From the IMG/VR virus record IMGVR_UViG_3300006802_013268: 64,000 nucleotides of DNA; one strand, written 5' to 3'. Under the pieces are notes generated by a model. That model had not been told where the DNA came from, searched no databases, and worked only from the letters and a program-made list of their open reading frames with translations. This stretch comes from an uncultured virus (IMG/VR IMGVR_UViG_3300006802_013268). Lineage: Duplodnaviria > Heunggongvirae > Uroviricota > Caudoviricetes. The translations under genes were made by a program, and so were the position numbers. This document shows positions 1 to 64,000 of the stretch, one piece after another (within the stretch, counting starts at the first letter, position 1; every line of letters starts with the position of its first letter).

Positions 1-3000
1 ACCTGCAATAACTGACCCACCAACTGCCGATAATCGAGTTATAATCGACTTGCCCTGTGCATAAGAACACGAAAACAATGCTCGCCAGGTTCCTGTGTGA
101 CCTGCTCCAATGGTGACCCTATAACTAGTCTCACCAGCATTTTTAACAACAGAGATCGTTCCAGTATGAGCTCCTTGCGTAGATGTAGTTGCTGGAGACA
201 AAGCAGGTAAAGTTACGTTTATAATATCTCTTTGTTCAGCGCCATCAATAGTAGTTGTAGTATCGGACCCAAGCACCGCCCACGGAGAACTTGTCGCATT
301 AAAAGTTTCAACCCCAATGTAAGAATCTACCCTGCTGTAGTTCTTGGTAAAATCTCCTGCATAATAAACACCGCTGGTCCTGGCATAATTAACTTGAGTC
401 GCTCTACCAAAGTTTTTAATATAATCCGGAGTATAATTACCAGTAAATTGGTTTAAATCATTTCTAATATAATTAACTTGATTTGCTCTAGCAAAGTTTT
501 TAGTATAATTAGCAGTATATTCACCAGTAAAGTTGTTTAAATCATCTCTAGCATAATTAACTTGATTCGCTCTAGCAAAGTTTTTAGTATAATTAGCAGT
601 ATATTCACCACTATATATGACTATATTGTTTCTAGCATAATTAACTAGAGTCGCTCTAGCAAAGTTTTTAGAATAATTCGCAGTATATTCACCAGTAAAG
701 TTGTTTAAATCATCTCTAGCATAATTAACTTCATTTGCTCTAGCAAAGTTTTTAGAATAATTAGCAGTATAGTTACCAGTATATGTGGTTACACTGGCTC
801 TAATATAGTTGGTCAACGGCGCTCTTTGAAAGTTTTTAGAATAATTAGCAGTATAGTTACCAGTAAAATTGTTTAAATCATCTCTAGCATAATTAACTGT
901 AAAATCTCCTAGAAAATTAAATCCAGAAGTACGAGTATAGTTACCAGTAAATGTCTGCGCAGAAGTTCTAGTAAAAGCCGATTGTTCGCCACCTTGAACA
1001 CCAGTAAATTCTATACCAGCAAAATCGCCAGGATTATTATCGCTCCAATAGAATAGGGCGTAACCAGATCCTACCGTGATTGTATATGGATTCAAATAAT
1101 ATGCATCAATTGTAGAATTGCCCTGGTTGGTGAGCGGTTGATTAAGATAAATGCCTCCATAGAATGAGTCTACGTCTACATTTATTATAGTTCCGTTTGC
1201 TAGATTTCCTAAACTTTCAAAACTACCCGCAGGGATGCTTAAAGAAATATCAATTTCTGTTGGAGTTACATCTCTACTATATTCTACATCTGGCGCCCTA
1301 GCATAGTTTACATTGCTTAGTCTAGCATAATTCTTAAGATATTCAAGAGAATAATCTCCAGTAAAATTTGCTGTTGATTGGCGAGTGTAATCAACATTGC
1401 TTGAACGTATATAATTTTTGAGATAATCAGGAGTATAATTACCAGTAAATTGTTGTAGTGAAGTTCTACTATAATCTATGTTGCTTAAATGACTAAAATC
1501 TTTACTGTAATTAGGAGTATAGTCTCCAGTAAATTGTTCAGTTGAAGTTCTGTTATAATCTATGGCGCTTAAATGACTAAAATCTTTACTATAATTAGGA
1601 GTATAATCGCCAGTAAACTGCTGTGCAGAAGTTCTACTATATTCTACATCACTTAAATGACTAAAATCTTTACTATAATTAGGAGTATAATCGCCAGTAA
1701 ACTGCTGTGCAGAAGTTCTACTATATTCTATATCACTTAAATGACTAAAATCTTTACTGTAATTAGGAGTATAGTCTCCAGTAAATTGTTCAGTTGAAGT
1801 TCTACTATATTCTATATCACTTAAATGACTAAAATCTTTACTGTAATTAGGAGTATAATCGCCAGTAAATGTTTCAGTCTCTTGTCTCGCATAATTGACA
1901 GCACTTGTACGAGCATAATTAACTGTGTAGTCGCCAGTATATTCACCTGCAAAATCTTGAGTAGAAAGATGAGTATAATTTACATCGCTTTGCCTGACAT
2001 AATTTTTTGAATAATTCGCAGTATAATCTCCAGTAAATTGTGCTGTTGATTGACGAGTGTAATCAACATCACTTAAATGCGTAAAATCAAAAACATAATC
2101 TCCAACATAATTACCAGTAAATGCTTCTGTAGATTGGCGAGTATATACAACATCACTTAAATGGGTATAATCAAAAACATAATCTGTAGTGTAATCGCCA
2201 GTAAATGCTTCTGTAGATTGACGAGTATAATCAATGTCACTTTGCCTTAAATATGCAAGAGTATATTCTTTGCTATAATCACCACTAAATGATTCTGCAG
2301 AAGTGCGAGAATATCCAACTGCGCTTTGGCGTGCATAATTTTTTGTATAATCACCACTATAATCGCCCGTAAAATTTTCTGCAGAAACTCGCTGATAATT
2401 TATTGGAGTATCTCTAGCATAATTAACTGTATAATCGCCAGTATAATCACCAGTAAAATTTTCGGCAGAAATGCGATTATAGATTACATCACTTAAATGA
2501 GTATAATCGACTGTGTAGTCGCCAGTATAATTGCCAGTAAATACTTGATTAGAAAGGTGAGAATAATTTATATCGCTTTGTCTGAGATAATTTCTTGTAT
2601 AGTTATTAGTATAATCACCAGTAAAATCTTCTGCTGAAATATGAGTATAATCTACATCGCTTTGTCTGGTGTAGTCAAATGAATACTCTGTAGTGTAGTC
2701 CCCAGTAAATGTTTCTGTACTTACTCTTTGATAATCGATGCTGCTGTCACGCTGGAAGTTTTTAGAATAGTCGCCAGTATAATCGCCAGTAAAATTTTCA
2801 AGGGAAACACGCTGGTAATTTACATCGCTTATATGAGTGTAATCGCCAATATAATCGCCAGTATATTCTTCTGATGAAACATGAGTAAAATCAGCTATAG
2901 ATTGTCTCAAATAATTTTTAACATATTCACCAGCAAATCCTTCAGCAGAAACATGAGTAAAATCTTCTTGTGAAGTTCTAGCATAATCTTGGGAATAATC

Positions 3001-4839
3001 TGCAGTATAATCACCCGTAAATTCGTTCAGATAATCGCCACTAAAATCTTCTAAAGAAACATGGGTGTAATCAGTTTCACTTAAACGAGAATAGTCACCA
3101 AGATAATCACCAGTAAAATCTTCAGCGGAAATTATAGTAAAATCTTGTTGCGAAGTTCTAGCATAGTCAAAAGAATAATCGGTAGTATAATCACCCGTAA
3201 AAGTTTTATTGTAATCTCCAGTAAATGCTTCAGTTGAAATATGACTATAATCTTTAGAATAATCTCCAGTGTATTCTTTAATATATGCTGCTTCTTCCCC
3301 ACCATATTCGCCTTCGTTTCTAGTGTCTATAGCAACACCTCTAGGAACCCAAACACCATCTTCGGTTGGCGGACCTTGAATTGAAGAACGTAACTGATAG
3401 GTTCCAATTCCTGAACTCTTGATCACTTCTTTTGCCCTTTGACCAAGGGTTACTGACATTATACTATCATTAGCAGCCTTTAATCCAGCAAAAACATTGT
3501 TATTATCGCGCTCAACAATCATCGGATTTATTTTTGTTGGCGCTGTCCCTACAGTTCTTATGTAAATTGAATAATTTTGACTGTATCCGTCAGATCTGGT
3601 ATCAGTAAATATGTTGGATAAAAATGGAGTCCAATCAGAACCTGGCGAAGTTGCTGCTAGTCTAAAAACGCCAGGATATTCATTTTTCATAACTGCTTTA
3701 AGGAGGCGAAGAATAAGAACATCAAGTTCTGTATCATTCATTTCCTTGACGCCAGGATTTTGTATTGAACCATCCCATTTAACAAATCCGCGCCAATTAG
3801 GTTCAGATCTTTGAGAAGCAACACCTGACAAATTTTGATACAAACGAGTTGGGTTAGCGTTTAGAGTAGCACCGCTGCTTGTACTAGAAATTCCTGTCCA
3901 ACTAAGCTGGAAAAAATCGTCTCCTTGAGAATCAGCAAAAAATATATAATTCGCCCCTGTTGCAGTTATAGTAACATAAAATTCTGGTCCGATCCAGGTT
4001 TCGGGGGTTATTGTATATCCACTTCCGCCAGATAAAGGCGAATTATAGTAAGTTGGTTGATCGCCATTTACAATTACATGTAATACAGACCCAACTTCAA
4101 CGTTACCCAAATCTACTGATTCATTTAATGTAGCATTACCACTGACTTCAATAACACCAATATTATTGCCGACAGTTGAAGATCCAAAGGAAGCGGTGTC
4201 TAAGAGTTGGGGTGGACTGTTTCCTTGGTCAGCGACTCGTGCCAATCCAGTCAATACCAAAGTTCCTTCCTGTTGTACTTCTAAAGTCCATTTTGCTTGG
4301 TATAACCCAGTGTCTAAACTAAGACTCCAAAAGACAGACCTAGCAGTAACAGAATGATTATGTCCTGCTTCAGAAGTAACAGTAATATCAACAACTCTTA
4401 AACCCGATTGAGATACCCCGTCTAGAGTCCAAGATGGTGTTAAATCAGCAGACTCAATTTCGTCATTCGGAAAATCAACAGTTGCCTCAATTCCCATTGT
4501 AAGTTCAATTATGTCACCAACTTGCAAAGTTGCTGGTATTTGAGCAGGGGTAGTTTCCCAATCAAGAGTCCAAACGCTTGAACCTGTATCTAATTGGGCA
4601 TATGCTGTAGCAGTTAATGCATATGTTCTGGTATTAATTGGTCCTGTGGACGAATAATATGTATCGACATATTCGCCAACCAACGTGTACGAATTATTTG
4701 TGGACAAAGCGCCCACATCATCAGTGGCAAATTGACCAAGTTGAATCCCTGTTCTGTAGGCAAGATATGCTTCGTCTGTGAGAGTTAATTCTCGTAAATT
4801 ACCAGAACCGAATTGTTTTAATGGACGTGAAGACATCAT
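1..4839 (-). CDS. Very large putative virion/fibre protein with long Tyr/Phe-rich tandem repeat region; 3' end runs off the window
   Basis: Not in the ORF track (no stop inside the window). Manual translation from ATG at 4839 gives MMSSRPLKQFGSGNLRELTLTDEAYLAYRTG...; the same frame is open in every segment I translated down to position 1. TATAAATA late promoter just upstream. Confidence 0.85.
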   Translation of the reverse strand, partial: MMSSRPLKQFGSGNLRELTLTDEAYLAYRTGIQLGQFATDDVGALSTNNSYTLVGEYVDTYYSSTGPINTRTYALTATAYAQLDTGSSVWTLDWETTPAQIPATLQVGDIIELTMGIEATVDFPNDEIESADLTPSWTLDGVSQSGLRVVDITVTSEAGHNHSVTARSVFWSLSLDTGLYQAKWTLEVQQEGTLVLTGLARVADQGNSPPQLLDTASFGSSTVGNNIGVIEVSGNATLNESVDLGNVEVGSVLHVIVNGDQPTYYNSPLSGGSGYTITPETWIGPEFYVTITATGANYIFFADSQGDDFFQLSWTGISSTSSGATLNANPTRLYQNLSGVASQRSEPNWRGFVKWDGSIQNPGVKEMNDTELDVLILRLLKAVMKNEYPGVFRLAATSPGSDWTPFLSNIFTDTRSDGYSQNYSIYIRTVGTAPTKINPMIVERDNNNVFAGLKAANDSIMSVTLGQRAKEVIKSSGIGTYQLRSSIQGPPTEDGVWVPRGVAIDTRNEGEYGGEEAAYIKEYTGDYSKDYSHISTEAFTGDYNKTFTGDYTTDYSFDYARTSQQDFTIISAEDFTGDYLGDYSRLSETDYTHVSLEDFSGDYLNEFTGDYTADYSQDYARTSQEDFTHVSAEGFAGEYVKNYLRQSIADFTHVSSEEYTGDYIGDYTHISDVNYQRVSLENFTGDYTGDYSKNFQRDSSIDYQRVSTETFTGDYTTEYSFDYTRQSDVDYTHISAEDFTGDYTNNYTRNYLRQSDINYSHLSNQVFTGNYTGDYTVDYTHLSDVIYNRISAENFTGDYTGDYTVNYARDTPINYQRVSAENFTGDYSGDYTKNYARQSAVGYSRTSAESFSGDYSKEYTLAYLRQSDIDYTRQSTEAFTGDYTTDYVFDYTHLSDVVYTRQSTEAFTGNYVGDYVFDFTHLSDVDYTRQSTAQFTGDYTANYSKNYVRQSDVNYTHLSTQDFAGEYTGDYTVNYARTSAVNYARQETETFTGDYTPNYSKDFSHLSDIEYSRTSTEQFTGDYTPNYSKDFSHLSDIEYSRTSAQQFTGDYTPNYSKDFSHLSDVEYSRTSAQQFTGDYTPNYSKDFSHLSAIDYNRTSTEQFTGDYTPNYSKDFSHLSNIDYSRTSLQQFTGNYTPDYLKNYIRSSNVDYTRQSTANFTGDYSLEYLKNYARLSNVNYARAPDVEYSRDVTPTEIDISLSIPAGSFESLGNLANGTIINVDVDSFYGGIYLNQPLTNQGNSTIDAYYLNPYTITVGSGYALFYWSDNNPGDFAGIEFTGVQGGEQSAFTRTSAQTFTGNYTRTSGFNFLGDFTVNYARDDLNNFTGNYTANYSKNFQRAPLTNYIRASVTTYTGNYTANYSKNFARANEVNYARDDLNNFTGEYTANYSKNFARATLVNYARNNIVIYSGEYTANYTKNFARANQVNYARDDLNNFTGEYTANYTKNFARANQVNYIRNDLNQFTGNYTPDYIKNFGRATQVNYARTSGVYYAGDFTKNYSRVDSYIGVETFNATSSPWAVLGSDTTTTIDGAEQRDIINVTLPALSPATTSTQGAHTGTISVVKNAGETSYRVTIGAGHTGTWRALFSCSYAQGKSIITRLSAVGGSVIAG
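320..3285 (-). repeat. Degenerate coding tandem repeats (Y/F or S every 4th residue, FTGDY-type motifs), including two blocks of 84-bp (28 aa) units
   Basis: Anchors recur exactly 84 nt apart at 385/469/553/637/721/805/889 and 1484/1568/1652/1736/1820. Units such as FTGDYTPNYSKDFSHLSDIEYSRTSTEQ and FTGEYTANYSKNFARANQVNYARDDLNN. Confidence 0.95.
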
Positions 4840-4860
4840 TCAACCTTAAATGTACTTCAC

Positions 4861-4868
4861 TATTTATA
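4861..4868 (-). promoter_or_regulatory. T4-type late promoter TATAAATA
   Basis: Exact gp55 consensus about 20 nt upstream of the repeat-protein start. Confidence 0.8.
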
Positions 4869-4876
4869 TGTTTTTG

Positions 4877-5680
4877 TTAAACAAATTTTTGCTGTAGATG
4901 TGATAACGTTCCCGGAGATTTACTTGAAACTGCTACAATCATATTATATAAAGAAACTGTTGGATCAGGAATGTAGTAATACTTTCCATCTTCATTTATT
5001 CCAACATCATTATGCCAATCTAGAACCATTGGTGCTGTTTCAATTTGTATTTTTGAGTTAGCAGGAAAAAGTCCATTAGGTCCTGCTTCTTCGCGAAACA
5101 GAGTTTTAAAATTTTCGGTTGAAGGCAAATAAGAAAGATCGTCATCAATGTGCCCCATAGAAGCATGTTGTTCTACGGTAGCAGAAGACATAGTTACATC
5201 ATGCATACCTTGGGGAGCATAATTTATTCTTCCAATAACATTTATGCCTATATCTTTAGGAAGATGCCATCTATAGAAATTTCCTAAGAAAAAGTTTAAT
5301 TCCCATCTTAATTTTTGTCCTCTCTGATCAGGAAAAACCGCAAACTCGTTTGGCCATAATAAATAATTTCCAATGTTTTCTGGAGTCATATCAAGGTATT
5401 CAAAGTTATGCAATGCTATTTTGAGGTAAGTATAGTTGCATACACAGAGTTTTGTCCCATCAGAAATCCTAGATGTTATTCCAGTAACAGGAATAGCATC
5501 TGGTCTTAATAGAGAGTTTTTTATCTGAGAAATATAATCCTCAGACATAATTGTGAGACCGTCAGCTGAGGTAGAAGTCGTACCCGGATATAAATCTTTG
5601 TTAGTAAATGTTGCAGCAAGAAGATCAGTGTCATCAGGATTAGTTAATCTATATGAAAAAAGATTACCATTATACATCAT
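4877..5680 (-). CDS. Hypothetical protein, weak GNAT acetyltransferase-like motif
   Basis: 267 aa ORF; FAVFPDQRGQKL resembles GNAT motif A (V-x-P-x-x-R-G-x-G). Confidence 0.45.
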   Translation of the reverse strand: MMYNGNLFSYRLTNPDDTDLLAATFTNKDLYPGTTSTSADGLTIMSEDYISQIKNSLLRPDAIPVTGITSRISDGTKLCVCNYTYLKIALHNFEYLDMTPENIGNYLLWPNEFAVFPDQRGQKLRWELNFFLGNFYRWHLPKDIGINVIGRINYAPQGMHDVTMSSATVEQHASMGHIDDDLSYLPSTENFKTLFREEAGPNGLFPANSKIQIETAPMVLDWHNDVGINEDGKYYYIPDPTVSLYNMIVAVSSKSPGTLSHLQQKFV

Positions 5681-5928
5681 TTATTCTCCAACAGTCTAAG
5701 AATAGTATCAAGTTTAGATTCTAAAGAATCTACCTTATTTTCAAGAGCAGTAAAATTTTCTTTTTCTTTTGCTCTTTGCGCCTTTCTTCTTTTTGCTTGT
5801 TCTATGCGTGCATAATCAGTACTGACTAACATGCCAGTTTCTTTATCACGATAGAGGTTAGGATACCCTTCTACTGGAATTAAGTTGCTAGGAATTTCCA
5901 TTTCAAATCTTTTATCAAAGGCACCCAA
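5677..5928 (-). CDS. Small conserved T4-like phage protein with C-terminal coiled coil (true start probably later, near MEIPSN)
   Basis: VEGYPNLYRDKETG motif and LESKLDTILRLL tail, typical of the small gene following the DUF4815 protein in marine myophages. Confidence 0.6.
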   Translation of the reverse strand: MGAFDKRFEMEIPSNLIPVEGYPNLYRDKETGMLVSTDYARIEQAKRRKAQRAKEKENFTALENKVDSLESKLDTILRLLENK

Positions 5929-8900
5929 ACCGTGTTTGAAGTGTGCATAACAAATTTTAGTTGCGCTTGAGTAAACGCATCTAAAGTTCCGCCCAATCCA
6001 CCAGCTAAAAATTCAGCCTCTTTCCAACCAGAACCATAATATCCTTTCTGCAAAGGTTGTTGCGGTTCAATTAAAAACCATGGTTGGTCAGCAATATTCT
6101 CACCAGCATTCGATGTCCTACCATAAACACTAAAATCTGAATATGCTGGACATATATATTTAACTTTTGCCGAGAATCCTACAGCAGGAATTGCTGTTGA
6201 AACAGGCGTAACTATATGCCTTGATGGTGAAGCGCCACCGTATGGTGAAAGTTCGCTGTTACCTACAAGAGAACGTCCATCTGAATCGTCAATACAGTTT
6301 GTGACTAAAATTAAAGAAGAACGCTGCAAGTCAACAATTGGAGAAACATAATTGTTTGCACTCTTCAAATCAACTTTAAAGTATGCTGATCTGTGACTAG
6401 AAATAGATTGTGTTTCTTGATATCTATTTGCCAGAAGTCTTGGTTCGTCAAAAGAAGTATTTACAAACGGATTAACTCTTGTGAACGTTTGGTCCTCGTC
6501 ATACTTACTGTAAGATTCTGTATTACCAAAAGATTTCCCTTTGATTAATTTAGCACTAAAATCTACAGAAGTTAATGCTGGGACAGCAGTTTCAATGTAA
6601 GGCATTATAACATCATATTGGATATTTCTAGAGGTAATTATAGAAGAACCTCCGCCCAAAGTAGTTGAAGTTGCTGAACTTCCAGCAGTGTAAGTAAATC
6701 CATGAACGTCTGCATTAGTAACAAGCGTGTTGGTTAAATTGAGATTTACTGCATTGATCCCACCAGTAGCAACTGCCCCAGATATAGTAACATAATCACC
6801 AATATTCAAACCATGACAAGGATGTTTAACATAAACTGTAGAAGACCCTTGAGTTACGCTTAATGGATTTTGCCCGAGCAATCTATCAGGAATTTCTGCG
6901 TTTCTTAGAATCAAACTTCCATTATGTCCGCCAGCAACACCAGAATTTCTATTTCCATTAGCATCTTTTGGCGAGAATTTTGCTCTGGTAATTTGATATG
7001 TCAAATCTCTGCCGACTGCTGGTTTGTATGCATATCCCGTTTGCGGGAAGAACATATCACCTAAATGACTCTTAGTCACTTTTCTACCGCCGCCGCCAAC
7101 AATATATTGATTAAATGTAGCAGTAAACACTTCATATTCCGTAGATTGTGACTGAACACATATTGCATATTTTGTATATGGATTCAAAAATACGGGTTCT
7201 TCAAATTCAAATGTAGTTGCTAAACTTGCATCGCTAGAAACATTAACATCTGCTGCATTAACAAAAGAACAAGATCCGGGAACAATTTCTAAGGAGTCTG
7301 GAACATTTCCTTTCATTGGTCGAATTTGCACACTGACCGGAAGTGGTTTTTCGTTAGGATCAGGTCTTGTTTTAAAATATAATTTAATATTTGTTAGTAT
7401 AACGCCGAACGGATTATCTACAAAAAACGATTGTGCAAGAGGTTTTTGCGGATAATATGAAGGTAATACATTTACACCCGAATACAATAATTGATTAACA
7501 TTCACATAGTCGTAAATAATATTTCCCATTTCTCCGCTGTATGATCCTGGCGAAACAGCTGTAGTAGCAGCTCCCCAAAGTCCCTGTTCATGAGGTTCCA
7601 GATATTGCACATATCCTGCTGGAACATTATCAACTTCATCACGAATTTGATGATAATTCCAAACGTTTGGTCCCCTAGAATAATCATATGGATGGACTTT
7701 CCAAAACAACCTTGTCGACAAAATTGTTTGCTGTTTAATCGGCATGGCACCTTGAACAGAATAATATGCTGCTGCTTTACTACCTGCTGCACTCCAGTTA
7801 TTTTCTGCTATATCCAAGACTTTAAATTCTTTAATCCCTGCTCGGAACCTTAATGAACCATCAGCAACAATTTCTCCTGTCGTAACACCATATGGTCCAA
7901 CAACGTATCTTGGTCTTGTACTTGGGATAAAGAAAGAACCAGATAATTCCCCTTTATCGTTTGATGTAAGAGGAAGAGCGCCTTGAGGATGTCCGTCTGT
8001 TACAGTAACATTAGTATACAAATTGCCATCATCATTAGTTGTGGCAGCATATCTCAAAAATGTTTCTGTCCTACAGAAATTAGTAACGTCAACTCCATCA
8101 AAATATGCTTTGTGAAGAGTGTTGGGTTTTAAACCCATAATCTTAAAATAAATTTTTCTAGAGCGAATCCAGGGAAGAAGCGCAGCATCAACAACACGAT
8201 TACCAATAATTCTGCGTAAAGTTGCTGATGCCATTATTCTGTTGACATATGCGCCTCTAATCTTTCTTGGATATAACCCCATATCAGAAAGATACTTTAT
8301 GTTTGAGAACAATCCGCCCCTTCCATAAACACCGTATCCCCTTTCATAAAGATCTAGATCAGGATCAACGAATACGCCATCCTGCAATCTTCCAATCCAG
8401 TTCCATTGCCAGCTATTCCACAACCAAGCCCATTTAACGTCAAGGCGATTTGAATTTCCTAGCAATCTTAACCCATTCCATCCAGCTTTCCATTCGTCGC
8501 TTGATGGAGAAAGTTCCATACAACCAACGTTGTCAACCATACCATATGGATTTACTTTAACTGCTTCTGACGCATCTGTTTGTGTGATCCAAGAGGATTC
8601 TTCATAATCCAAATAAACATTATCGCCCTTTAACACAACATTCTTAGAAGAGTTTGCAGTAGTAAATGCATCAGTCAGGTCATTCTCTACATAAATCAAT
8701 CTTATGTTGTTCTCATCAAAACACGGACGAAAGAGTTGAGAATCTGGGTCAACTGAAGCACAATAATCTGAACTGTTTGTATCAGATAAATTTTGATCTG
8801 ATCCATCATCTACAATAATACCTACTTCTTCTCTGACATTCCCATCAGAATCATGCAACGAATCAATCTTAGCATCAAGCTCTAATAAACTTAAACTTGT

Positions 8901-11276
8901 AGATTCTGCGAGTGCGTCTAGTTTTGCTTCAAGTTTGGCAATATCTGCCATCGTATATCTTTTATGCTCAACTGGAGAAATTTTAAGATCTGTTGCATCT
9001 AAAGTATTTGCATTCATTAACACATTATACAAATCTAAAGAATTGTCTGGAGTCTTTTTGTATTGTGGATCTTGCGCTTGCTGACCCAACAGAACTGAAA
9101 CACCACCATTTTCGTCAACTAAAATTTTATCTGCTCTTGGCAAATAATATTCTGTATTAAAACTTACATTAGAACCGATTCTTGGTTGACCAAATTCGTT
9201 GGTTGGCGTATTGCTAGCCAAAGGAACATCTGGACGAAAATCTAAATAATCGCGTAGATTGATTAATGTTCCATCAGAAAGTTTGTGCGTCGGAATATCT
9301 TTATAATCAATTTGACCGCTGTAAGAAGAAACACTATAGAAAGCATCGTCTGAAGTAACACTGTTTCTAGCAAAATATTTAAACTTGGTATAAACATTAC
9401 CAGTCCAAGTGTACCCGTCATTTAGAATTAATCTTCCTTCGGTGTAATAATTATCCCTTTGTCCGTTATCTAATCTGAATACAGCATCTGCTGGTTCACC
9501 AGCGCTCGTACCTAATCGGACAGAATCTATCTCATAAATGTCATATTGACCCAACGGGAGATATTTAAATTCTCCTACAGTTGTCAATCCGCTAGTAACA
9601 GTTGTTTGCGTCAACGATTTTGGACGCGACTTAGTGTTTGTACTTGATTCTTGAACAAAATATAAAAGTACATGAGATTGGCTGACAGTCAATCCACTAA
9701 TTTCATATGTGGCAGGATTATAACTCCACCCAGTTTCAAGTGTATTAGACGTATCGTTCCAAATAATCCACTGTCCCCAATCAACATAATCGTCGGGAGT
9801 GATATTTGCTAATTGTGCAACTCCTGTGCCGTCAGAATTAATTCTAACCGAACGAATACACGTTCTAGTAATTGTTCCACCATCAACAAGTTTTGGTCTT
9901 GTTAAAGGAAATTTAAACAATGATCCGTTTATTCGTGTATCAAGTAATCCACTAGTTCCAGCAATAGCAATATTAATGTTTCCGGTTCTTAAAGAAGTTG
10001 CTGCAGAAACAGAATAATCTGCATCCATTTCAACTTTGTAGACATACGCGCGAGCAAGAGTACTGTCAGAAAGATCGCGCTGAATTGCTCTAAGAACACA
10101 TGTTCCTCTTTGATCGTTTCCAATATAAATGTTTACTGGAATATGTTGATAACTTCCAGCATTGAAAAACATAGTTTCGCCATCAGTAAGATTCAATGTT
10201 GCATCATATTGTATTTGGAAATAGTTACCATATGCAATACCGATAGATTCATCAGTTACTGGTTCAACATCTTGCGGTTTTGGTACTAACAAAACAGTTG
10301 TGGCAGTGCTTGCTCGGTGGCCATTAACATATGCCAATCCACCATCAACATGTAATTCTAATTTTGATGCATCTGCATCATGTTCTTGGTAAGAGATATT
10401 AAAAGGTGAAACAATATAGTTTCCGGATTCTTCTCTAGTTCTTTGTGCTAATTGCTCTTCTAGTTCGTTATAAGAGTTGTCTAAACTAACTTCTTCTACA
10501 ATTTCGCCGTTCTCGATCCTAGCAATAAAAACAAACATATCTTGAGAAACAGTATCACTTTTCTCAATCAAAGTTAGATTAATTTGAAGTCGGTCCGCGC
10601 CAGGACTAGCAGTATTGACTACATCTCCTGCATTATCATATAAATCTTCGTCATCGTTTACAGTGATAATTTTCTCTTCAACTTTAAATCCAACAACAGC
10701 ATCAACAGTGTTTGAATATTTCTCTAGGATTAATGATTGTTGTTGCGCATGTACAAAATGACCAGCAACAAAAAAATCACCTTCGCCGACGGTAAATTTA
10801 ACACCAGAACCTGTAGCATTCGTTCCTACAGTTACAAAGTTTCCTCCAGTTCCAACAATAGCGATAATATTTTCGCTTACATCAAAAGTTTTATTTAAAG
10901 ATCCATCGCCATCAATATATGCAATGTAAAGAGTATTATCAGCATCAAGAACTTCTAATACAGTTGCTTTAACTCCGCTGGTTTGCCCCTGATAAACATC
11001 CCCAACTGCAACACCAGAAAGATCAGCAGAATTAACCCGAACAAAATTATATAATGCTGTAATGTGATTGCCACCAAGAGAAACGGCAGCACCTTCTTTA
11101 AATACGTGCCCTCCAAATCTTGCCATTTCTTCTTGGATTATTGTCTGAACCTGCGTTAATTCTCTTGCTTGCAAAGCACGTCCGCTATTAAACAGAATTC
11201 GATGATAGTTATCTGATTCTGTCCAGTCGTCTTTGTAAGTAGATGACAGTGTTGCTTGGGTTAGATCTGTTGCCAT
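5880..11276 (-). CDS. Large virion structural protein, DUF4815/VrlC-like
   Basis: 1798 aa; YKDDW...YHRILFNSGRALQARELTQVQTI N-terminus, APGADR-like motif, RTREESGNY, PLAQSFFV. Confidence 0.85.
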   Translation of the reverse strand: MATDLTQATLSSTYKDDWTESDNYHRILFNSGRALQARELTQVQTIIQEEMARFGGHVFKEGAAVSLGGNHITALYNFVRVNSADLSGVAVGDVYQGQTSGVKATVLEVLDADNTLYIAYIDGDGSLNKTFDVSENIIAIVGTGGNFVTVGTNATGSGVKFTVGEGDFFVAGHFVHAQQQSLILEKYSNTVDAVVGFKVEEKIITVNDDEDLYDNAGDVVNTASPGADRLQINLTLIEKSDTVSQDMFVFIARIENGEIVEEVSLDNSYNELEEQLAQRTREESGNYIVSPFNISYQEHDADASKLELHVDGGLAYVNGHRASTATTVLLVPKPQDVEPVTDESIGIAYGNYFQIQYDATLNLTDGETMFFNAGSYQHIPVNIYIGNDQRGTCVLRAIQRDLSDSTLARAYVYKVEMDADYSVSAATSLRTGNINIAIAGTSGLLDTRINGSLFKFPLTRPKLVDGGTITRTCIRSVRINSDGTGVAQLANITPDDYVDWGQWIIWNDTSNTLETGWSYNPATYEISGLTVSQSHVLLYFVQESSTNTKSRPKSLTQTTVTSGLTTVGEFKYLPLGQYDIYEIDSVRLGTSAGEPADAVFRLDNGQRDNYYTEGRLILNDGYTWTGNVYTKFKYFARNSVTSDDAFYSVSSYSGQIDYKDIPTHKLSDGTLINLRDYLDFRPDVPLASNTPTNEFGQPRIGSNVSFNTEYYLPRADKILVDENGGVSVLLGQQAQDPQYKKTPDNSLDLYNVLMNANTLDATDLKISPVEHKRYTMADIAKLEAKLDALAESTSLSLLELDAKIDSLHDSDGNVREEVGIIVDDGSDQNLSDTNSSDYCASVDPDSQLFRPCFDENNIRLIYVENDLTDAFTTANSSKNVVLKGDNVYLDYEESSWITQTDASEAVKVNPYGMVDNVGCMELSPSSDEWKAGWNGLRLLGNSNRLDVKWAWLWNSWQWNWIGRLQDGVFVDPDLDLYERGYGVYGRGGLFSNIKYLSDMGLYPRKIRGAYVNRIMASATLRRIIGNRVVDAALLPWIRSRKIYFKIMGLKPNTLHKAYFDGVDVTNFCRTETFLRYAATTNDDGNLYTNVTVTDGHPQGALPLTSNDKGELSGSFFIPSTRPRYVVGPYGVTTGEIVADGSLRFRAGIKEFKVLDIAENNWSAAGSKAAAYYSVQGAMPIKQQTILSTRLFWKVHPYDYSRGPNVWNYHQIRDEVDNVPAGYVQYLEPHEQGLWGAATTAVSPGSYSGEMGNIIYDYVNVNQLLYSGVNVLPSYYPQKPLAQSFFVDNPFGVILTNIKLYFKTRPDPNEKPLPVSVQIRPMKGNVPDSLEIVPGSCSFVNAADVNVSSDASLATTFEFEEPVFLNPYTKYAICVQSQSTEYEVFTATFNQYIVGGGGRKVTKSHLGDMFFPQTGYAYKPAVGRDLTYQITRAKFSPKDANGNRNSGVAGGHNGSLILRNAEIPDRLLGQNPLSVTQGSSTVYVKHPCHGLNIGDYVTISGAVATGGINAVNLNLTNTLVTNADVHGFTYTAGSSATSTTLGGGSSIITSRNIQYDVIMPYIETAVPALTSVDFSAKLIKGKSFGNTESYSKYDEDQTFTRVNPFVNTSFDEPRLLANRYQETQSISSHRSAYFKVDLKSANNYVSPIVDLQRSSLILVTNCIDDSDGRSLVGNSELSPYGGASPSRHIVTPVSTAIPAVGFSAKVKYICPAYSDFSVYGRTSNAGENIADQPWFLIEPQQPLQKGYYGSGWKEAEFLAGGLGGTLDAFTQAQLKFVMHTSNTVWVPLIKDLKWKFLAT

Positions 11277-11280
11277 GTGT

Positions 11281-12660
11281 TTACTCGCAATCTTGTATAT
11301 TAATGATGATTCTTACATCATCGGTTTGACTTGTACTTCTAGTGTTTCCTGGTAAATTTTGTACGTTTTGAACGCTTAACAATTTTCCGCTCTGTACATC
11401 AATATCAGGATTATTTATTGCTGTAATTGTAGTAGATAAATTAGTTTGATATGTTATTGATCCGGTAGTAAACGGTTCATATCCAGTTGAATCTGATTGA
11501 TAATAGTGTATTTTCCCTCCAGCATCAACATAAGAAACTAATGCTTCTGCAGTAGCACCTTGAGTTATCTTGTCATCCTCAAGAATACTGCCAACACTTG
11601 AAAGAGTAAATGACCTGGAAGCAGTTCCCGCATTTCCAGAAAATCTTGTTGTACTATTATAGTTCAGAGGATTCAACAACAAACCAAACTGTTTGTAATT
11701 CGCTAACGTTTCAATTGCATCTTGACCGCCGCTTGGTTCGTTTCCTTGTATATCTGCGCGAAACATCATATGTTTACTTTTTAAAGTTACAACTGGATCA
11801 GCATTTAATCCACCAAAGGGTGCTTGAATTGCTCTCAGAACGCAGTTTCCTGTAGATTTAACGGTAAACTGACCTTGAGAAGAATCATGAAGAATAAGTC
11901 CAGATCCATTAGAATCAAGGGTAACGTCAAACACTTGTCCATTAACTGAAGAAGTTATAAATCCCGTAAAAGAAGATAGAGAACTTAAAGGAGACGGTGT
12001 AATCGTTGGCGGAGAGGAATAACCATCTCCTCTAGACAATACTTGAACGCCAATGATTTCTCCGTTTATAGCACTATCTTGCAATGCTTTTTGCTGTATT
12101 TCTTCTGGAACAAATGGCGTATCTGATCTAATAGTTTTTACAGGTATCCAAGCAGAAGTTTGATATCTTGCTTTTGCTAAAGGACTAATTTTATATAAGA
12201 ATCTCCAGATATAACCGTCAGCAGTTTTATATGATCTGGCAGGATTATGCGGATGAACTAATGCTTGATCAGCAGCAGTCGGTTCAACAATAGATTGTGC
12301 ATAGGTTCCTAACGGACTTACGAGGTTATAAATGCAAACAAAAACCTCGTCATATTGGTTTACAACATAAAAATTTTCTAGATTTTCGTCTGTATCATTC
12401 CAGGGATTATATCTTGTTCCATATACCCAATCTACTTTGGGCACAACAAAAGAAGTATCTGTAACCCTTTTTAAGGACTGCATTCTATTTCTAAAATCTT
12501 TTTGCCCTTTTAAAGAATTATCAGGTTCTGGAACAGAGGTTGTCGTCCAATCTTCGCTTTTTCCTAACGCAATGAAGTAACGATTTCCACCAACGACACT
12601 AGTGTCGCTATCAAGGTATCGAAACATATGCTGCGAAAACTGACGGGATATATTGCTCAT
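11281..12660 (-). CDS. Baseplate wedge protein gp8-like
   Basis: FYVVNQYDEVFVCI, TADGYIWRFLYKI, DDVRIII C-terminus; position next to gp6. Confidence 0.85.
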   Translation of the reverse strand: MSNISRQFSQHMFRYLDSDTSVVGGNRYFIALGKSEDWTTTSVPEPDNSLKGQKDFRNRMQSLKRVTDTSFVVPKVDWVYGTRYNPWNDTDENLENFYVVNQYDEVFVCIYNLVSPLGTYAQSIVEPTAADQALVHPHNPARSYKTADGYIWRFLYKISPLAKARYQTSAWIPVKTIRSDTPFVPEEIQQKALQDSAINGEIIGVQVLSRGDGYSSPPTITPSPLSSLSSFTGFITSSVNGQVFDVTLDSNGSGLILHDSSQGQFTVKSTGNCVLRAIQAPFGGLNADPVVTLKSKHMMFRADIQGNEPSGGQDAIETLANYKQFGLLLNPLNYNSTTRFSGNAGTASRSFTLSSVGSILEDDKITQGATAEALVSYVDAGGKIHYYQSDSTGYEPFTTGSITYQTNLSTTITAINNPDIDVQSGKLLSVQNVQNLPGNTRSTSQTDDVRIIINIQDCE

Positions 12661-12683
12661 ATTTTCTCTCTTAGATATTCACC

Positions 12684-12691
12684 TATTTATA
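12684..12691 (-). promoter_or_regulatory. T4-type late promoter TATAAATA
   Basis: Exact consensus overlapping the gp6 stop, upstream of gp8. Confidence 0.75.
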
Positions 12692-14495
12692 ACGTATTTG
12701 TGATTACTGCTCGATAAGTTGATCTTCCAGAATCAAATACCAAGATGTTGCTTCTTTGAGGAGAAATTGCTGATTCATCAGAAGGAACTACTGTTATTGC
12801 AATATAGTCGCCTTGGAAAGAAGACGGTTGAAATCCAACTAATGTCAAAACACCTGTTTGTGTGTTATAACTACCCATGTTTTCTTTTACGATTTTTCCA
12901 GTATTGTTACTAATAATATTAAGAGTAGAATATCCTTCACGATTAACAATCTTACATTCATCTCCGTCATAAGTAAACACTGTTGAAGTAACTATATCTC
13001 CACTGCCAACAAGGGATTCTTTAATTTGGGTTGGGAATTCTAATACATAATCTTTTATAACTGAAACGTCAGGAACAAATCTTTGGTGAATTAAAATTGC
13101 TGCTTGACTTGACAAAATTGAAGGATCTACATTATCTATGCCCGTAAGCATTTTTGACCTTCTAAACGATTTGTCAAACGTGCCCAAATTAGCATTAAAA
13201 TATGATACAAGATAATTCTTAACATTAGTCTCAACCTGGGACTCTTGTAAAGAAGTTAATTTAGGATTCCATTGAAAAAACACATTAGTTTGAATATATG
13301 TTAATGTCGGGTCTGTATATTCGACATTAAAAGAAGCAACTGAGATATCTTTTGCTAATGTCTTAATTCCTTCTTTGACTATATTTTTTTCAACATTTGA
13401 TACGTTATCAAAAAAATCTATTGACAGATAGACAGTTCCAAATTTTGCAGGAATATTGTCTTCCCCTCCCCACGCTTTAACCTCTTGAATATATCCTGAA
13501 TAATTTCTTTGCGCAATAGCAGCATAATCTTCAGCAGTAACCATACGATTTTGCGCGGCATAAAGAAATGGAGCATTTTTTCTTATTGACTCTATTCCTT
13601 CTTTGTTTAATCCTCCGGCAGACTGAGCCAGAGTAGTAACGTTGACAGTCAATCCGTTAAGGGTTGATGAAGGAAGAAAAACCCTACCGCCATTTGCAGA
13701 AGGTCCTGAAGTTGAAAAATACTCAACCTCTATTTTACTTCCTGGGGAAGGTGCTCTACCCAAATTAGTTCCATTACCAAAAGTGAGTTCAAAATTGCCA
13801 TTTGGTGCTTCTTTTAGAACATAAATAGTAGAGGTAGAATTGATTGATGTTGCGTTGTATATGCTAGTGTATGTTACATATTCCGAAGAAGAAGGAGTAT
13901 CATACACTCGTATCGTAACTGAATCTAAATCTAAAGAAGAATCTTGAATTACATAAGTATCTTCTTCTGAAGAATTTCCTGCAATAAAAATTTTAGTTCT
14001 TGTTGATCCTTCATATAATTTAATTTTTGTATTGCCCAAAGTGTCTTTAAACGTATAGACAGTTCCGACAGCATCGGACAAAGAAGCAGTTAATACTTCT
14101 CGTGTTTTAAACGTATATGCTTTGTTTTCAACTAAGCAAGAAAATCCAAATCCTGCAGGCATAACTATTTCAACAGGAGAGGTTGCGTCAGTAACTTTTA
14201 ATTCTACCACAGCAACAGAAGATTTTTTTGAACCAGGAATATATCCAACAGTTTCTGCCAAACCAACGACAGAAGACCTAAGTTGTGCTGTACTTAAAAA
14301 AGATTCGTTTAACGCATAATTAGCAATTAATCCGTTATAATGTGTATTGTATGCAAGAACATCAAGCAAAGAAGATAAACCAGAACCTTCAAAATTATAG
14401 TCAGAAAATTCTGATGTTTGATTTAATGCGATTTTTAGATTATTTTTAATAGAATTAAAATCTAATCCAGTCGATTTAATAATTGTTTTTGCCAT
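12687..14495 (-). CDS. Baseplate wedge protein gp6
   Basis: LDFNSIK...FSDYNFEGSGLSSLLDVLAYNTHY, QNRMVTAEDY, WGGEDN motifs. Confidence 0.93.
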   Translation of the reverse strand: MAKTIIKSTGLDFNSIKNNLKIALNQTSEFSDYNFEGSGLSSLLDVLAYNTHYNGLIANYALNESFLSTAQLRSSVVGLAETVGYIPGSKKSSVAVVELKVTDATSPVEIVMPAGFGFSCLVENKAYTFKTREVLTASLSDAVGTVYTFKDTLGNTKIKLYEGSTRTKIFIAGNSSEEDTYVIQDSSLDLDSVTIRVYDTPSSSEYVTYTSIYNATSINSTSTIYVLKEAPNGNFELTFGNGTNLGRAPSPGSKIEVEYFSTSGPSANGGRVFLPSSTLNGLTVNVTTLAQSAGGLNKEGIESIRKNAPFLYAAQNRMVTAEDYAAIAQRNYSGYIQEVKAWGGEDNIPAKFGTVYLSIDFFDNVSNVEKNIVKEGIKTLAKDISVASFNVEYTDPTLTYIQTNVFFQWNPKLTSLQESQVETNVKNYLVSYFNANLGTFDKSFRRSKMLTGIDNVDPSILSSQAAILIHQRFVPDVSVIKDYVLEFPTQIKESLVGSGDIVTSTVFTYDGDECKIVNREGYSTLNIISNNTGKIVKENMGSYNTQTGVLTLVGFQPSSFQGDYIAITVVPSDESAISPQRSNILVFDSGRSTYRAVITNTL

Positions 14496-14936
14496 TTATC
14501 TTAGTCCAGAAATGGTTGTATCTATTACTTCGGTTCTAGCAAAGTTTCTAACACCAAATTCAACTCGAACATTAACAGAATAATTATCTTCATTTGTTTC
14601 AACTTTTACTGATTTAAGAATCGCTCTCGGTTCATATTTGGTCAAAACTCGAGTAATCCTTTCTCTTATTTCAAAATCGGAATTTCCTACAGTCAAATCA
14701 AAAAGTAATGCCTGCAATCCTGCCCCAAAATCTGGAGCAAACGGTTTGTCAAATGCTCCGCATTGAAGAATGTTGCTGACAGATTGCCTAACAGCTGCAG
14801 CATCATTCTTTTTATACACATCACCAGTATCTTCAAAAATTGCCATAGAAAGATCTATGTCTTTATAGATGTTTCCAACAGCTACTTTTATGCTACTGGA
14901 TAAGTTTCCATCTTGTGCAGATAATATTTTTGCCAT
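14496..14936 (-). CDS. Baseplate wedge protein gp25
   Basis: YKDIDL, AVRQSVSNIL, KPFAPDFG, YEPRA motifs. Confidence 0.92.
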   Translation of the reverse strand: MAKILSAQDGNLSSSIKVAVGNIYKDIDLSMAIFEDTGDVYKKNDAAAVRQSVSNILQCGAFDKPFAPDFGAGLQALLFDLTVGNSDFEIRERITRVLTKYEPRAILKSVKVETNEDNYSVNVRVEFGVRNFARTEVIDTTISGLR

Positions 14937-14954
14937 TTAGAAATCCTCTTTTGT

Positions 14955-14962
14955 TATTTATA
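14955..14962 (-). promoter_or_regulatory. T4-type late promoter TATAAATA
   Basis: Exact consensus about 20 nt upstream of gp25. Confidence 0.75.
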
Positions 14963-15746
14963 CGTCTCGAGGAAGGATTTCTACTAAATCTGCTTTAGAT
15001 TGTAATTCACCATTAAACCTGGTCTCAACTTGTCTCGCAAACGAAACTTCATATGAATGCGGAATTTCAGGAATTTGTAATACAATCTGAGAAGTTAATC
15101 TACCACTTATGTCATAGGTATCATAATCTAAAATAATTTTATCATAATCAATGTAATCTTTCCAATACACAGCAAGATCAAAAGTTTTACTTTCATCTGT
15201 GACACCATCACGATTTATTAATTGGTAAACGATTGCTTGTCCAGTTCGTTTTAATGCGTTTATACCTGCTGGTTTTTCTCCAACATATTCAGCAATCAAA
15301 GTGTTTTTAACTTCAATTGTTTTGGTTTCAGACTCAAGTTGAGCAATTACAGCGTCATATTGTTCAGGATCAGCAAGTTGTACTGCTAGTGCTTGTTGTT
15401 CTTCATATGATAAAGATCTGGTGACTTTTTTTGTAGTATCGCCGACGGAATACTCAAATTGTGGAGTTGGTTCATAAATACCTTCAGAAACAATCAATCT
15501 ATGATAACGAAACGCAGGAACATCAACAATTGATCTCATTGCTTGCGCATGAACATATAAATTTCTAGCGATCTGCCTTCTATCTGCTTCTCCAGTAAAA
15601 TCTTCATTATAAAGTTTTTCAAATTGAGTGCCTGATCCTCTCGATCCTAAAAATTTAGCACAAGTAATTCCTGGTGCTAATTTAGTTGCTGAAGAAATAA
15701 CTATCTGAAGATTAGGATTATAATTTGGATCTACGGGAATAATCAT
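14958..15746 (-). CDS. Hypothetical baseplate-region protein
   Basis: 262 aa, ATGA-coupled to the gp5 beta-helix gene, lies between gp5 parts and gp25. Confidence 0.6.
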   Translation of the reverse strand: MIIPVDPNYNPNLQIVISSATKLAPGITCAKFLGSRGSGTQFEKLYNEDFTGEADRRQIARNLYVHAQAMRSIVDVPAFRYHRLIVSEGIYEPTPQFEYSVGDTTKKVTRSLSYEEQQALAVQLADPEQYDAVIAQLESETKTIEVKNTLIAEYVGEKPAGINALKRTGQAIVYQLINRDGVTDESKTFDLAVYWKDYIDYDKIILDYDTYDISGRLTSQIVLQIPEIPHSYEVSFARQVETRFNGELQSKADLVEILPRDV

Positions 15747-17275
15747 TTAGTCTTAAACCTCTTGCTTCTATTATCTGACGGATTATTTCCAATCAGAGTT
15801 TCACCGAACCTTATAGTTCCGTTTTTATTTGCTGTTCTACCAATATTTGGCGGATTTGTTCTTGTCCAACTTTTTGACAGTCTGGATTCAGAGATTAATT
15901 TATCAATCAATTCCCCATTGTTTCTCCACTGTTCGTCACGAAGTTTAGATCTGACTTCATGTATGTTTGGATTTTTAATAAATGCTCCTTTATAATCGTC
16001 AATCAAACGAATGGTATCGTTATAATCTTCAGCAAAATCTAGTTTATAAATTCCTGCGCCAGTTGTTTGTAATACCAAATCAACAAATAATCCTAATGGA
16101 GGATAAGACTTAGGATTTTCGGGTTGAACTGGAGTCGGATATGGAACTTTAATTTCTGGTACAACTGGACCAAGAAGTCCATTAAATCCTAATGCAGCAA
16201 TTTGTGCTGCAATGAGCGCCGAAGTAATTCCCGATAAATCCGAATTTCCTGCATTTACAGAGGATGTACTATAAGTAGAAACAGATGCCCAATCAGCTTT
16301 AACTGCATGACCAGAGGCACCCGATTTGATAGCATAATCTGCTTGTTGCGCACTTCCAATTAACTTACCATAAAAGTTTGCATTACTGCTTCCAAAATGT
16401 CCACCTTTAGTTCCTTTAAAAATAGATCCATAATATTCAATATCATCACCGCCGATAGAACCTTTTTTTCCTATCATAGACAAGTTTTCTGCTGTAACTC
16501 CAAATTTTTCGGTAGCTACTGTTATTTTTCTTTCAGAAGATATCCTCATTGTATCAGAAGAAGCAATGTCAAATTTACCATTAACAAAATAACGAACATC
16601 GTTTAGAGTGTTAATAATTTGTTGATCACCAATAGTCATGTTATCAACAAATCCAATTCGAGTATCTCGAGATCCGCGAATAGTTTGTTGTTGGTCTCTG
16701 TCAACAATAAAATTATTTCTTCCTTTTACTTCTTCGAATTTATCACCAGCAACATTTATGTTCCAATTACCGCCAACGTCTAAGTTAAAATCGCCATCAA
16801 CTCTTAGGTTTAAATTACCTTTATAAACAAGATCTGCTTGTCCCTCAACAATAACAACATCATCGCCACCAGTAAGAGAAACTTTTTTATTTTTGGTAGA
16901 GAAAACTAAACTGCCGTCAGCACGAAGTTCTATGCCTGAACCAGTTCTGTGTTTAATTAAAATTCGTTCTCCGCCAGGTGTATCGTCTATTTCTATGCTA
17001 TGTCCAGATTGCGTTTCTTGAACCTGGTTGTATGGATACTGAGAAGGAATTTGATCAGCAACTGAAGCATCAACCCCAAAATCTCCACCAGAATGCCAAA
17101 GTTCGTTTATATTTTCTCCTCTGGCAGTTTTAGAGATCCCTGGTCCATAGAAATAATCTCTTTTAGGATATTCTCCGGAGGCATCTGAAAACCCGTCCTG
17201 AGGAACACCACGAGTTTCTTCTAAACCAAAAAAATCCAGCGTTCTTTGTTTAAACGAATCTTTTTTATTTGTCAT
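15743..17275 (-). CDS. gp5-like central spike, C-terminal (beta-helix) part
   Basis: YPYNQVQETQSGHSIEIDDTPGGERILIKHRTGS followed by V-x-G-D/N octapeptide-like repeats. Confidence 0.88.
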   Translation of the reverse strand: MTNKKDSFKQRTLDFFGLEETRGVPQDGFSDASGEYPKRDYFYGPGISKTARGENINELWHSGGDFGVDASVADQIPSQYPYNQVQETQSGHSIEIDDTPGGERILIKHRTGSGIELRADGSLVFSTKNKKVSLTGGDDVVIVEGQADLVYKGNLNLRVDGDFNLDVGGNWNINVAGDKFEEVKGRNNFIVDRDQQQTIRGSRDTRIGFVDNMTIGDQQIINTLNDVRYFVNGKFDIASSDTMRISSERKITVATEKFGVTAENLSMIGKKGSIGGDDIEYYGSIFKGTKGGHFGSSNANFYGKLIGSAQQADYAIKSGASGHAVKADWASVSTYSTSSVNAGNSDLSGITSALIAAQIAALGFNGLLGPVVPEIKVPYPTPVQPENPKSYPPLGLFVDLVLQTTGAGIYKLDFAEDYNDTIRLIDDYKGAFIKNPNIHEVRSKLRDEQWRNNGELIDKLISESRLSKSWTRTNPPNIGRTANKNGTIRFGETLIGNNPSDNRSKRFKTK

Positions 17276-19116
17276 CGTAAATTTCTCTTTTTATTCAACT
17301 CAGAAATTGAATATGGTCCTTCTTTTGAAGGATCTTTGTAGACAGATCCCTTTAAGAATTTTGCTTCGACGTATGAAATAACATCAAATCCAGGATCTTT
17401 TTCTATAGGATCAATATCTTTGTGTCCGACAATTTGCCCATTTGGTATTTTTTTGTAAAAAGCAGAACAAATATAATCAAAACTGTTTAATTGACTTCTG
17501 GTTAGTGATTTTGCTGATACAAAATTTTCTGGATTTAGAGTTCCGGAAGAACAGTTTAATCCACCAACAAATACTACTCCTATGGTGTATTTATTTCTTC
17601 CCACAGTATGTTCGCCCTCCTCGCCCAAAGGTCTACCTCTTTGAATTGAACCGTCTCTTCTAATGATTAAATGATAACCTATTTGATTCATTCCAAGGTT
17701 TTTATGGTATTCTTCAATTTCTTCAGAACCTATGTTTTTATTAGTATATGTTTCTGTCCAATGCACAACCATTTCAGAAACTTCTCGCTCCATAACTTTA
17801 AATTCTGCTTCAAGTTCTTCGACTGAAGAAATGTAAGAAAAATCTTTTTTAGATTGTCCAACAATGTATGGATCAGAAAATACAATCTCAGATATTTCTG
17901 GTTTGCTTGCAGTTGTTATACTGCTATCTACCGATTTTAATGTAGAATATATTATATCATAACTTTCTTCAGAATATTTCGAGACAATAATAACTGCCCT
18001 AGAAAAATCTTGTACGTCTCCCTGAGACAAATCTATTACTTCATTTAATTCTGTATCTGGAATTGTCGGAGCAATTTTTTTAATGTTGTTTATAATTTCA
18101 GAGGCGAGTTTAATGTTAAGTCCTTCCAAAACACCTCGAGGAGAATTATTTGCGAGTTTTGTCGAAATTACTCTTCTATATTCTTCAGCTCTTGCTGTAA
18201 GTTCTGACTGATTGGCAGAAGCATTTTGTAATGAGTTTAAAAGGTCTTGCGACTCTTTAAAATCAGACAATTCCTGAATTTCTTTTTCAAATCCTTCTTG
18301 GTTAATAGTTGCTTGTTGATCTTCACTAAAAACGGTCGTTACATCTGTTTTTAAAGAATTTAATTCTGCAATTCTAGCATCATAATCACCAGATGGTGAC
18401 TTGGATTCGTTGCCTGCTCCAAGGTTTTGTCCAGTAGATAATACTTGAACGTAAATATCGTCACCATTGAGATCTAACACATTAGTATAATTTGTCGCAC
18501 TAGCTTTTGCTTCTTGTAAATTTGAAATTTGATCGTCTATAAAACTATTTGCAGCATTAGCAATGTCTAAAGCAGAACCTTTAGCACTAATTGTTCCTTG
18601 AATTTTATCTACTGCACCTTTTAATCCTGAAATAGATCCTTTTAACAAAAATTTCTTAAGATCTGCCGGATCTTCTTCTCCCATTCCGGTTATTCTATTA
18701 AGAATAGATTCTAAGTTTTGCTCACCATCATCAGGTTCAATTCCAATTGAGTCGGGTAAACTAGTCTCTCCATTGGGAGCAGTTCCCCACGTAATTTTTA
18801 TAGTATTATCGGTTTTAGTGCTCAAAGCATTAAGCAAAGTTACTGAGGCAATAACATTTTTAATTTTATCTAAAGCACTAGTTTCGCCGCTGAGCATACC
18901 AGCAACATCAGTATTCTGTATAAGGTTTTTTACATCATCAAATTGAGACGTAAGAGACTCTATTCCTCCAAGAACTTGTCCAGCTGGAGTTGCTGCTAAA
19001 GCAGTTTCTGCTAAATCTTTTGCTTGCTGCTCTACTTGCTCTGCTTTATCTGTTACCGCATTATATTGACTTTGAGCTGTTGATTGTAATTCGCTTTTTA
19101 CTTTTTCTGTGCTCAT
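17272..19116 (-). CDS. Protein with C-terminal N-acetylmuramoyl-L-alanine amidase (Amidase_2, T7 lysozyme/AmpD-like) domain
   Basis: VVHWT...IGYHLIIRRDGSIQRGRP...IGVVFVGG...GHKD...KDPGFDV; long helical N-terminal part. Confidence 0.85.
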   Translation of the reverse strand: MSTEKVKSELQSTAQSQYNAVTDKAEQVEQQAKDLAETALAATPAGQVLGGIESLTSQFDDVKNLIQNTDVAGMLSGETSALDKIKNVIASVTLLNALSTKTDNTIKITWGTAPNGETSLPDSIGIEPDDGEQNLESILNRITGMGEEDPADLKKFLLKGSISGLKGAVDKIQGTISAKGSALDIANAANSFIDDQISNLQEAKASATNYTNVLDLNGDDIYVQVLSTGQNLGAGNESKSPSGDYDARIAELNSLKTDVTTVFSEDQQATINQEGFEKEIQELSDFKESQDLLNSLQNASANQSELTARAEEYRRVISTKLANNSPRGVLEGLNIKLASEIINNIKKIAPTIPDTELNEVIDLSQGDVQDFSRAVIIVSKYSEESYDIIYSTLKSVDSSITTASKPEISEIVFSDPYIVGQSKKDFSYISSVEELEAEFKVMEREVSEMVVHWTETYTNKNIGSEEIEEYHKNLGMNQIGYHLIIRRDGSIQRGRPLGEEGEHTVGRNKYTIGVVFVGGLNCSSGTLNPENFVSAKSLTRSQLNSFDYICSAFYKKIPNGQIVGHKDIDPIEKDPGFDVISYVEAKFLKGSVYKDPSKEGPYSISELNKKRNLR

Positions 19117-19973
19117 AATGCGATAACCTCATCATATGCATTTTGCGCATTTAATTTTGCGTTAAGATTTATGTTGCCAATATAATATTCTGAAATAACA
19201 TCAGCAGCATCATCGACTTTAATTTTTTGTAACATTTTTCGATTTGCTTTTGAATATTCATTCCGTAATTCATACAGAACAAATTTTAATTGGGCAGAAT
19301 ACGAAATATAATTTTCTGGTGGTTGTAACGAATTACAAAATAATTGCAAATTGGCAATTCGCAATTTATCCCATTTAGCAATTCCCCATTTTTCTGAATT
19401 TGCTTCATATAACAAATAATTGGATGCTTTTTCTAAATTCCCTACAATCGCTGCTGCATGTACTAAAGAATATCCATTGTCAATAAAAAATTTCATTCCT
19501 TGATGTCTTCGTAATTGATTTGTAGATTTTATCTCAAAATTATCTTTCATTTCAAATGAGACAGCATTAGTAAGTGTCGTTTGGTTAATAAAATAATTTT
19601 CCTCAGAAGAATATATAATATTTTTTTGAGTATTCGATGGGTATTCGTCCCTAGGAATTGAACCTAAAATTAATGGTGATTGAGAAGATACTCCATCAAC
19701 AAAAACACCAAAAACTTGAGCGCCAGGTAAAAGTTGCGGAATTTTTCCAATTCCAGAAACACCACCTTCAGTTGAAGGAATTAACACTGATGCCCAAGGT
19801 AAATCGGATTCAGGAACGAAATTTGTTTGTTCATTGTGAACACCATAAATTCTAACTTTAACTTTACCTTCCAACCCGTCAGGAGGAACAGAATTAACAA
19901 CGACACCAACGAACCAACGAGTATCATCGCCATAAAATTCTTGTTGTAAAATTTTTCTTCTTATCTGTTTCAT
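19113..19973 (-). CDS. gp5 N-terminal OB-fold fused to phage tail lysozyme-like domain
   Basis: WFVGVV...GKVKVRIYGVH...DLPWA...GAQVFGVFVDG..SQSPLILGS; then AAAIVGNL..WGIAKW..QLKFVLYEL. Confidence 0.87.
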   Translation of the reverse strand: MKQIRRKILQQEFYGDDTRWFVGVVVNSVPPDGLEGKVKVRIYGVHNEQTNFVPESDLPWASVLIPSTEGGVSGIGKIPQLLPGAQVFGVFVDGVSSQSPLILGSIPRDEYPSNTQKNIIYSSEENYFINQTTLTNAVSFEMKDNFEIKSTNQLRRHQGMKFFIDNGYSLVHAAAIVGNLEKASNYLLYEANSEKWGIAKWDKLRIANLQLFCNSLQPPENYISYSAQLKFVLYELRNEYSKANRKMLQKIKVDDAADVISEYYIGNINLNAKLNAQNAYDEVIAL

Positions 19974-21307
19974 TCTATTGCCGATTCAGGAATTATAGGT
20001 TTATTTGCCGGAAGATCGTCTATTTTTATTGCTGAAAACGAAGTATTTGTTTCGGTCTGACTCATATCGTGTCTAACAGCAGTAAGCAGATAATCTCCTG
20101 ATCTCCTTTTGTCTATCATCCTAGAAAGGTCTGTAGTTGGTTGACCAAGATCATTATTTAAGAAAATCATCCTGATTTTATTAGCAACAGACATTCTTGT
20201 CATAAAAAACATAAAAGAATCAACTAGAACGTCCATTGGGTTTCTGCTAAGTATCAATTTAACAATTTCGCCCTTCATTTTCAATTTTTCATTATCTTCG
20301 TGATAATTCAAAGATTCAGAATAAGTTTTTCCTAAACTAACCTGATAAACTGTAGGAGATTCGTACTGATCCGCTAATTTATCGTTAAATGTTAAATAAG
20401 GGTCAATTGACCCAAGCATATATTTAGATTGTATCAAATTATCTACAACAAACTGATCTAAAATGTTTCTTCCGGAAAAATGAGTTTTTTCCGCTATTCC
20501 ATTATCTAAATTTATCGCAGTGTATGAAGATCCAAACCCGCCTCTTTCTAAAAGACTCAATGTTGGGTCGGTTTTCATTTCTTTAAATTTTTTGATGGTT
20601 CTTGACTTTTTTAATGGGTCATTAAACGAATCGCTCGATGCTTTTGTATAATTAAGAGGAAAATTTACGTTTATTGGTTGCGATTTCATAACTGCTTCTA
20701 AGTTAGTCATTCTTAATGCATTTTTACCAAACAAACTAGAATATAAGTGATATGGAAATCCTGATTTAGAAGTTGCTCTTTGTTTCACCCAATTTGCTGC
20801 ATCTAGAGGCGTCATATAAGGAACAACAATTTTTCGACTGCCTTGGGCAGTTTCTTCAAACAAATATCTATGTAATTGAAGTCCTAATTCTGATGAAACA
20901 ATTCTTTCAACGATTGTGTCAAGTGTTCCTGTATATGATCTGCTAATTTTGTTTGATTGACTAACAAAAACATGTTCTTCAACAAGATTAATTAATATTG
21001 CGTCTGATCTGTCAGTTAACTCTAAACTAGCATCTATGCTTGCAACAGCATAATATTTTTCAGATATCACCTTATTGTTTTCTAGATCACTAATTGAAAT
21101 TTTAAAGAATTCAGTTCCTTGACCAGCAGCCATTCCCCTAAAATTAAAATCGTCTACAAGAACTAATGATGCGTGCACATACGGCTTGTTTATTTCTTCA
21201 TAAAAAGATGCTTCAATTATGTTTGGCGTAACATTTATTGCTGCACTTTCAGTTGTCCCTGAAGAAAATAACAGCACTTCAGATAGCGCATATGTACTTG
21301 CTAGCAT
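19970..21307 (-). CDS. Putative baseplate hub protein (gp27-like)
   Basis: Synteny between gp53 and gp5; FYEEI, ISRSYTG, SGDYLLTAVRH motifs. Confidence 0.65.
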   Translation of the reverse strand: MLASTYALSEVLLFSSGTTESAAINVTPNIIEASFYEEINKPYVHASLVLVDDFNFRGMAAGQGTEFFKISISDLENNKVISEKYYAVASIDASLELTDRSDAILINLVEEHVFVSQSNKISRSYTGTLDTIVERIVSSELGLQLHRYLFEETAQGSRKIVVPYMTPLDAANWVKQRATSKSGFPYHLYSSLFGKNALRMTNLEAVMKSQPINVNFPLNYTKASSDSFNDPLKKSRTIKKFKEMKTDPTLSLLERGGFGSSYTAINLDNGIAEKTHFSGRNILDQFVVDNLIQSKYMLGSIDPYLTFNDKLADQYESPTVYQVSLGKTYSESLNYHEDNEKLKMKGEIVKLILSRNPMDVLVDSFMFFMTRMSVANKIRMIFLNNDLGQPTTDLSRMIDKRRSGDYLLTAVRHDMSQTETNTSFSAIKIDDLPANKPIIPESAIE

Positions 21308-21309
21308 GA

Positions 21310-22074
21310 CTATCCTCTAATAAATCGATTAAATTCTGCAGAAATTTTTGATACAAAATCTTGTTTTATAACCTTTATTTGTTTTAACGAATTATTGACA
21401 TTAATTAAATTTTCTTCATTAGTTATTGGAATTTTAGTTCCAAAATCACAAACACCTATTATGTTTTCATCTGTGTCAATAAAATGATGTGTACCATTTT
21501 TTTGTTTGACTAAATCAGTAATTTTTATTTCATTGCTTCCATCTGCATATTTTATAAAGTCATAATTTTTATCGAGTGTCGCATTTGGCGCATTAACAAT
21601 TAATTCGCCTGTTTCTAAATTCTTACTAATTATTGTACCATCTATTTCAGCAGCCAAACTATCAACAATTTTTATTTCTGTTCCAGCAGGATATAACTGA
21701 GAAACAGTTGAAACAAGAGAAACAGCAGAATCTAATGTATCTAAGTTTGTCACTATAAAATCTGCTGCCCAATATGGGTATGCAACATCAGAAAATTCGT
21801 ATAGATCTTGACTTGTCATTGGCCAACCTTGTTCTCTCAGATTATCATTCATCAAAAAGAACGTCCAATAGTATTCTGTGGTCCCGTACAATTTGTAAGA
21901 CAAACTATCTGGGCGATCAAAATCTTGTATTTCATAATAGGAATATGTTGTAATATTATCTTGAACTCTGTCAATCAAATCAGCATAAGAAGACAATTTG
22001 TGAAACATTGCTACTTCAGAGCTGTCTCCGAACTGATATCCTATGACTGGAAAATTTTTAAAATAATTTGCCAT
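21310..22074 (-). CDS. Baseplate wedge protein gp53
   Basis: YFKNFPVIGY, DRPDSLSYKLYG..YYWTFFLMN...WPM. Confidence 0.9.
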   Translation of the reverse strand: MANYFKNFPVIGYQFGDSSEVAMFHKLSSYADLIDRVQDNITTYSYYEIQDFDRPDSLSYKLYGTTEYYWTFFLMNDNLREQGWPMTSQDLYEFSDVAYPYWAADFIVTNLDTLDSAVSLVSTVSQLYPAGTEIKIVDSLAAEIDGTIISKNLETGELIVNAPNATLDKNYDFIKYADGSNEIKITDLVKQKNGTHHFIDTDENIIGVCDFGTKIPITNEENLINVNNSLKQIKVIKQDFVSKISAEFNRFIRG

Positions 22075-23309
22075 TAGTATCCACCTTCTAATGCAATTTT
22101 AGCACGATCCAACGTGATTACTTCTTGAAAATCTAGAGAAATTTCAGTTTCAGAAAAATATCCGCCTCTTAGCATACCGTAACCCGTAGGATTGTATGCA
22201 GTGTTAAATGATCTCAAATAACAAGGTAATAATTTGTGCGGCAGATTTTTATTTCTAAACAACATAGAAATGTCAAAGACGTTTGGATATATGTACCCAA
22301 CAGGAATGTCGCCAACGCTTACTGTCTCGGGATACATGTTAACTCGAAAGAATTTTACAATATTTTCTATTTCTCTCGCTTCTCTTTCGCTAGTTGGTAC
22401 CAATTTAAAAGTAAATGTGAAATTTCGTAATTGTACGTTGTCAAATAAATTTCTGATGTTGGGGTTTGTACTTATTCTTGCGGCAGAACTTGCTGCATCT
22501 CCTAGTTGTCCACCAAGTAGAGGTATTTGCTTAATTCCGCTTAAAATTAGAGAAGATATTTCTTTACTTTGTTTTGTTTCGCTAAAAACTGCTCCTGTCG
22601 CTGAACCAATTGCTCTTAAAGTGTTTGTTGTCGCTCCAACAGGACTTGTAATTCCAGATTCTGCAAATCCACCAATCATTCCTAGTGATGCACCACTATA
22701 ATTCATAATATCTGAAATTCGAATATCTTGAGGAAGAGGCAAAGAAACACTTCCGACTATCCTCCCTCCAGACAACAAATTTTCAATAACTATCGAACGT
22801 TTATCAAGTTCTCCGTTAAGAAAATCGTCAATTGCTTTAGATCCAGCTTCTTTTATTTTTTCCATCACTATTTCTGCTGCAGCACTAGCAGCTGCAACTT
22901 TATCTTCGAGATTTTCACCACTAACGTCTGATGGAGGATTTATTCTCTTTTTTTCGTCTTCGGTTAGCTCGATTCCGAGAACTTTTAAGAATTCAGTAAT
23001 CGATTCAGCCGTTCCTTCATAGTTTCCTTCAAGCCAGTTCATATAACCCGTAGTGGCTTGACTTACTGCCTCAAAAGTTTCTCCAAAAAAACTACTTAAT
23101 TCAACACGTTCTATTTCTCTAGCGGAGAAACGGATAATTCCAGGAAAAGATATTTCATTGCCGCCTAACTCGAGAGGATAATAATACCTTTCAGATCCAA
23201 AATCCCTTGTGTTTGTTATTTGTTTGTATTCTGCTAAAGTTGGCGCTTCTGTAATAGTAGTTGGATTGGAAACTACTTTTTCTTCCGAACCTGGGTCTGC
23301 GAATGCCAT
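22074..23309 (-). CDS. Baseplate tail tube cap gp48-like
   Basis: NPNIRNLFDNVQLRNFTFTFKLVPTSEREA, YPNVFDI, CYLRSFNTAYNP, LDFQE. Confidence 0.87.
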   Translation of the reverse strand: MAFADPGSEEKVVSNPTTITEAPTLAEYKQITNTRDFGSERYYYPLELGGNEISFPGIIRFSAREIERVELSSFFGETFEAVSQATTGYMNWLEGNYEGTAESITEFLKVLGIELTEDEKKRINPPSDVSGENLEDKVAAASAAAEIVMEKIKEAGSKAIDDFLNGELDKRSIVIENLLSGGRIVGSVSLPLPQDIRISDIMNYSGASLGMIGGFAESGITSPVGATTNTLRAIGSATGAVFSETKQSKEISSLILSGIKQIPLLGGQLGDAASSAARISTNPNIRNLFDNVQLRNFTFTFKLVPTSEREAREIENIVKFFRVNMYPETVSVGDIPVGYIYPNVFDISMLFRNKNLPHKLLPCYLRSFNTAYNPTGYGMLRGGYFSETEISLDFQEVITLDRAKIALEGGY

Positions 23310-23319
23310 ATTTCTTCCT

Positions 23320-23353
23320 AATAAATAAAAATTTATTGTACTTGTTATTTATA
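23320..23353. promoter_or_regulatory. Overlapping divergent late promoters (minus TATAAATA at 23346-23353 for gp48; plus AATAAATA at 23320-23327 for gp4)
   Basis: Both motifs lie in the short gap between head-to-head structural operons. Confidence 0.7.
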
Positions 23354-23826
23354 TGGCATATTCTGGAAAATACAGAATTAAAAATGTTTCAAAATACAAA
23401 GGGGATCACACAAGGGTCTTCTATAGGTCATTGTGGGAAAAATATTGTATGATGTTTTTCGATACAAACGAATCAGTTAAGCAATGGTCTAGTGAAGAAG
23501 TCATAATAACGTATTTTTATGAAGCAGACCAAAAGTATCACCGATATTTTCCAGATTTTAAGGTTACTTGGTCTTCGGGCAAAACTTCTTTGATAGAAGT
23601 TAAACCTCTCAAAGAAACTAAACCTCCTCAGGGAAAAAGAACTAAAAGATTTATAAATGAAGCATATACTTTTGTAAAAAATCAAAATAAATGGAATGCA
23701 GCGTCAAAATACTGCAAAAAAATGGACTGGACTTTTGAAATTTGGACTGAAAACGAACTTGATCGATTCGGAATAAAACCCAAATCAACAAAACCATTGA
23801 AACCGTATTCAAGGAAAAAAACATGA
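23353..23826 (+). CDS. Head completion protein gp4 (TnsA-like nuclease fold)
   Basis: KYKGD...YRSLWE..WSSEE...HRYFPDF...IEVKP...NQNKWNAA. Confidence 0.92.
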   Translation: MAYSGKYRIKNVSKYKGDHTRVFYRSLWEKYCMMFFDTNESVKQWSSEEVIITYFYEADQKYHRYFPDFKVTWSSGKTSLIEVKPLKETKPPQGKRTKRFINEAYTFVKNQNKWNAASKYCKKMDWTFEIWTENELDRFGIKPKSTKPLKPYSRKKT

Positions 23827-24437
23827 GTTGGAATTACGCTGTATTAGATGATTTTTTAAAAAAAGAACACGCAGATTATTGTTTGCAATTTTTAGATCAA
23901 ATTGAACTTACAGATCAACAAATGTACACCAAAAAGATGGTTTTCGACAGAAAAACAAAAGAAACAAAGGGGTTTACATTACTCTCGTTTGATAAAAATA
24001 AAAAAACACCAGATATTAAAAAATTTGAACCTAAAGAAGATTTTTTAGGTTTAACACACGTGTTTACGGAGATTATGAACGATAAAACAGAGATACTAAA
24101 AAATTTATTGCATATTTTAAATCCAGGAAAAATAAAAACAGTAGACGGCATTTCTTTGCAATTGTCTAAGATAGGAAAAACATTTCATTACGAAAAACAT
24201 AATGATATTCCTTGGAAAATATTGAGCACAGTAACTTATCTTGGAGAAAAAAACAACGGGACTAATCTATACAACGATAGATCTAACGAAAACCCAGACG
24301 AGTCTGTTGTTTGGAAACATAACAGGTGTCTAATATTTTCTAGGAACGAAAACACCTGGCACGACTTTAAAGCAGACGGAAACTCTGCAAGAAGCACTTT
24401 AATAATAAATCTCGTCGATTCTTCCCATACAATATAA
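23823..24437 (+). CDS. 2OG-Fe(II) oxygenase superfamily protein
   Basis: HND (HxD), GTNLY, WKHNRCLIF, TWH, R-STLIIN. Confidence 0.8.
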   Translation: MSWNYAVLDDFLKKEHADYCLQFLDQIELTDQQMYTKKMVFDRKTKETKGFTLLSFDKNKKTPDIKKFEPKEDFLGLTHVFTEIMNDKTEILKNLLHILNPGKIKTVDGISLQLSKIGKTFHYEKHNDIPWKILSTVTYLGEKNNGTNLYNDRSNENPDESVVWKHNRCLIFSRNENTWHDFKADGNSARSTLIINLVDSSHTI

Positions 24438-24440
24438 ATA
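24433..24440 (+). promoter_or_regulatory. T4-type late promoter TATAAATA
   Basis: Exact consensus immediately upstream of gp2. Confidence 0.7.
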
Positions 24441-24445
24441 CATTC

Positions 24446-25039
24446 ATGAGCAACCTTTTTCAAACTATAGAGCAAGAAGCATTTCGCGCGGGGATAACTC
24501 CGCGTACGAGACAATCACGCGAATGGTTTCGTAGAAAATTGCAGTCTATGCAATCTGTAAACAGAAGAGCATTAATGAGAGAAGGCGAACTGTCTAGAAC
24601 TAACAAATCTGCTGTCGGCGGAATGTATATGTTTTTCTACGACCCGAAACTGAAATCCAAATTGCCATATTGGGATAATTTCCCTTTAGTGATTGCAGTA
24701 CAACCTGCTCCTGGCGGTTTTCATGGATTAAATCTACACTATCTCCCTTTGACATTAAGAGCAAAATTTTTAGACGGATTAATGGACATAACCAACAACA
24801 ACCGTTGGGACGAATCTACCAAATTTGGTGTTTCATATCAATATATGAAAAAAGCAGCTAAAATGAAATACTTTAAACCTTGTTTTAAGCATTATCTTAC
24901 AGCACATATTGAAGGAGATATGGCAAGAGTCCCCGCACCAGAATGGGAAATCGCTGCGTTTCTTCCAACGGCACAATGGTCAAAAGCTGATCAATCTGAA
25001 GTCTGGGCAGACTCTAGGAGAACAATCAATGGCGTTTAA
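24446..25039 (+). CDS. DNA end protector protein gp2
   Basis: MYMFFYDPKLKSKLPYWDNFPL, GLNLHYL, KPCFKHYL, EWEIAAFLP. Confidence 0.93.
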   Translation: MSNLFQTIEQEAFRAGITPRTRQSREWFRRKLQSMQSVNRRALMREGELSRTNKSAVGGMYMFFYDPKLKSKLPYWDNFPLVIAVQPAPGGFHGLNLHYLPLTLRAKFLDGLMDITNNNRWDESTKFGVSYQYMKKAAKMKYFKPCFKHYLTAHIEGDMARVPAPEWEIAAFLPTAQWSKADQSEVWADSRRTINGV

Positions 25040-25853
25040 ACCTGCCTCAATCACAGAATTAAGTGGACAGATTTCCGCTGGCGGTGGTATCGCTCAACCA
25101 AATTTATTCTATGTAGAATTACCAGGAGGAATCTCTGACGTTTCTACTAAAGAAATGGGTTTGCTTTGCAAAGAAGTTGAATTACCTTCAAGACAAATTA
25201 CCACAGTAGATAGATTGCATTGGGGCGCACAAAGAAAGGTTGCATATGGTCATTTGACCGACTCGATAAGCATGCGATTCTTGGTTTTAAACAATGCTTC
25301 AGTAAGACGTTACTTTGAAACATGGCAAAATTTAATTGTGCCTGGTGCTGACGGTAGTAGGAATTACGACGAACAACAAGTTGTTGGATTTTACAATGAC
25401 TATGCAAAAACTATAAAGATTCATCAGCTAAAGAAAAATTTTGAATTATCTTTATATTCTAAAAAGTTTGACTTACCTCTTCCAAATTTTGTTAAGAACT
25501 CTTTACGAAATATTGGTGGATTAAATTTCAGTAATAATTTGTTTGCTTTAAATATTGGAGTTGATGGGATTAATGCCGGATTTAGTATAGACGGCAATGC
25601 TTCTTATGTGTGTACTTTATATGAAGCATATCCTTCGATGATAAACGCAGAGCAATTAAGCGACGATCAAGGCAACACATTAGAAATGTACAGTGTACAA
25701 TTCACGTTTAGAAACTGGTCAGGCGCAGCATTAGATGACAATAACCCTATTTCTAGAATACGAAACGAAATTGAAAGAGGCATCGGACAACTTAGAGATA
25801 AAGTAGAAGATACAATTAAATCAAAAGCGAGAAAACTTTTAGACAAAATTTAA
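25029..25853 (+). CDS. Tail tube / tube initiator protein (gp19/gp54-like)
   Basis: Probable start MAFKPAS at 25029; GGIAQPNLFYV, VRRYFETWQ, LYEAYP, VQFTFRNW; between gp2 and gp26. Confidence 0.78.
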   Translation: MAFKPASITELSGQISAGGGIAQPNLFYVELPGGISDVSTKEMGLLCKEVELPSRQITTVDRLHWGAQRKVAYGHLTDSISMRFLVLNNASVRRYFETWQNLIVPGADGSRNYDEQQVVGFYNDYAKTIKIHQLKKNFELSLYSKKFDLPLPNFVKNSLRNIGGLNFSNNLFALNIGVDGINAGFSIDGNASYVCTLYEAYPSMINAEQLSDDQGNTLEMYSVQFTFRNWSGAALDDNNPISRIRNEIERGIGQLRDKVEDTIKSKARKLLDKI

Positions 25854-25864
25854 TGGAGTAAATT

Positions 25865-26557
25865 ATGGCGTTGCCGCGATTAAATGATGTACCAAAATAT
25901 ACAATGACAATTCCTTCTTCTAAAAAGAAGGTCAGATATAGACCGTATCTTGTTAGAGAAGAAAAAGTGCTTATGATGTTTAGTGAGTCCCAGGATATTA
26001 AAAATGGGATTGATTCTATCGTAGATCTTGTTTGTACTTGTTTAGAGGAGAATATAAACCCCAGAGAACTAACAACGTTTGATGTGGACTATATGTTTAC
26101 TCAAATACGATCTAAGTCTGTAGGAGAAACTGCGGAGTTTCAGGTAGCATGTTCGAGTTGCTCTGATATGAATGACTATGTTGTTAATTTGAGCGAACTT
26201 TCTATTGATGCTCCGAAGTTTAAAAAGAAAGTTAAACTGACAGACGAGTATAGCGTAGAATTGAAATATCCTTCTTATGTAGATTTGCATTATGAAGAAG
26301 ACGGAACCCTTGATCCGATTAGTTGGGTTTCTGCTTGTATTGAAGCAGTTTGTAGTAAAGAAGAAAGGACAACATTGGTAGATGAACCGAGGGAAGAAAT
26401 AGAAGGGTTTGTTGGCGGTTTAACTTCTGATCAATACAGAAAAATCATACAAGAAATTCAAGATCTTCCTACATTAAAACACGAAATGCATTTTGTTTGC
26501 CAAAAATGCGGAGAAGAAAACAACCAAATATTAGAAGGCGTTCATAATTTTTTTTAG
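25865..26557 (+). CDS. Baseplate hub assembly protein gp26
   Basis: MALP...IPSS...YRPYLVREEKVL, IRSKSVGE, CxxC pairs, LEG..NFF end. Confidence 0.92.
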   Translation: MALPRLNDVPKYTMTIPSSKKKVRYRPYLVREEKVLMMFSESQDIKNGIDSIVDLVCTCLEENINPRELTTFDVDYMFTQIRSKSVGETAEFQVACSSCSDMNDYVVNLSELSIDAPKFKKKVKLTDEYSVELKYPSYVDLHYEEDGTLDPISWVSACIEAVCSKEERTTLVDEPREEIEGFVGGLTSDQYRKIIQEIQDLPTLKHEMHFVCQKCGEENNQILEGVHNFF

Positions 26558-26742
26558 TGTGCCTCTCTCATAATACGTTAGTCGAATATTATCGAATGAA
26601 TTTTTTAATGATGGAAAATCACAAATATTCGCTAACAGAAATTGAAAATATGTTACCTTGGGAGAGAGAGGCATTTATTTCTTTGTTAATACAACACGTT
26701 GAAGAACGTAAACAAAAACTAGAACAAATGCAAGGTAAGTAA
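26557..26742 (+). CDS. Baseplate hub assembly catalyst gp51
   Basis: YYRMNFLMM..HKYSLTEIENMLPWER. Confidence 0.9.
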   Translation: MCLSHNTLVEYYRMNFLMMENHKYSLTEIENMLPWEREAFISLLIQHVEERKQKLEQMQGK

Positions 26743-28046
26743 TGGCAACTATAGACGATCTAAATCAAGGGCAAGACGAAACTACCCAAGAAATCAAAAA
26801 ATTAAGAGAAGATTTCAAAGCGTTTCTTCGAAACGAGCAAGAAAACAAACTTGCAATGCTCGAAGCTATGCGCGAGAAAAAACGCGAAAGAGAAGATCGT
26901 CCTTCAATTACTAATATTTTTAACAAGTCTAAGAAGGAAGATGATGCTTTTTCTGCGTTTAAAATGCTCGGAGGACTTGCTAAACTTTTAGCAGGGGCAG
27001 CGGCAAGTCTAGCGACTGCTTTAACTTTGGCAAAACTGCTTAGACCCGGAGTTGCTACACCAGACCCTTTGTCCACAATGACTCCACAACAAATATCTGA
27101 TCTGCAATCTAAAGTTCTTCCCGGAGCGACAGATGCTGCCATCAATGCTGGTACAGTTAGAGCTGCAGTAATTGTTGGATCTAAAGGAGTAAATGCAGGG
27201 CGAATCGCACTTCAAAAAGCATCAGAGAAAATTAGTACTGCCCCGAAAGTAGTACAAGAAGCGATTCCTGAACAGAAATCTCGCCTCGTTACTAAAAGCG
27301 GAACAGCATTTACAAAACCAGCAGTTCCCGAAGTATTAAAAGAAGCAGCATGGACAACAAAAGCAACAAAGGCAATCGGTCAAATATTAACATCTGATCT
27401 TCTCGCTAAAGTTGCCGCAAAATCAATTCCTGTCGCAGGTGCTGCTGCAGGATTTTATTTTGCGTTTGAAAAATTAAAACAAGGCGATCTCACAGGTGCT
27501 GGCTTGGAAGTTGTTTCTGGAGTTGGTGGCGCTGCTACAGCAATTCCTGCAACTGTTGCGACTATAGCAAGAGATTCTTATATGTCTGTTTTTGGATCAA
27601 CACCAGAAGGAGATTCATTAGTTATTGGACCCGCTGAAGTGCAAAACCGAATGGAATGGATTTATGGTGAAGTCTGGAAACAAATGCAACAAAAACTAAC
27701 ATTTGCTGACGAAAATCAAGTTCCTACTCCTAGTATGAAAAGTCTAAAACAAGGCATTCCTTCTAGTGCTAATCTTCGTGATGCATCTCAAATAAGACTG
27801 GGATCAACTCCCGCTCCTGCGACGAGCGCTGCATTATCCTCATCAGACAATATGGTGTACAACACAACGGTCGGTGCTCCTGCTATGTTAGCAGCGTCTG
27901 GGGGAGGAGGTGTAAACGTCGTTGCACCGACTACAGTTAGTTCTGGAGGGACTTCTGAAGCACCGATATCAATTAATCCTACAAGGCAACAAGTTGGAAC
28001 TGGATTAGACGATTTATCCAGTTCTCTTGTTCCGAGTCTAGTATAA
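26742..28046 (+). CDS. Putative tape-measure/baseplate hub protein
   Basis: Ala/Gly-rich, KSIPVAG...GDLTGAGLE motif, follows gp51. Confidence 0.55.
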   Translation: MATIDDLNQGQDETTQEIKKLREDFKAFLRNEQENKLAMLEAMREKKREREDRPSITNIFNKSKKEDDAFSAFKMLGGLAKLLAGAAASLATALTLAKLLRPGVATPDPLSTMTPQQISDLQSKVLPGATDAAINAGTVRAAVIVGSKGVNAGRIALQKASEKISTAPKVVQEAIPEQKSRLVTKSGTAFTKPAVPEVLKEAAWTTKATKAIGQILTSDLLAKVAAKSIPVAGAAAGFYFAFEKLKQGDLTGAGLEVVSGVGGAATAIPATVATIARDSYMSVFGSTPEGDSLVIGPAEVQNRMEWIYGEVWKQMQQKLTFADENQVPTPSMKSLKQGIPSSANLRDASQIRLGSTPAPATSAALSSSDNMVYNTTVGAPAMLAASGGGGVNVVAPTTVSSGGTSEAPISINPTRQQVGTGLDDLSSSLVPSLV

Positions 28047-28067
28047 AAAAGGGGACCGAAGTCCCCT
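28045..28067 (-). terminator. Intrinsic terminator with C(UUCG)G tetraloop between convergent operons
   Basis: Minus strand GGGGAC-TTCG-GTCCCC followed by a T run. Confidence 0.9.
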
Positions 28068-28090
28068 TAGTAATTGTTTTGGTGATTTTA

Positions 28091-28158
28091 AGTGCTTGTT
28101 ACAACGCGCCACAGCACTCCTGTCTAGCAGGATACCCAAGGTGATCAACCCACGCGTT
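28091..28158 (-). ncRNA. Candidate pseudoknotted structured RNA element
   Basis: Three helices: AACGCGU/GCGCGUU, UCCUG/CAGGA, AGUGCU/AGCACU; the first and third cross. Confidence 0.45.
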
Positions 28159-28376
28159 TAATTCCACTCATTTTCCAACCAGGCATTTAGATCTGCTTTC
28201 TTTTTATCAATAGCACGTTTTTCTTCTGCTTTCGCATAGGTTTTCCCTGCTAAAGTATCGTCAATCATCTTTCGTAAATGATCTGCTGCAGTTGTTCCGT
28301 TTTCTATGCACCAAATTCTAAATTTTCGGTGCGTTTCTTCGTCTAACCTAAAGTTGGTCAATACAGTTTTAGCCAT
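28158..28376 (-). CDS. Small ribbon-helix-helix-like DNA-binding protein
   Basis: TNFRLDEETHRKFRIWCIENGTTAADHLRKMID fits the strand-helix-G-helix RHH pattern. Confidence 0.6.
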   Translation of the reverse strand: MAKTVLTNFRLDEETHRKFRIWCIENGTTAADHLRKMIDDTLAGKTYAKAEEKRAIDKKKADLNAWLENEWN

Positions 28377-29255
28377 TTAGTCCTCTTCTGCTAATTTAGC
28401 AAAATACGACATTGCATCGTCTTCATCGTCGCCAGAAATTTCTGGTGCTGGTGCTGCTTTAGCAACAACAGGTTCTTCCATCTGCTCAAGTTCAGGATGA
28501 TAACCTTGATTATTTGCTTCGCCAAGAACCATCAATAATCGTGCTTGTAATTCAGCATACGACTTATAGTTCTCTGGATCAGTAAACTCGTTGAGGTTAT
28601 GTAGAGATTCGTAAATACTTTCCAGTTCAGAATCATCTTCTGATAAAACAGAAGGAGAAGAGAACTCGGACTTATCGTAATTACGATATCCTTCTACGTT
28701 GCGGATCTTCAGTTTAAATGAAGCACCTTCCCAAAAGTCAAAAGGATTGATTGGATCTTCGTCAGCAAATTGTGGTTGCATAACATCCATAATTTTGTCG
28801 AAGATTTTTTTACCGAAAGTGAATAGCATTACTTTGCCTTCATTTTCGGGATTAGCAGGATCTGATTCAACCAGAACATTTGCTACATAATGCAATCGAC
28901 GCTTGCGCTCACGAGCAATTTCTTTATCACGTTCATTACCAGAGTTCCAAAGTTTGGAGTTTGATTCTGAAACGGGATCCTGTTGACCAATAGAAGTCAA
29001 TGACTTTTCGATGTACCATTGACCAGTTGGTCCTTTAAATCCATGATCCCAATAACGAACCCATGGGAGTTCATTACCTTCTGCCGCAGGAAGAAAACGT
29101 AGTACGGCATAACCATTTCCTGCCTTGTCGACAGTAGGTTTCCATTGACGCTCATCTGCGTAGGATTTTTGGACTTTCTGTTCGCCGTCACCTGCCGCTG
29201 CGACAAGTTTAGCGATTGAGTTTGCGCGATCGCGCTTTAGTGTTGCAAAAGACAT
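28377..29255 (-). CDS. Single-stranded DNA-binding protein gp32
   Basis: DKAGNGYAVLRFLP, HGFKGPTGQWYIE, GKKIFDKI, NPFDFWEGA, NYDKSEF, acidic SYFAKLAEED tail. Confidence 0.97.
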   Translation of the reverse strand: MSFATLKRDRANSIAKLVAAAGDGEQKVQKSYADERQWKPTVDKAGNGYAVLRFLPAAEGNELPWVRYWDHGFKGPTGQWYIEKSLTSIGQQDPVSESNSKLWNSGNERDKEIARERKRRLHYVANVLVESDPANPENEGKVMLFTFGKKIFDKIMDVMQPQFADEDPINPFDFWEGASFKLKIRNVEGYRNYDKSEFSSPSVLSEDDSELESIYESLHNLNEFTDPENYKSYAELQARLLMVLGEANNQGYHPELEQMEEPVVAKAAPAPEISGDDEDDAMSYFAKLAEED

Positions 29256-29326
29256 AAGTATTACCTCGTATTACATTGTATGTTTAGTATGTTTTATTAT
29301 CCACAAAATTCATCATATAGAAGTAT

Positions 29327-29355
29327 ATAGTACATAAATTCTTTTTAGATGTCAA
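29327..29355 (-). promoter_or_regulatory. Sigma70-type promoter upstream of gp32
   Basis: TTGACA-17 nt-TACTAT, followed by an A-rich unstructured leader. Confidence 0.8.
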
Positions 29356-29587
29356 GTGGTAATTTGTTTGACTTTGGAATAAAGTTTAATTGTTTTGCTT
29401 CTTCTTCCAAATGTAGTTCGATTGATTGAGAAATAAATTTCTTGATGTCTTCAATCTCAAGATTTAATTGTTCGCAAAGGTGAACAATAGCATCAATATA
29501 TGAGAGCTTTTTAGTAAGAACTTCTTTCTCTACCAGCATAGAAAATTTCTTTTTAGTTATCATAATTCCGTCTAAATTCATTCCCAT
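29345..29587 (-). CDS. Late transcription coactivator gp33
   Basis: FS..VE......SYIDAIVHLCE..NLEIE...EA..LNF. Confidence 0.9.
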   Translation of the reverse strand: MGMNLDGIMITKKKFSMLVEKEVLTKKLSYIDAIVHLCEQLNLEIEDIKKFISQSIELHLEEEAKQLNFIPKSNKLPLDI

Positions 29588-30303
29588 ATTCCTTGTATGT
29601 CTGGATAGTAAAATCCCTTTGTTCTTTTTACGTTACCTTCATTATCATAAGCAAGAGATTTAACAACCCACATAATTTTACTTTCTCGTTTCTCGCCAAA
29701 ACGACTATCATTCCAAATCCCAGTTCTTAGATAGTTTTGCATATTTGCGACATATGTTAAAGCAGTTTGATAACGAATTCTTATGTTTATATCGTTCGAC
29801 TCAGCATCATGTTTAGAGTTTTGAAGATATGCTTTCCAAGTATCAATCCAACCTTTGACTTTATCTGGATGTAGAAAATAGTCCGGTTCTCTATTTGAAA
29901 CTGATTCGTGTATTGCAGGGTCAGGAGTATTTTTACGTTTTAATTCTTCTGCCCGCATCAACAAAGGAAAGAGATTTTTTCTAAGACTATTATAAATCTT
30001 TTCTGGTATAAAACCAAGTCTAACTGCTTTCCAACCATGTTTACCAAAAGAAATTAGATACACGTCTGGTATTATCTCAACTGCTTCACGTACATCCCAA
30101 CCAGAATATTCTCGCAACCATTTTTTTAACCAATGAAGATATTCTCTATCTGTTATTTCGTGGTGTACAAATTCTTCACAAGCAACAAAAGCAGCAAGTT
30201 TTTCTTCTTCGGTATTAGCAAGTTTCAACTTGTCCCAATTAGGTTCTGGGACAAGGGTCTTCTTTTTCTTAGGGATAAAAGTGCCTTTTTTCTTTTTAGG
30301 CAT
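29578..30303 (-). CDS. Conserved hypothetical T4-like phage protein
   Basis: 241 aa, coupled to gp33; YLRTGIWNDSRFGE motif. Confidence 0.6.
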   Translation of the reverse strand: MPKKKKGTFIPKKKKTLVPEPNWDKLKLANTEEEKLAAFVACEEFVHHEITDREYLHWLKKWLREYSGWDVREAVEIIPDVYLISFGKHGWKAVRLGFIPEKIYNSLRKNLFPLLMRAEELKRKNTPDPAIHESVSNREPDYFLHPDKVKGWIDTWKAYLQNSKHDAESNDINIRIRYQTALTYVANMQNYLRTGIWNDSRFGEKRESKIMWVVKSLAYDNEGNVKRTKGFYYPDIQGIWE

Positions 30304-31072
30304 TTCTTAACTCGTCGTTGATATCTACAACTGCGTCCAATAGAGGACTTTCTTTCGCAAGATTTCTCAACGCAGAAATGTCTTTAGGAAGACAATGTCC
30401 GCCATATCCAAACTTACCATCTGGTCCGGGAACCTGAGTGTGAGACCTACCAATCCTTGCATCCATACACGCAAGATCAACCATCTGGTCAAATCCTTCA
30501 AACCCAAGACTATGATATATTCTATACATCTCGTTAAAGAAAGTAACTTTGGTCGCTAGAAAACAATTCTCAACGTATTTAGCAAACGCTGCTTGTTCTA
30601 GTGTCCCGTATTTAACGTCTTTCAAATTAGGCAAACACGCTCGAAAAAATTCGTCCCACCAACGACAATCATCACCACCGTAAATAGCAAATGTTTGGTT
30701 AAGAAATTCTTGAGTTGGATCACCATGCGCATGACTGCCTCGCAGAAACTCGGGTGAGTAAGTATAACTGCCTTTGAATGCTTTGGCGTATTGACTCAAC
30801 CAAACAGGATCTACTGCCGATTTAATCAAATACTTTGTATCTCCGTATTTTTGAAAGACTTCTTTGACATGATCGGTATTACATGTACCATCCTTTCTCA
30901 TAGGTGTCGCAACACAAACTACTACGCCATCTGGTGTGTCAAGAAGTACCGGATCAACTTCATATCCTTTCGCATGATCATCAATAAAATAATCAATTTC
31001 GCCTGGATGTTGTATCGTTGCCTCTACAACTGCCTGTCCAACTGGACCATAACCAGCAACTACAATTTTCAA
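30296..31072 (-). CDS. UDP-glucose/GDP-mannose dehydrogenase family protein, lacking the C-terminal domain
   Basis: GYGPVG Rossmann motif, CVATP, SPEFLR, KYVENCFLATKVTFFNE, D.RIG, GYGGHCLPKD catalytic Cys; probable TTG start at 31072. Confidence 0.88.
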   Translation of the reverse strand: MKIVVAGYGPVGQAVVEATIQHPGEIDYFIDDHAKGYEVDPVLLDTPDGVVVCVATPMRKDGTCNTDHVKEVFQKYGDTKYLIKSAVDPVWLSQYAKAFKGSYTYSPEFLRGSHAHGDPTQEFLNQTFAIYGGDDCRWWDEFFRACLPNLKDVKYGTLEQAAFAKYVENCFLATKVTFFNEMYRIYHSLGFEGFDQMVDLACMDARIGRSHTQVPGPDGKFGYGGHCLPKDISALRNLAKESPLLDAVVDINDELRNA

Positions 31073-31377
31073 TTCAATACTCCAAGCGTCCAATTTTCTG
31101 CAGTGTCTTCTGCATACTGTTCACTATGATTAGTAACATCTACTGTTTTGATATATTTTTTATTTTCGTACAGTTCTACCATAAACCCCTTTTCGCTTTT
31201 CACTACAACGCCTTCACGTCTACCGTCAGCAGAAAAATATCGAGAAAGTTCTTCTGTGATAATTCCTCGTTGATGTTCGTGTTTCATATTTTTACCTCCG
31301 AATATAAGATCCCATTGAATATCGAATTCAGACTGGGATATTTCCATTGGACGCCTCTTGCTGCCCTTTCCGTTCAT
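31069..31377 (-). CDS. Hypothetical phage protein (internal start possible at 31287)
   Basis: MNGKGSKRRP...WDLIF in frame with HSEQYAEDTAENW domain. Confidence 0.6.
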   Translation of the reverse strand: MNGKGSKRRPMEISQSEFDIQWDLIFGGKNMKHEHQRGIITEELSRYFSADGRREGVVVKSEKGFMVELYENKKYIKTVDVTNHSEQYAEDTAENWTLGVLN

Positions 31378-31924
31378 AATCTTGCCACCATGTAGGTTTA
31401 TCTCGTTTTGTCCAAACAGCAAAATCTTTTTTTGCTGTCCAATAATAATTTCTGTATGATTTGATAGAATCGCCTGGAACAATGCATTCGGGGAATTGAG
31501 TCATTGCTGGAGGTGGTTCTGTAAAAGGTCCATCAGAAATATTCGCTGGTGCATCAATTAGATATATTTGCAAATCTTGTATTGATTTATGCATCTTCCC
31601 ATATCTATATGTGAATTCTCTACCGAGCGACATCCAAAGTTTGTATAACCAATCATAGTTTGCTTTAGATTTTCTAACCCATTTAGCAGAAGGATGGTTT
31701 ATATGAGCTGCTAAGTAAAGCTTTTGATTTAGTTCACCTTCTTCAAGGAAGAATCTTGAGACTTTTCTACCTGTAGTAGATCTGCCTTCCCAATAGGTTC
31801 CATCTAAAACGCGATGTGCGGTAGAAAGTAGTTGAGCATATTCGACATTCATTTTAACAACATGTTTGTCAACATGTTCTATTGCACATTTTTCTGGTTC
31901 TTCTGATAAGAAAAATACGTTCAT
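31328..31924 (-). CDS. Pyrimidine dimer DNA glycosylase / endonuclease V-like protein
   Basis: MNVFFL..CA..HVDKHVVKM..EYAQLLSTAH, HINHPSAKW, YRYGK.H, PPPAM, YRNYY. Confidence 0.82.
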   Translation of the reverse strand: MNVFFLSEEPEKCAIEHVDKHVVKMNVEYAQLLSTAHRVLDGTYWEGRSTTGRKVSRFFLEEGELNQKLYLAAHINHPSAKWVRKSKANYDWLYKLWMSLGREFTYRYGKMHKSIQDLQIYLIDAPANISDGPFTEPPPAMTQFPECIVPGDSIKSYRNYYWTAKKDFAVWTKRDKPTWWQDYERKGQQEASNGNIPV

Positions 31925-32655
31925 TTTATTTCCATCAAATTTTCTGTATATAGTTTACGGTTTAATAAAAAGGATGTCAAATTATTTTTTCGTTTCTTTT
32001 TTAGAAGATTTGGATGAATAAAAATGGTATCGTATCTCCAATTCTCAACAGGAATATATCCAATTATATCATGTAATGCAGATATAAACTCTTGTTCTCT
32101 CTTGTTTTTACCATTTTCTAGGACGACAACTGGTTTGTATTTGCCTATAGTATATCTTGCCCCTCGCAGAATAGAGAGTTCTTCGCCTTCAGCATCAATT
32201 TTTAAAAGATCTACATCTTCAATTTGAAATTTATCTAGAAAAGTACATGAAACTTCTTCTTTATATCCTCCTAGATTAGTCTTTAATGTTTCAAATTGGT
32301 TTTCTCGTAAGGTGGAATATCCACTCCACTTAGCAAAAAACGCTGTTCGTTTTTCATCTTTATCCGTAAGACCAGTTACATAATGCGTTATGTTATTAAA
32401 ACCAGAAGTGTTTTTTACAAAACATTCAGAGAGAGTTTTGTTCATATCAAAACTATGAACATGATTGAAATTTTTGGCAAGAGGTAATGTTGTTGCACCA
32501 TAAGCGCACCCAATGTCTATTGCAGTTCTCATATGATTGCAATATGACATGGTTTTAAACATTAGTCCATCTTGCCAGGGTTGGGTGGTGTTCCAAAGAT
32601 CATACCCCATATCGGTTTCTTCTTCTATTAGATACCAACCGTTTTTAAATTTCAT
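31921..32655 (-). CDS. FkbM family methyltransferase
   Basis: AIDIGCAYG, VDLLKIDAEGEELSILRGA, KPVVVLE. Confidence 0.88.
   Translation of the reverse strand: MKFKNGWYLIEEETDMGYDLWNTTQPWQDGLMFKTMSYCNHMRTAIDIGCAYGATTLPLAKNFNHVHSFDMNKTLSECFVKNTSGFNNITHYVTGLTDKDEKRTAFFAKWSGYSTLRENQFETLKTNLGGYKEEVSCTFLDKFQIEDVDLLKIDAEGEELSILRGARYTIGKYKPVVVLENGKNKREQEFISALHDIIGYIPVENWRYDTIFIHPNLLKKKRKNNLTSFLLNRKLYTENLMEIK
31952..31980 (-). promoter_or_regulatory. Sigma70-type promoter
   Basis: TTGACA-17 nt-TAAACT upstream of the DenV-like gene. Confidence 0.7.
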
Positions 32656-32661
32656 TTTTTC

Positions 32662-32922
32662 TTACGAGATCTTAGATCTTCTTAATAGAGACATTTGAGT
32701 TCTACGGTACTTTCTATTAGAACCATCTTCATTTTGCACACGATAACGAGGATCAGGTTTTTTTGGAAGATTTTCCGGCGAATCTTTGTGTTTCTCAATA
32801 AGATGATTGTACAGCATACCAAGAATTGTTTTATTGTGCCAAGAAAGACTATTATACAATTTCTTAGAGATATTATCAAACTTACCTACTTTCCGAAGAA
32901 GTTTTGCTTTCTTACCGTTCAT
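32662..32922 (-). CDS. Hypothetical basic protein
   Basis: MNGKKAKLLRK start, fits gene packing. Confidence 0.55.
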   Translation of the reverse strand: MNGKKAKLLRKVGKFDNISKKLYNSLSWHNKTILGMLYNHLIEKHKDSPENLPKKPDPRYRVQNEDGSNRKYRRTQMSLLRRSKIS

Positions 32923-33067
32923 TAGTTTTCCTTACAAAAGTTACATATTCAGTTTTGTGGTGAGGATAATTTTCCTCTTTTTTGTTTTTACGAGAAACAG
33001 CATATCCGCTTTCGTCTTCAAAAACCTCTACGATTGTACCACCATTAAGTTTATCACCAACTTTCAT
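32912..33067 (-). CDS. Small hypothetical protein (51 aa)
   Basis: Manual translation MKVGDKLNGGTIVEVFEDESG...; TAATG-coupled, fills the gap. Confidence 0.5.
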   Translation of the reverse strand: MKVGDKLNGGTIVEVFEDESGYAVSRKNKKEENYPHHKTEYVTFVRKTNER

Positions 33068-33474
33068 TATACTTCCTCTAAGAGAATACCATTATGAATG
33101 ATTACTTCGGGATCTAATTCTTCCCAACCGTTATCGTCAAACCACATGTGTCCATCTTCCCACCAACCTTCTTGAATTTCCTCCTGCTCTGATTCATCGT
33201 CAATGTTGTAGAATTCCCAGTCTTCAGAACAACCGTCCCAAGTCTCCAGGAACTCTAGTTCTTGGAATTCATAGATCTCGATCGACTCGCCGTTCAATCC
33301 ATCCTGAAGATATTTAATTTCGTCTTCATTCATCGGCGTTACATTCCAGGAACCACTGCGCCAGCAGGTTTCGATTACTGCTTGCTTCTTTCCCTTTTTC
33401 TTGTACTCGATCTCAATGACGCTTTTCTTATAAGCGTTCATCATGCGATAGGTCTTACCAATCTCAATGTTCAT
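33067..33474 (-). CDS. Hypothetical acidic Trp-rich protein
   Basis: 135 aa, KKSVIE..WRSG..TWDGC motifs. Confidence 0.6.
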   Translation of the reverse strand: MNIEIGKTYRMMNAYKKSVIEIEYKKKGKKQAVIETCWRSGSWNVTPMNEDEIKYLQDGLNGESIEIYEFQELEFLETWDGCSEDWEFYNIDDESEQEEIQEGWWEDGHMWFDDNGWEELDPEVIIHNGILLEEV

Positions 33475-34147
33475 TTAGCATCTCCACTGCTTTAACTACA
33501 TCAGGGAAATGAACCCCAAGGATTTCCCAACACTTGTCGGCAACCTCAATATGCTCTGCCTGAGTTCCGTGTGCTCGCCTCAGTTCGCAATAATGCACCC
33601 AGGAGCGTAACGTCCCTGCCATATACAAAGTAGTCTCAGTGAGACCCTCAGGAAGCAGTGCACGTGCTTGTTCTTTAGCAATGCCATTATTCAGCGCCAT
33701 CTCATAGTAGTCTTTAGCAACCTTGGCAACCTCTGCTTGCATTTCGTTAAAGACTTCTTGTGCTTTCTTTTGCTTGCTTGGGTCTTCATCTACCATTGAC
33801 AACTGTCGATTCGTAGGATGCTGTTTACGTGCTTCTCGCGTAGTTACAAACCCTTCGCTTACCGCATAACGCTGAGAAAACTCTTGGAATGAGAACGACC
33901 GATGCCTTAGGATTTGCCTAGAGATATCTCGGGTTGTTTTAATTTCCATTGTGACTGAAACCATCTCGAATGGAGACCAGTGACCTTCTTTAATAAGATA
34001 ACGTAACAACTTTGGTGCAGTCTTCTCATTGTTCTGGTTACTGGGGTTGCTCACCCGAGCAGCATAGGCAATCAATTCGTTAGCAGAATGACAACCAGTG
34101 GTTGCGCTGGGCATTGTCATGCCTACAAGACTCACTTCACATGTCAT
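33464..34147 (-). CDS. thyX: Flavin-dependent thymidylate synthase
   Basis: ARVS, HWSPFE, RQILRHRSFSFQEFSQRY, AKEQARALLP; start estimated. Confidence 0.96.
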   Translation of the reverse strand: MTCEVSLVGMTMPSATTGCHSANELIAYAARVSNPSNQNNEKTAPKLLRYLIKEGHWSPFEMVSVTMEIKTTRDISRQILRHRSFSFQEFSQRYAVSEGFVTTREARKQHPTNRQLSMVDEDPSKQKKAQEVFNEMQAEVAKVAKDYYEMALNNGIAKEQARALLPEGLTETTLYMAGTLRSWVHYCELRRAHGTQAEHIEVADKCWEILGVHFPDVVKAVEMLNEH

Positions 34148-34346
34148 ATTGTCCATCCTCATAAGTTCCGGGCACACTGTTGTATGCAATTACACGTTTA
34201 AATGCTTCAACCAAGGTAGTATCACGAATACTATCAACGTTCATAGTATCTACGAAATCTTCCAGTTGTTCAATCAATGCGTTGCGAATCAATAGATCGA
34301 ACGCATTTTCATTAAAATCACTTCGGGTTATCATCAAATTCTCCAT
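34137..34346 (-). CDS. Hypothetical protein
   Basis: 69 aa overlapping neighbours in operon fashion. Confidence 0.55.
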   Translation of the reverse strand: MENLMITRSDFNENAFDLLIRNALIEQLEDFVDTMNVDSIRDTTLVEAFKRVIAYNSVPGTYEDGQYDM

Positions 34347-34509
34347 TACTAGACCAGATTATGTTACCGTTTTCGTCGGACAATGTCAAGGTTACAGTGG
34401 CAGTGTCGCCTAAGTTCATCAAAACTTCATCCAATAAATCCCACTCATTTTCTTGAATCTGTTCTAATCTGCGTTGACGATAGTCACAAAAACTAACTAC
34501 ATTGCTCAT
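34318..34509 (-). CDS. Hypothetical protein
   Basis: MSNVVSF.DYR start, ATGA-coupled. Confidence 0.55.
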   Translation of the reverse strand: MSNVVSFCDYRQRRLEQIQENEWDLLDEVLMNLGDTATVTLTLSDENGNIIWSSNGEFDDNPK

Positions 34510-35348
34510 GTTTTATCCTCAGGTTTAATTGTTGGGAACCATCCTTGTTCATACCTTCTTAACATTTGTTTTTTGAGTTCTCCGCCAGAATAATGTAAGA
34601 AATTACTTTCTAGCAATTGTTCTGGATTAGCATAATGTGGACTGTCATTCCATGTTTGATCAAGGAAGTTCATATCCATATCATGTTTAACGCACTGTGC
34701 GCTTATATAAAATTGATCATTGTTTGCCCAGGCTGGTAACTTTAATTCAATCCCATTATTAAACCATCGTTCCCAGTGATCCCATTTTTCTCTAGCTTTT
34801 ACTCTGGCATCTTTCGACCAAACGAGAACACCAGTATTATAACAAAGAACTCGAGATGGATTATTTGGCGGCAAAACCATTGCATCCTCAATGGATACTT
34901 CGTTTGCTTCATAGGCAGAAACTAAAGTCTGAAAAGAACTTTGTTTAATATCCCATGCAGCATATGGATATTTTCCCCTGTCATCTTTAATATCGCTTTC
35001 CAACACACCACTTATTTCTCCAGTATGTTGATCAAATATATTTTCTTTTGTATTGCAAACAATATCAGTGTCGACATACAAAACATTTTCATAAGAATCA
35101 AAGAAGGGATCCATCCAAAGACCAGCAATATTGTAAAAGAATTTCAAGTAGTGTTTAACAGAAGATTCTGGAAAATAATCTTGATCAGTAAAATAATACT
35201 CTGCTCCAATATCTTTAGCATATTGCTGGAATGATCTTGAACTTATGTCTTTTACTTTATTATAAAATTCGTGACGAGGCAATCCATCAAGATTGCTACG
35301 ATCGTCAACTGACGGATCGCTCATTTGATATTGAAATACCAGGTTCAT
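34506..35348 (-). CDS. Glycosyltransferase (GT8/GT34-like, GT-A fold)
   Basis: YENVLYVDTD (DxD), YNTGVLVW, NDQ, LHY. Confidence 0.75.
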   Translation of the reverse strand: MNLVFQYQMSDPSVDDRSNLDGLPRHEFYNKVKDISSRSFQQYAKDIGAEYYFTDQDYFPESSVKHYLKFFYNIAGLWMDPFFDSYENVLYVDTDIVCNTKENIFDQHTGEISGVLESDIKDDRGKYPYAAWDIKQSSFQTLVSAYEANEVSIEDAMVLPPNNPSRVLCYNTGVLVWSKDARVKAREKWDHWERWFNNGIELKLPAWANNDQFYISAQCVKHDMDMNFLDQTWNDSPHYANPEQLLESNFLHYSGGELKKQMLRRYEQGWFPTIKPEDKT

Positions 35349-35557
35349 TTAGGGTCACCTGACGCTGGACGAAACAAAGACATCATATGTTTATATGCTT
35401 CTGGGTATTTGTCACGAGGATATCGCCATTTATTCCCATTATGCTCGAGAACAAAGTTTCCTTTTTTAGTGCACTTCAATGTCAGAGAGGTATCTTTCGT
35501 CGATGAGTTCCCTGTTTTTGAGGTGCTGCTCTTGGATGTCTTCTTTGCTTTGCCCAT
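35345..35557 (-). CDS. Small hypothetical protein (true start probably downstream)
   Basis: C-terminal half fills the gap between nuclease and glycosyltransferase. Confidence 0.4.
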   Translation of the reverse strand: MGKAKKTSKSSTSKTGNSSTKDTSLTLKCTKKGNFVLEHNGNKWRYPRDKYPEAYKHMMSLFRPASGDPK

Positions 35558-35903
35558 AATATTCTACTGCCATATGTTTCTCAATCATCATAGTGTTCAC
35601 AGAACGCCATGCATCTTTATCTTCGTCATATACGATAAACTCACCAAGGATGCGACCAAACTTACCAGTTGCATCTTTATGAGTTTTTAGGGTTCCTTCT
35701 TTTCCAAGTTTGGACTTGAGATATTCTTTTGCAATGAGTCCGTACTTCTTTTCCACTTCATCTCTAGTACGTGACTCAGGAGTATCAATACCGTAAAGGC
35801 GAATACGCTGATCGGTAAGAACAACATCAAAACCAAGATCAATGTCAACGTCGACAGTATCTCCGTCGACAACTTTTTTAATTTTGCACCTATATTCATA
35901 CAT
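35466..35903 (-). CDS. Thermonuclease/SNase-like nuclease
   Basis: MYEY..KVVDGDTVDVDIDLGF...RIRLYGIDTPESRT...GKFGRILG. Confidence 0.9.
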   Translation of the reverse strand: MYEYRCKIKKVVDGDTVDVDIDLGFDVVLTDQRIRLYGIDTPESRTRDEVEKKYGLIAKEYLKSKLGKEGTLKTHKDATGKFGRILGEFIVYDEDKDAWRSVNTMMIEKHMAVEYYGQSKEDIQEQHLKNRELIDERYLSDIEVH

Positions 35904-35913
35904 CGTCATTTTC

Positions 35914-35953
35914 TCCATCGGACTGTTTGTACAGCGTATATTTATCCGATGGA
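35914..35953 (-). promoter_or_regulatory. RBS-sequestering hairpin with embedded late-promoter variant (GATAAATA)
   Basis: Perfect 9-bp inverted repeat 35914-35922 / 35945-35953 covers GGA of the nuclease GGAG; GATAAATA at 35939-35946. Confidence 0.6.
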
Positions 35954-36017
35954 TTTAGACCATATATGCAACCACAGATGCCTACAAGTAGAAAGAAAGA
36001 AACCCCTAGAATTTCTA

Positions 36018-36767
36018 TCATCTCATGTGTCCTATCATCATATTTAAAATCATAGACCTTGGTTTCTTTTCAAAGGCGATCATACTTTCATAAAAAGAAA
36101 TGCTGTCAAGATTACTTTGCCAATAATTTGGTCTCTCTATTGCATCATTGTAGAAATCTTGTTCCAATTGTTTGTCTGAAAGACGAGTCATGTGAAAATT
36201 CCACAATTTTTTGTTTTTCAATCTTTGCATTTCTTTAGTTAAACTTAAAGCATAATTAAAGAAACTGTGTTCTTCGTTTCCTTTCTCAGTATGTCCATTA
36301 TGATCTGGCCAAAAAGAAGTATGAAGATCTTCAACAATATATGTTGCGGTATCTTTTATTTTTGGGAACAAATAATCAAATGTTATTTTTTGTTGGTATG
36401 ATATATGGGATCCATCATCAATAACAATATCAATTTCAGGATATTTGTCAAGGATTTTGTCCAGGTCTTCTGTATTTTGTTGACGACCAATAAAAAAATC
36501 AATTCCACCTAACTGCTCTACTTTATCTACAAGTTCATGCTTAAAAATGTCTAATCCAATTATTGTACTGTTTTTACCAAAATATTTTTTCCAAAGTTCT
36601 AGACTCCCACCTCCTTGGACTCCAATTTCTAAAACAGTCACCCAGTCGCGATTAAGATATTTCTCCAGATGTTTCTGGTATGCCGAAAAATAGGGAGACC
36701 ATTTGTTGGATTTACCAAGTACAACATCGTTTAAATAGATTTTTTCTAATGACATAGTTATGACCAC
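36018..36767 (-). CDS. Class I SAM-dependent O-methyltransferase
   Basis: VLEIGVQGGGSLELWKKYF, DIVIDDGSH, YIVEDLHTS. Confidence 0.85.
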   Translation of the reverse strand: MVITMSLEKIYLNDVVLGKSNKWSPYFSAYQKHLEKYLNRDWVTVLEIGVQGGGSLELWKKYFGKNSTIIGLDIFKHELVDKVEQLGGIDFFIGRQQNTEDLDKILDKYPEIDIVIDDGSHISYQQKITFDYLFPKIKDTATYIVEDLHTSFWPDHNGHTEKGNEEHSFFNYALSLTKEMQRLKNKKLWNFHMTRLSDKQLEQDFYNDAIERPNYWQSNLDSISFYESMIAFEKKPRSMILNMMIGHMR

Positions 36768-37423
36768 TGTAATATGCTGACTGCCTTGAGTCTTATTATG
36801 ATCATATATTTTGTACCCGAAGGAGCAAACTCATCATAATAAGCATTGTATGGAAGATCTGGTAACTGTACAGGGAGATGATGCAAATATTGTGGTTGCA
36901 TTTCTTCCGGAGAGGTTTTCTCAAGATGTTTCATGATCTTCGAATGATATTTAGTTGGGAAAGACCAAAAAATATCAGCAACCCCACGTATAGTTTTCTT
37001 CTTAAACCACATTTCTCTTACGCCGTCTGCAAGTTCCCAATGTAAGAATGTGACATCCGTTTCGTTTATTTCTGGCCAATCACACTCTACCCATAGATCA
37101 GGACGAGTGACAACAATTACATCATATTTTTCTGGGTCTATTTGCCGCAATCCTGCAGCAATTGTACCTCTTTGACTAACGTCATCAGGAACCACAACTG
37201 TTCCAACAACAGAATGAAATCGATTTATGTACTCAGGCAATACGGGAGAAGGGTGAGTTGAAAGGTAAATATCAGCGTCGTGAGGAATTTTATCGTGTAA
37301 ATTTCCAGTATCAAAATGCGTTCCATTACGAGACGATATTCGAATGTTTTTTTCTCGCAGACCCTTACCAATGACTTTGGTAATTTGATAATGATGTCCT
37401 GCTAATAAAACTGCTACTTTCAT
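36758..37423 (-). CDS. Hypothetical, putative glycan-synthesis protein
   Basis: MKVAVLLAG, DIYLST, YDVIVVTRPDL; similar layout to 44598-45413. Confidence 0.55.
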   Translation of the reverse strand: MKVAVLLAGHHYQITKVIGKGLREKNIRISSRNGTHFDTGNLHDKIPHDADIYLSTHPSPVLPEYINRFHSVVGTVVVPDDVSQRGTIAAGLRQIDPEKYDVIVVTRPDLWVECDWPEINETDVTFLHWELADGVREMWFKKKTIRGVADIFWSFPTKYHSKIMKHLEKTSPEEMQPQYLHHLPVQLPDLPYNAYYDEFAPSGTKYMIIIRLKAVSILQWS

Positions 37424-37437
37424 ACAATCTCCGAAGT

Positions 37438-37514
37438 TGGTCGGGGCAGAGAGATTCGAACTCCCGACCCTCTGCTCCCAAAGCAGATGCGCTACCAGAC
37501 TGCGCTATGCCCCG
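37438..37514 (-). tRNA. tRNA-Pro (TGG)
   Basis: Full cloverleaf; anticodon arm TCTGC-TTTGGGA-GCAGA, GTTCGAATC T-loop, encoded CCA. Confidence 0.97.
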
Positions 37515-37518
37515 AAAT

Positions 37519-37604
37519 TGGTGGAGGCGGTTAGACTTGAACTAACAATGCCATTCGGCGTCGGATTTACAGTCCGATGGGGTTACCAATTTTCCTACAC
37601 CTCC
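37519..37604 (-). tRNA. tRNA-Tyr (GTA)
   Basis: Anticodon arm TCGGA-CTGTAAA-TCCGA, long variable arm, GTTAG-TTCAAGT-CTAAC T-arm, encoded CCA. Confidence 0.95.
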
Positions 37605-37609
37605 AAGTT

Positions 37610-37692
37610 GATACAGTCGCCCCACCTACTAGAAACTCCCCGCGCTGTATCTGACGATCCTAATTTGTTAAGGAGAGAGTATATAGATCGTC
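37610..37692 (-). ncRNA. Candidate two-hairpin small RNA directly upstream of the tRNAs
   Basis: Stems GACGATC/GATCGTC (37653-59, 37686-92) and GATACAG/CTGTATC (37610-16, 37645-51) separated by 1 nt; no plausible ORF. Confidence 0.55.
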
Positions 37693-37705
37693 TTACCAAA
37701 CTGAA

Positions 37706-37870
37706 TTACTGAACTCCTTCTTCGATTTCAATCTCGTAATGACGTTTCAATTCATTGTACGCAGCAACGAGATCACGATAAGTTTCGCTGGTAAAAGACC
37801 ATCGATACTTCTCAAACTCACGAGCAAACGAACGAGACAAACGAATCTCTTCGTAGTACATATCTTCCAT
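37706..37870 (-). CDS. Small hypothetical protein (54 aa)
   Basis: Manual translation MEDMYYEEIRLSRSFARE...AYNELKRHY; TAATG-coupled. Confidence 0.6.
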   Translation of the reverse strand: MEDMYYEEIRLSRSFAREFEKYRWSFTSETYRDLVAAYNELKRHYEIEIEEGVQ

Positions 37871-38307
37871 TAACCTTTCCTCCATGCTTCGTAATCAACT
37901 TCATACTCTGCCATCAATTCGACAGCACGTTCTTCAGAATATCCAAGTTCCATTAAACGATTCACGAAAGAACTATCCTCAGAATAATCATGCAGTCTCC
38001 AATCACACAGAATGTTCAGTTCCGCTCGGGGATAAGACTTAGGATTAGGCATCGTTCTGGGAACAGGTTTCAACAACTCTTCAAGAACAGGCATCTTAGG
38101 ACGATAGTTAGCAATCAAAGTCTCTACTTGCTGCTTATACCCACGTGCAATTAATACATTCTTGAGGTAGTTGATCTCGCTAGCAACACGAAGACCTGCA
38201 TAATAGGCATCGCCATTCGCCATCTGAAAGTACCAGTCATGATTCGCACATGTATCTTTAAGATGATTCACGATGTGCATCGTGTGAGTTTCGTTGGTGA
38301 TTTGCAT
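37870..38307 (-). CDS. Hypothetical early protein
   Basis: 145 aa, HDWYF motif, TAATG-coupled. Confidence 0.65.
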   Translation of the reverse strand: MQITNETHTMHIVNHLKDTCANHDWYFQMANGDAYYAGLRVASEINYLKNVLIARGYKQQVETLIANYRPKMPVLEELLKPVPRTMPNPKSYPRAELNILCDWRLHDYSEDSSFVNRLMELGYSEERAVELMAEYEVDYEAWRKG

Positions 38308-38546
38308 TATGCTACCTCTTTCTTCTCGATAATGAGATCAAAATACTTGCGAAGTTCACGCTTGGTCATTTGACTATCACGATCCAAAAACTTGACGAGT
38401 ACTGTGAACTCTTTGGACGTTAATTTTTCGCCAAGTTCTAATCTGAACTTGTACTTATCAAGCGTGCTTTTCATCAAAGTATGCTCTTCCAATAGGAGAA
38501 AATCGAGATAACGAATCATCAACCTCCTAAGTTCTTTCTCCTTCAT
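38307..38546 (-). CDS. Hypothetical early protein
   Basis: Probable start MKEKEL at 38546, ATGA-coupled. Confidence 0.6.
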   Translation of the reverse strand: MKEKELRRLMIRYLDFLLLEEHTLMKSTLDKYKFRLELGEKLTSKEFTVLVKFLDRDSQMTKRELRKYFDLIIEKKEVA

Positions 38547-38704
38547 AGTACCCACCATGGTAAGATTGCCAACGCTGCCATGAACAAGAAGATTCCTAGC
38601 AAACCCACTGCACCACCAATGATTGCCATGAGTTCATCGCTTTCGCCGCGCAGCGTCGCCGGACGCTTATAAACCCCACCAACTTGATTCCTTGAATACT
38701 GCAT
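38543..38704 (-). CDS. Small membrane protein (53 aa)
   Basis: Manual translation MQYSRNQVGG...IIGGAVGLLGIFLFMAALAILPWWVL; strong AAGGAG RBS. Confidence 0.7.
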   Translation of the reverse strand: MQYSRNQVGGVYKRPATLRGESDELMAIIGGAVGLLGIFLFMAALAILPWWVL

Positions 38705-38733
38705 ATATCACTCTCCTTAACTTCTATGCCTTT

Positions 38734-38782
38734 ATTCTAACTGAATTCTAACGAAAAAGCAATCTATCGTAAGTTATTGAAT
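38734..38782 (-). promoter_or_regulatory. Early promoter with IHF-like box
   Basis: ATTCAATAACTTA-7 nt-TTGCTT-17 nt-TAGAAT. Confidence 0.75.
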
Positions 38783-38953
38783 TCCCAGATAATAATCCAA
38801 ATTCCTCACACGCTCAATGCCAGTACGATATGCTTCCAAGAATTCTTCTGAGACATTACCACCAAGCAAACTCAGAATCTCTTCATTAGACATGGATAGA
38901 TCCCATTTGCCTGAATCAAAGTCTTTCTTTGCTTGGTAATATCCAACGTCCAT
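38774..38953 (-). CDS. Small hypothetical early protein
   Basis: Probable start MDVGYYQAKKD at 38953; resembles 39206-39364. Confidence 0.6.
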   Translation of the reverse strand: MDVGYYQAKKDFDSGKWDLSMSNEEILSLLGGNVSEEFLEAYRTGIERVRNLDYYLGIQ

Positions 38954-38954
38954 A

Positions 38955-39137
38955 TTAGTTGATTGCTTTACCATCAAAACCCTGATTCCAGCGGTCTTCG
39001 ATTCTTCTCTTAGGTGAACCACCCTGTGCGGTGAATCCAATTCTGCGTAACTTCTTGGGTGCTACCACTGTTACCTTACCACCTTTTGCCAAGAATTCTG
39101 CCACTTGCTTTTCAATCTCAGTACTTGCTTTTTTCAC
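38955..39137 (-). CDS. Small early protein resembling the SutA RNA-polymerase-binding domain
   Basis: IEKQVAEFLAKGGKVTVVAP matches the EFLxxGGKV SutA-type motif. Confidence 0.6.
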   Translation of the reverse strand: MKKASTEIEKQVAEFLAKGGKVTVVAPKKLRRIGFTAQGGSPKRRIEDRWNQGFDGKAIN

Positions 39138-39165
39138 TATTTAACTCTCTATGATTTATGCTGTT

Positions 39166-39214
39166 ATTATACCATACACACACTGAAAAAGAAACCTACC
39201 CTAACTTATTGATT
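39166..39214 (-). promoter_or_regulatory. Early promoter with IHF box
   Basis: AATCAATAAGTTA-7 nt-TTTCTT-17 nt-TATAAT with extended -10 TG. Confidence 0.8.
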
Positions 39215-39364
39215 TTCCAGACCTTTTAGATAACCTTCAATATAGGACTCAGAAGGGTTCATCATTCCAATTAATATAGCACGCACCCTAACAGGATCAG
39301 TGGTTTCAACCCAACCTTCAGATAGGTCCAACTTAGCATCATTATAACCTTTTTCGAAATCCAT
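39206..39364 (-). CDS. Small hypothetical early protein (52 aa)
   Basis: Manual translation MDFEKGYNDAKLDLSEGW...SESYIEGYLKGLENQ; GGAG RBS. Confidence 0.65.
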   Translation of the reverse strand: MDFEKGYNDAKLDLSEGWVETTDPVRVRAILIGMMNPSESYIEGYLKGLENQ

Positions 39365-39390
39365 TATATACTCTCCATTCATGTGCTGAT

Positions 39391-39439
39391 ATTATACCAT
39401 ACAGTGGGGACAAATAAAATCTCGTACAAGTGCTTGTTT
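39391..39439 (-). promoter_or_regulatory. Early promoter with IHF-like box
   Basis: AAACAAGCACTTG-7 nt-TTTTAT-17 nt-TATAAT with extended -10 TG. Confidence 0.75.
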
Positions 39440-39592
39440 TTGCAGGAAAAAAAATTTTTATATTCGGGTCCCCCCAGTGAATTATGGTGTGGGATTGTAG
39501 AAAAGGGGGAACGGGACTCTAAGTAAAGCTCGAGGAAACGGGACTCCTACTTCAATTATAATCGGGTCCCTCCATTACCATACCATAGCATT

Positions 39593-39634
39593 AAAAAACC
39601 CCCAGAGGACGCATACGGAAGCGTCATGGGGGCA
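39593..39634 (-). terminator. Intrinsic terminator with long interrupted stem
   Basis: Minus strand CCCCCA-T-GACGC...GCGTC-CTC-TGGGGG then T6. Confidence 0.65.
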
Positions 39635-39651
39635 ACAGGAGTTATGTTATG

Positions 39652-39930
39652 TTATGCAAACTCTTCATAATATGCTTCAGTGAACACGTGATCCTCACTG
39701 AGTGCAGTCACACGACCTTCGTAATCAAACATGGTACGGAAGGGAACACGAATCTCAACACCCTCTTTCATACGAGCAGTATCGAATGCCGTATCCTTGA
39801 TGATAGTTTCGCCTTTGATGACATAGGCAAATTCTTCGATACGATCAATGGCACCTATGACATACTTATCGTCACGACCAGGAATTGGTTCGAACTCATA
39901 TGCTTTGATCAGATCACCGTTTCTTAACAT
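39652..39930 (-). CDS. Hypothetical early protein
   Basis: Probable start MLRNGDLIKAYEF after AAGGAG RBS. Confidence 0.7.
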   Translation of the reverse strand: MLRNGDLIKAYEFEPIPGRDDKYVIGAIDRIEEFAYVIKGETIIKDTAFDTARMKEGVEIRVPFRTMFDYEGRVTALSEDHVFTEAYYEEFA

Positions 39931-39957
39931 ATCTCTTTTCTCCTTAATCATGATGCT

Positions 39958-40006
39958 ATTATACCATACAGTGAGGGAAAAGAAAATCTATGCTAAGTCT
40001 TTGATT
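39958..40006 (-). promoter_or_regulatory. Early promoter with IHF box
   Basis: AATCAAAGACTTA-7 nt-TTTTCT-17 nt-TATAAT with extended -10 TG. Confidence 0.8.
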
Positions 40007-40316
40007 TGCTTACCTTTTTCTGTACTCGCCCATCAAAGAACAGTGGGATGTACCACCAAGGGGATCTCCATGAGGGATCATCTAATGCTGTCAAACGATA
40101 CTCCCACTCAGTGCCATGATCATCCACCCAGGTTATATGATACCCATGCCATGTCTTACTGGGATAAAATTTCAAATGCCCACCATGACGAATACGCTGC
40201 TCAAATGACCAAAACCAACAGTTGTTCTTATTAGATACCAATCGTGCGGGGAACCATGCTAATCCAAATATGAATAACATGACGAATGATACAATTGGTC
40301 GAGTTACTTGATCCAT
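39993..40316 (-). CDS. Hypothetical membrane-anchored Trp-rich protein
   Basis: N-terminal hydrophobic helix, overlaps the YbaN-like gene. Confidence 0.6.
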   Translation of the reverse strand: MDQVTRPIVSFVMLFIFGLAWFPARLVSNKNNCWFWSFEQRIRHGGHLKFYPSKTWHGYHITWVDDHGTEWEYRLTALDDPSWRSPWWYIPLFFDGRVQKKVSKSKT

Positions 40317-40711
40317 GCGATACGCTCTCCATTGGCCACTCTTCGATCATATTCCTCAGGTGATCCAGGATATCTCCATCCCCAAATACATACGAGCACC
40401 ATGGTGATTCCAGTATAGATTACTCCCTTAATAGGCACAGTGAAGTACATTATAATCAGTGATGATAACATCATGATTGCCATTAGATACTTTGCCCTAG
40501 TAGGAAAGACACGCTTCTGATTCCAATTGGTGATAAACGGACCAAACACACGGTGATTCATCAGATAATTGTGCATACGAGGTGAAGATTTAGCGAAACA
40601 AAATGCTGCTCCGAGTACGAAATGACTAAAGGGAATGCCAGGTGTCACCACGCCAATCCACGCAAATACGAGACAAATCCAACCACCTGCCATCCATGCA
40701 TATCTTTTCAT
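40304..40711 (-). CDS. YbaN / DUF454 family membrane protein
   Basis: IGVVTPGIP...AAFCFAKSSPRMHNYL..H..FGPFITNW...RAK. Confidence 0.88.
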   Translation of the reverse strand: MKRYAWMAGGWICLVFAWIGVVTPGIPFSHFVLGAAFCFAKSSPRMHNYLMNHRVFGPFITNWNQKRVFPTRAKYLMAIMMLSSLIIMYFTVPIKGVIYTGITMVLVCIWGWRYPGSPEEYDRRVANGERIAWIK

Positions 40712-40767
40712 TCTCTCTCTCGCTCCTATTTAAAATTTTACTGTAAATTACTGTACGATATATCGCT

Positions 40768-41376
40768 TTACGATAATCGATCCCATACACTCCAGTCTTC
40801 AGACCATTCTATATTATTCTTAGTTGCTAGTCTTAGTACCATTCTCACTGTAGGTTCATTCGTATAGTTCTCCACTCTATGTATTTGGGATATATTAAGC
40901 AGATACATTGTGTCTAGAATATAGGAAGAATGTAGTGTTAGTTTAGATGCATCAAATAGAATGGGATTGTCTGCTATTTTGTTTAGTGATGCATTTAATG
41001 GTGCAGAGACTTGGTGTTCTGTAGTGAAGGAATACAGATTCGTTGGTGTTGAGGAATTACAATTAGAAATTGGCAGTACAAGAGATAGATTAGCAAGTTT
41101 GTGGTCTATGTGTGCGAGAGGAACTGAATGTGTAGTCCAGTTATTACCAAATGAGAATAGACCATAGTGTGATATTTCAATGCAATGAGTTTCTAGGTAG
41201 TTTACGAGTGAAGGAATAGGAATAGGAGCAATGCGTGTTGATCGAATAAGTGCAGGTGTGGGGAGAGGTAAGTACGGTTCCCAGTAAGATTGCGCGTCAG
41301 AGAGGATTGTGGGATCTACAGTCAGACGTTTGAAGTAGAGATTATCGTATGGTCTCGGTGAATTTAGTGATATCAT
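40768..41376 (-). CDS. Cupin/2OG-Fe(II) oxygenase-like protein
   Basis: AHID, LVLPI, LLNISQIHRVEN, RMVL: HxD...H...R layout. Confidence 0.55.
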   Translation of the reverse strand: MISLNSPRPYDNLYFKRLTVDPTILSDAQSYWEPYLPLPTPALIRSTRIAPIPIPSLVNYLETHCIEISHYGLFSFGNNWTTHSVPLAHIDHKLANLSLVLPISNCNSSTPTNLYSFTTEHQVSAPLNASLNKIADNPILFDASKLTLHSSYILDTMYLLNISQIHRVENYTNEPTVRMVLRLATKNNIEWSEDWSVWDRLS

Positions 41377-42008
41377 GGTCTCGGAAATAGTATATTTGAC
41401 ATAAAATGCGTTGCATGCTCTGCTGAAGATAGATGAGCAGTCAATGCAGCGTGTGTTCGTGGGTTTGCTGCTTGTTCAATGCAGTAATTATCCTGCTTGT
41501 CAATAATGTATTGTCGGTCAAATTTGCTTGTAACAGGCACTGCAGATCTTAATTCACGCAAATATCGATCAAATGATAGGAGTGCAAAGGTGAGCAGATT
41601 AGTATATTCTGTTGGTCTTTGCGCAATAAACGAGTTGGAAAATATGTATGCCCAGGGTGGAAGTATTCTATTCTGCTCGTGATGTGATGTGTCATGCCAG
41701 GATTTATCAATCAGAGTGGGTGACCAATCAAGAAATAGACCAGAAACAGTGTTCGTTTTCGTTGATCCTACAACATCAAATCCAAATATGGGTGTGGGAT
41801 ATTCTACGTGTGGAAGTACAACAACATGCAGTACAGTGAGTGCGTCATGATTGAACACCTCAACGTGTGCTTGTCTAAATTTTGGTGAGGTGTAACGATA
41901 ATTCTCCCAGTTGTAACCACTGGTCGGAATAAACTCAGACTCCGGAAAGTTCCTTATCATTTCGTGCATTCTCATCGAGATATGCTTCAATTCTGTCTTT
42001 AACTTCAA
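41373..42008 (-). CDS. Ferredoxin-dependent bilin reductase (PcyA/PcyX-like)
   Basis: WEN..Y.SPKFRQAHVE, LHVVVLP, PIFGFDVV, FLDWSP, LPPWAYIFS, QDNYC..Q..NPRT, ILFP. Confidence 0.9.
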   Translation of the reverse strand: MKLKTELKHISMRMHEMIRNFPESEFIPTSGYNWENYRYTSPKFRQAHVEVFNHDALTVLHVVVLPHVEYPTPIFGFDVVGSTKTNTVSGLFLDWSPTLIDKSWHDTSHHEQNRILPPWAYIFSNSFIAQRPTEYTNLLTFALLSFDRYLRELRSAVPVTSKFDRQYIIDKQDNYCIEQAANPRTHAALTAHLSSAEHATHFMSNILFPRP

Positions 42009-42513
42009 AATACATTCCTAATTCTTTTGCTATTTCAATCTGCCAACGGAATCCATATTTGACCTCTAATATGAAATTATCTGTATCCTCGCAGACTTCT
42101 TCTCGTATATATCGCTTTCCCGCTTGCAGGTCTTCAAACTCATAAATCTGCATCGGAAAGTTTGGATATCTGCGCTTCATAATCTGTCCACCAAACATCA
42201 GTCCCATGTAGTTGAGATAAATGTGTGGACGCTTGTCCTCGCAAATAGTCTCTAAATGAGTTGCATATCCCAGAGCAGCAGGTGGTACATTCATTCTGCC
42301 GCCCAATCGATCTAGATCATAACAGATGTATGGAAGACGACGCAACTCAGCAGGTACATGTATGTCAAGACATGAGAATATTTCATATTGTACCGAGAGA
42401 TATGCCTGTCGCTCATCTCGTGTTTGCTCGCTGCGAAACATCTTCTGATTGAATGATTGAAGTTCAAGATCTTCGTGTAATTTCTTTGTTGCTGCTCGAA
42501 TAATCTCGGACAT
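41935..42513 (-). CDS. Heme oxygenase (HemO/Ho1-like)
   Basis: ATKKLHEDLE proximal His, HIYLNYMGLMFGGQIM distal helix. Confidence 0.9.
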   Translation of the reverse strand: MSEIIRAATKKLHEDLELQSFNQKMFRSEQTRDERQAYLSVQYEIFSCLDIHVPAELRRLPYICYDLDRLGGRMNVPPAALGYATHLETICEDKRPHIYLNYMGLMFGGQIMKRRYPNFPMQIYEFEDLQAGKRYIREEVCEDTDNFILEVKYGFRWQIEIAKELGMYFEVKDRIEAYLDENARNDKELSGV

Positions 42514-43196
42514 TATGCCTCCAATCTGGTGTAGTATTTATTGATGGTGTCTCTTAATTTTGGTACCCATTTGTCTCTTTTTTCAACAAATACCTGACAT
42601 CCTGGTCCTGAGTAATGCATATCGTCTACAGCAACAATCGTTATCAGTTGGGTGATAGGCATTCCGGTACGCTCTTCCCACATAATGGCATATGCTGCTT
42701 CTTGACAGTAGTAGGACTCGATGTACTTTGGCTGTTTTGCTTTTCGACTGGTTTTGAAGTCAATGATTGATATCTTTCCGTCAAATTCAGCAACACAATC
42801 GACACGCCCAGCAACGCGTAGATGGTCAGAATAGAGCGGAAGTTCTTGCCCATAAATTGTACCAATGCTTTCATCTAAAACTCCGCGAATCGTCCGAAAA
42901 GAATCAAAGATATCAGGTGTATAACCATCCATGTAATTGGGATCATTATCCAAATACTTTTCGACCACACTATGAACCGCAGTACCTCTTCTACTAGCAC
43001 GGACAGATATTTTGTTAGCTTCTTCATCTCCTACTCTCGCTCTCCACTCAGCGATGCCTTCTTCGCTGAGTATTGATAAAACAGTTGTGATTGATGGATA
43101 TGCATTGCCATCAGGCGTGTTGTATTTTCTACCTGTTTGCTTGGTTTCTGATACTAAATCATCATATCCAAGGTCAATCGGATCATGTTTAAACAA
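42513..43196 (-). CDS. PD-(D/E)XK exonuclease of T4-like marine phages
   Basis: YPSITTVL, RGTAVH, AGRVDC, IIDFKTS, Q..AYA. Confidence 0.9.
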   Translation of the reverse strand: MFKHDPIDLGYDDLVSETKQTGRKYNTPDGNAYPSITTVLSILSEEGIAEWRARVGDEEANKISVRASRRGTAVHSVVEKYLDNDPNYMDGYTPDIFDSFRTIRGVLDESIGTIYGQELPLYSDHLRVAGRVDCVAEFDGKISIIDFKTSRKAKQPKYIESYYCQEAAYAIMWEERTGMPITQLITIVAVDDMHYSGPGCQVFVEKRDKWVPKLRDTINKYYTRLEA

Positions 43197-43956
43197 GTCC
43201 TGTTCCTTTCAGTTTGTTGATTGATTTCTTTGGAACTTTCATAGAGAACAGTTCTTCTGTTGTTAATAAACTCAAATTGACTTCTTCTTCAGGATCAGCG
43301 TCATCTTTCTTCTGATACGAAGTCAAAGAATCATTATACACTTTGACAGATACGTTATCAAGCTTAGATATTTTCAAAGCATCGTGATTGTGGTGTAGTA
43401 TGAACTGTGTATCTTTAAACTCTTTGAATATGCCTTCCCAAACAGGACGCCAGATATTCAACAGTCTGTAGTTGTTGCTGTCGCTGCGATCACTGGACAG
43501 ATATACATCTGTGATTGACCTCATATTAAAATCAAACAGCGTGTCAAACCCATACAGATGCACCTCTGTTGCTTTGTGTTTACCACAAACATAATGCACT
43601 GCCATATGCCCGCAATTGAAATTGGTTGCTGCTTGCGCTGATCCAACACGACCACAGTATGGTGGGACAGTGAGATAAAACTCTTTGATGTTTGCTGCAT
43701 ACTTCAGATAGAATGCACTGCGTTCATACATCCAGATTCTAGGGCGATTGCCCAACACCCACATGTATTGATTAATAGAGATTGATCCTTCAGTCAGTGC
43801 TGCCATCATTTTGAAGTCAACCATACAAGTGGCATAAACTTGTTTCGGGTCAACCTCAAATGGAGGCATATTGCACAACAATATCCTACCATCAGAATCT
43901 CTTTCGTGGAAATATTGTGCGTGGTCACCATTTCCTAAGATGTGCCATTTACTCAT
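43189..43956 (-). CDS. Putative glycosyltransferase-like protein (sialyltransferase/Maf-type GNG...GFD layout)
   Basis: ILGNG, LLCN, NCGHMA, EVHLYGFD. Confidence 0.55.
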   Translation of the reverse strand: MSKWHILGNGDHAQYFHERDSDGRILLCNMPPFEVDPKQVYATCMVDFKMMAALTEGSISINQYMWVLGNRPRIWMYERSAFYLKYAANIKEFYLTVPPYCGRVGSAQAATNFNCGHMAVHYVCGKHKATEVHLYGFDTLFDFNMRSITDVYLSSDRSDSNNYRLLNIWRPVWEGIFKEFKDTQFILHHNHDALKISKLDNVSVKVYNDSLTSYQKKDDADPEEEVNLSLLTTEELFSMKVPKKSINKLKGTGLV

Positions 43957-44608
43957 TATAAATCAATTTCCTTATTTCCAGTTTGCCTTGTTGCCCAGTC
44001 CAGTGTATGCATTTCTTGTTTGGGTCGTCCTGTCCATCAAGAATTTGTATACGCAACCAATTGTATATATTGGGAACTTCGCTAATATATCTGAGTCGAC
44101 CAATTCCTTGCCCAACCATGGGATGCAACACTTCCTGATCTCCCCTGCTAGGATTTAGAGCACAACGCTCTGCCCACATTTTAAGAATGAGTGGTTTGTT
44201 GCGAAACACTACAATTCCAGAGTTATGCCAAGTTTCCTGTTGGCGAATAGTCCATGGATTGTCTCGAACCATTCCCAACTTTTCATCCTCTATGTAATTG
44301 AAGACACCACTCATGTCTTTTAACACTTGTATGTCAGTGTCAATCCAACACGTCTCGTCAGCATCTGCTTTGAGCATTGCTTTAGGTTTAAGAAACCAAC
44401 CATTTGCAAATTGTTTGGGAACATCAATTATGTCATCAACTTTCCTAGTTAGAAACATCTTCTTTCTAAGATCGGGAGACATACCGAAATCTGCGAGTAT
44501 AATTGGTGTAGAAGTGTGCTTCTTGAAATTTTTAATAAACCATTCAAGTTGCCATTCAGTGTTTTCGTCGCATCCTGTTATGAATGCTTGTTTAAATTTA
44601 CTCATCAA
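43949..44608 (-). CDS. Glycosyltransferase (GT8-like)
   Basis: WIDTD, NSGIV, GDQEVL, YNW, IHWTG. Confidence 0.78.
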   Translation of the reverse strand: MMSKFKQAFITGCDENTEWQLEWFIKNFKKHTSTPIILADFGMSPDLRKKMFLTRKVDDIIDVPKQFANGWFLKPKAMLKADADETCWIDTDIQVLKDMSGVFNYIEDEKLGMVRDNPWTIRQQETWHNSGIVVFRNKPLILKMWAERCALNPSRGDQEVLHPMVGQGIGRLRYISEVPNIYNWLRIQILDGQDDPNKKCIHWTGQQGKLEIRKLIYNE

Positions 44609-45413
44609 ATATGTTTCTAGATAATTGTGTTCTTAATAATGCAGCACCACCATCAAAATGATGCCATGGAATGTTAGTTTCTAATTGGAATGCCTGGTAC
44701 CATCCATAATCTGCTGCTAGCAATTTTTTAGTTTTGTGAAGTTCATTTATATAATCAACATCCCATCTTCTTCTTGGATGGAACGTGAGTCCATAGTCGT
44801 ACATCCAAAACTCAGGAAATTTCGCTAGAAGCCATTCACCATTACTTGCTTCCTGTAGATCAAAAGGATAATTCCAATGTCCTCCTAAACTGATTTTATC
44901 TATATCTCTATATGTTTCCCTGTCAGGGTAGACCCATCTGTTAGCAACTGTAACAACTGATTGTTCTCTAAAAGAAAATTTAGCAATCCGAGCGAGGTTT
45001 AAATTTCTTCCTATAACTGAATCCCATCGCATTCTAACAACTGTTGCTTTTGATGGTATTTCAAGATCACGCATCAAATAATTATGCATCAGTATCTGTT
45101 TGGTTTGATGTTTATGTCTGTTTACTCGGGTTTCGTCTGTATCTAAAACTCTTCTTTGGTATCTTGGAGTTTTTACTGCATGAGGATTGTCTTTATATGG
45201 ACTGTAATCGACAATTGGTTCTTCATAATATATCACATTTTTTGCTTCGCTAAACACATAATTGCGAATTGGACTACTTGTCCATGTGGTGTACAAGAAC
45301 TCAACTGGTTCTGTTGATTTGTCAAATGCTTTCTTTACCCTGTCAACTGACTTTTGAGTATATCGAGCAAATTGTGATCTGAATTGTCCCTCAAAACAAA
45401 CAACAGTTTTCAT
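44598..45413 (-). CDS. Hypothetical, putative glycan-synthesis protein
   Basis: VCFEGQFR, YTTW, VVRMRWD. Confidence 0.55.
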   Translation of the reverse strand: MKTVVCFEGQFRSQFARYTQKSVDRVKKAFDKSTEPVEFLYTTWTSSPIRNYVFSEAKNVIYYEEPIVDYSPYKDNPHAVKTPRYQRRVLDTDETRVNRHKHQTKQILMHNYLMRDLEIPSKATVVRMRWDSVIGRNLNLARIAKFSFREQSVVTVANRWVYPDRETYRDIDKISLGGHWNYPFDLQEASNGEWLLAKFPEFWMYDYGLTFHPRRRWDVDYINELHKTKKLLAADYGWYQAFQLETNIPWHHFDGGAALLRTQLSRNIFDE

Positions 45414-46051
45414 CTAATCAGTTCGTATTGATCGTTCCATGAGTGTTTAGCCAGACACCCTCGTGTTCTCTGAATTGTTGAGAAATTGTCTCTTGCCTCA
45501 ACTGGCCATGGATAAAATTCTTGCAACCATGAGAAATTGGCTGTACAAAGAAACACATCAGTTGGTGCGGCAGATGTCTTTGCTTTTTCTATTAACAACC
45601 GCGCACCGCTTGGTTTCATCCTGTATGCATGCGCTCCAGGAAAATAACGTTTAGAAGTTAATGGACCAGGACCAAAGAAGTTTGGCGTATTGAATTTGCC
45701 ATAACTTGGTTTCCCCAAAGAAATGACTTTGTCATATGACATTAACATAGGAACTGTGCCAACTGCAACTGCATCGTGTTCAAATATCATGTATTCTTCA
45801 TTGTCTTCTGCGCACATTTCCCAGAGAGTGTGGTGACTCAAGAATGCAGATACGCATGACTCAAGATATGAGTATTCCTCTTGGAATTTCTCGATGGGGA
45901 TTTTTTTATCCATCATCATCTTAAATGGATCATCTTTTGGTGTTATTGCATCAAACATCTGTATGTTATGTTCGGGCATTGAGTCAATGCAACGTTTCGC
46001 TGCATTGAATGATCGGTCGATTGCTTTGATTGTTATTACAAAAGATTTCAT
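45410..46051 (-). CDS. GT25 family glycosyltransferase
   Basis: FDAI, AFLSHHTLW, IFEHDA, GAHAY. Confidence 0.82.
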   Translation of the reverse strand: MKSFVITIKAIDRSFNAAKRCIDSMPEHNIQMFDAITPKDDPFKMMMDKKIPIEKFQEEYSYLESCVSAFLSHHTLWEMCAEDNEEYMIFEHDAVAVGTVPMLMSYDKVISLGKPSYGKFNTPNFFGPGPLTSKRYFPGAHAYRMKPSGARLLIEKAKTSAAPTDVFLCTANFSWLQEFYPWPVEARDNFSTIQRTRGCLAKHSWNDQYELIR

Positions 46052-46770
46052 AGTGTTGTCGTTGATATTGCTGGTTGTACTCGTGTTACATTTGGCCAGA
46101 GAATACCCAGTTGTCCAGGCATCAATTGTTTACACATTAAAGCATCATTTGGCCAAGCACCATACTCTTTGGCCAGTGATATTAATTTTCTAGCACCTGC
46201 TGGTTTGATATAATATGCTGAGTTTCCTGGCAATCCAGCTGGATGCCTCTTATCCTCATTGACATATGGAATGTCATACACTTTTGGTGGTGAGGCAGCA
46301 GGTGTGCCCTGTTTGATTTGATGTCTTATCTCGCGTGCATATATGTCTGCTTTTGGAGTGGCACCTGGTTGTGGGCGATTCAATGCAATTACTGTCTTGT
46401 CGCTCTTTTCTAACACATCAAGCGGGACTCTCCTCTCAAAATGTGCATCGTGTTCTAGGATAATAAAATCCTCATCAGTTTCAGCACATTCTTTCCAGAG
46501 AAAATAGTGTGAGAGAAAACATGCGATTCGTTTCTCTCGTACATTTGTCGCATATCCTGTTTTGATGAGTCCACTTTGTATGTCTACAATTTGCCGACCA
46601 TCCCAAGGATAATTCCACTTCAATCCCTCTTCAGTCAAAGTTCTCATAGCAGCACTCTGCGTGAATGCAGAGTATTTTGTTACATGTATATCTTTTGCTG
46701 ATTGTATACAATGCTCTGCTGCTGCTTCTGATGGTCCATAATATTTTAATGTAATTACTTTCGCTTTCAT
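46048..46770 (-). CDS. GT25 family glycosyltransferase
   Basis: ACFLSHYFLW, ILEHDA, SAYYIKP.GARKLI. Confidence 0.85.
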   Translation of the reverse strand: MKAKVITLKYYGPSEAAAEHCIQSAKDIHVTKYSAFTQSAAMRTLTEEGLKWNYPWDGRQIVDIQSGLIKTGYATNVREKRIACFLSHYFLWKECAETDEDFIILEHDAHFERRVPLDVLEKSDKTVIALNRPQPGATPKADIYAREIRHQIKQGTPAASPPKVYDIPYVNEDKRHPAGLPGNSAYYIKPAGARKLISLAKEYGAWPNDALMCKQLMPGQLGILWPNVTRVQPAISTTTL

Positions 46771-47351
46771 GTGTTTAATGTATTTTGCAGTACCGTGTAT
46801 CCTACGTTTGCTTTCTCTCGGAATTTAATAACCCAAGGTGTTATTCCTGAACAGAATTGTTCAGCAACTTGATATAATCTCTCATCTGGTCTACCAAACA
46901 ATCGAGAGGTGTCATGCAACACAATGTATTTTTGAACAGTTTTGGCATGTAATTGTAACTCCGCTACTAAATGATGTGGTTGATGGTTGCTGTCAATTAA
47001 TAATAAGTCAGTGAGTCCAGCAGATTCTTGGTCAACAGAAGACATTTCCTTTGCTTTAAATTCTATATTATTCTCTTCGCAATAGTCAAGGAATATCTGC
47101 TCAAATGGACGCCAGCGGTGCAAGTCAATGTCTATCAGTGTGACTTTCTTTGGATTGGTAAGACAGGCAGCAGCAGCGCTCGCTCCTTGATGTGTACCAA
47201 GTTCTTTATATGTATCACATTCTTTCATGAGTTTTTGCATGGCATCGTGCTGCCAGCAATAATCATGTCCGTGCGCTTCTTCGTGTTGTTTGCGTATCTC
47301 AGTATAAAACTCAGGTAGAGTTTTTACATGGTCTAGTTTTGCATTAATCAT
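46767..47351 (-). CDS. Class I SAM methyltransferase (Methyltransf_24-like)
   Basis: ELGTHQGAS, DLLLIDSNH, YIVLHDT. Confidence 0.78.
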   Translation of the reverse strand: MINAKLDHVKTLPEFYTEIRKQHEEAHGHDYCWQHDAMQKLMKECDTYKELGTHQGASAAAACLTNPKKVTLIDIDLHRWRPFEQIFLDYCEENNIEFKAKEMSSVDQESAGLTDLLLIDSNHQPHHLVAELQLHAKTVQKYIVLHDTSRLFGRPDERLYQVAEQFCSGITPWVIKFREKANVGYTVLQNTLNT

Positions 47352-47919
47352 CTAAATCGCTCTCCTTAATTACACAAACCAAAACTTTTGCAGTTTTACT
47401 TCCATGAAATCTATCAATAATCTCAAAACCGTTCTTTTGTAACAATTCAATGACTTCAGATTCTGTTGCATCTAAACAATCTGCTGGTTCACAGACACTA
47501 TCTTTTTCACTATATTCTAAATATAGTCTTCCTGATTTGCTCAGCTGATCTTTCCAAGTTTGTATCGTTTTTTCTGGCACGTTCGAGTGATCAAATGCAT
47601 TAGAATAAACAATATCTGCCTTTCCTATCCATTCTTCTTTTGGAATAGAAAAATCGTGTTGAACAGTCATTTCGAACGTTTCAGCATTATCACTAATTTC
47701 TGTTCCTATAATTTCTGCGTTCGGAAGATGTTTTTTAAAAAATTTTTGTTCCGAACCATTTCTTGTGCCATGACAGATTACAAATTTACAATCGGGATTG
47801 TCTTCACAAATCCTTCTTATCTTTTCTGGATTTGCATACACCCATTTGATTTTACTTTTATTGGTCTTTGTTTGTGCTTTGACATATTCTTCGTAAGATT
47901 CGTGTTTATAAATTTTCAT
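47344..47919 (-). CDS. Putative SAM-dependent methyltransferase
   Basis: CHGTRNG, GTEIS, DIVYSNAFDH, L..SGRLYL. Confidence 0.7.
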   Translation of the reverse strand: MKIYKHESYEEYVKAQTKTNKSKIKWVYANPEKIRRICEDNPDCKFVICHGTRNGSEQKFFKKHLPNAEIIGTEISDNAETFEMTVQHDFSIPKEEWIGKADIVYSNAFDHSNVPEKTIQTWKDQLSKSGRLYLEYSEKDSVCEPADCLDATESEVIELLQKNGFEIIDRFHGSKTAKVLVCVIKESDLDD

Positions 47920-48604
47920 TAAATATCTCCCTGACAGGATCCATGTCTATTTTTCCTGGATCAATGTATGTTGGTGTTTTCCCTGATTCAGATATTGGTG
48001 GATCATCAATTCCAACAGAAGCAAAGTAGTCATAAAATTTTGTATCATCACCCCACAACTTTCCCCACTTGACCCAAGCAGCAGGTATGCCATAAGCATG
48101 CGCTGCAATAATACCATGAAGACTGCTAGAGATAATGTACTCGCAAGATGAAATTTCTTTTGCTACTCGTATTGGATCTCCAACAACATCTATCACTTTG
48201 TATTCAGGATAACAATGTTTTATTATGCCATAATCTGAATAGTGCGGAACAACACCTATCTTATATTTCTTTTCTTCTGCTGGACAGAAGTCAGGAAGCA
48301 GAAGCGCAGCATCACCATATATCTCTGGGCAACTACCACCATTGTCCAGCACTTGTTGTCTTGTTAGTGGTCCTCTCACAAATTTCCAAATGACTTTGGG
48401 ATTTAATGTTTCGTTCTTTCTAATACATCCAGAACCATACACTTTCTGACCAGCGAGAGCAAGTCGAGCGATTGATCCAATTACAATTGCCTCTGCTCTG
48501 TTGACGTCATCGACATATTCATATTTTATGTTGAAGTGTTCCAGCAATTTTGGTGTTAAAACATCACCAAAGTTTTCTGGTTCACGCCACCATTTTACTT
48601 TCAC
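47906..48604 (-). CDS. Polysaccharide pyruvyl transferase family protein
   Basis: NFGD, IGSI, GSG, VRGPLT, GDAALL, ISSSLHGIIAAHAYGIP; probable GTG start at 48604. Confidence 0.88.
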   Translation of the reverse strand: MKVKWWREPENFGDVLTPKLLEHFNIKYEYVDDVNRAEAIVIGSIARLALAGQKVYGSGCIRKNETLNPKVIWKFVRGPLTRQQVLDNGGSCPEIYGDAALLLPDFCPAEEKKYKIGVVPHYSDYGIIKHCYPEYKVIDVVGDPIRVAKEISSCEYIISSSLHGIIAAHAYGIPAAWVKWGKLWGDDTKFYDYFASVGIDDPPISESGKTPTYIDPGKIDMDPVREIFNENL

Positions 48605-49383
48605 TTCCACAAACTCACAGGCATGTTTACTTTCTCCCAGAGTTGTTGAGCATCCCAATCATTTGATCCAGATAATTGCATGTGAACAAGGCATTTCCTT
48701 CCCTTTCGCTCATCATTGATCCCAGGTTTGTCTCCTCGTATGTAATGTATCTGAGCATTAAATCTATTATCAATTATCGTAGGTTCAATTGTACCATTAA
48801 ATAAATTACAATTCAAGTAGTTCTGGTCTAATTGATAAAATCTTCCTAATCCTGCTCTTGCTACTGTGTTTACATAATCAGCAAACGGAATGAACTTTTC
48901 CCTACATTTACGCAATCCTGCATTTGTGTAAAGAACAACACCAGAGTTAAATATCCTGTGCCTTCCTTTACTGTCTCTTGGCAATTTTAGTGGTGTCAAC
49001 TGCTGTAGGCATTGTTCCCACAACTCATCATTTTTTGCGTTGATACAACCACCAACTGTCATTGTCTCGCGTATCCATGGTTGTAGCATTTCTTCACAGA
49101 TACCAACATATTCTACTTGTTCGTCAAATATATTGTCTTCAAATCCATCCATCGCAAATACATCCATGTCAAGATACAGGACATTGTCATATTCTAAAAA
49201 CATATCATCATAGACTGGACGAAACGCATCATAATAGGCACCATGTGTTTTAGACCAGTTAGCATTCTCTGCGAAATAATATTCTGCTCCTATCTTAGCA
49301 GCATATTTCTCCATTGTTTTTTTGCTTTCTTTTGCGCAATTATTTACTCTTCCGTTCCAGTACTGAAAGATGAGATTTTTCAT
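48601..49383 (-). CDS. Glycosyltransferase (GT8/GT34-like)
   Basis: YDNVLYLDMD, FNSGVV, DQNYLN. Confidence 0.78.
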   Translation of the reverse strand: MKNLIFQYWNGRVNNCAKESKKTMEKYAAKIGAEYYFAENANWSKTHGAYYDAFRPVYDDMFLEYDNVLYLDMDVFAMDGFEDNIFDEQVEYVGICEEMLQPWIRETMTVGGCINAKNDELWEQCLQQLTPLKLPRDSKGRHRIFNSGVVLYTNAGLRKCREKFIPFADYVNTVARAGLGRFYQLDQNYLNCNLFNGTIEPTIIDNRFNAQIHYIRGDKPGINDERKGRKCLVHMQLSGSNDWDAQQLWEKVNMPVSLWK

Positions 49384-50054
49384 ATCAGGTTTCTCTCAAC
49401 TAAACTTCTGTAATTCTCAATTTTTGGTCTCTTGTTTCCAGTCATAGTTGTTTTAGTTCGTATGTGTATCATTGCAGCATTTTCGATTCCAGGTCTGTAA
49501 CTACAATGACACCATTTATAATTACCTGGTAGAACTGTCTCTTCATTTATTTTCATACCAGCATAAAATGCTAAGACAGACATGATGCCTTCATCCACCA
49601 GATAATTATTGAATTCCTGCATCTTGTTCTCTATCTGAGGAATTTGTTTTCTGAGCGCAATTCTCTGGTCGCGATTCAGTCTGTATATTGCGCCACCCCA
49701 ATAGGGTGATGACATCGATGTCATCATTGGATATTTGCGGTGTAGACCAGCGTGTAAATTTTGCTGTATGTCGCAATACATCCCAACTCCAGAAATATCA
49801 GTAATCACATTCTCATTCATACCTTTGCGAACAAACATATCAATGTCAACCATTACGACATAATCATACTCATCATATTTCTCATCTAACATCACGAGTT
49901 TTTGAATCTGCGGTGCTAGATTTGGTCTGAATTTATTTCCAAGGACTAACTCATACTCTGCACCTATTTTGTTAGCATATGCAGATATGTTCTCGCTAGA
50001 CAATATCTCTAGTTCTCCAAGATCTCCAGTGTAGTGTTGTAATAGAATATCCAT
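49380..50054 (-). CDS. Glycosyltransferase (GT34-like)
   Basis: Probable start MDILLQHY at 50054; YANKIGAEY, YDYVVMVDIDMF. Confidence 0.7.
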   Translation of the reverse strand: MDILLQHYTGDLGELEILSSENISAYANKIGAEYELVLGNKFRPNLAPQIQKLVMLDEKYDEYDYVVMVDIDMFVRKGMNENVITDISGVGMYCDIQQNLHAGLHRKYPMMTSMSSPYWGGAIYRLNRDQRIALRKQIPQIENKMQEFNNYLVDEGIMSVLAFYAGMKINEETVLPGNYKWCHCSYRPGIENAAMIHIRTKTTMTGNKRPKIENYRSLVERNLI

Positions 50055-51400
50055 TAATGTTCCTTTATAAATCTTTCCAAATCTTCCGGAGTTCCAAGTC
50101 CCCACATTCCATGAACACAATGCACTCGGATTTTCTTACCATCTTTGATTGCGTGATTGAATACAGGGCAAACATAGAACTCGTTGTTGACTCGGACATT
50201 ATCTTCAATCATTTGCTCTGCATATTTCACAAAATCAGAACCATGCTTCCAATAATAAAATCCGACAGTTGCACAATCACTGATCGGATTCTTTTCCGCA
50301 ACCTCAGTGACCAATCCAGTTTTTGGGTCGACTTTGGCAAATGACCACTTAGGATGCGTCGATTTAAATATCACAATTCCACCATCAGCATCTGACTCTT
50401 GCATATCATACATGAAATCAACAGGATTCCATTCAACAAACTGATCGCTGTTAGCAAAAAACAACGGATTATCGTTGTCAATGTATTCCTTCGCGAGCAA
50501 TGCAGTACATGCTGCTCCTTCAGTTACACCATTTGTTTCAACGATTTTACATCCAGGTTCGATTAGAGGAAGCATGTTGTCTAGATGGAATTGTTCGCGA
50601 TGTTTTTTCTGGCAGACAAAAATGTAATTTGCATCAAGACCAATGTTCTCAACAACTACCTGTATCATTGGTTTGCCGTTCACGTCAATCAGAGGTTTTG
50701 GGAATACATAACCTGCGTCTTTGAATCTTGATCCTGCCCCTGCCATTGGAATGAGTACATTCAATTTTTCATCACTCCAGATGTTTTTGACGTTCTTCCC
50801 TTGTAGTCTTGGCACAATGTTTTCAATCGTAACTTCTTTTGTGTTTTCTACCCTGATGTAATTTGCCCTAGAACGTTCCGCTGCTTTTAACCCAACAGGA
50901 CTGTCTTCAACAATAATCGTTTCTTCAGGCAAGACACTCATCATTGACATTGCCTTCCAATATATTTCAGGATGAGGTTTTGCGTTCTTAACATCTTCGT
51001 TTGACAATATAACAGAGCAATATTCTATCAATCCGGACTTAGATAGTGCAGTTAATAAAGTCCTACGAATACTGTTAGAACAAACACCAATTAGATATCC
51101 TTTGCTTTCCATATATCTAAACAGATTTATTGCAGGTTGATTTAAAGATATGTCATTCATCATCTCAACAGTTTTCTGCTGTTTTGTTGTGAATATCTGT
51201 TCGTGTAATTCAACTGGGAGATTTTTGTTCTCTGTTAGCAGTTTCAATTTGTCACGTGTCTTTTTACCATCATAAATGTTGCGATGTTCTTCTCTGGTAA
51301 TTTTATATCCATAAGGCAAAGCAGAATTTAATGCTTCATAATGAATTTCTTTGGCATCTACCAACACGCCATCCAAGTCAAATAACACAAGTTTTATCAT
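50054..51400 (-). CDS. HAD phosphatase fused to sugar-phosphate nucleotidyltransferase
   Basis: FDLDGVL, KPHPEIY, VEDS then IPMAGAGSRF..PKPLI, NSDQ, EK, NNEFYV, LGTPEDL. Confidence 0.9.
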   Translation of the reverse strand: MIKLVLFDLDGVLVDAKEIHYEALNSALPYGYKITREEHRNIYDGKKTRDKLKLLTENKNLPVELHEQIFTTKQQKTVEMMNDISLNQPAINLFRYMESKGYLIGVCSNSIRRTLLTALSKSGLIEYCSVILSNEDVKNAKPHPEIYWKAMSMMSVLPEETIIVEDSPVGLKAAERSRANYIRVENTKEVTIENIVPRLQGKNVKNIWSDEKLNVLIPMAGAGSRFKDAGYVFPKPLIDVNGKPMIQVVVENIGLDANYIFVCQKKHREQFHLDNMLPLIEPGCKIVETNGVTEGAACTALLAKEYIDNDNPLFFANSDQFVEWNPVDFMYDMQESDADGGIVIFKSTHPKWSFAKVDPKTGLVTEVAEKNPISDCATVGFYYWKHGSDFVKYAEQMIEDNVRVNNEFYVCPVFNHAIKDGKKIRVHCVHGMWGLGTPEDLERFIKEH

Positions 51401-52068
51401 AAATCATATCTCGAATCATCATCAGTTCCGTGGTCAACTGTTGTTCCGTGAATACAGTCTGTGGGGTGTTGAGCGAGAAAACTGTATTCACCAACATTTG
51501 TACATATTCGATGTATTATGTCATCAACATTTAAGATTATATAATCCGGTATTATCTCTAGTGCTCTTTGTGCTGCATGTGGTGACATGTAATATCCGCC
51601 GCATGGGACTTTTCTCCAATAACTTGTTCCGTCTAATCTTACTTTCTTTTGCTGAGTAAAACAGACAATGTCCCATGGTCTAAAGTGTACTCTCCAATTA
51701 ATGGGTCTAACTGCCATGCAATCATGCTCACAAATAACTGCTGCTTCACCTCGATTGTATATGCCTACCCATTGATGATAGTGTGCATACCAACAGGCAA
51801 TTTCTGATGGAGTAAACTCCCTCCATTTTGTATACCGAAAAACAGGTGCTTTTGATCCAAACGGGAGATTATATCTTTTGTGCCAATCAGAAAGATCTTC
51901 TACTCGAGCTCCTTGTACACTTGATAATTGCAAATCAGGTGCATACTTTTGCCAAGTTGGTCTTGCCTCTTCATAATACTTACAAGATATTTCATTATCT
52001 TTGAGCACTATAAATTTGACTACGGGAGCTTTTGCTAAAACAAAAGCGGGAGTTACTTTTTCAATCAT
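51397..52068 (-). CDS. GT25 family glycosyltransferase
   Basis: SEIACWYAHYHQW, ICEHDC, GYYMSP. Confidence 0.75.
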   Translation of the reverse strand: MIEKVTPAFVLAKAPVVKFIVLKDNEISCKYYEEARPTWQKYAPDLQLSSVQGARVEDLSDWHKRYNLPFGSKAPVFRYTKWREFTPSEIACWYAHYHQWVGIYNRGEAAVICEHDCMAVRPINWRVHFRPWDIVCFTQQKKVRLDGTSYWRKVPCGGYYMSPHAAQRALEIIPDYIILNVDDIIHRICTNVGEYSFLAQHPTDCIHGTTVDHGTDDDSRYDL

Positions 52069-53246
52069 GCTACATCTAGTTTCGGGAAATATTTAATGTA
52101 TTTAGTTTCTCTATTTCCACGTATTTCTTCAACGTTCTTTTTGATCTCTTCAAAGAAATTCCAAGCAAGAGGAATAACAAATAAAGCATCATCAACATCT
52201 AGACTAGATTTATCCTTGATAATTATATTTGTCCCAGGAGTGTACAATCCTTGCTTGAGTGGGTTATCGTCAACAATCCAGTCAAGTTGTATGTCATTCG
52301 AGTTCAACAACGTCATTCCTTTGGCAGCAGCACCATAACCAACAACTTGATAACCTTCGCTTCTAATATGATCTACAAACAACTTGAGTGCGTTAATGAT
52401 TTTCTTAGCATTCTTACCAAAATTCATATAGAATTTTATGTCATGCCTTCCTTCAGAAATTTCTTTGTCTATAGTTTCTTGAACTGATGCATGTGCTTCT
52501 GACCCAGGGTGCTTCAGCGTGAACAAATAACTGTCGCCGTGAATGGATGTAATATCAATTCTGGTTAGAGTTAGTCCCGCTCGTTCTGTTAGAGTTTTCA
52601 TGCTGTTAGCGCAGAAGAAACTAATATGCTCGTGGTATGTCGTGTCAAACTCATTCCTCTGGTACATCTGACTCTGACTTGTTTGTATGTAACATGTACC
52701 ATCTGGTTTTAGATGATCTTTAACAGCGCGGAGAAAACCTAATGGATCCTCTGTATGAGCAAATACATTCTGCGCAGTTATCACATCAAACATAGGACCG
52801 CCATAATCACCACCCCACCAATCACGTTTGACATTATGTCCTTTATCTAATGCTGTTTGGGTTAAATTTTTAGCAGGATCGCATCCATATGTTTCCCAAC
52901 CAATTTTCTTAAAACTGTCCAACTGGGTGCCATCATTGCATCCAATGTCAAATACTTTACCAGTCTTTCCTTCTCTCTCAGCAATCATCACTGCTAAGTC
53001 ATCGCAATAATCGCGCATCGTTTGACTGGTGCCAGAAACATACAAATAAGTTTCAAACATCAACGCAGGGTTTACTGCCACAGGCAACTGAGTATGCCAG
53101 CAAGAAACGCAAACTCTCAGACCAAGAGGATATTTCTGCAACTCTTCTCCTGAGTGATAACTGTTTGCTAATGGTTGTTCATTCAAGTCTAAGAAAGGAA
53201 TCAATCCTCCCTCACCACAAGCAACACATTTAGTAAGATAATTCAT
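52065..53246 (-). CDS. NDP-sugar C-methyltransferase
   Basis: CxxC, QPLAN, Zn-binding CxxC, DIGCNDG, NVFAH, YHEH, HG, GYGAAAKG, VDDNPLKQG, LAWNF. Confidence 0.9.
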   Translation of the reverse strand: MNYLTKCVACGEGGLIPFLDLNEQPLANSYHSGEELQKYPLGLRVCVSCWHTQLPVAVNPALMFETYLYVSGTSQTMRDYCDDLAVMIAEREGKTGKVFDIGCNDGTQLDSFKKIGWETYGCDPAKNLTQTALDKGHNVKRDWWGGDYGGPMFDVITAQNVFAHTEDPLGFLRAVKDHLKPDGTCYIQTSQSQMYQRNEFDTTYHEHISFFCANSMKTLTERAGLTLTRIDITSIHGDSYLFTLKHPGSEAHASVQETIDKEISEGRHDIKFYMNFGKNAKKIINALKLFVDHIRSEGYQVVGYGAAAKGMTLLNSNDIQLDWIVDDNPLKQGLYTPGTNIIIKDKSSLDVDDALFVIPLAWNFFEEIKKNVEEIRGNRETKYIKYFPKLDVA

Positions 53247-53255
53247 AATATTTCC

Positions 53256-54188
53256 TCAATTATAATGACTGCGATACCACTTAACAAAATTGTCAACACC
53301 CTCTTCAATTGATGTTTTGGGGTTGTATCCAATTGCTTGAAGTTTTCGTGTGTCGCTCCATGTTTCAACTGCATCAGCAGGATGTTTAGGACCAAATCCT
53401 ACGATTGCTCTAATCCCAAGAGATGTCTCAATTGCCTCGACGAATCGTTTAAGTTCTACCTGTTCGCCTCTGCCAATGTTGTACATGTCGCGTGGGGTCA
53501 TATTATTAAATACACACTCGATACCATGCACAATATCATCGACATAGGTGAAGTCTCGTTTCATGTCACCATAATTATACAGTGTGATAGGATTGCCAGC
53601 AATTATATTTTTAGTGAAGTCAAACAGTGCCATGTCTGGTCTACCCCATGGTCCATACACAGTGAAGAAACGAAGACCAACTGCGTTTGGTATGTTTGAG
53701 ATATTAAACTGCGACTCGTTTATGTACTTGGTGTAACCATATGGATTGATCTGAGGATACAGGTACTCTGACTCATTCCAAGGTAATGGATTGCCGTGCA
53801 GCACACATGACGTAGATGCGAAGATTACATTCTCACACCCACTCTTCTCAAGTCCTTTGATTACATTTAAACTACCGATGCAGTTGTTAGTGATATATTG
53901 ATCAGCGTGTTCCATCGAATAGCGAACACCTGCCATCGCAGCAAGATGAATACAAAAATCTGGTTTCATCCTGTCTATTGCTGCAACAGTTGTGTCCTTA
54001 GTGATATCGTGGTTATAAACATCAATGTCGTACTCGTCTTCTAATATGTTAGCACGTTTTTCTTTCAAAGCAGGATCATAATATGAGTTGAAGTTGTCTA
54101 GTCCAACGACTTTATGTCCTAGTTTACTAAAATGTTTTGCAGTGTGGAATCCAATAAACCCTGCTGCGCCAGTGATTAGTATTTTCAT
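53256..54188 (-). CDS. NAD-dependent epimerase, UDP-glucuronate 4-epimerase-like
   Basis: GAAGFIG, HLAAMAGVRYS, YGYTK, LRFFTVYGPWGRPDMA, RDFTYVDD. Confidence 0.92.
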   Translation of the reverse strand: MKILITGAAGFIGFHTAKHFSKLGHKVVGLDNFNSYYDPALKEKRANILEDEYDIDVYNHDITKDTTVAAIDRMKPDFCIHLAAMAGVRYSMEHADQYITNNCIGSLNVIKGLEKSGCENVIFASTSCVLHGNPLPWNESEYLYPQINPYGYTKYINESQFNISNIPNAVGLRFFTVYGPWGRPDMALFDFTKNIIAGNPITLYNYGDMKRDFTYVDDIVHGIECVFNNMTPRDMYNIGRGEQVELKRFVEAIETSLGIRAIVGFGPKHPADAVETWSDTRKLQAIGYNPKTSIEEGVDNFVKWYRSHYN

Positions 54189-54559
54189 AATCGGTACATC
54201 ATCCCCGTTGTTATAACATCGCAATCGTTGTCTTCAATATATTTTTGTTTGTTTTGATTTTGATATTTAGATTTTTCTACAGAGAAGCATTGTTCGCAAG
54301 ATATTCCTTCCAAATGAGCAACTGAGTAAGAATGCCATTTTGGTGTGTAGCACTGATTTGGTTTTAAATTTATTAGATCTTCCATCACTCGATATGTTGG
54401 TATGGCATCATATGTGGTGAAAAAGATGTTCTCGAATTTAGCATCTTGAAAATTAGCAGAAAACAAAATCTCATACTTTGGATCGTCTTTATATTTCACA
54501 CACAAAGGCATCCAATAATTTTTGAGAGAATCATTTCCTTCTACAATTATGGTGATCAT
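54185..54559 (-). CDS. Hypothetical protein
   Basis: 124 aa, ATGA-coupled on both sides. Confidence 0.55.
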   Translation of the reverse strand: MITIIVEGNDSLKNYWMPLCVKYKDDPKYEILFSANFQDAKFENIFFTTYDAIPTYRVMEDLINLKPNQCYTPKWHSYSVAHLEGISCEQCFSVEKSKYQNQNKQKYIEDNDCDVITTGMMYRL

Positions 54560-55173
54560 GGTTTAAATGCCTCAACGCTGTATGTATGTGCCATTCTTAT
54601 CGTGTCTGGGTTTTCTAAACCTCTGAAATCAAATACAGAGCTTTGATGGTGCTCAACCTGTTTGGCATTAACAAATCCAATTTTTTGTAATTCATTAATC
54701 ATTTCGGAAACGTACCATAAATGTTTATGTTCGTTTTTCTGACTTAACAATCCTAAAGCCACTTGCTCTTGTTTTCTTTTTCTAGAAAGATTTTGATACT
54801 TACAAGGAAAATAGTCATTTTTATTTGCGACATATCTCTCATGATATTTAACTACAAATGAATTTTGTTCAAGATCTTCTCTGCTGACCAACCAATCTAT
54901 TACATCTCCTGCTGGCCATGCTGTTCTTAATATGCCACCAGGTTTTAATATTCTATATGCCTCTTTGAATAGATTTATTCCCTGATATCTGTACAAATGT
55001 TCAATAATGTGTTCAGAATAAATTCCATCATATGTTTCATCGGTTACAAATGGAATTGGTAAATCTGTTATATCATAACTTCTTATGCCTGGAAGGTTGT
55101 ATTTGTTAGCAATATTGATAACATCCCAATTTAAATTTCTTTGCCTGTCACCACCTATTTCTAAATATCTCAT
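54556..55173 (-). CDS. Class I SAM methyltransferase
   Basis: LEIGG, IYSEHIIEHL, YRILKPGG. Confidence 0.83.
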   Translation of the reverse strand: MRYLEIGGDRQRNLNWDVINIANKYNLPGIRSYDITDLPIPFVTDETYDGIYSEHIIEHLYRYQGINLFKEAYRILKPGGILRTAWPAGDVIDWLVSREDLEQNSFVVKYHERYVANKNDYFPCKYQNLSRKRKQEQVALGLLSQKNEHKHLWYVSEMINELQKIGFVNAKQVEHHQSSVFDFRGLENPDTIRMAHTYSVEAFKP

Positions 55174-55916
55174 AACATTCTCTCCATTAAAGGCATACTC
55201 TTTTTGTGAGTTGGACCATAAAAATGATTTATGTACCCATCAGGTTGACCAAAAATCCATTGATATGGAACTCTGTTCCACATGGTGTCCAACTCATGCA
55301 CTTGAAACACTGGTTGTGACAATTGGAGATTAACATACATTTGTTCAGTGTATCTGGTATGTACCACATAATCATGAATAGAAGTGAAATGTTCTCTTGC
55401 TTTTAATCTTCCTTCTTTACTCCAAACTTGTAGTCCACCGTTCATATAACGAAATCGTTCGTTAGGATATTTTGATGACTTGGGAAACATCCAATCTTTT
55501 CCAAACAGTTTTTTGCCATAAGCAATGATGCCTCTTTCTTCCAGAGGAGAATCCATAACTCTGCGCATAAATCCACCCTGCGAATTGTGTACACCTGTTT
55601 CGTGCACCATAGAAACATCGCCTTTTGCTAGACTAAACACATTCAGTCTTGTTCGTATCAACATGTCTAGATCTAAGACAAGCACATTGTCATACTGTTC
55701 AAATTGCGGGTCATAAAAAATTCTCAAGGAATCTAGTCTTGGATCTAGTTCTGGGAACCACCTGTCTGTTAGAAAGAGATATTCTGCTTTGACAGATTCA
55801 GCATAATTCTTAGCAGACCTCTGTCCTGCCGCTGCCCAATCTGGAAGTTTAACTCCACCTATGTGTGCGTCATTACCCTCGTATGGGATGTAGTATTGAA
55901 AGATAACGTTTCTCAT
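55170..55916 (-). CDS. Glycosyltransferase (GT8/GT34-like)
   Basis: YDNVLVLDLD, MNGG, EQMYVN, WN, HF. Confidence 0.75.
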   Translation of the reverse strand: MRNVIFQYYIPYEGNDAHIGGVKLPDWAAAGQRSAKNYAESVKAEYLFLTDRWFPELDPRLDSLRIFYDPQFEQYDNVLVLDLDMLIRTRLNVFSLAKGDVSMVHETGVHNSQGGFMRRVMDSPLEERGIIAYGKKLFGKDWMFPKSSKYPNERFRYMNGGLQVWSKEGRLKAREHFTSIHDYVVHTRYTEQMYVNLQLSQPVFQVHELDTMWNRVPYQWIFGQPDGYINHFYGPTHKKSMPLMERML

Positions 55917-55919
55917 AAT

Positions 55920-56426
55920 TTACTCAGTGTGATTGATATATTTTAACTTATTTTCTTTGGTTGTACAATACTGATTTATATACTTTATTATGAACTGATC
56001 GACAGGTATTTTGATTGTGATGTATGGAGACTGTAGTCTCATAAATCTGGCAATCGTAGACTCAACGAAATAAGCAGATAACAAATCTTCATTTAACTGA
56101 ACAATTGCCTCTTTATATGGATCGTGGGTTGTTTCAGAACTTAGTTTTATGTTGGGTTTACACAAAACTGATGGTCCCTGTTTTTTTCTAAAATGATTCC
56201 ATGCCCAAAAATGATTAAACCAGTCATATCTCTGCTCTTCTGTTATATTTTCTGCAAAATGTAACATATCGTAACTGGTTGGAGGCAAATTTTCTTCTGT
56301 TATTTTTTTAAATCGGTCGACAGCATATCCTTGGTCTATCCAAGTTTTTTCGTTTTCTGTTTGGTCGCTGGTTTCATCATCAACAATATAAAAAATTGTC
56401 GGAATGTCAATTGTCTTTTCTTGCAT
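55920..56426 (-). CDS. Degenerate GT25-like protein
   Basis: Collinear with neighbour 56407-57018 (W..QGYAVDRF, EEQRYDWFNHFWAW, AYF, VD) but lacks EHD. Confidence 0.5.
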   Translation of the reverse strand: MQEKTIDIPTIFYIVDDETSDQTENEKTWIDQGYAVDRFKKITEENLPPTSYDMLHFAENITEEQRYDWFNHFWAWNHFRKKQGPSVLCKPNIKLSSETTHDPYKEAIVQLNEDLLSAYFVESTIARFMRLQSPYITIKIPVDQFIIKYINQYCTTKENKLKYINHTE

Positions 56427-57018
56427 GATGTATTGTGGTTCCTAATTTTGCATCCTGATATTGCCTAGAAAATCCCTTTTTCAACACACCTTTTCCAGGA
56501 TTATTATCCATTATTGTATGTATGTAAGCATCAACATTCATGTTTATGCGTTTTTTCCCTTTAGGAAATAATTCCTCAATTCCGTCGAGCAATTTTTTTG
56601 CCCAATTTGGAGTTAACCAATATGCTGCAGCAGTTGTTATATTTCTTCCGGTCCAGGATTCGCAAAACCCAACAAATTCATAATCGCCCCAATTTTGTAT
56701 ATCAGGAGCAGTATGTAAATATGCGTCGTGCTCAATTATTATTGCTGGATTACTTTTCCTTGCCACCATTTTCCAAAGATAATATTGACTGTACCATATT
56801 GCTTTTTCTGTTTCGGTAAAATCTCTCGGTCCACCTCTACCAAATTTTTTTATTCCGAATGCCAAATCTTTGACAAATGGTAAAGACTTTGGAGTAAATG
56901 CTTCCCAACGTTGGACTTCAAATCCATGACGCACCCAACTGTCAGTTGTCGCTCCAGCATAATACATTGAGACTGGATTATCTGATATGGCGATCATAAA
57001 AACAGCAGGTTTTTTCAT
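56407..57018 (-). CDS. GT25 family glycosyltransferase
   Basis: TEKAIWYSQYYLW, IIEHDA, AAYWLTP, NVD. Confidence 0.75.
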   Translation of the reverse strand: MKKPAVFMIAISDNPVSMYYAGATTDSWVRHGFEVQRWEAFTPKSLPFVKDLAFGIKKFGRGGPRDFTETEKAIWYSQYYLWKMVARKSNPAIIIEHDAYLHTAPDIQNWGDYEFVGFCESWTGRNITTAAAYWLTPNWAKKLLDGIEELFPKGKKRINMNVDAYIHTIMDNNPGKGVLKKGFSRQYQDAKLGTTIHHARKDN

Positions 57019-57779
57019 TAGCACCAACCATTTTCAAAGTCAATAGAAACAAGTTTTTCTATTGTGCGTAATTGTGTTTTAGTCAGTTGTTTAATTGATG
57101 GGAAAATTCTATTTTGTGTTTTGTTTTCATGCATGCTAACAAATTGTTCTACGATAGAGGGGTCTCGTATACCACATTCATTCATAATTTCTTGAATCAA
57201 GTCACGCAATTCTGATAGATCAAACACATAATCATATTGTTTCTTATCTCCATAAAAATAATACATTGGAGCATAATGAATGTCTTGATGTCTTCTTTTA
57301 ATGATCATTTCAAGGATGGAAGATAATGAATACATTTTAAGGTTTATTACATTACTTCCATATGGTTGGAATTTATATTTTCGGTTCTCGCTGTCATAAT
57401 AATTTTGAGCAACATATTCAACAGCAGATAAAAATCGTTCTACTGGATTTCTTTTTATTGCATATCGTATGGAATTTTTTCTAAAAGGCAAGTTTAAATA
57501 ATCCCCATGAGTTCTAACAGCCATTAAATGCCACCAACCAGCAGTTGATGATGGTTCTATTGTTTGATAGTCTGGAAATATTTCATTCATTAATTCAAGT
57601 TTATGCGCTCGCCAATACATCTTGTTTAATGTTTTACATCCACATTTTGGTGCTAGTCGAACATCTATATTATGACCGAAATATGTAATGTTGCTTTCGG
57701 GATCAAAATAATGCGCCCCAAAATTTTGTGCTAAAAGTGATATGCCTCCATCTGGAGGTGGCCAATCTGGTGGTGTCAT
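57018..57779 (-). CDS. Sulfotransferase (Sulfotransfer_2-like)
   Basis: PKCGCKT 5'-PSB loop, RNPVERFLSA 3'-PB motif, DIH. Confidence 0.72.
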   Translation of the reverse strand: MTPPDWPPPDGGISLLAQNFGAHYFDPESNITYFGHNIDVRLAPKCGCKTLNKMYWRAHKLELMNEIFPDYQTIEPSSTAGWWHLMAVRTHGDYLNLPFRKNSIRYAIKRNPVERFLSAVEYVAQNYYDSENRKYKFQPYGSNVINLKMYSLSSILEMIIKRRHQDIHYAPMYYFYGDKKQYDYVFDLSELRDLIQEIMNECGIRDPSIVEQFVSMHENKTQNRIFPSIKQLTKTQLRTIEKLVSIDFENGWC

Positions 57780-58744
57780 ATGCGAAAATCTTTTAAATCA
57801 AATTCAGTACCATGCATGTGATGTAAGTTTCTGCTATGGTTTGTCCAAACTAAAACTTCAGGATCGTCCACCAAGAAGTCACAAGATTTACAATAGTCAG
57901 GATAATCACCGCTTCGATGAGCGTCACGGAGCGCAGAATATTCAGTGCCTTCCCAGATCTCTTCGATAGTGCTTTCTGAAGTATGTCCCAGAACTGCTTC
58001 CTCGTCCCGTCCCAAGACTTGGCAGCAAGGATGAACCGCACCTGTCTTACCATCAAGACCGCCAGCGCGAATAACGACGTCAGGACTAAAAGGTCTGCCA
58101 CAGGTTTTCTTCTCCCCTTTCCGTGCCATCACGGGATCATAAACCCCAGACCAATTATGCATTTTCCAGATTTCTGTTTTAACTCTAAGAAAGGCAACAA
58201 TGTTTTTATATGCTACCAATTCTAATCTATATTCTTCAGGATCAGTTTTAGTCATCAAATGGTAAGTAGCAACAACGCAATCTGAATTCGTATCCTCAAC
58301 ATATTCTTGCATTGCTTTCACTTTGTCCCAAGTGTTTTCAAACGAACCACCAATTCTATTGTACATCCACTTCTCATACTGTGTTGGGTTTGCGCCGATC
58401 CAAGAGAAACGATAAAAGTCTAATCCAGCATCAACGCAGTCCATCATGAACTGCCCTTCCATACGATAACCGTTTGAAAAGATAAATGCCTTTGCATTAT
58501 ACTTTTTAACGATCTCAATGTATTTAGGGAGGTCGCGATTGAGAGTTGCTTCGCCGCTGCCATCTAGGTTAACAACGCGAAGACCATGCTGCGCACAGTC
58601 TGCCACATTATGTTCAAACTCTTGTAGTGACATTTTCTTGAGGAATCCTTTATGCCTTCCTCCTGTTCGCATGTCTTGTGGACACATGCTACATGAGTAG
58701 TTGCATCCACCATTCACTTCAATTACTGCTCTATCAATTTTCAT
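57776..58744 (-). CDS. Radical SAM protein with SPASM/twitch domain
   Basis: CNYSCSMC, GSGE, C-terminal C...PCC...LG...IW...CKSC. Confidence 0.9.
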   Translation of the reverse strand: MKIDRAVIEVNGGCNYSCSMCPQDMRTGGRHKGFLKKMSLQEFEHNVADCAQHGLRVVNLDGSGEATLNRDLPKYIEIVKKYNAKAFIFSNGYRMEGQFMMDCVDAGLDFYRFSWIGANPTQYEKWMYNRIGGSFENTWDKVKAMQEYVEDTNSDCVVATYHLMTKTDPEEYRLELVAYKNIVAFLRVKTEIWKMHNWSGVYDPVMARKGEKKTCGRPFSPDVVIRAGGLDGKTGAVHPCCQVLGRDEEAVLGHTSESTIEEIWEGTEYSALRDAHRSGDYPDYCKSCDFLVDDPEVLVWTNHSRNLHHMHGTEFDLKDFRI

Positions 58745-59672
58745 AAAATCTTTCTATGTGTGGTAAAACTTTTTGTTTGTATGCTTCGCATGTTTGAATT
58801 AAATCGTCATAAGTTGACTCTCTCAATTTTGAGATGTACTCTAAGACATTTCTATATTTTGCATCTCTACTTCTAAGATCTTTATTCTTCTCTTGAAAAA
58901 ATACTCCTTGACCATTATGAGTTCTTATAATATTGTTATCGCCTAGAACTATGATTGGTTTGTACATATTTTTAGAAATATATTGCCACATACCATCATA
59001 TGCCACAACAAAATCACAAGTTCTTATGTGGTAAAATGCTTCTGAAACTGGTGTCCTATAATCAATTTCAAATACTTTATAGTCTAGACGTTCTAGAGCA
59101 TTTTCAATCCATTCCCAATCTAGAGGGTTATATGTTAACTTCCATTTTGGTGCAGTAGTTGCATTTAAGAATGGTTTCCAGATTACAACTTTATCTTTTA
59201 TAGGTGTTGTATCAACTGAGTTGTTAAACTTCCAGTTGTTAAGACCAGAGAATACCATAACATGGTTACTTCTACCTTTTTGCTCTGGCACTGGCCACAA
59301 TGGATAGTAACGAGAATAATTTAATCCAAGTTCGCCTTTGAAATCCTTGTCGATGTCGGGATAGTTGTAAACATGCTCCACTTCCACGAGTTCATCTTTT
59401 CGATAATAGAAATTATGTAGATATTCAAATCTTTCAAATATTGTTTCTATATCATCGTGTGCAAAATAATATGACCTGTCATGATCCCAGTGAATCTGAA
59501 AAATAATTTTAGTGTTAAGAATATGAGCAGTATAATATGCTATGTTTAATCCATACAAGAAATCGCCAACACCAAAATGTCCTCTCCATTTTAGAACATT
59601 TCCTCTGATGCCATACGGTTTTCCTGATATCGGATCATCAAATCCAACAAATCTCACATTTTCTTGATACAC
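58734..59672 (-). CDS. Putative glycosyltransferase (GT9-like)
   Basis: GVGD near N-terminus, CDFVVAYDG..Y..K...KPIIVL. Confidence 0.55.
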   Translation of the reverse strand: MYQENVRFVGFDDPISGKPYGIRGNVLKWRGHFGVGDFLYGLNIAYYTAHILNTKIIFQIHWDHDRSYYFAHDDIETIFERFEYLHNFYYRKDELVEVEHVYNYPDIDKDFKGELGLNYSRYYPLWPVPEQKGRSNHVMVFSGLNNWKFNNSVDTTPIKDKVVIWKPFLNATTAPKWKLTYNPLDWEWIENALERLDYKVFEIDYRTPVSEAFYHIRTCDFVVAYDGMWQYISKNMYKPIIVLGDNNIIRTHNGQGVFFQEKNKDLRSRDAKYRNVLEYISKLRESTYDDLIQTCEAYKQKVLPHIERFYEN

Positions 59673-59678
59673 AAAATC

Positions 59679-59831
59679 TCATCTATATTTTTTTTGTAAC
59701 TCATTATTTAGTTTGCGAACATCTAACTCTGTTGAGTAAGAATCTGCGCTCTTGATGCTTTTCTTTTCAGAACGATATTTGTCCTTATTGCGTTTTTTGT
59801 TCCTTGGATCAAATCGCGTATATTTCGCCAT
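59679..59831 (-). CDS. Small basic protein (50 aa)
   Basis: Manual translation MAKYTRFDPRNKKRNKDK...; TAATG-coupled. Confidence 0.6.
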   Translation of the reverse strand: MAKYTRFDPRNKKRNKDKYRSEKKSIKSADSYSTELDVRKLNNELQKKYR

Positions 59832-59989
59832 TATCTACCTTGTCCTCTGTATTTTTTGTAACTAACTTTTTTCCTCTTATTTAAAGATGCTGTTTTAAAC
59901 AACCCCCTTCCAATAGAGGTTCCCTTTGGTTTTCTTTCGGGTCTTGTTACAAACCCTAGTGCACCACCACTTCCTTTTTTACCTGCCAT
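59831..59989 (-). CDS. Small highly basic protein ending KKYRGQGR (52 aa)
   Basis: Manual translation MAGKKGSGG...KGTSIGRG...KKYRGQGR; TAATG-coupled to lysozyme. Confidence 0.7.
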   Translation of the reverse strand: MAGKKGSGGALGFVTRPERKPKGTSIGRGLFKTASLNKRKKVSYKKYRGQGR

Positions 59990-60435
59990 TATACTGCCTC
60001 CAATCGAGACATGAGACGTTCAGCACGATTGGTCACTTGCTTGTGCCAACGTGAGTCGCGTCCTTCAACTGCTGCCTGTGCCCAGTTACCTTCTAGCAAC
60101 GCAGCATTGAATTTTTTAAATCCTGATAAACGAGGTCTGCCCATGTTAAACATCATGTTTACAACGACTTGTTGTACTTCTTCCGGAAAAGAATCAAACT
60201 CGCTTTCTCCGTATAGTTTATAGCATTCGGAAATAGAAGTGTCAAGATCTTTCTCAAAACATTCCCAGACTCGTTCTTCGGATACAGGTGTACCAAAGGC
60301 AGCACCCCATTCCTTATCGTTTTCAGTAATAAGATGACCAACACCAAAGGTATGCAAACCAAGATGATCAGCATACACTTCGTATACTACCCCTTCGTCT
60401 ACCTTTAGCGTTTCGAATACTGCTTTTCTATCCAT
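59989..60435 (-). CDS. Lysozyme (GH24, T4 lysozyme-like)
   Basis: DEG....Y.DHLG..TFGVGHL, NMMFNMG, DSRW..Q..NRAERL. Confidence 0.92.
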   Translation of the reverse strand: MDRKAVFETLKVDEGVVYEVYADHLGLHTFGVGHLITENDKEWGAAFGTPVSEERVWECFEKDLDTSISECYKLYGESEFDSFPEEVQQVVVNMMFNMGRPRLSGFKKFNAALLEGNWAQAAVEGRDSRWHKQVTNRAERLMSRLEAV

Positions 60436-60787
60436 TTTTTGTCTCCTTTAAATCGTTAATTATTTTCATAATCTTTTCATAGTTTTCCGGCGGACGATTC
60501 ATTTTATTCGCCATCTCAAAACAATTGTACGCTGAACATATATATGGTCTACTCTCATATATACCGCATTTTTTAAATTCGCCTTCTACAACCAATTTGG
60601 GACAATGAAAACGAACTCTTGAATCTGGTAATATCTCAATGTTGTCTGTTTGTTTTGCTATAATATTTTCCCATTCAATCATTCTCTCGGGTCGACTTTC
60701 TGGTTTACCTATAGTCAGTTTACAACAACTTGCGCAACGAATGCAAACTTCAGAAGTTATTAAACTTTCATCATACATCATTGACAC
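60428..60787 (-). CDS. YkgJ family CxxCxxCC cysteine-cluster protein
   Basis: CIRCASCC, CPKL, CGIYESRPYIC..Y.C. Confidence 0.85.
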   Translation of the reverse strand: MSMMYDESLITSEVCIRCASCCKLTIGKPESRPERMIEWENIIAKQTDNIEILPDSRVRFHCPKLVVEGEFKKCGIYESRPYICSAYNCFEMANKMNRPPENYEKIMKIINDLKETKNG

Positions 60788-61343
60788 ACAAAACCATTTT
60801 TACTTTAGAAAATTTTTCGGGATTATGCTGACAATCATATTTCCATGACTTTATGAATGTCGAAAAATATTTTTTTGCTAATTTATTTATCTGCGGAAGA
60901 TCGTAGTCATCAATCAAAACATACTTGAATCCTATTTCTTTGGCAAGACGTAGATCACTTTCTGCAAAAAAAGTACGATGGTTGCCATCAATAAAAAATA
61001 AATCAGTTTTCTCTACTTTAATTTTTTGCTCCAGGTAATGTTTTCTTAAGTAATACGAATTGTAACAAATAAATTGAAACCGATTGCCAAATCTTTCTTT
61101 AACCCTTTCTTCTCCCATAATTGTTTGTGCATATTGTGCAATGTCATATGCTGTTACTGTCACATCATCAAACAAAGACAACATGATTGATGAACTGTGA
61201 CCAACGTTAAATCCAATTTCAGTTACACTTTTAAAATCAGTCATTTCTTTGATTTGTCGCCAAGCGTCACAAGTTTTTTTTGATGGAAACATGTGTCCCT
61301 CTTTTTCAATTGGCAACCAAGACAAATCTAATTCTGCATCCAT
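60771..61343 (-). CDS. Class I SAM methyltransferase (Methyltransf_24-like)
   Basis: EIGFNVGHS, DLFFIDGNH, LIDD. Confidence 0.82.
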   Translation of the reverse strand: MDAELDLSWLPIEKEGHMFPSKKTCDAWRQIKEMTDFKSVTEIGFNVGHSSSIMLSLFDDVTVTAYDIAQYAQTIMGEERVKERFGNRFQFICYNSYYLRKHYLEQKIKVEKTDLFFIDGNHRTFFAESDLRLAKEIGFKYVLIDDYDLPQINKLAKKYFSTFIKSWKYDCQHNPEKFSKVKMVLCVNDV

Positions 61344-61344
61344 T

Positions 61345-61596
61345 CTATTTTCCTAGATAAATGTCATCTAACATATCAGAAAATTCTTCAACTTTAACTA
61401 GTCTGTTTGGCCAATAGATGTAATCTTTTTCAGGATTGGCTTTCAAATTAGACAACAGAGGTTGTATTGCCGCGTACAGTTTTTCTAACTTGGTTTGATA
61501 ATTTAATGCAGTGTCTGCCTTTGTTTGCAAATCAGTGACAAGATCTAATTCTTCTTCAGTTACAGCAGTAAAACCAAAGTCAAAGGTGTCATCCAT
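61345..61596 (-). CDS. Conserved hypothetical phage protein
   Basis: FDFGFTAV, PLLSNL..NPEKDYIYWPNR. Confidence 0.7.
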   Translation of the reverse strand: MDDTFDFGFTAVTEEELDLVTDLQTKADTALNYQTKLEKLYAAIQPLLSNLKANPEKDYIYWPNRLVKVEEFSDMLDDIYLGK

Positions 61597-61789
61597 TGAG
61601 TTTCTCCAATGTTTCTAGGAGTTCATCGTACTTGGCGATGCTCTCCAGTTCCTTTTCTAGCGTCTCCATAAAATCGCCGTGTTCTGCCACACCCACTGGG
61701 TTGGCGATAAATGTTTCCCAGTTACAAACGTGCTTTGCTCGTTGTCCCTGTAAATACTGTTTCATTGCTTCTCTAATATGTAGTGTCAT
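61589..61789 (-). CDS. Conserved hypothetical phage protein
   Basis: NPVGVAEH.D..ETLEKEL. Confidence 0.7.
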   Translation of the reverse strand: MTLHIREAMKQYLQGQRAKHVCNWETFIANPVGVAEHGDFMETLEKELESIAKYDELLETLEKLNG

Positions 61790-61929
61790 ACTATTCCATA
61801 CCTCTGTTTTCTATAATCATACCAAAAATAAAGTTTACAATACCATTCGAATGTTTTGGGATATTGTTCAGGGTCAGGGCATTCGGGAAATCTTGCCATA
61901 ACCTTTTCGATTATTTCTTCTGGTGTCAT
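61786..61929 (-). CDS. Small hypothetical protein (47 aa)
   Basis: Manual translation MTPEEIIEKVMARFPECPDPEQYPKTFEWYCKLY...; ATGA-coupled both sides. Confidence 0.6.
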   Translation of the reverse strand: MTPEEIIEKVMARFPECPDPEQYPKTFEWYCKLYFWYDYRKQRYGIV

Positions 61930-62621
61930 TTTATATTCATCCACTCTTTTGTCATGATATAGTCGCGAACAAAATCGCTACGAACAATATCTTCCCATCC
62001 AAATTGGATATGACTAAAGTGTTTCATATTCTCAAGGATTGATAAAAATTGATTAACGCCAGACTTATCTTTATCCTGTTTAAAATCGCTCTGATAATAA
62101 TCCCCGCAAAAAATAATCTTAGTTCCTTGACCTACTCGAGTTATGACCGAATCAAGTTCATGGAAGTTTAAATTCTGCATTTCGTCAACAAGAACTATGC
62201 TGTTGTTATATGTTATACCGCGTATGTATGATGTTGATTCAAACGTGATGTAGTTATTGTGTACCAATTTATCATATGCGCGTTCATCATTAAATAATTC
62301 TGCAGTTGCTGCTCTGTATGGTCCAGTGTACGCATTGAGTTTTTCTTCTACGCTGCCCGGAAGATATCCTATCTCTCTTGTTGGAACAACGGAACGAATA
62401 ATATGTAATGTCTCATATGGAGAACTCTTATCCATTATTTCTTCAAGAGCAAAATATATTCCAAGAAACGTTTTACCTGTTCCTGCTGTTCCTGTTAGAG
62501 CAAGATGATCACCGTCTCTCCAAGCATTCCATGCTTCTTGTTGATGAGGTGTTGCTGGAGAAATAGTATCCATGGTATCAAGTCGGATGTTCATATTATC
62601 CGTATTAGATTGTTTTCTCAT
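61926..62621 (-). CDS. phoH: PhoH family ATPase
   Basis: GTAGTGKT, RSVV..REIGYLPG, YIRGIT, VDEMQN, TRVG, GD..QSD, DIVRS. Confidence 0.95.
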   Translation of the reverse strand: MRKQSNTDNMNIRLDTMDTISPATPHQQEAWNAWRDGDHLALTGTAGTGKTFLGIYFALEEIMDKSSPYETLHIIRSVVPTREIGYLPGSVEEKLNAYTGPYRAATAELFNDERAYDKLVHNNYITFESTSYIRGITYNNSIVLVDEMQNLNFHELDSVITRVGQGTKIIFCGDYYQSDFKQDKDKSGVNQFLSILENMKHFSHIQFGWEDIVRSDFVRDYIMTKEWMNIK

Positions 62622-63385
62622 AGTTCTACATACTCAGGAAATGGTTGCACAAATTTCTGCCTTTGTTCTTCTGATTCCCAACGGTGCCCTTTTGGATTAT
62701 ATCCAAAGGGTTTATATTTTTCATACAGTTTATCTATTTCTTGGGTAAGAATTTCTCTTCCCCACCGAACGCCATTTTCATTGACAATCTCTTTGTTGTG
62801 TTCAGTTGCGAAATTGGTGTACCAGTCTAATTTGGTATTAGGTATTTTTGTAGGACCATTAGTTTTTATTGGTTCATGATCAAACTGACAAAACAAAGAA
62901 ATATCATTCCCCCAAACCCAAGCGAATGCCATGTCATATCCATATGTTTTACTGAATGTTTGCCTAGACATTACATATTGATTCAGGAGAAAATCCGTTT
63001 CGTTTTCCGGATGACTCCAATTCCGTCTGCCCGTTTCGAATTGATACTCCATAACTGTTTCTGGATCATATTTTGACATAGCATCATCTAAGATATCTAA
63101 TGTATCATAAGGTAATCTGTAGTCTAAGTCAATCATAACATTCCAGTCAGTTGTAGTTTCTTTCATAAGAATGTTTCGACAAACTTCGTTTCCCCAACCT
63201 AAATCTTCAGTGACCTGAAGAATTCTCCACCATTCTGGAATCCACTCTCTGGAGGCAGGTTGTATTTTTGAACCATCGTCGATGACTGTGAATTTAAATT
63301 TATCTTTGTAAGGAAGATAATAGTCAATCATATCTTCCATAAGGAATTGATTGTTATAGTAAGTATAATTTATGCTGATCATCAA
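62618..63385 (-). CDS. GT2-like glycosyltransferase
   Basis: TYYN, VIDDGS, CRN, IDLD, GYD. Confidence 0.78.
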   Translation of the reverse strand: MMISINYTYYNNQFLMEDMIDYYLPYKDKFKFTVIDDGSKIQPASREWIPEWWRILQVTEDLGWGNEVCRNILMKETTTDWNVMIDLDYRLPYDTLDILDDAMSKYDPETVMEYQFETGRRNWSHPENETDFLLNQYVMSRQTFSKTYGYDMAFAWVWGNDISLFCQFDHEPIKTNGPTKIPNTKLDWYTNFATEHNKEIVNENGVRWGREILTQEIDKLYEKYKPFGYNPKGHRWESEEQRQKFVQPFPEYVEL

Positions 63386-63386
63386 A

Positions 63387-63620
63387 TCAAACTTTTATTG
63401 TGTTTCCTCTACCAGAAGCAGTCTTCACGTTTTTGAGATGCTCCCTCCAGCTCTGTGGCGTTGTTTTTAGCACACCTCCAACGTGAGTGACAATGTTATA
63501 TGCGGATGTAATTACTTGTTCCCATTCGCCTGACTCAATCATTGCTTCTTTTTCAGCAATTTTTAAAAACATTTCTTTGACCTCTCCGGTCTTCACATTT
63601 TTCATATCGTATGTTGGCAT
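63387..63620 (-). CDS. FmdB-like small protein (no Cys ligands)
   Basis: MPTYD.KN..TGEV.E start; usual position upstream of phoH. Confidence 0.65.
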   Translation of the reverse strand: MPTYDMKNVKTGEVKEMFLKIAEKEAMIESGEWEQVITSAYNIVTHVGGVLKTTPQSWREHLKNVKTASGRGNTIKV

Positions 63621-63630
63621 AACTAACTCC

Positions 63631-63654
63631 TAAAAGGCACCCCGAAGGGTGCCT
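63631..63654 (-). terminator. Intrinsic terminator with C(UUCG)G tetraloop
   Basis: Minus strand AGGCACCC-TTCG-GGGTGCCT-TTT. Confidence 0.85.
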
Positions 63655-63666
63655 GTTAGATAAGGA

Positions 63667-63825
63667 TCACCCCCTTAAAACTTGTTGTATTGCAGCGTCA
63701 AGAAATGCTTGTTTTTTTTGCATCTTATATGCCGCTTCCGATTTTCCCTTTTTATTCAACTTGTGTATATAATGTCCAAGTTCTCTAGAATCTTTTCTTA
63801 ATCTTTCAATTTGGTTTGCTACCAT
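63667..63825 (-). CDS. Small hypothetical protein (52 aa)
   Basis: Manual translation MVANQIERLRKDSRELGHYIHKL...; AGGAG RBS. Confidence 0.65.
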   Translation of the reverse strand: MVANQIERLRKDSRELGHYIHKLNKKGKSEAAYKMQKKQAFLDAAIQQVLRG

Positions 63826-63860
63826 AGGCAGTCTCCTTTTCTAGTTTTTGGGAATCATAA

Positions 63861-64000
63861 TCAATCTCGGATTAAATCAGGGTATGCCTCCTTCACTAAT
63901 TTTTCTGTTAATCCTTTCACGGAAGTTTTCTTGTTGATCATATCGACGAGTATTTCAGCGTCGCGTGGATGAATTGATTCAAGCAAATCTATAAACATTC
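63861..64000 (-). CDS. C-terminus of conserved T4-like hypothetical protein (starts outside window)
   Basis: MFIDLLESIHPRDAEIL...KGLT..LVKEAYP. Confidence 0.7.
   Translation of the reverse strand, partial: MFIDLLESIHPRDAEILVDMINKKTSVKGLTEKLVKEAYPDLIRD

Follow-up and report, generated by a model that had tools for sequence, protein, structure and literature searches.

A two-hairpin leader of tRNA-Tyr with a loop complementary to early-gene leaders: a candidate antisense RNA in a putative T4-like phage

By-products of tRNA-precursor processing can act by base-pairing, and 3'ETS-leuZ of E. coli is an example that resembles in this respect the element proposed in this work; unlike that element, 3'ETS-leuZ is bacterial, and it sponges sRNAs rather than covering ribosome-binding sites. 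Stable non-tRNA RNAs of unknown roles also occur inside the tRNA cluster of T4-type phage, namely RNA C and RNA D of T4, both larger than the element considered here, and to our knowledge no anti-Shine-Dalgarno (anti-SD) logic has been described for either. A further group of reference is that of the cuckoo RNAs, the alpha-r14/RSs0680 family of Alphaproteobacteria. These RNAs are composed of 2-4 adjacent hairpins of 24-50 nt, with loops of 9-27 nt which carry an anti-SD-like word, linkers of at most 10 nt and helices of at least 6 bp (PMC4615179). Among phage-encoded RNAs, the C4 RNA of P1 and P7 arises by RNase P cleavage of a longer transcript, and its loop covers an RBS (PMC5320573). In T4, early mRNAs are inactivated by RegB at GGAG-type Shine-Dalgarno (SD) sequences soon after infection (PMC3014915). 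Finally, the PeSL cassettes described from T4-type phages have an SD and a start codon at their end (PMC4122927).

The window analysed here is the whole stretch of 64,000 nucleotides (64 kb) from an uncultured virus, and among its large ORFs are one for a baseplate wedge protein (PHROG 219, E 1e-136) and others for further myovirus parts. By tblastn, this wedge protein shares only 31-37% identity with its counterparts in Phage C48C1, Pelagibacter phage HTVC008M, the Melnitz phages and cyanomyoviruses, so that the window is assigned to an uncultured, distant T4-like myovirus, from freshwater and with a lytic way of life. The minus strand carries every long ORF from 28.4 to 63.4 kb, and it is thus taken as the transcribed strand around the element.

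A preliminary description of this DNA had reported an 83-nt noncoding stretch, 5 nt upstream of tRNA-Tyr, that folds into two adjacent hairpins, and ARAGORN, Rfam and the predicted fold confirm it (Table 1). The element is located between the last ORF of the early operon, whose stop codon (37706-37708) lies 13 nt ahead of hairpin 1, and tRNA-Tyr, from which it is separated by positions 37605-37609. Read along the minus strand, four promoter cassettes are followed by four small ORFs (down to 37706), the element, tRNA-Tyr, tRNA-Pro and a 221-aa ORF. The interval from 38.7 kb to the tRNAs holds no predicted terminator or promoter, so the element and the tRNAs would be co-transcribed with the 38.7-kb cassette operon, and the prediction scan found for the element itself neither a dedicated promoter nor a terminator-type 3' end. 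As tRNA-Tyr starts 5 nt downstream, an RNase P cut is expected there, and cleavage of the tRNA-Tyr precursor would set the 3' end of the element.

Table 1. Coordinates of the element, its neighbours and its putative targets in the window (TIR, translation-initiation region)
Feature	Position	Strand	Basis
Noncoding leader/spacer (the element), two adjacent hairpins, 83 nt	37610..37692	-	sequence and predicted fold
Hairpin 1, arms 37685-37692 and 37653-37660, 24-nt loop 37661-37684	37653..37692	-	predicted fold
Anti-TIR word UAUAUACUCUCUCCUUAAC, 19 nt, reverse complement of the early SD-to-start-codon consensus	37667..37685	-	
Hairpin 2, 7+3-bp stem with one bulge, G-rich 21-nt loop (GGGGAGUUUCUAGUAGGUGGG)	37610..37651	-	predicted fold
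tRNA-Tyr (GTA)	37519..37604	-	ARAGORN; Rfam tRNA model, 52.5 bits
tRNA-Pro (TGG)	37438..37514	-	ARAGORN; Rfam tRNA model, 67.6 bits
Small ORF, 54-59 aa, last in the 38.7-kb cassette operon	37706..37885	-	
221-aa ORF downstream of tRNA-Pro	37423-36758	-	
Early promoter/TIR cassette 1, TIR target 38711-38721 (11 nt exact, 17/19 overall)	38702..38795	-	
Early promoter/TIR cassette 2, extended -10 TGGTATAAT, TIR target 39144-39150 (7 nt only)	39135..39229	-	
Early promoter/TIR cassette 3, TIR target 39365-39375 (11 nt)	39362..39460	-	
Early promoter/TIR cassette 4, TIR target 39939-39947 (9 nt)	39928..40019	-	
Non-cassette strong SD UUAAGGAGAG, 10-nt loop complement, before ORF 46767-47351	47360..47369	-	

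Two other identities were considered for the element and rejected. No intrinsic terminator is predicted at this place, where the loops measure 21-24 nt and the stems are followed by AGAUAC and CAACUU, with no U-run. A tRNA, intact or decayed, is likewise discarded: ARAGORN reports two genes only, the Rfam tRNA model gives no third match at E<=10, and local alignments of the element to tRNA-Tyr (p = 0.14, through the shared flank only) and to tRNA-Pro (p = 0.31) stay within what would be expected without kinship.

In hairpin 1, an 8-bp stem whose last pair is U-G, formed by GACGAUCU and GGAUCGUC, encloses a 24-nt loop that is unpaired in the predicted ensemble and would take no more than 0.4 kcal/mol to open. 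The MFE of the element as a whole, -23.1 kcal/mol, is close to the mean of its shuffles (-21.1; z = -0.67), of which 47 in 200 fold at least as well; the fold is thus no more stable than chance. In the entire window, perfect 7-bp hairpins with loops of up to 30 nt total 125, compared with 100.5 +/- 8.3 in shuffles, and adjacent pairs of 7-bp hairpins number six, five of them besides the element, compared with a mean of 2.0 and a maximum of 5 in 20 shuffles. The masked/unmasked switch that had been suggested from the pairing of GGGGAGU in loop 2 with ACUCUCU in loop 1 finds no support: the duplex amounts to -9.9 kcal/mol, a value equalled or bettered with a shuffled loop 1 or a shuffled loop 2 in 37% and 61% of 2000 cases, respectively, that is, at chance level. 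A cmscan of positions 36000-41000 against 4227 Rfam families (E<=10) yielded no match on the minus strand of 37605-37692. The sole Rfam overlap with the element is a plus-strand match to a microRNA model, whose E value of 7.6 marks it as noise.

Set against the systems described above, the element is a member of none of the C4, RegB pathway and cuckoo RNA families, since the defining features that were looked for are lacking in each case. With C4 RNA, the element shares being phage-encoded and exposing a hairpin loop complementary to an RBS of its own transcription unit, here the TIR of the gene at 38704; C4 is excised from a longer transcript with RNase P, and in the element such a release is only expected. 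C4 has three stem-loops and receives its 5' end from RNase P, whereas the element has two hairpins and would receive its 3' end; C4 serves lysogenic immunity, whereas the element belongs to a presumably lytic T4-like phage and faces four early-gene targets. The C4 model of Rfam gave no match to the element (cmscan, E<=10). The geometry given for cuckoo RNAs is also found in the element (hairpin 1 with 40 nt, an 8-bp stem and a 24-nt loop, hairpin 2 with 42 nt, a 10-bp stem and a 21-nt loop, and a 1-nt linker between the two), but the loop word that defines those RNAs, CCUCCUCCC, is missing from it: loop 1 reads AUAUACUCUCUCCUUAACAAAUUA, loop 2 is G-rich, and just one of the two loops is pyrimidine-rich. 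Besides, the element is phage-borne, joined to a tRNA and matches no Rfam family. Its location next to phage tRNAs recalls T4 RNA C and RNA D, but a comparison of positions 37605-37712 with 50,697 phage records (blastn, word 11, E<=10) gave no match. The task and the targets proposed for the element are those of the RegB pathway; RegB is a protein nuclease that cleaves the site, while here an RNA would mask it.

The putative targets of loop 1 lie in four promoter cassettes whose existence is well borne out: the repeat search groups them in one family (D1, 4 copies), and a profile of the four recovers exactly those copies in 64 kb (nhmmer, E 2e-19 to 6e-17), the next best match having E = 1.5. 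A small gene stands directly behind each cassette, TATGGTATAAT, the extended -10, is exact in three of them, and an intrinsic terminator at 39592-39633 (G+C stem and U6) closes the first cassette's gene. Broadly, these targets resemble the PeSL cassettes (PMC4122927): they combine an AT-rich upstream part, a sigma-70-type promoter with extended -10 and a 3' SD plus start codon, are clustered in a plastic early region, and in one case have a terminator stem-loop upstream. The element differs from them in not being a cassette copy, as it mirrors only the 3' end of the cassettes, on the opposite strand.

The exact loop matches of 11, 7, 11 and 9 nt that had been claimed for the four early leaders were all recovered. 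Cassette 1 would be part of the same transcription unit as the element, and its 38704 gene shares the strand of the element and lies about 1 kb upstream of it. Since the four targets belong to a single family of cassette copies, an inverted copy of that family's TIR would account for the data equally well; as paralogues they count for one or two independent matches rather than four, and the 7-nt match taken alone is trivial. A fifth exact loop match, of 10 nt, was absent from the preliminary description and is located at 47360-47369, before an ORF without a cassette.

Loop 1 contains CUCCUUA, a generic anti-SD, which makes the comparison with plain SD likeness the key control. For this comparison, gene calls and start sites were home-made: 93 ORFs were called crudely, with starts chosen by means of a plain 9-nt anti-SD, and the 88 leaders finally ranked result from dropping ORFs below 50 aa and five regional calls (three spurious, two replaced by curated starts) and adding four curated cassette-first genes. 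By duplex energy with the loop, the cassette leaders rank 1, 3, 4 and 17.5 of these 88 (Mann-Whitney p = 0.0012), compared with ranks 2, 6.5, 18.5 and 65.5 when the plain anti-SD 9-mer is used (p = 0.044), and the difference between loop and anti-SD energies favours the cassette leaders as well (p = 0.0007). The summed loop-TIR energy of -59.7 kcal/mol was reached by none of 1000 loop shuffles in which CUCCUU was kept fixed (-39.9 +/- 5.4). When the opening energies of target and loop are included, the ranks become 1, 4, 7 and 51 of 88 (p = 0.0087), the last being that of the 39930 leader, whose target comes out buried in a test where the 60-nt upstream context reaches beyond the point at which transcription of these short leaders probably begins. 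Two leaders outside the cassettes score equally well, namely 47351 (rank 2) and 40711 (rank 5, or rank 2 after the accessibility correction). RNAcofold did not separate the classes, with ddG values of -5.7 to -10.8 for the early leaders and -2.2 to -11.9 for the controls; it was given little weight because it is pseudoknot-free, and pairing to a closed hairpin loop is not representable in it.

These comparisons support a complementarity of the loop to the early leaders beyond generic SD likeness. Early leaders scoring no better than other ribosome-binding sites had been named beforehand as an outcome that would speak against an antisense function, and the reverse was found. It has to be borne in mind that the antisense hypothesis is post hoc, as it was formed on the same data used for testing it. 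Nowhere else in 64 kb do antisense matches to three of the TIRs overlap as they do in the element, over 19 nt (37667-37685) of the predicted open loop. The complement of this 19-nt word agrees with the 38704 TIR at 17 of 19 positions, which was attained by 1 of 1000 shuffles, and AAGGAGAG occurs just three times in the window: in two SDs and, on the opposite strand, in the element.

The reading that we put forward, as a tentative one, is that the leader of the tRNA-Tyr/tRNA-Pro precursor carries an antisense loop against the cassette TIRs, which would be released by RNase P and block initiation there. The precursor would be transcribed from the 38.7-kb cassette; the cut of RNase P at the 5' end of tRNA-Tyr would leave an upstream RNA with its 3' end protected by the two hairpins, and the exposed loop 1 could then pair with the TIRs of the cassette-first genes, blocking 30S binding. 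The best pairing would be with the gene at 38704, which heads the transcript of the element, possibly in cis; with the genes at 39364 and 39930 it would be weaker and in trans. The outcome would be a damping or shut-off of early translation, the task carried out in T4 by the RegB nuclease. Support in silico comes from the anatomy of the element, the accessibility of its loop, a complementarity above both chance and plain SD, and the co-orientation with the early operon; the accumulation of the RNA, the position of its ends, its pairing in vivo and its regulatory outcome are inferred. The earlier interpretation of the element as an RNA against early leaders thus survives in part: the complementarity beyond SD likeness and the accessible loop stand, while the switch and the thermodynamic and evolutionary support for the fold do not.

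A broader formulation, which we hold to be doubtful, is that a T4-like phage silences its early cassettes by RNA, instead of or besides a RegB-type nuclease, with the tRNA-Tyr leader released by RNase P serving as a multi-target anti-TIR riboregulator, its loop fitted to the TIR consensus of the mobile early cassettes. If true, any gene newly shuffled behind such a cassette would automatically come under the same shut-off. This would also provide a testable mechanism in which a by-product of tRNA processing masks the ribosome sites of early cassettes, linking phage tRNA clusters, early-gene shut-off and mobile promoter cassettes, three subjects usually treated separately, and it would hint at a purpose for the non-tRNA spacers present in many phage tRNA arrays. 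If real, the element would add a further variant to the RNAs that occlude an RBS by antisense pairing, in a phage group from which none is known.

The distribution of the element bears on this proposal and on its main competitor. The nearest record (G001), a 53-kb IMG/VR fragment, shows 100% identity across 501 bases around the element and is the only other record found to carry it; the 19-nt loop word, when sought in viral contigs, occurred in the phage's own IMG/VR record only. A 23-nt word of tRNA-Tyr is present at 23 loci, 22 of them foreign viral ones, and at none of these 22 is the element found, other tRNAs or unrelated spacers being located upstream instead. Among the neighbouring genes, the 221-aa gene has no relatives in viral contigs outside its own record and two weak partial matches in metagenome contigs (44-45% over ~33 residues), and the 249-aa methyltransferase-like gene is likewise confined to the phage's own record. 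The neighbouring 145-aa gene has five foreign relatives (70-79% identity), and all five are devoid of the tRNAs and the element at the corresponding position: homology covers the small ORF as far as the stop codon, and beyond it lie different genes and no tRNA. By tblastx, it ends at window position 37712 in one relative (L030) and at ~37700 in another (L031). A DNA search of the relatives' records matched the tRNA part alone, in a 146-kb relative (G004) whose tRNA-Tyr is 74% identical, is located elsewhere and has tRNA-Thr and tRNA-Asn ~300 nt upstream, with no comparable pair of hairpins immediately before it. This relative and two further ones (G002-G004) lack the SD word TTAAGGAGAG. From these sequence comparisons, the element appears to be lineage-specific and to sit exactly at a synteny break, which fits a recently acquired module, either functional or a scar; it may be considered a credible candidate, in silico and in a single lineage.

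A scar is what the foremost alternative, which we judge unlikely, would make of it: the loop would be a recombination relic, a short inverted copy of a cassette TIR left at a module junction of the hyperplastic early region, with no function and with incidental hairpins. The synteny with relatives stops exactly at the stop codon before the element, the tRNA module is missing there in all five, and the RNA has no structural or evolutionary support of its own, as this reading would have it. T4-type phages are described as shuffling genes by way of promoter-SD-start cassettes (PeSLs) and carrying degraded copies of these (PMC4122927). The plus strand of the loop word reads GTTAAGGAGAGAGTATATA, essentially the SD-spacer consensus of the cassettes, complete but with no start codon behind, and its alignment to cassette 4 can be extended to 49 columns, reaching the common word CTGTAT at equal spacing; this extension is not significant (p = 0.11). 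The four-cassette profile leaves the element unmatched even at E<=100 (nhmmer), so that the likeness is confined to the TIR word and does not correspond to a decayed whole cassette. A relic would thus have lost all but the 19-nt TIR word while keeping 17 of its 19 positions, and it would be left unexplained why a perfect inverted repeat of 7-8 bp holds that word in its open loop. PeSL shuffling, moreover, works between direct repeats, not inverted ones. Either the TIR word alone was ever copied, or it alone was kept. A fifth, inverted PeSL-type cassette is rejected as a whole, since the promoter, SD and start likeness is missing at E<=100 and only the TIR word matches. Should the element be a relic, it would mark a module junction in a hyperplastic region, an ordinary finding.

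The antisense proposal also has to be weighed against a purely structural role, distinctly unlikely in our view, in which the hairpins would protect the 3' end of the upstream mRNA after RNase P cleavage, or insulate or aid the tRNA precursor, the anti-TIR sequence playing no part. Hairpins at 3' ends block 3'-to-5' exonucleases, and the element is well placed for such a role, between a stop codon and a tRNA, with two stable stems separated by a single nucleotide. It also lacks a U-tract, and is hence not a terminator; the real terminator of this phage, described above, looks quite different. Exonuclease blocking, for its part, does not need large loops of 21-24 nt, no such leader is present at the 22 other loci with the tRNA-Tyr word or in the 146-kb relative, and a complementarity exceeding that of 1000 out of 1000 core-preserving shuffles would remain unaccounted for.

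Chance, by which a CU-rich loop resembling SD complements would have been picked out by scanning 64 kb, seems very improbable. Antisense matches of 9-11 nt to the four TIRs are indeed common, as minus-strand RNA holds them at 33 places, five of which are 11 nt long, hairpin pairs are common too, and the hypothesis was formulated after the fact; but no core-preserving shuffle equals the observed pairing, the 17/19 match is almost never reproduced by shuffling, and three matches overlap at this single place. As for a function of the plus strand, either as the SD-like site of a tiny or non-canonical ORF or as the start of an antisense transcript, AAGGAGAG with an early-gene-like spacer behind it and a plus-strand fold of z = -1.53 speak for it, but it is hardly credible, as no ATG, GTG or TTG lies at a usable distance, the sole plus-strand ORF, at 37437-37712, runs across both tRNAs, the upstream sequence has no predicted promoter on that strand, and the entire 35-kb block is transcribed from the minus strand.

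DNA of this phage has been detected in freshwater, estuary and oyster metagenomes (20 runs found). One further run (X4) holds a patchy contig that may come from a divergent relative. Contigs from four metagenome DNA runs over positions 36000-41000 have no listed difference inside 37610-37692, and one contig of run X3, spanning 37582-38106, covers the whole element with 0 differences.

Pairing with loop 1 of the two-hairpin element, the loop that is complementary to the early translation-initiation regions, is also found outside the cassettes, the early repeats of promoter, Shine-Dalgarno (SD) sequence and start codon. Despite the absence of a cassette, the leader of ORF 40304-40711 comes close to the cassette leaders in its pairing with this loop, ranking fifth among the 88 gene leaders by duplex energy and second once accessibility is corrected for. 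The cassettes themselves had been described preliminarily as carrying IHF-box promoters, a label that appears to have some basis in the sequence: against the IHF-site consensus, taken as AATCAA, four bases and TTA, two of the four cassettes fit and the other two differ by one base, the IHF-like sites lying about 45-50 nt upstream of the cassette -10. Just upstream of cassette 3, about 150 nt of noncoding DNA lie behind the strong intrinsic terminator. They hold a direct repeat and also words, ACGGGACUC among them, that pair with this repeat; the stretch 39440-39655 (-) gave a fold z of -1.62.

Coordinates of features around the element and the early cassettes
Feature	Position	Strand	Remarks
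Leader of ORF 40304-40711	40712-40745	(-)	contains AGGAGCGAGAGAGAGA; no cassette
Intrinsic terminator, strong	39592-39633	(-)	G+C stem and U6; 3' of gene ending at 39652
Direct repeat TTATA(T/A)TCGGGTCCC(C/T)CCA	39458-39476 and 39556-39574		inside the noncoding DNA behind the terminator
Stretches considered for IHF-like sites	38726-38783, 39158-39215, 39383-39440, 39950-40007		one per cassette
Patches aligned to the X4 contig	up to 37610; 37979-38023; 38257-38289; 39658-39684; 39831 onward

The edges of the tRNA genes share a 5-6-nt word, (C)AACTT, which precedes tRNA-Tyr at 37605-37609, recurs at 37433-37437 after the CCA of tRNA-Pro, and is also present 5' of tRNA-Tyr in the 146-kb relative G004 (about 1503-1507 of its locus L036); it may represent a conserved processing context. 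When the 160 nt upstream of tRNA-Tyr were compared, a recurring word of the type AGTGTG(T/C)TT..TATAT(G/A)GTA, or AGAGTGTGTT, was found directly 5' of the tRNA in many unrelated viral contigs with this tRNA-Tyr (loci L010, L025, L006, L022, L012, L023, L019, L021 and L017). This word resembles the promoter core GTGTGTATGGTATAAT of the window phage; as a tRNA-Tyr promoter it was rejected, being too near the tRNA start. In L017, from another phage, ACACTCTCC ... GGAGAGTGT lies 54-70 nt upstream of the same tRNA-Tyr, with an anti-SD-like word held in a long-range stem with an SD-like word, whereas in our element the corresponding word is exposed in a loop.

Judged from sequence comparison, gene order near the element is mosaic (window 37700-37712 against L030 3102 and L031 about 3087). 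Among the relatives' loci found through the 145-aa gene, L030 has this gene and the 59-aa gene (the small ORF ending at 37706) flanked on one side by homologues of the window genes at 33.5-34.3 kb and on the other by homologues of those at 31.4-31.9 kb. In L031-L033 the 59-aa gene is present in a second copy, and a tRNA-Pro lies 1.7 kb upstream instead. One contig from the metagenome DNA run X4 (depth about 12) aligns to window 36000-41000 only in patches, and appears to come from a more diverged relative whose content differs between them, the position of the element included.
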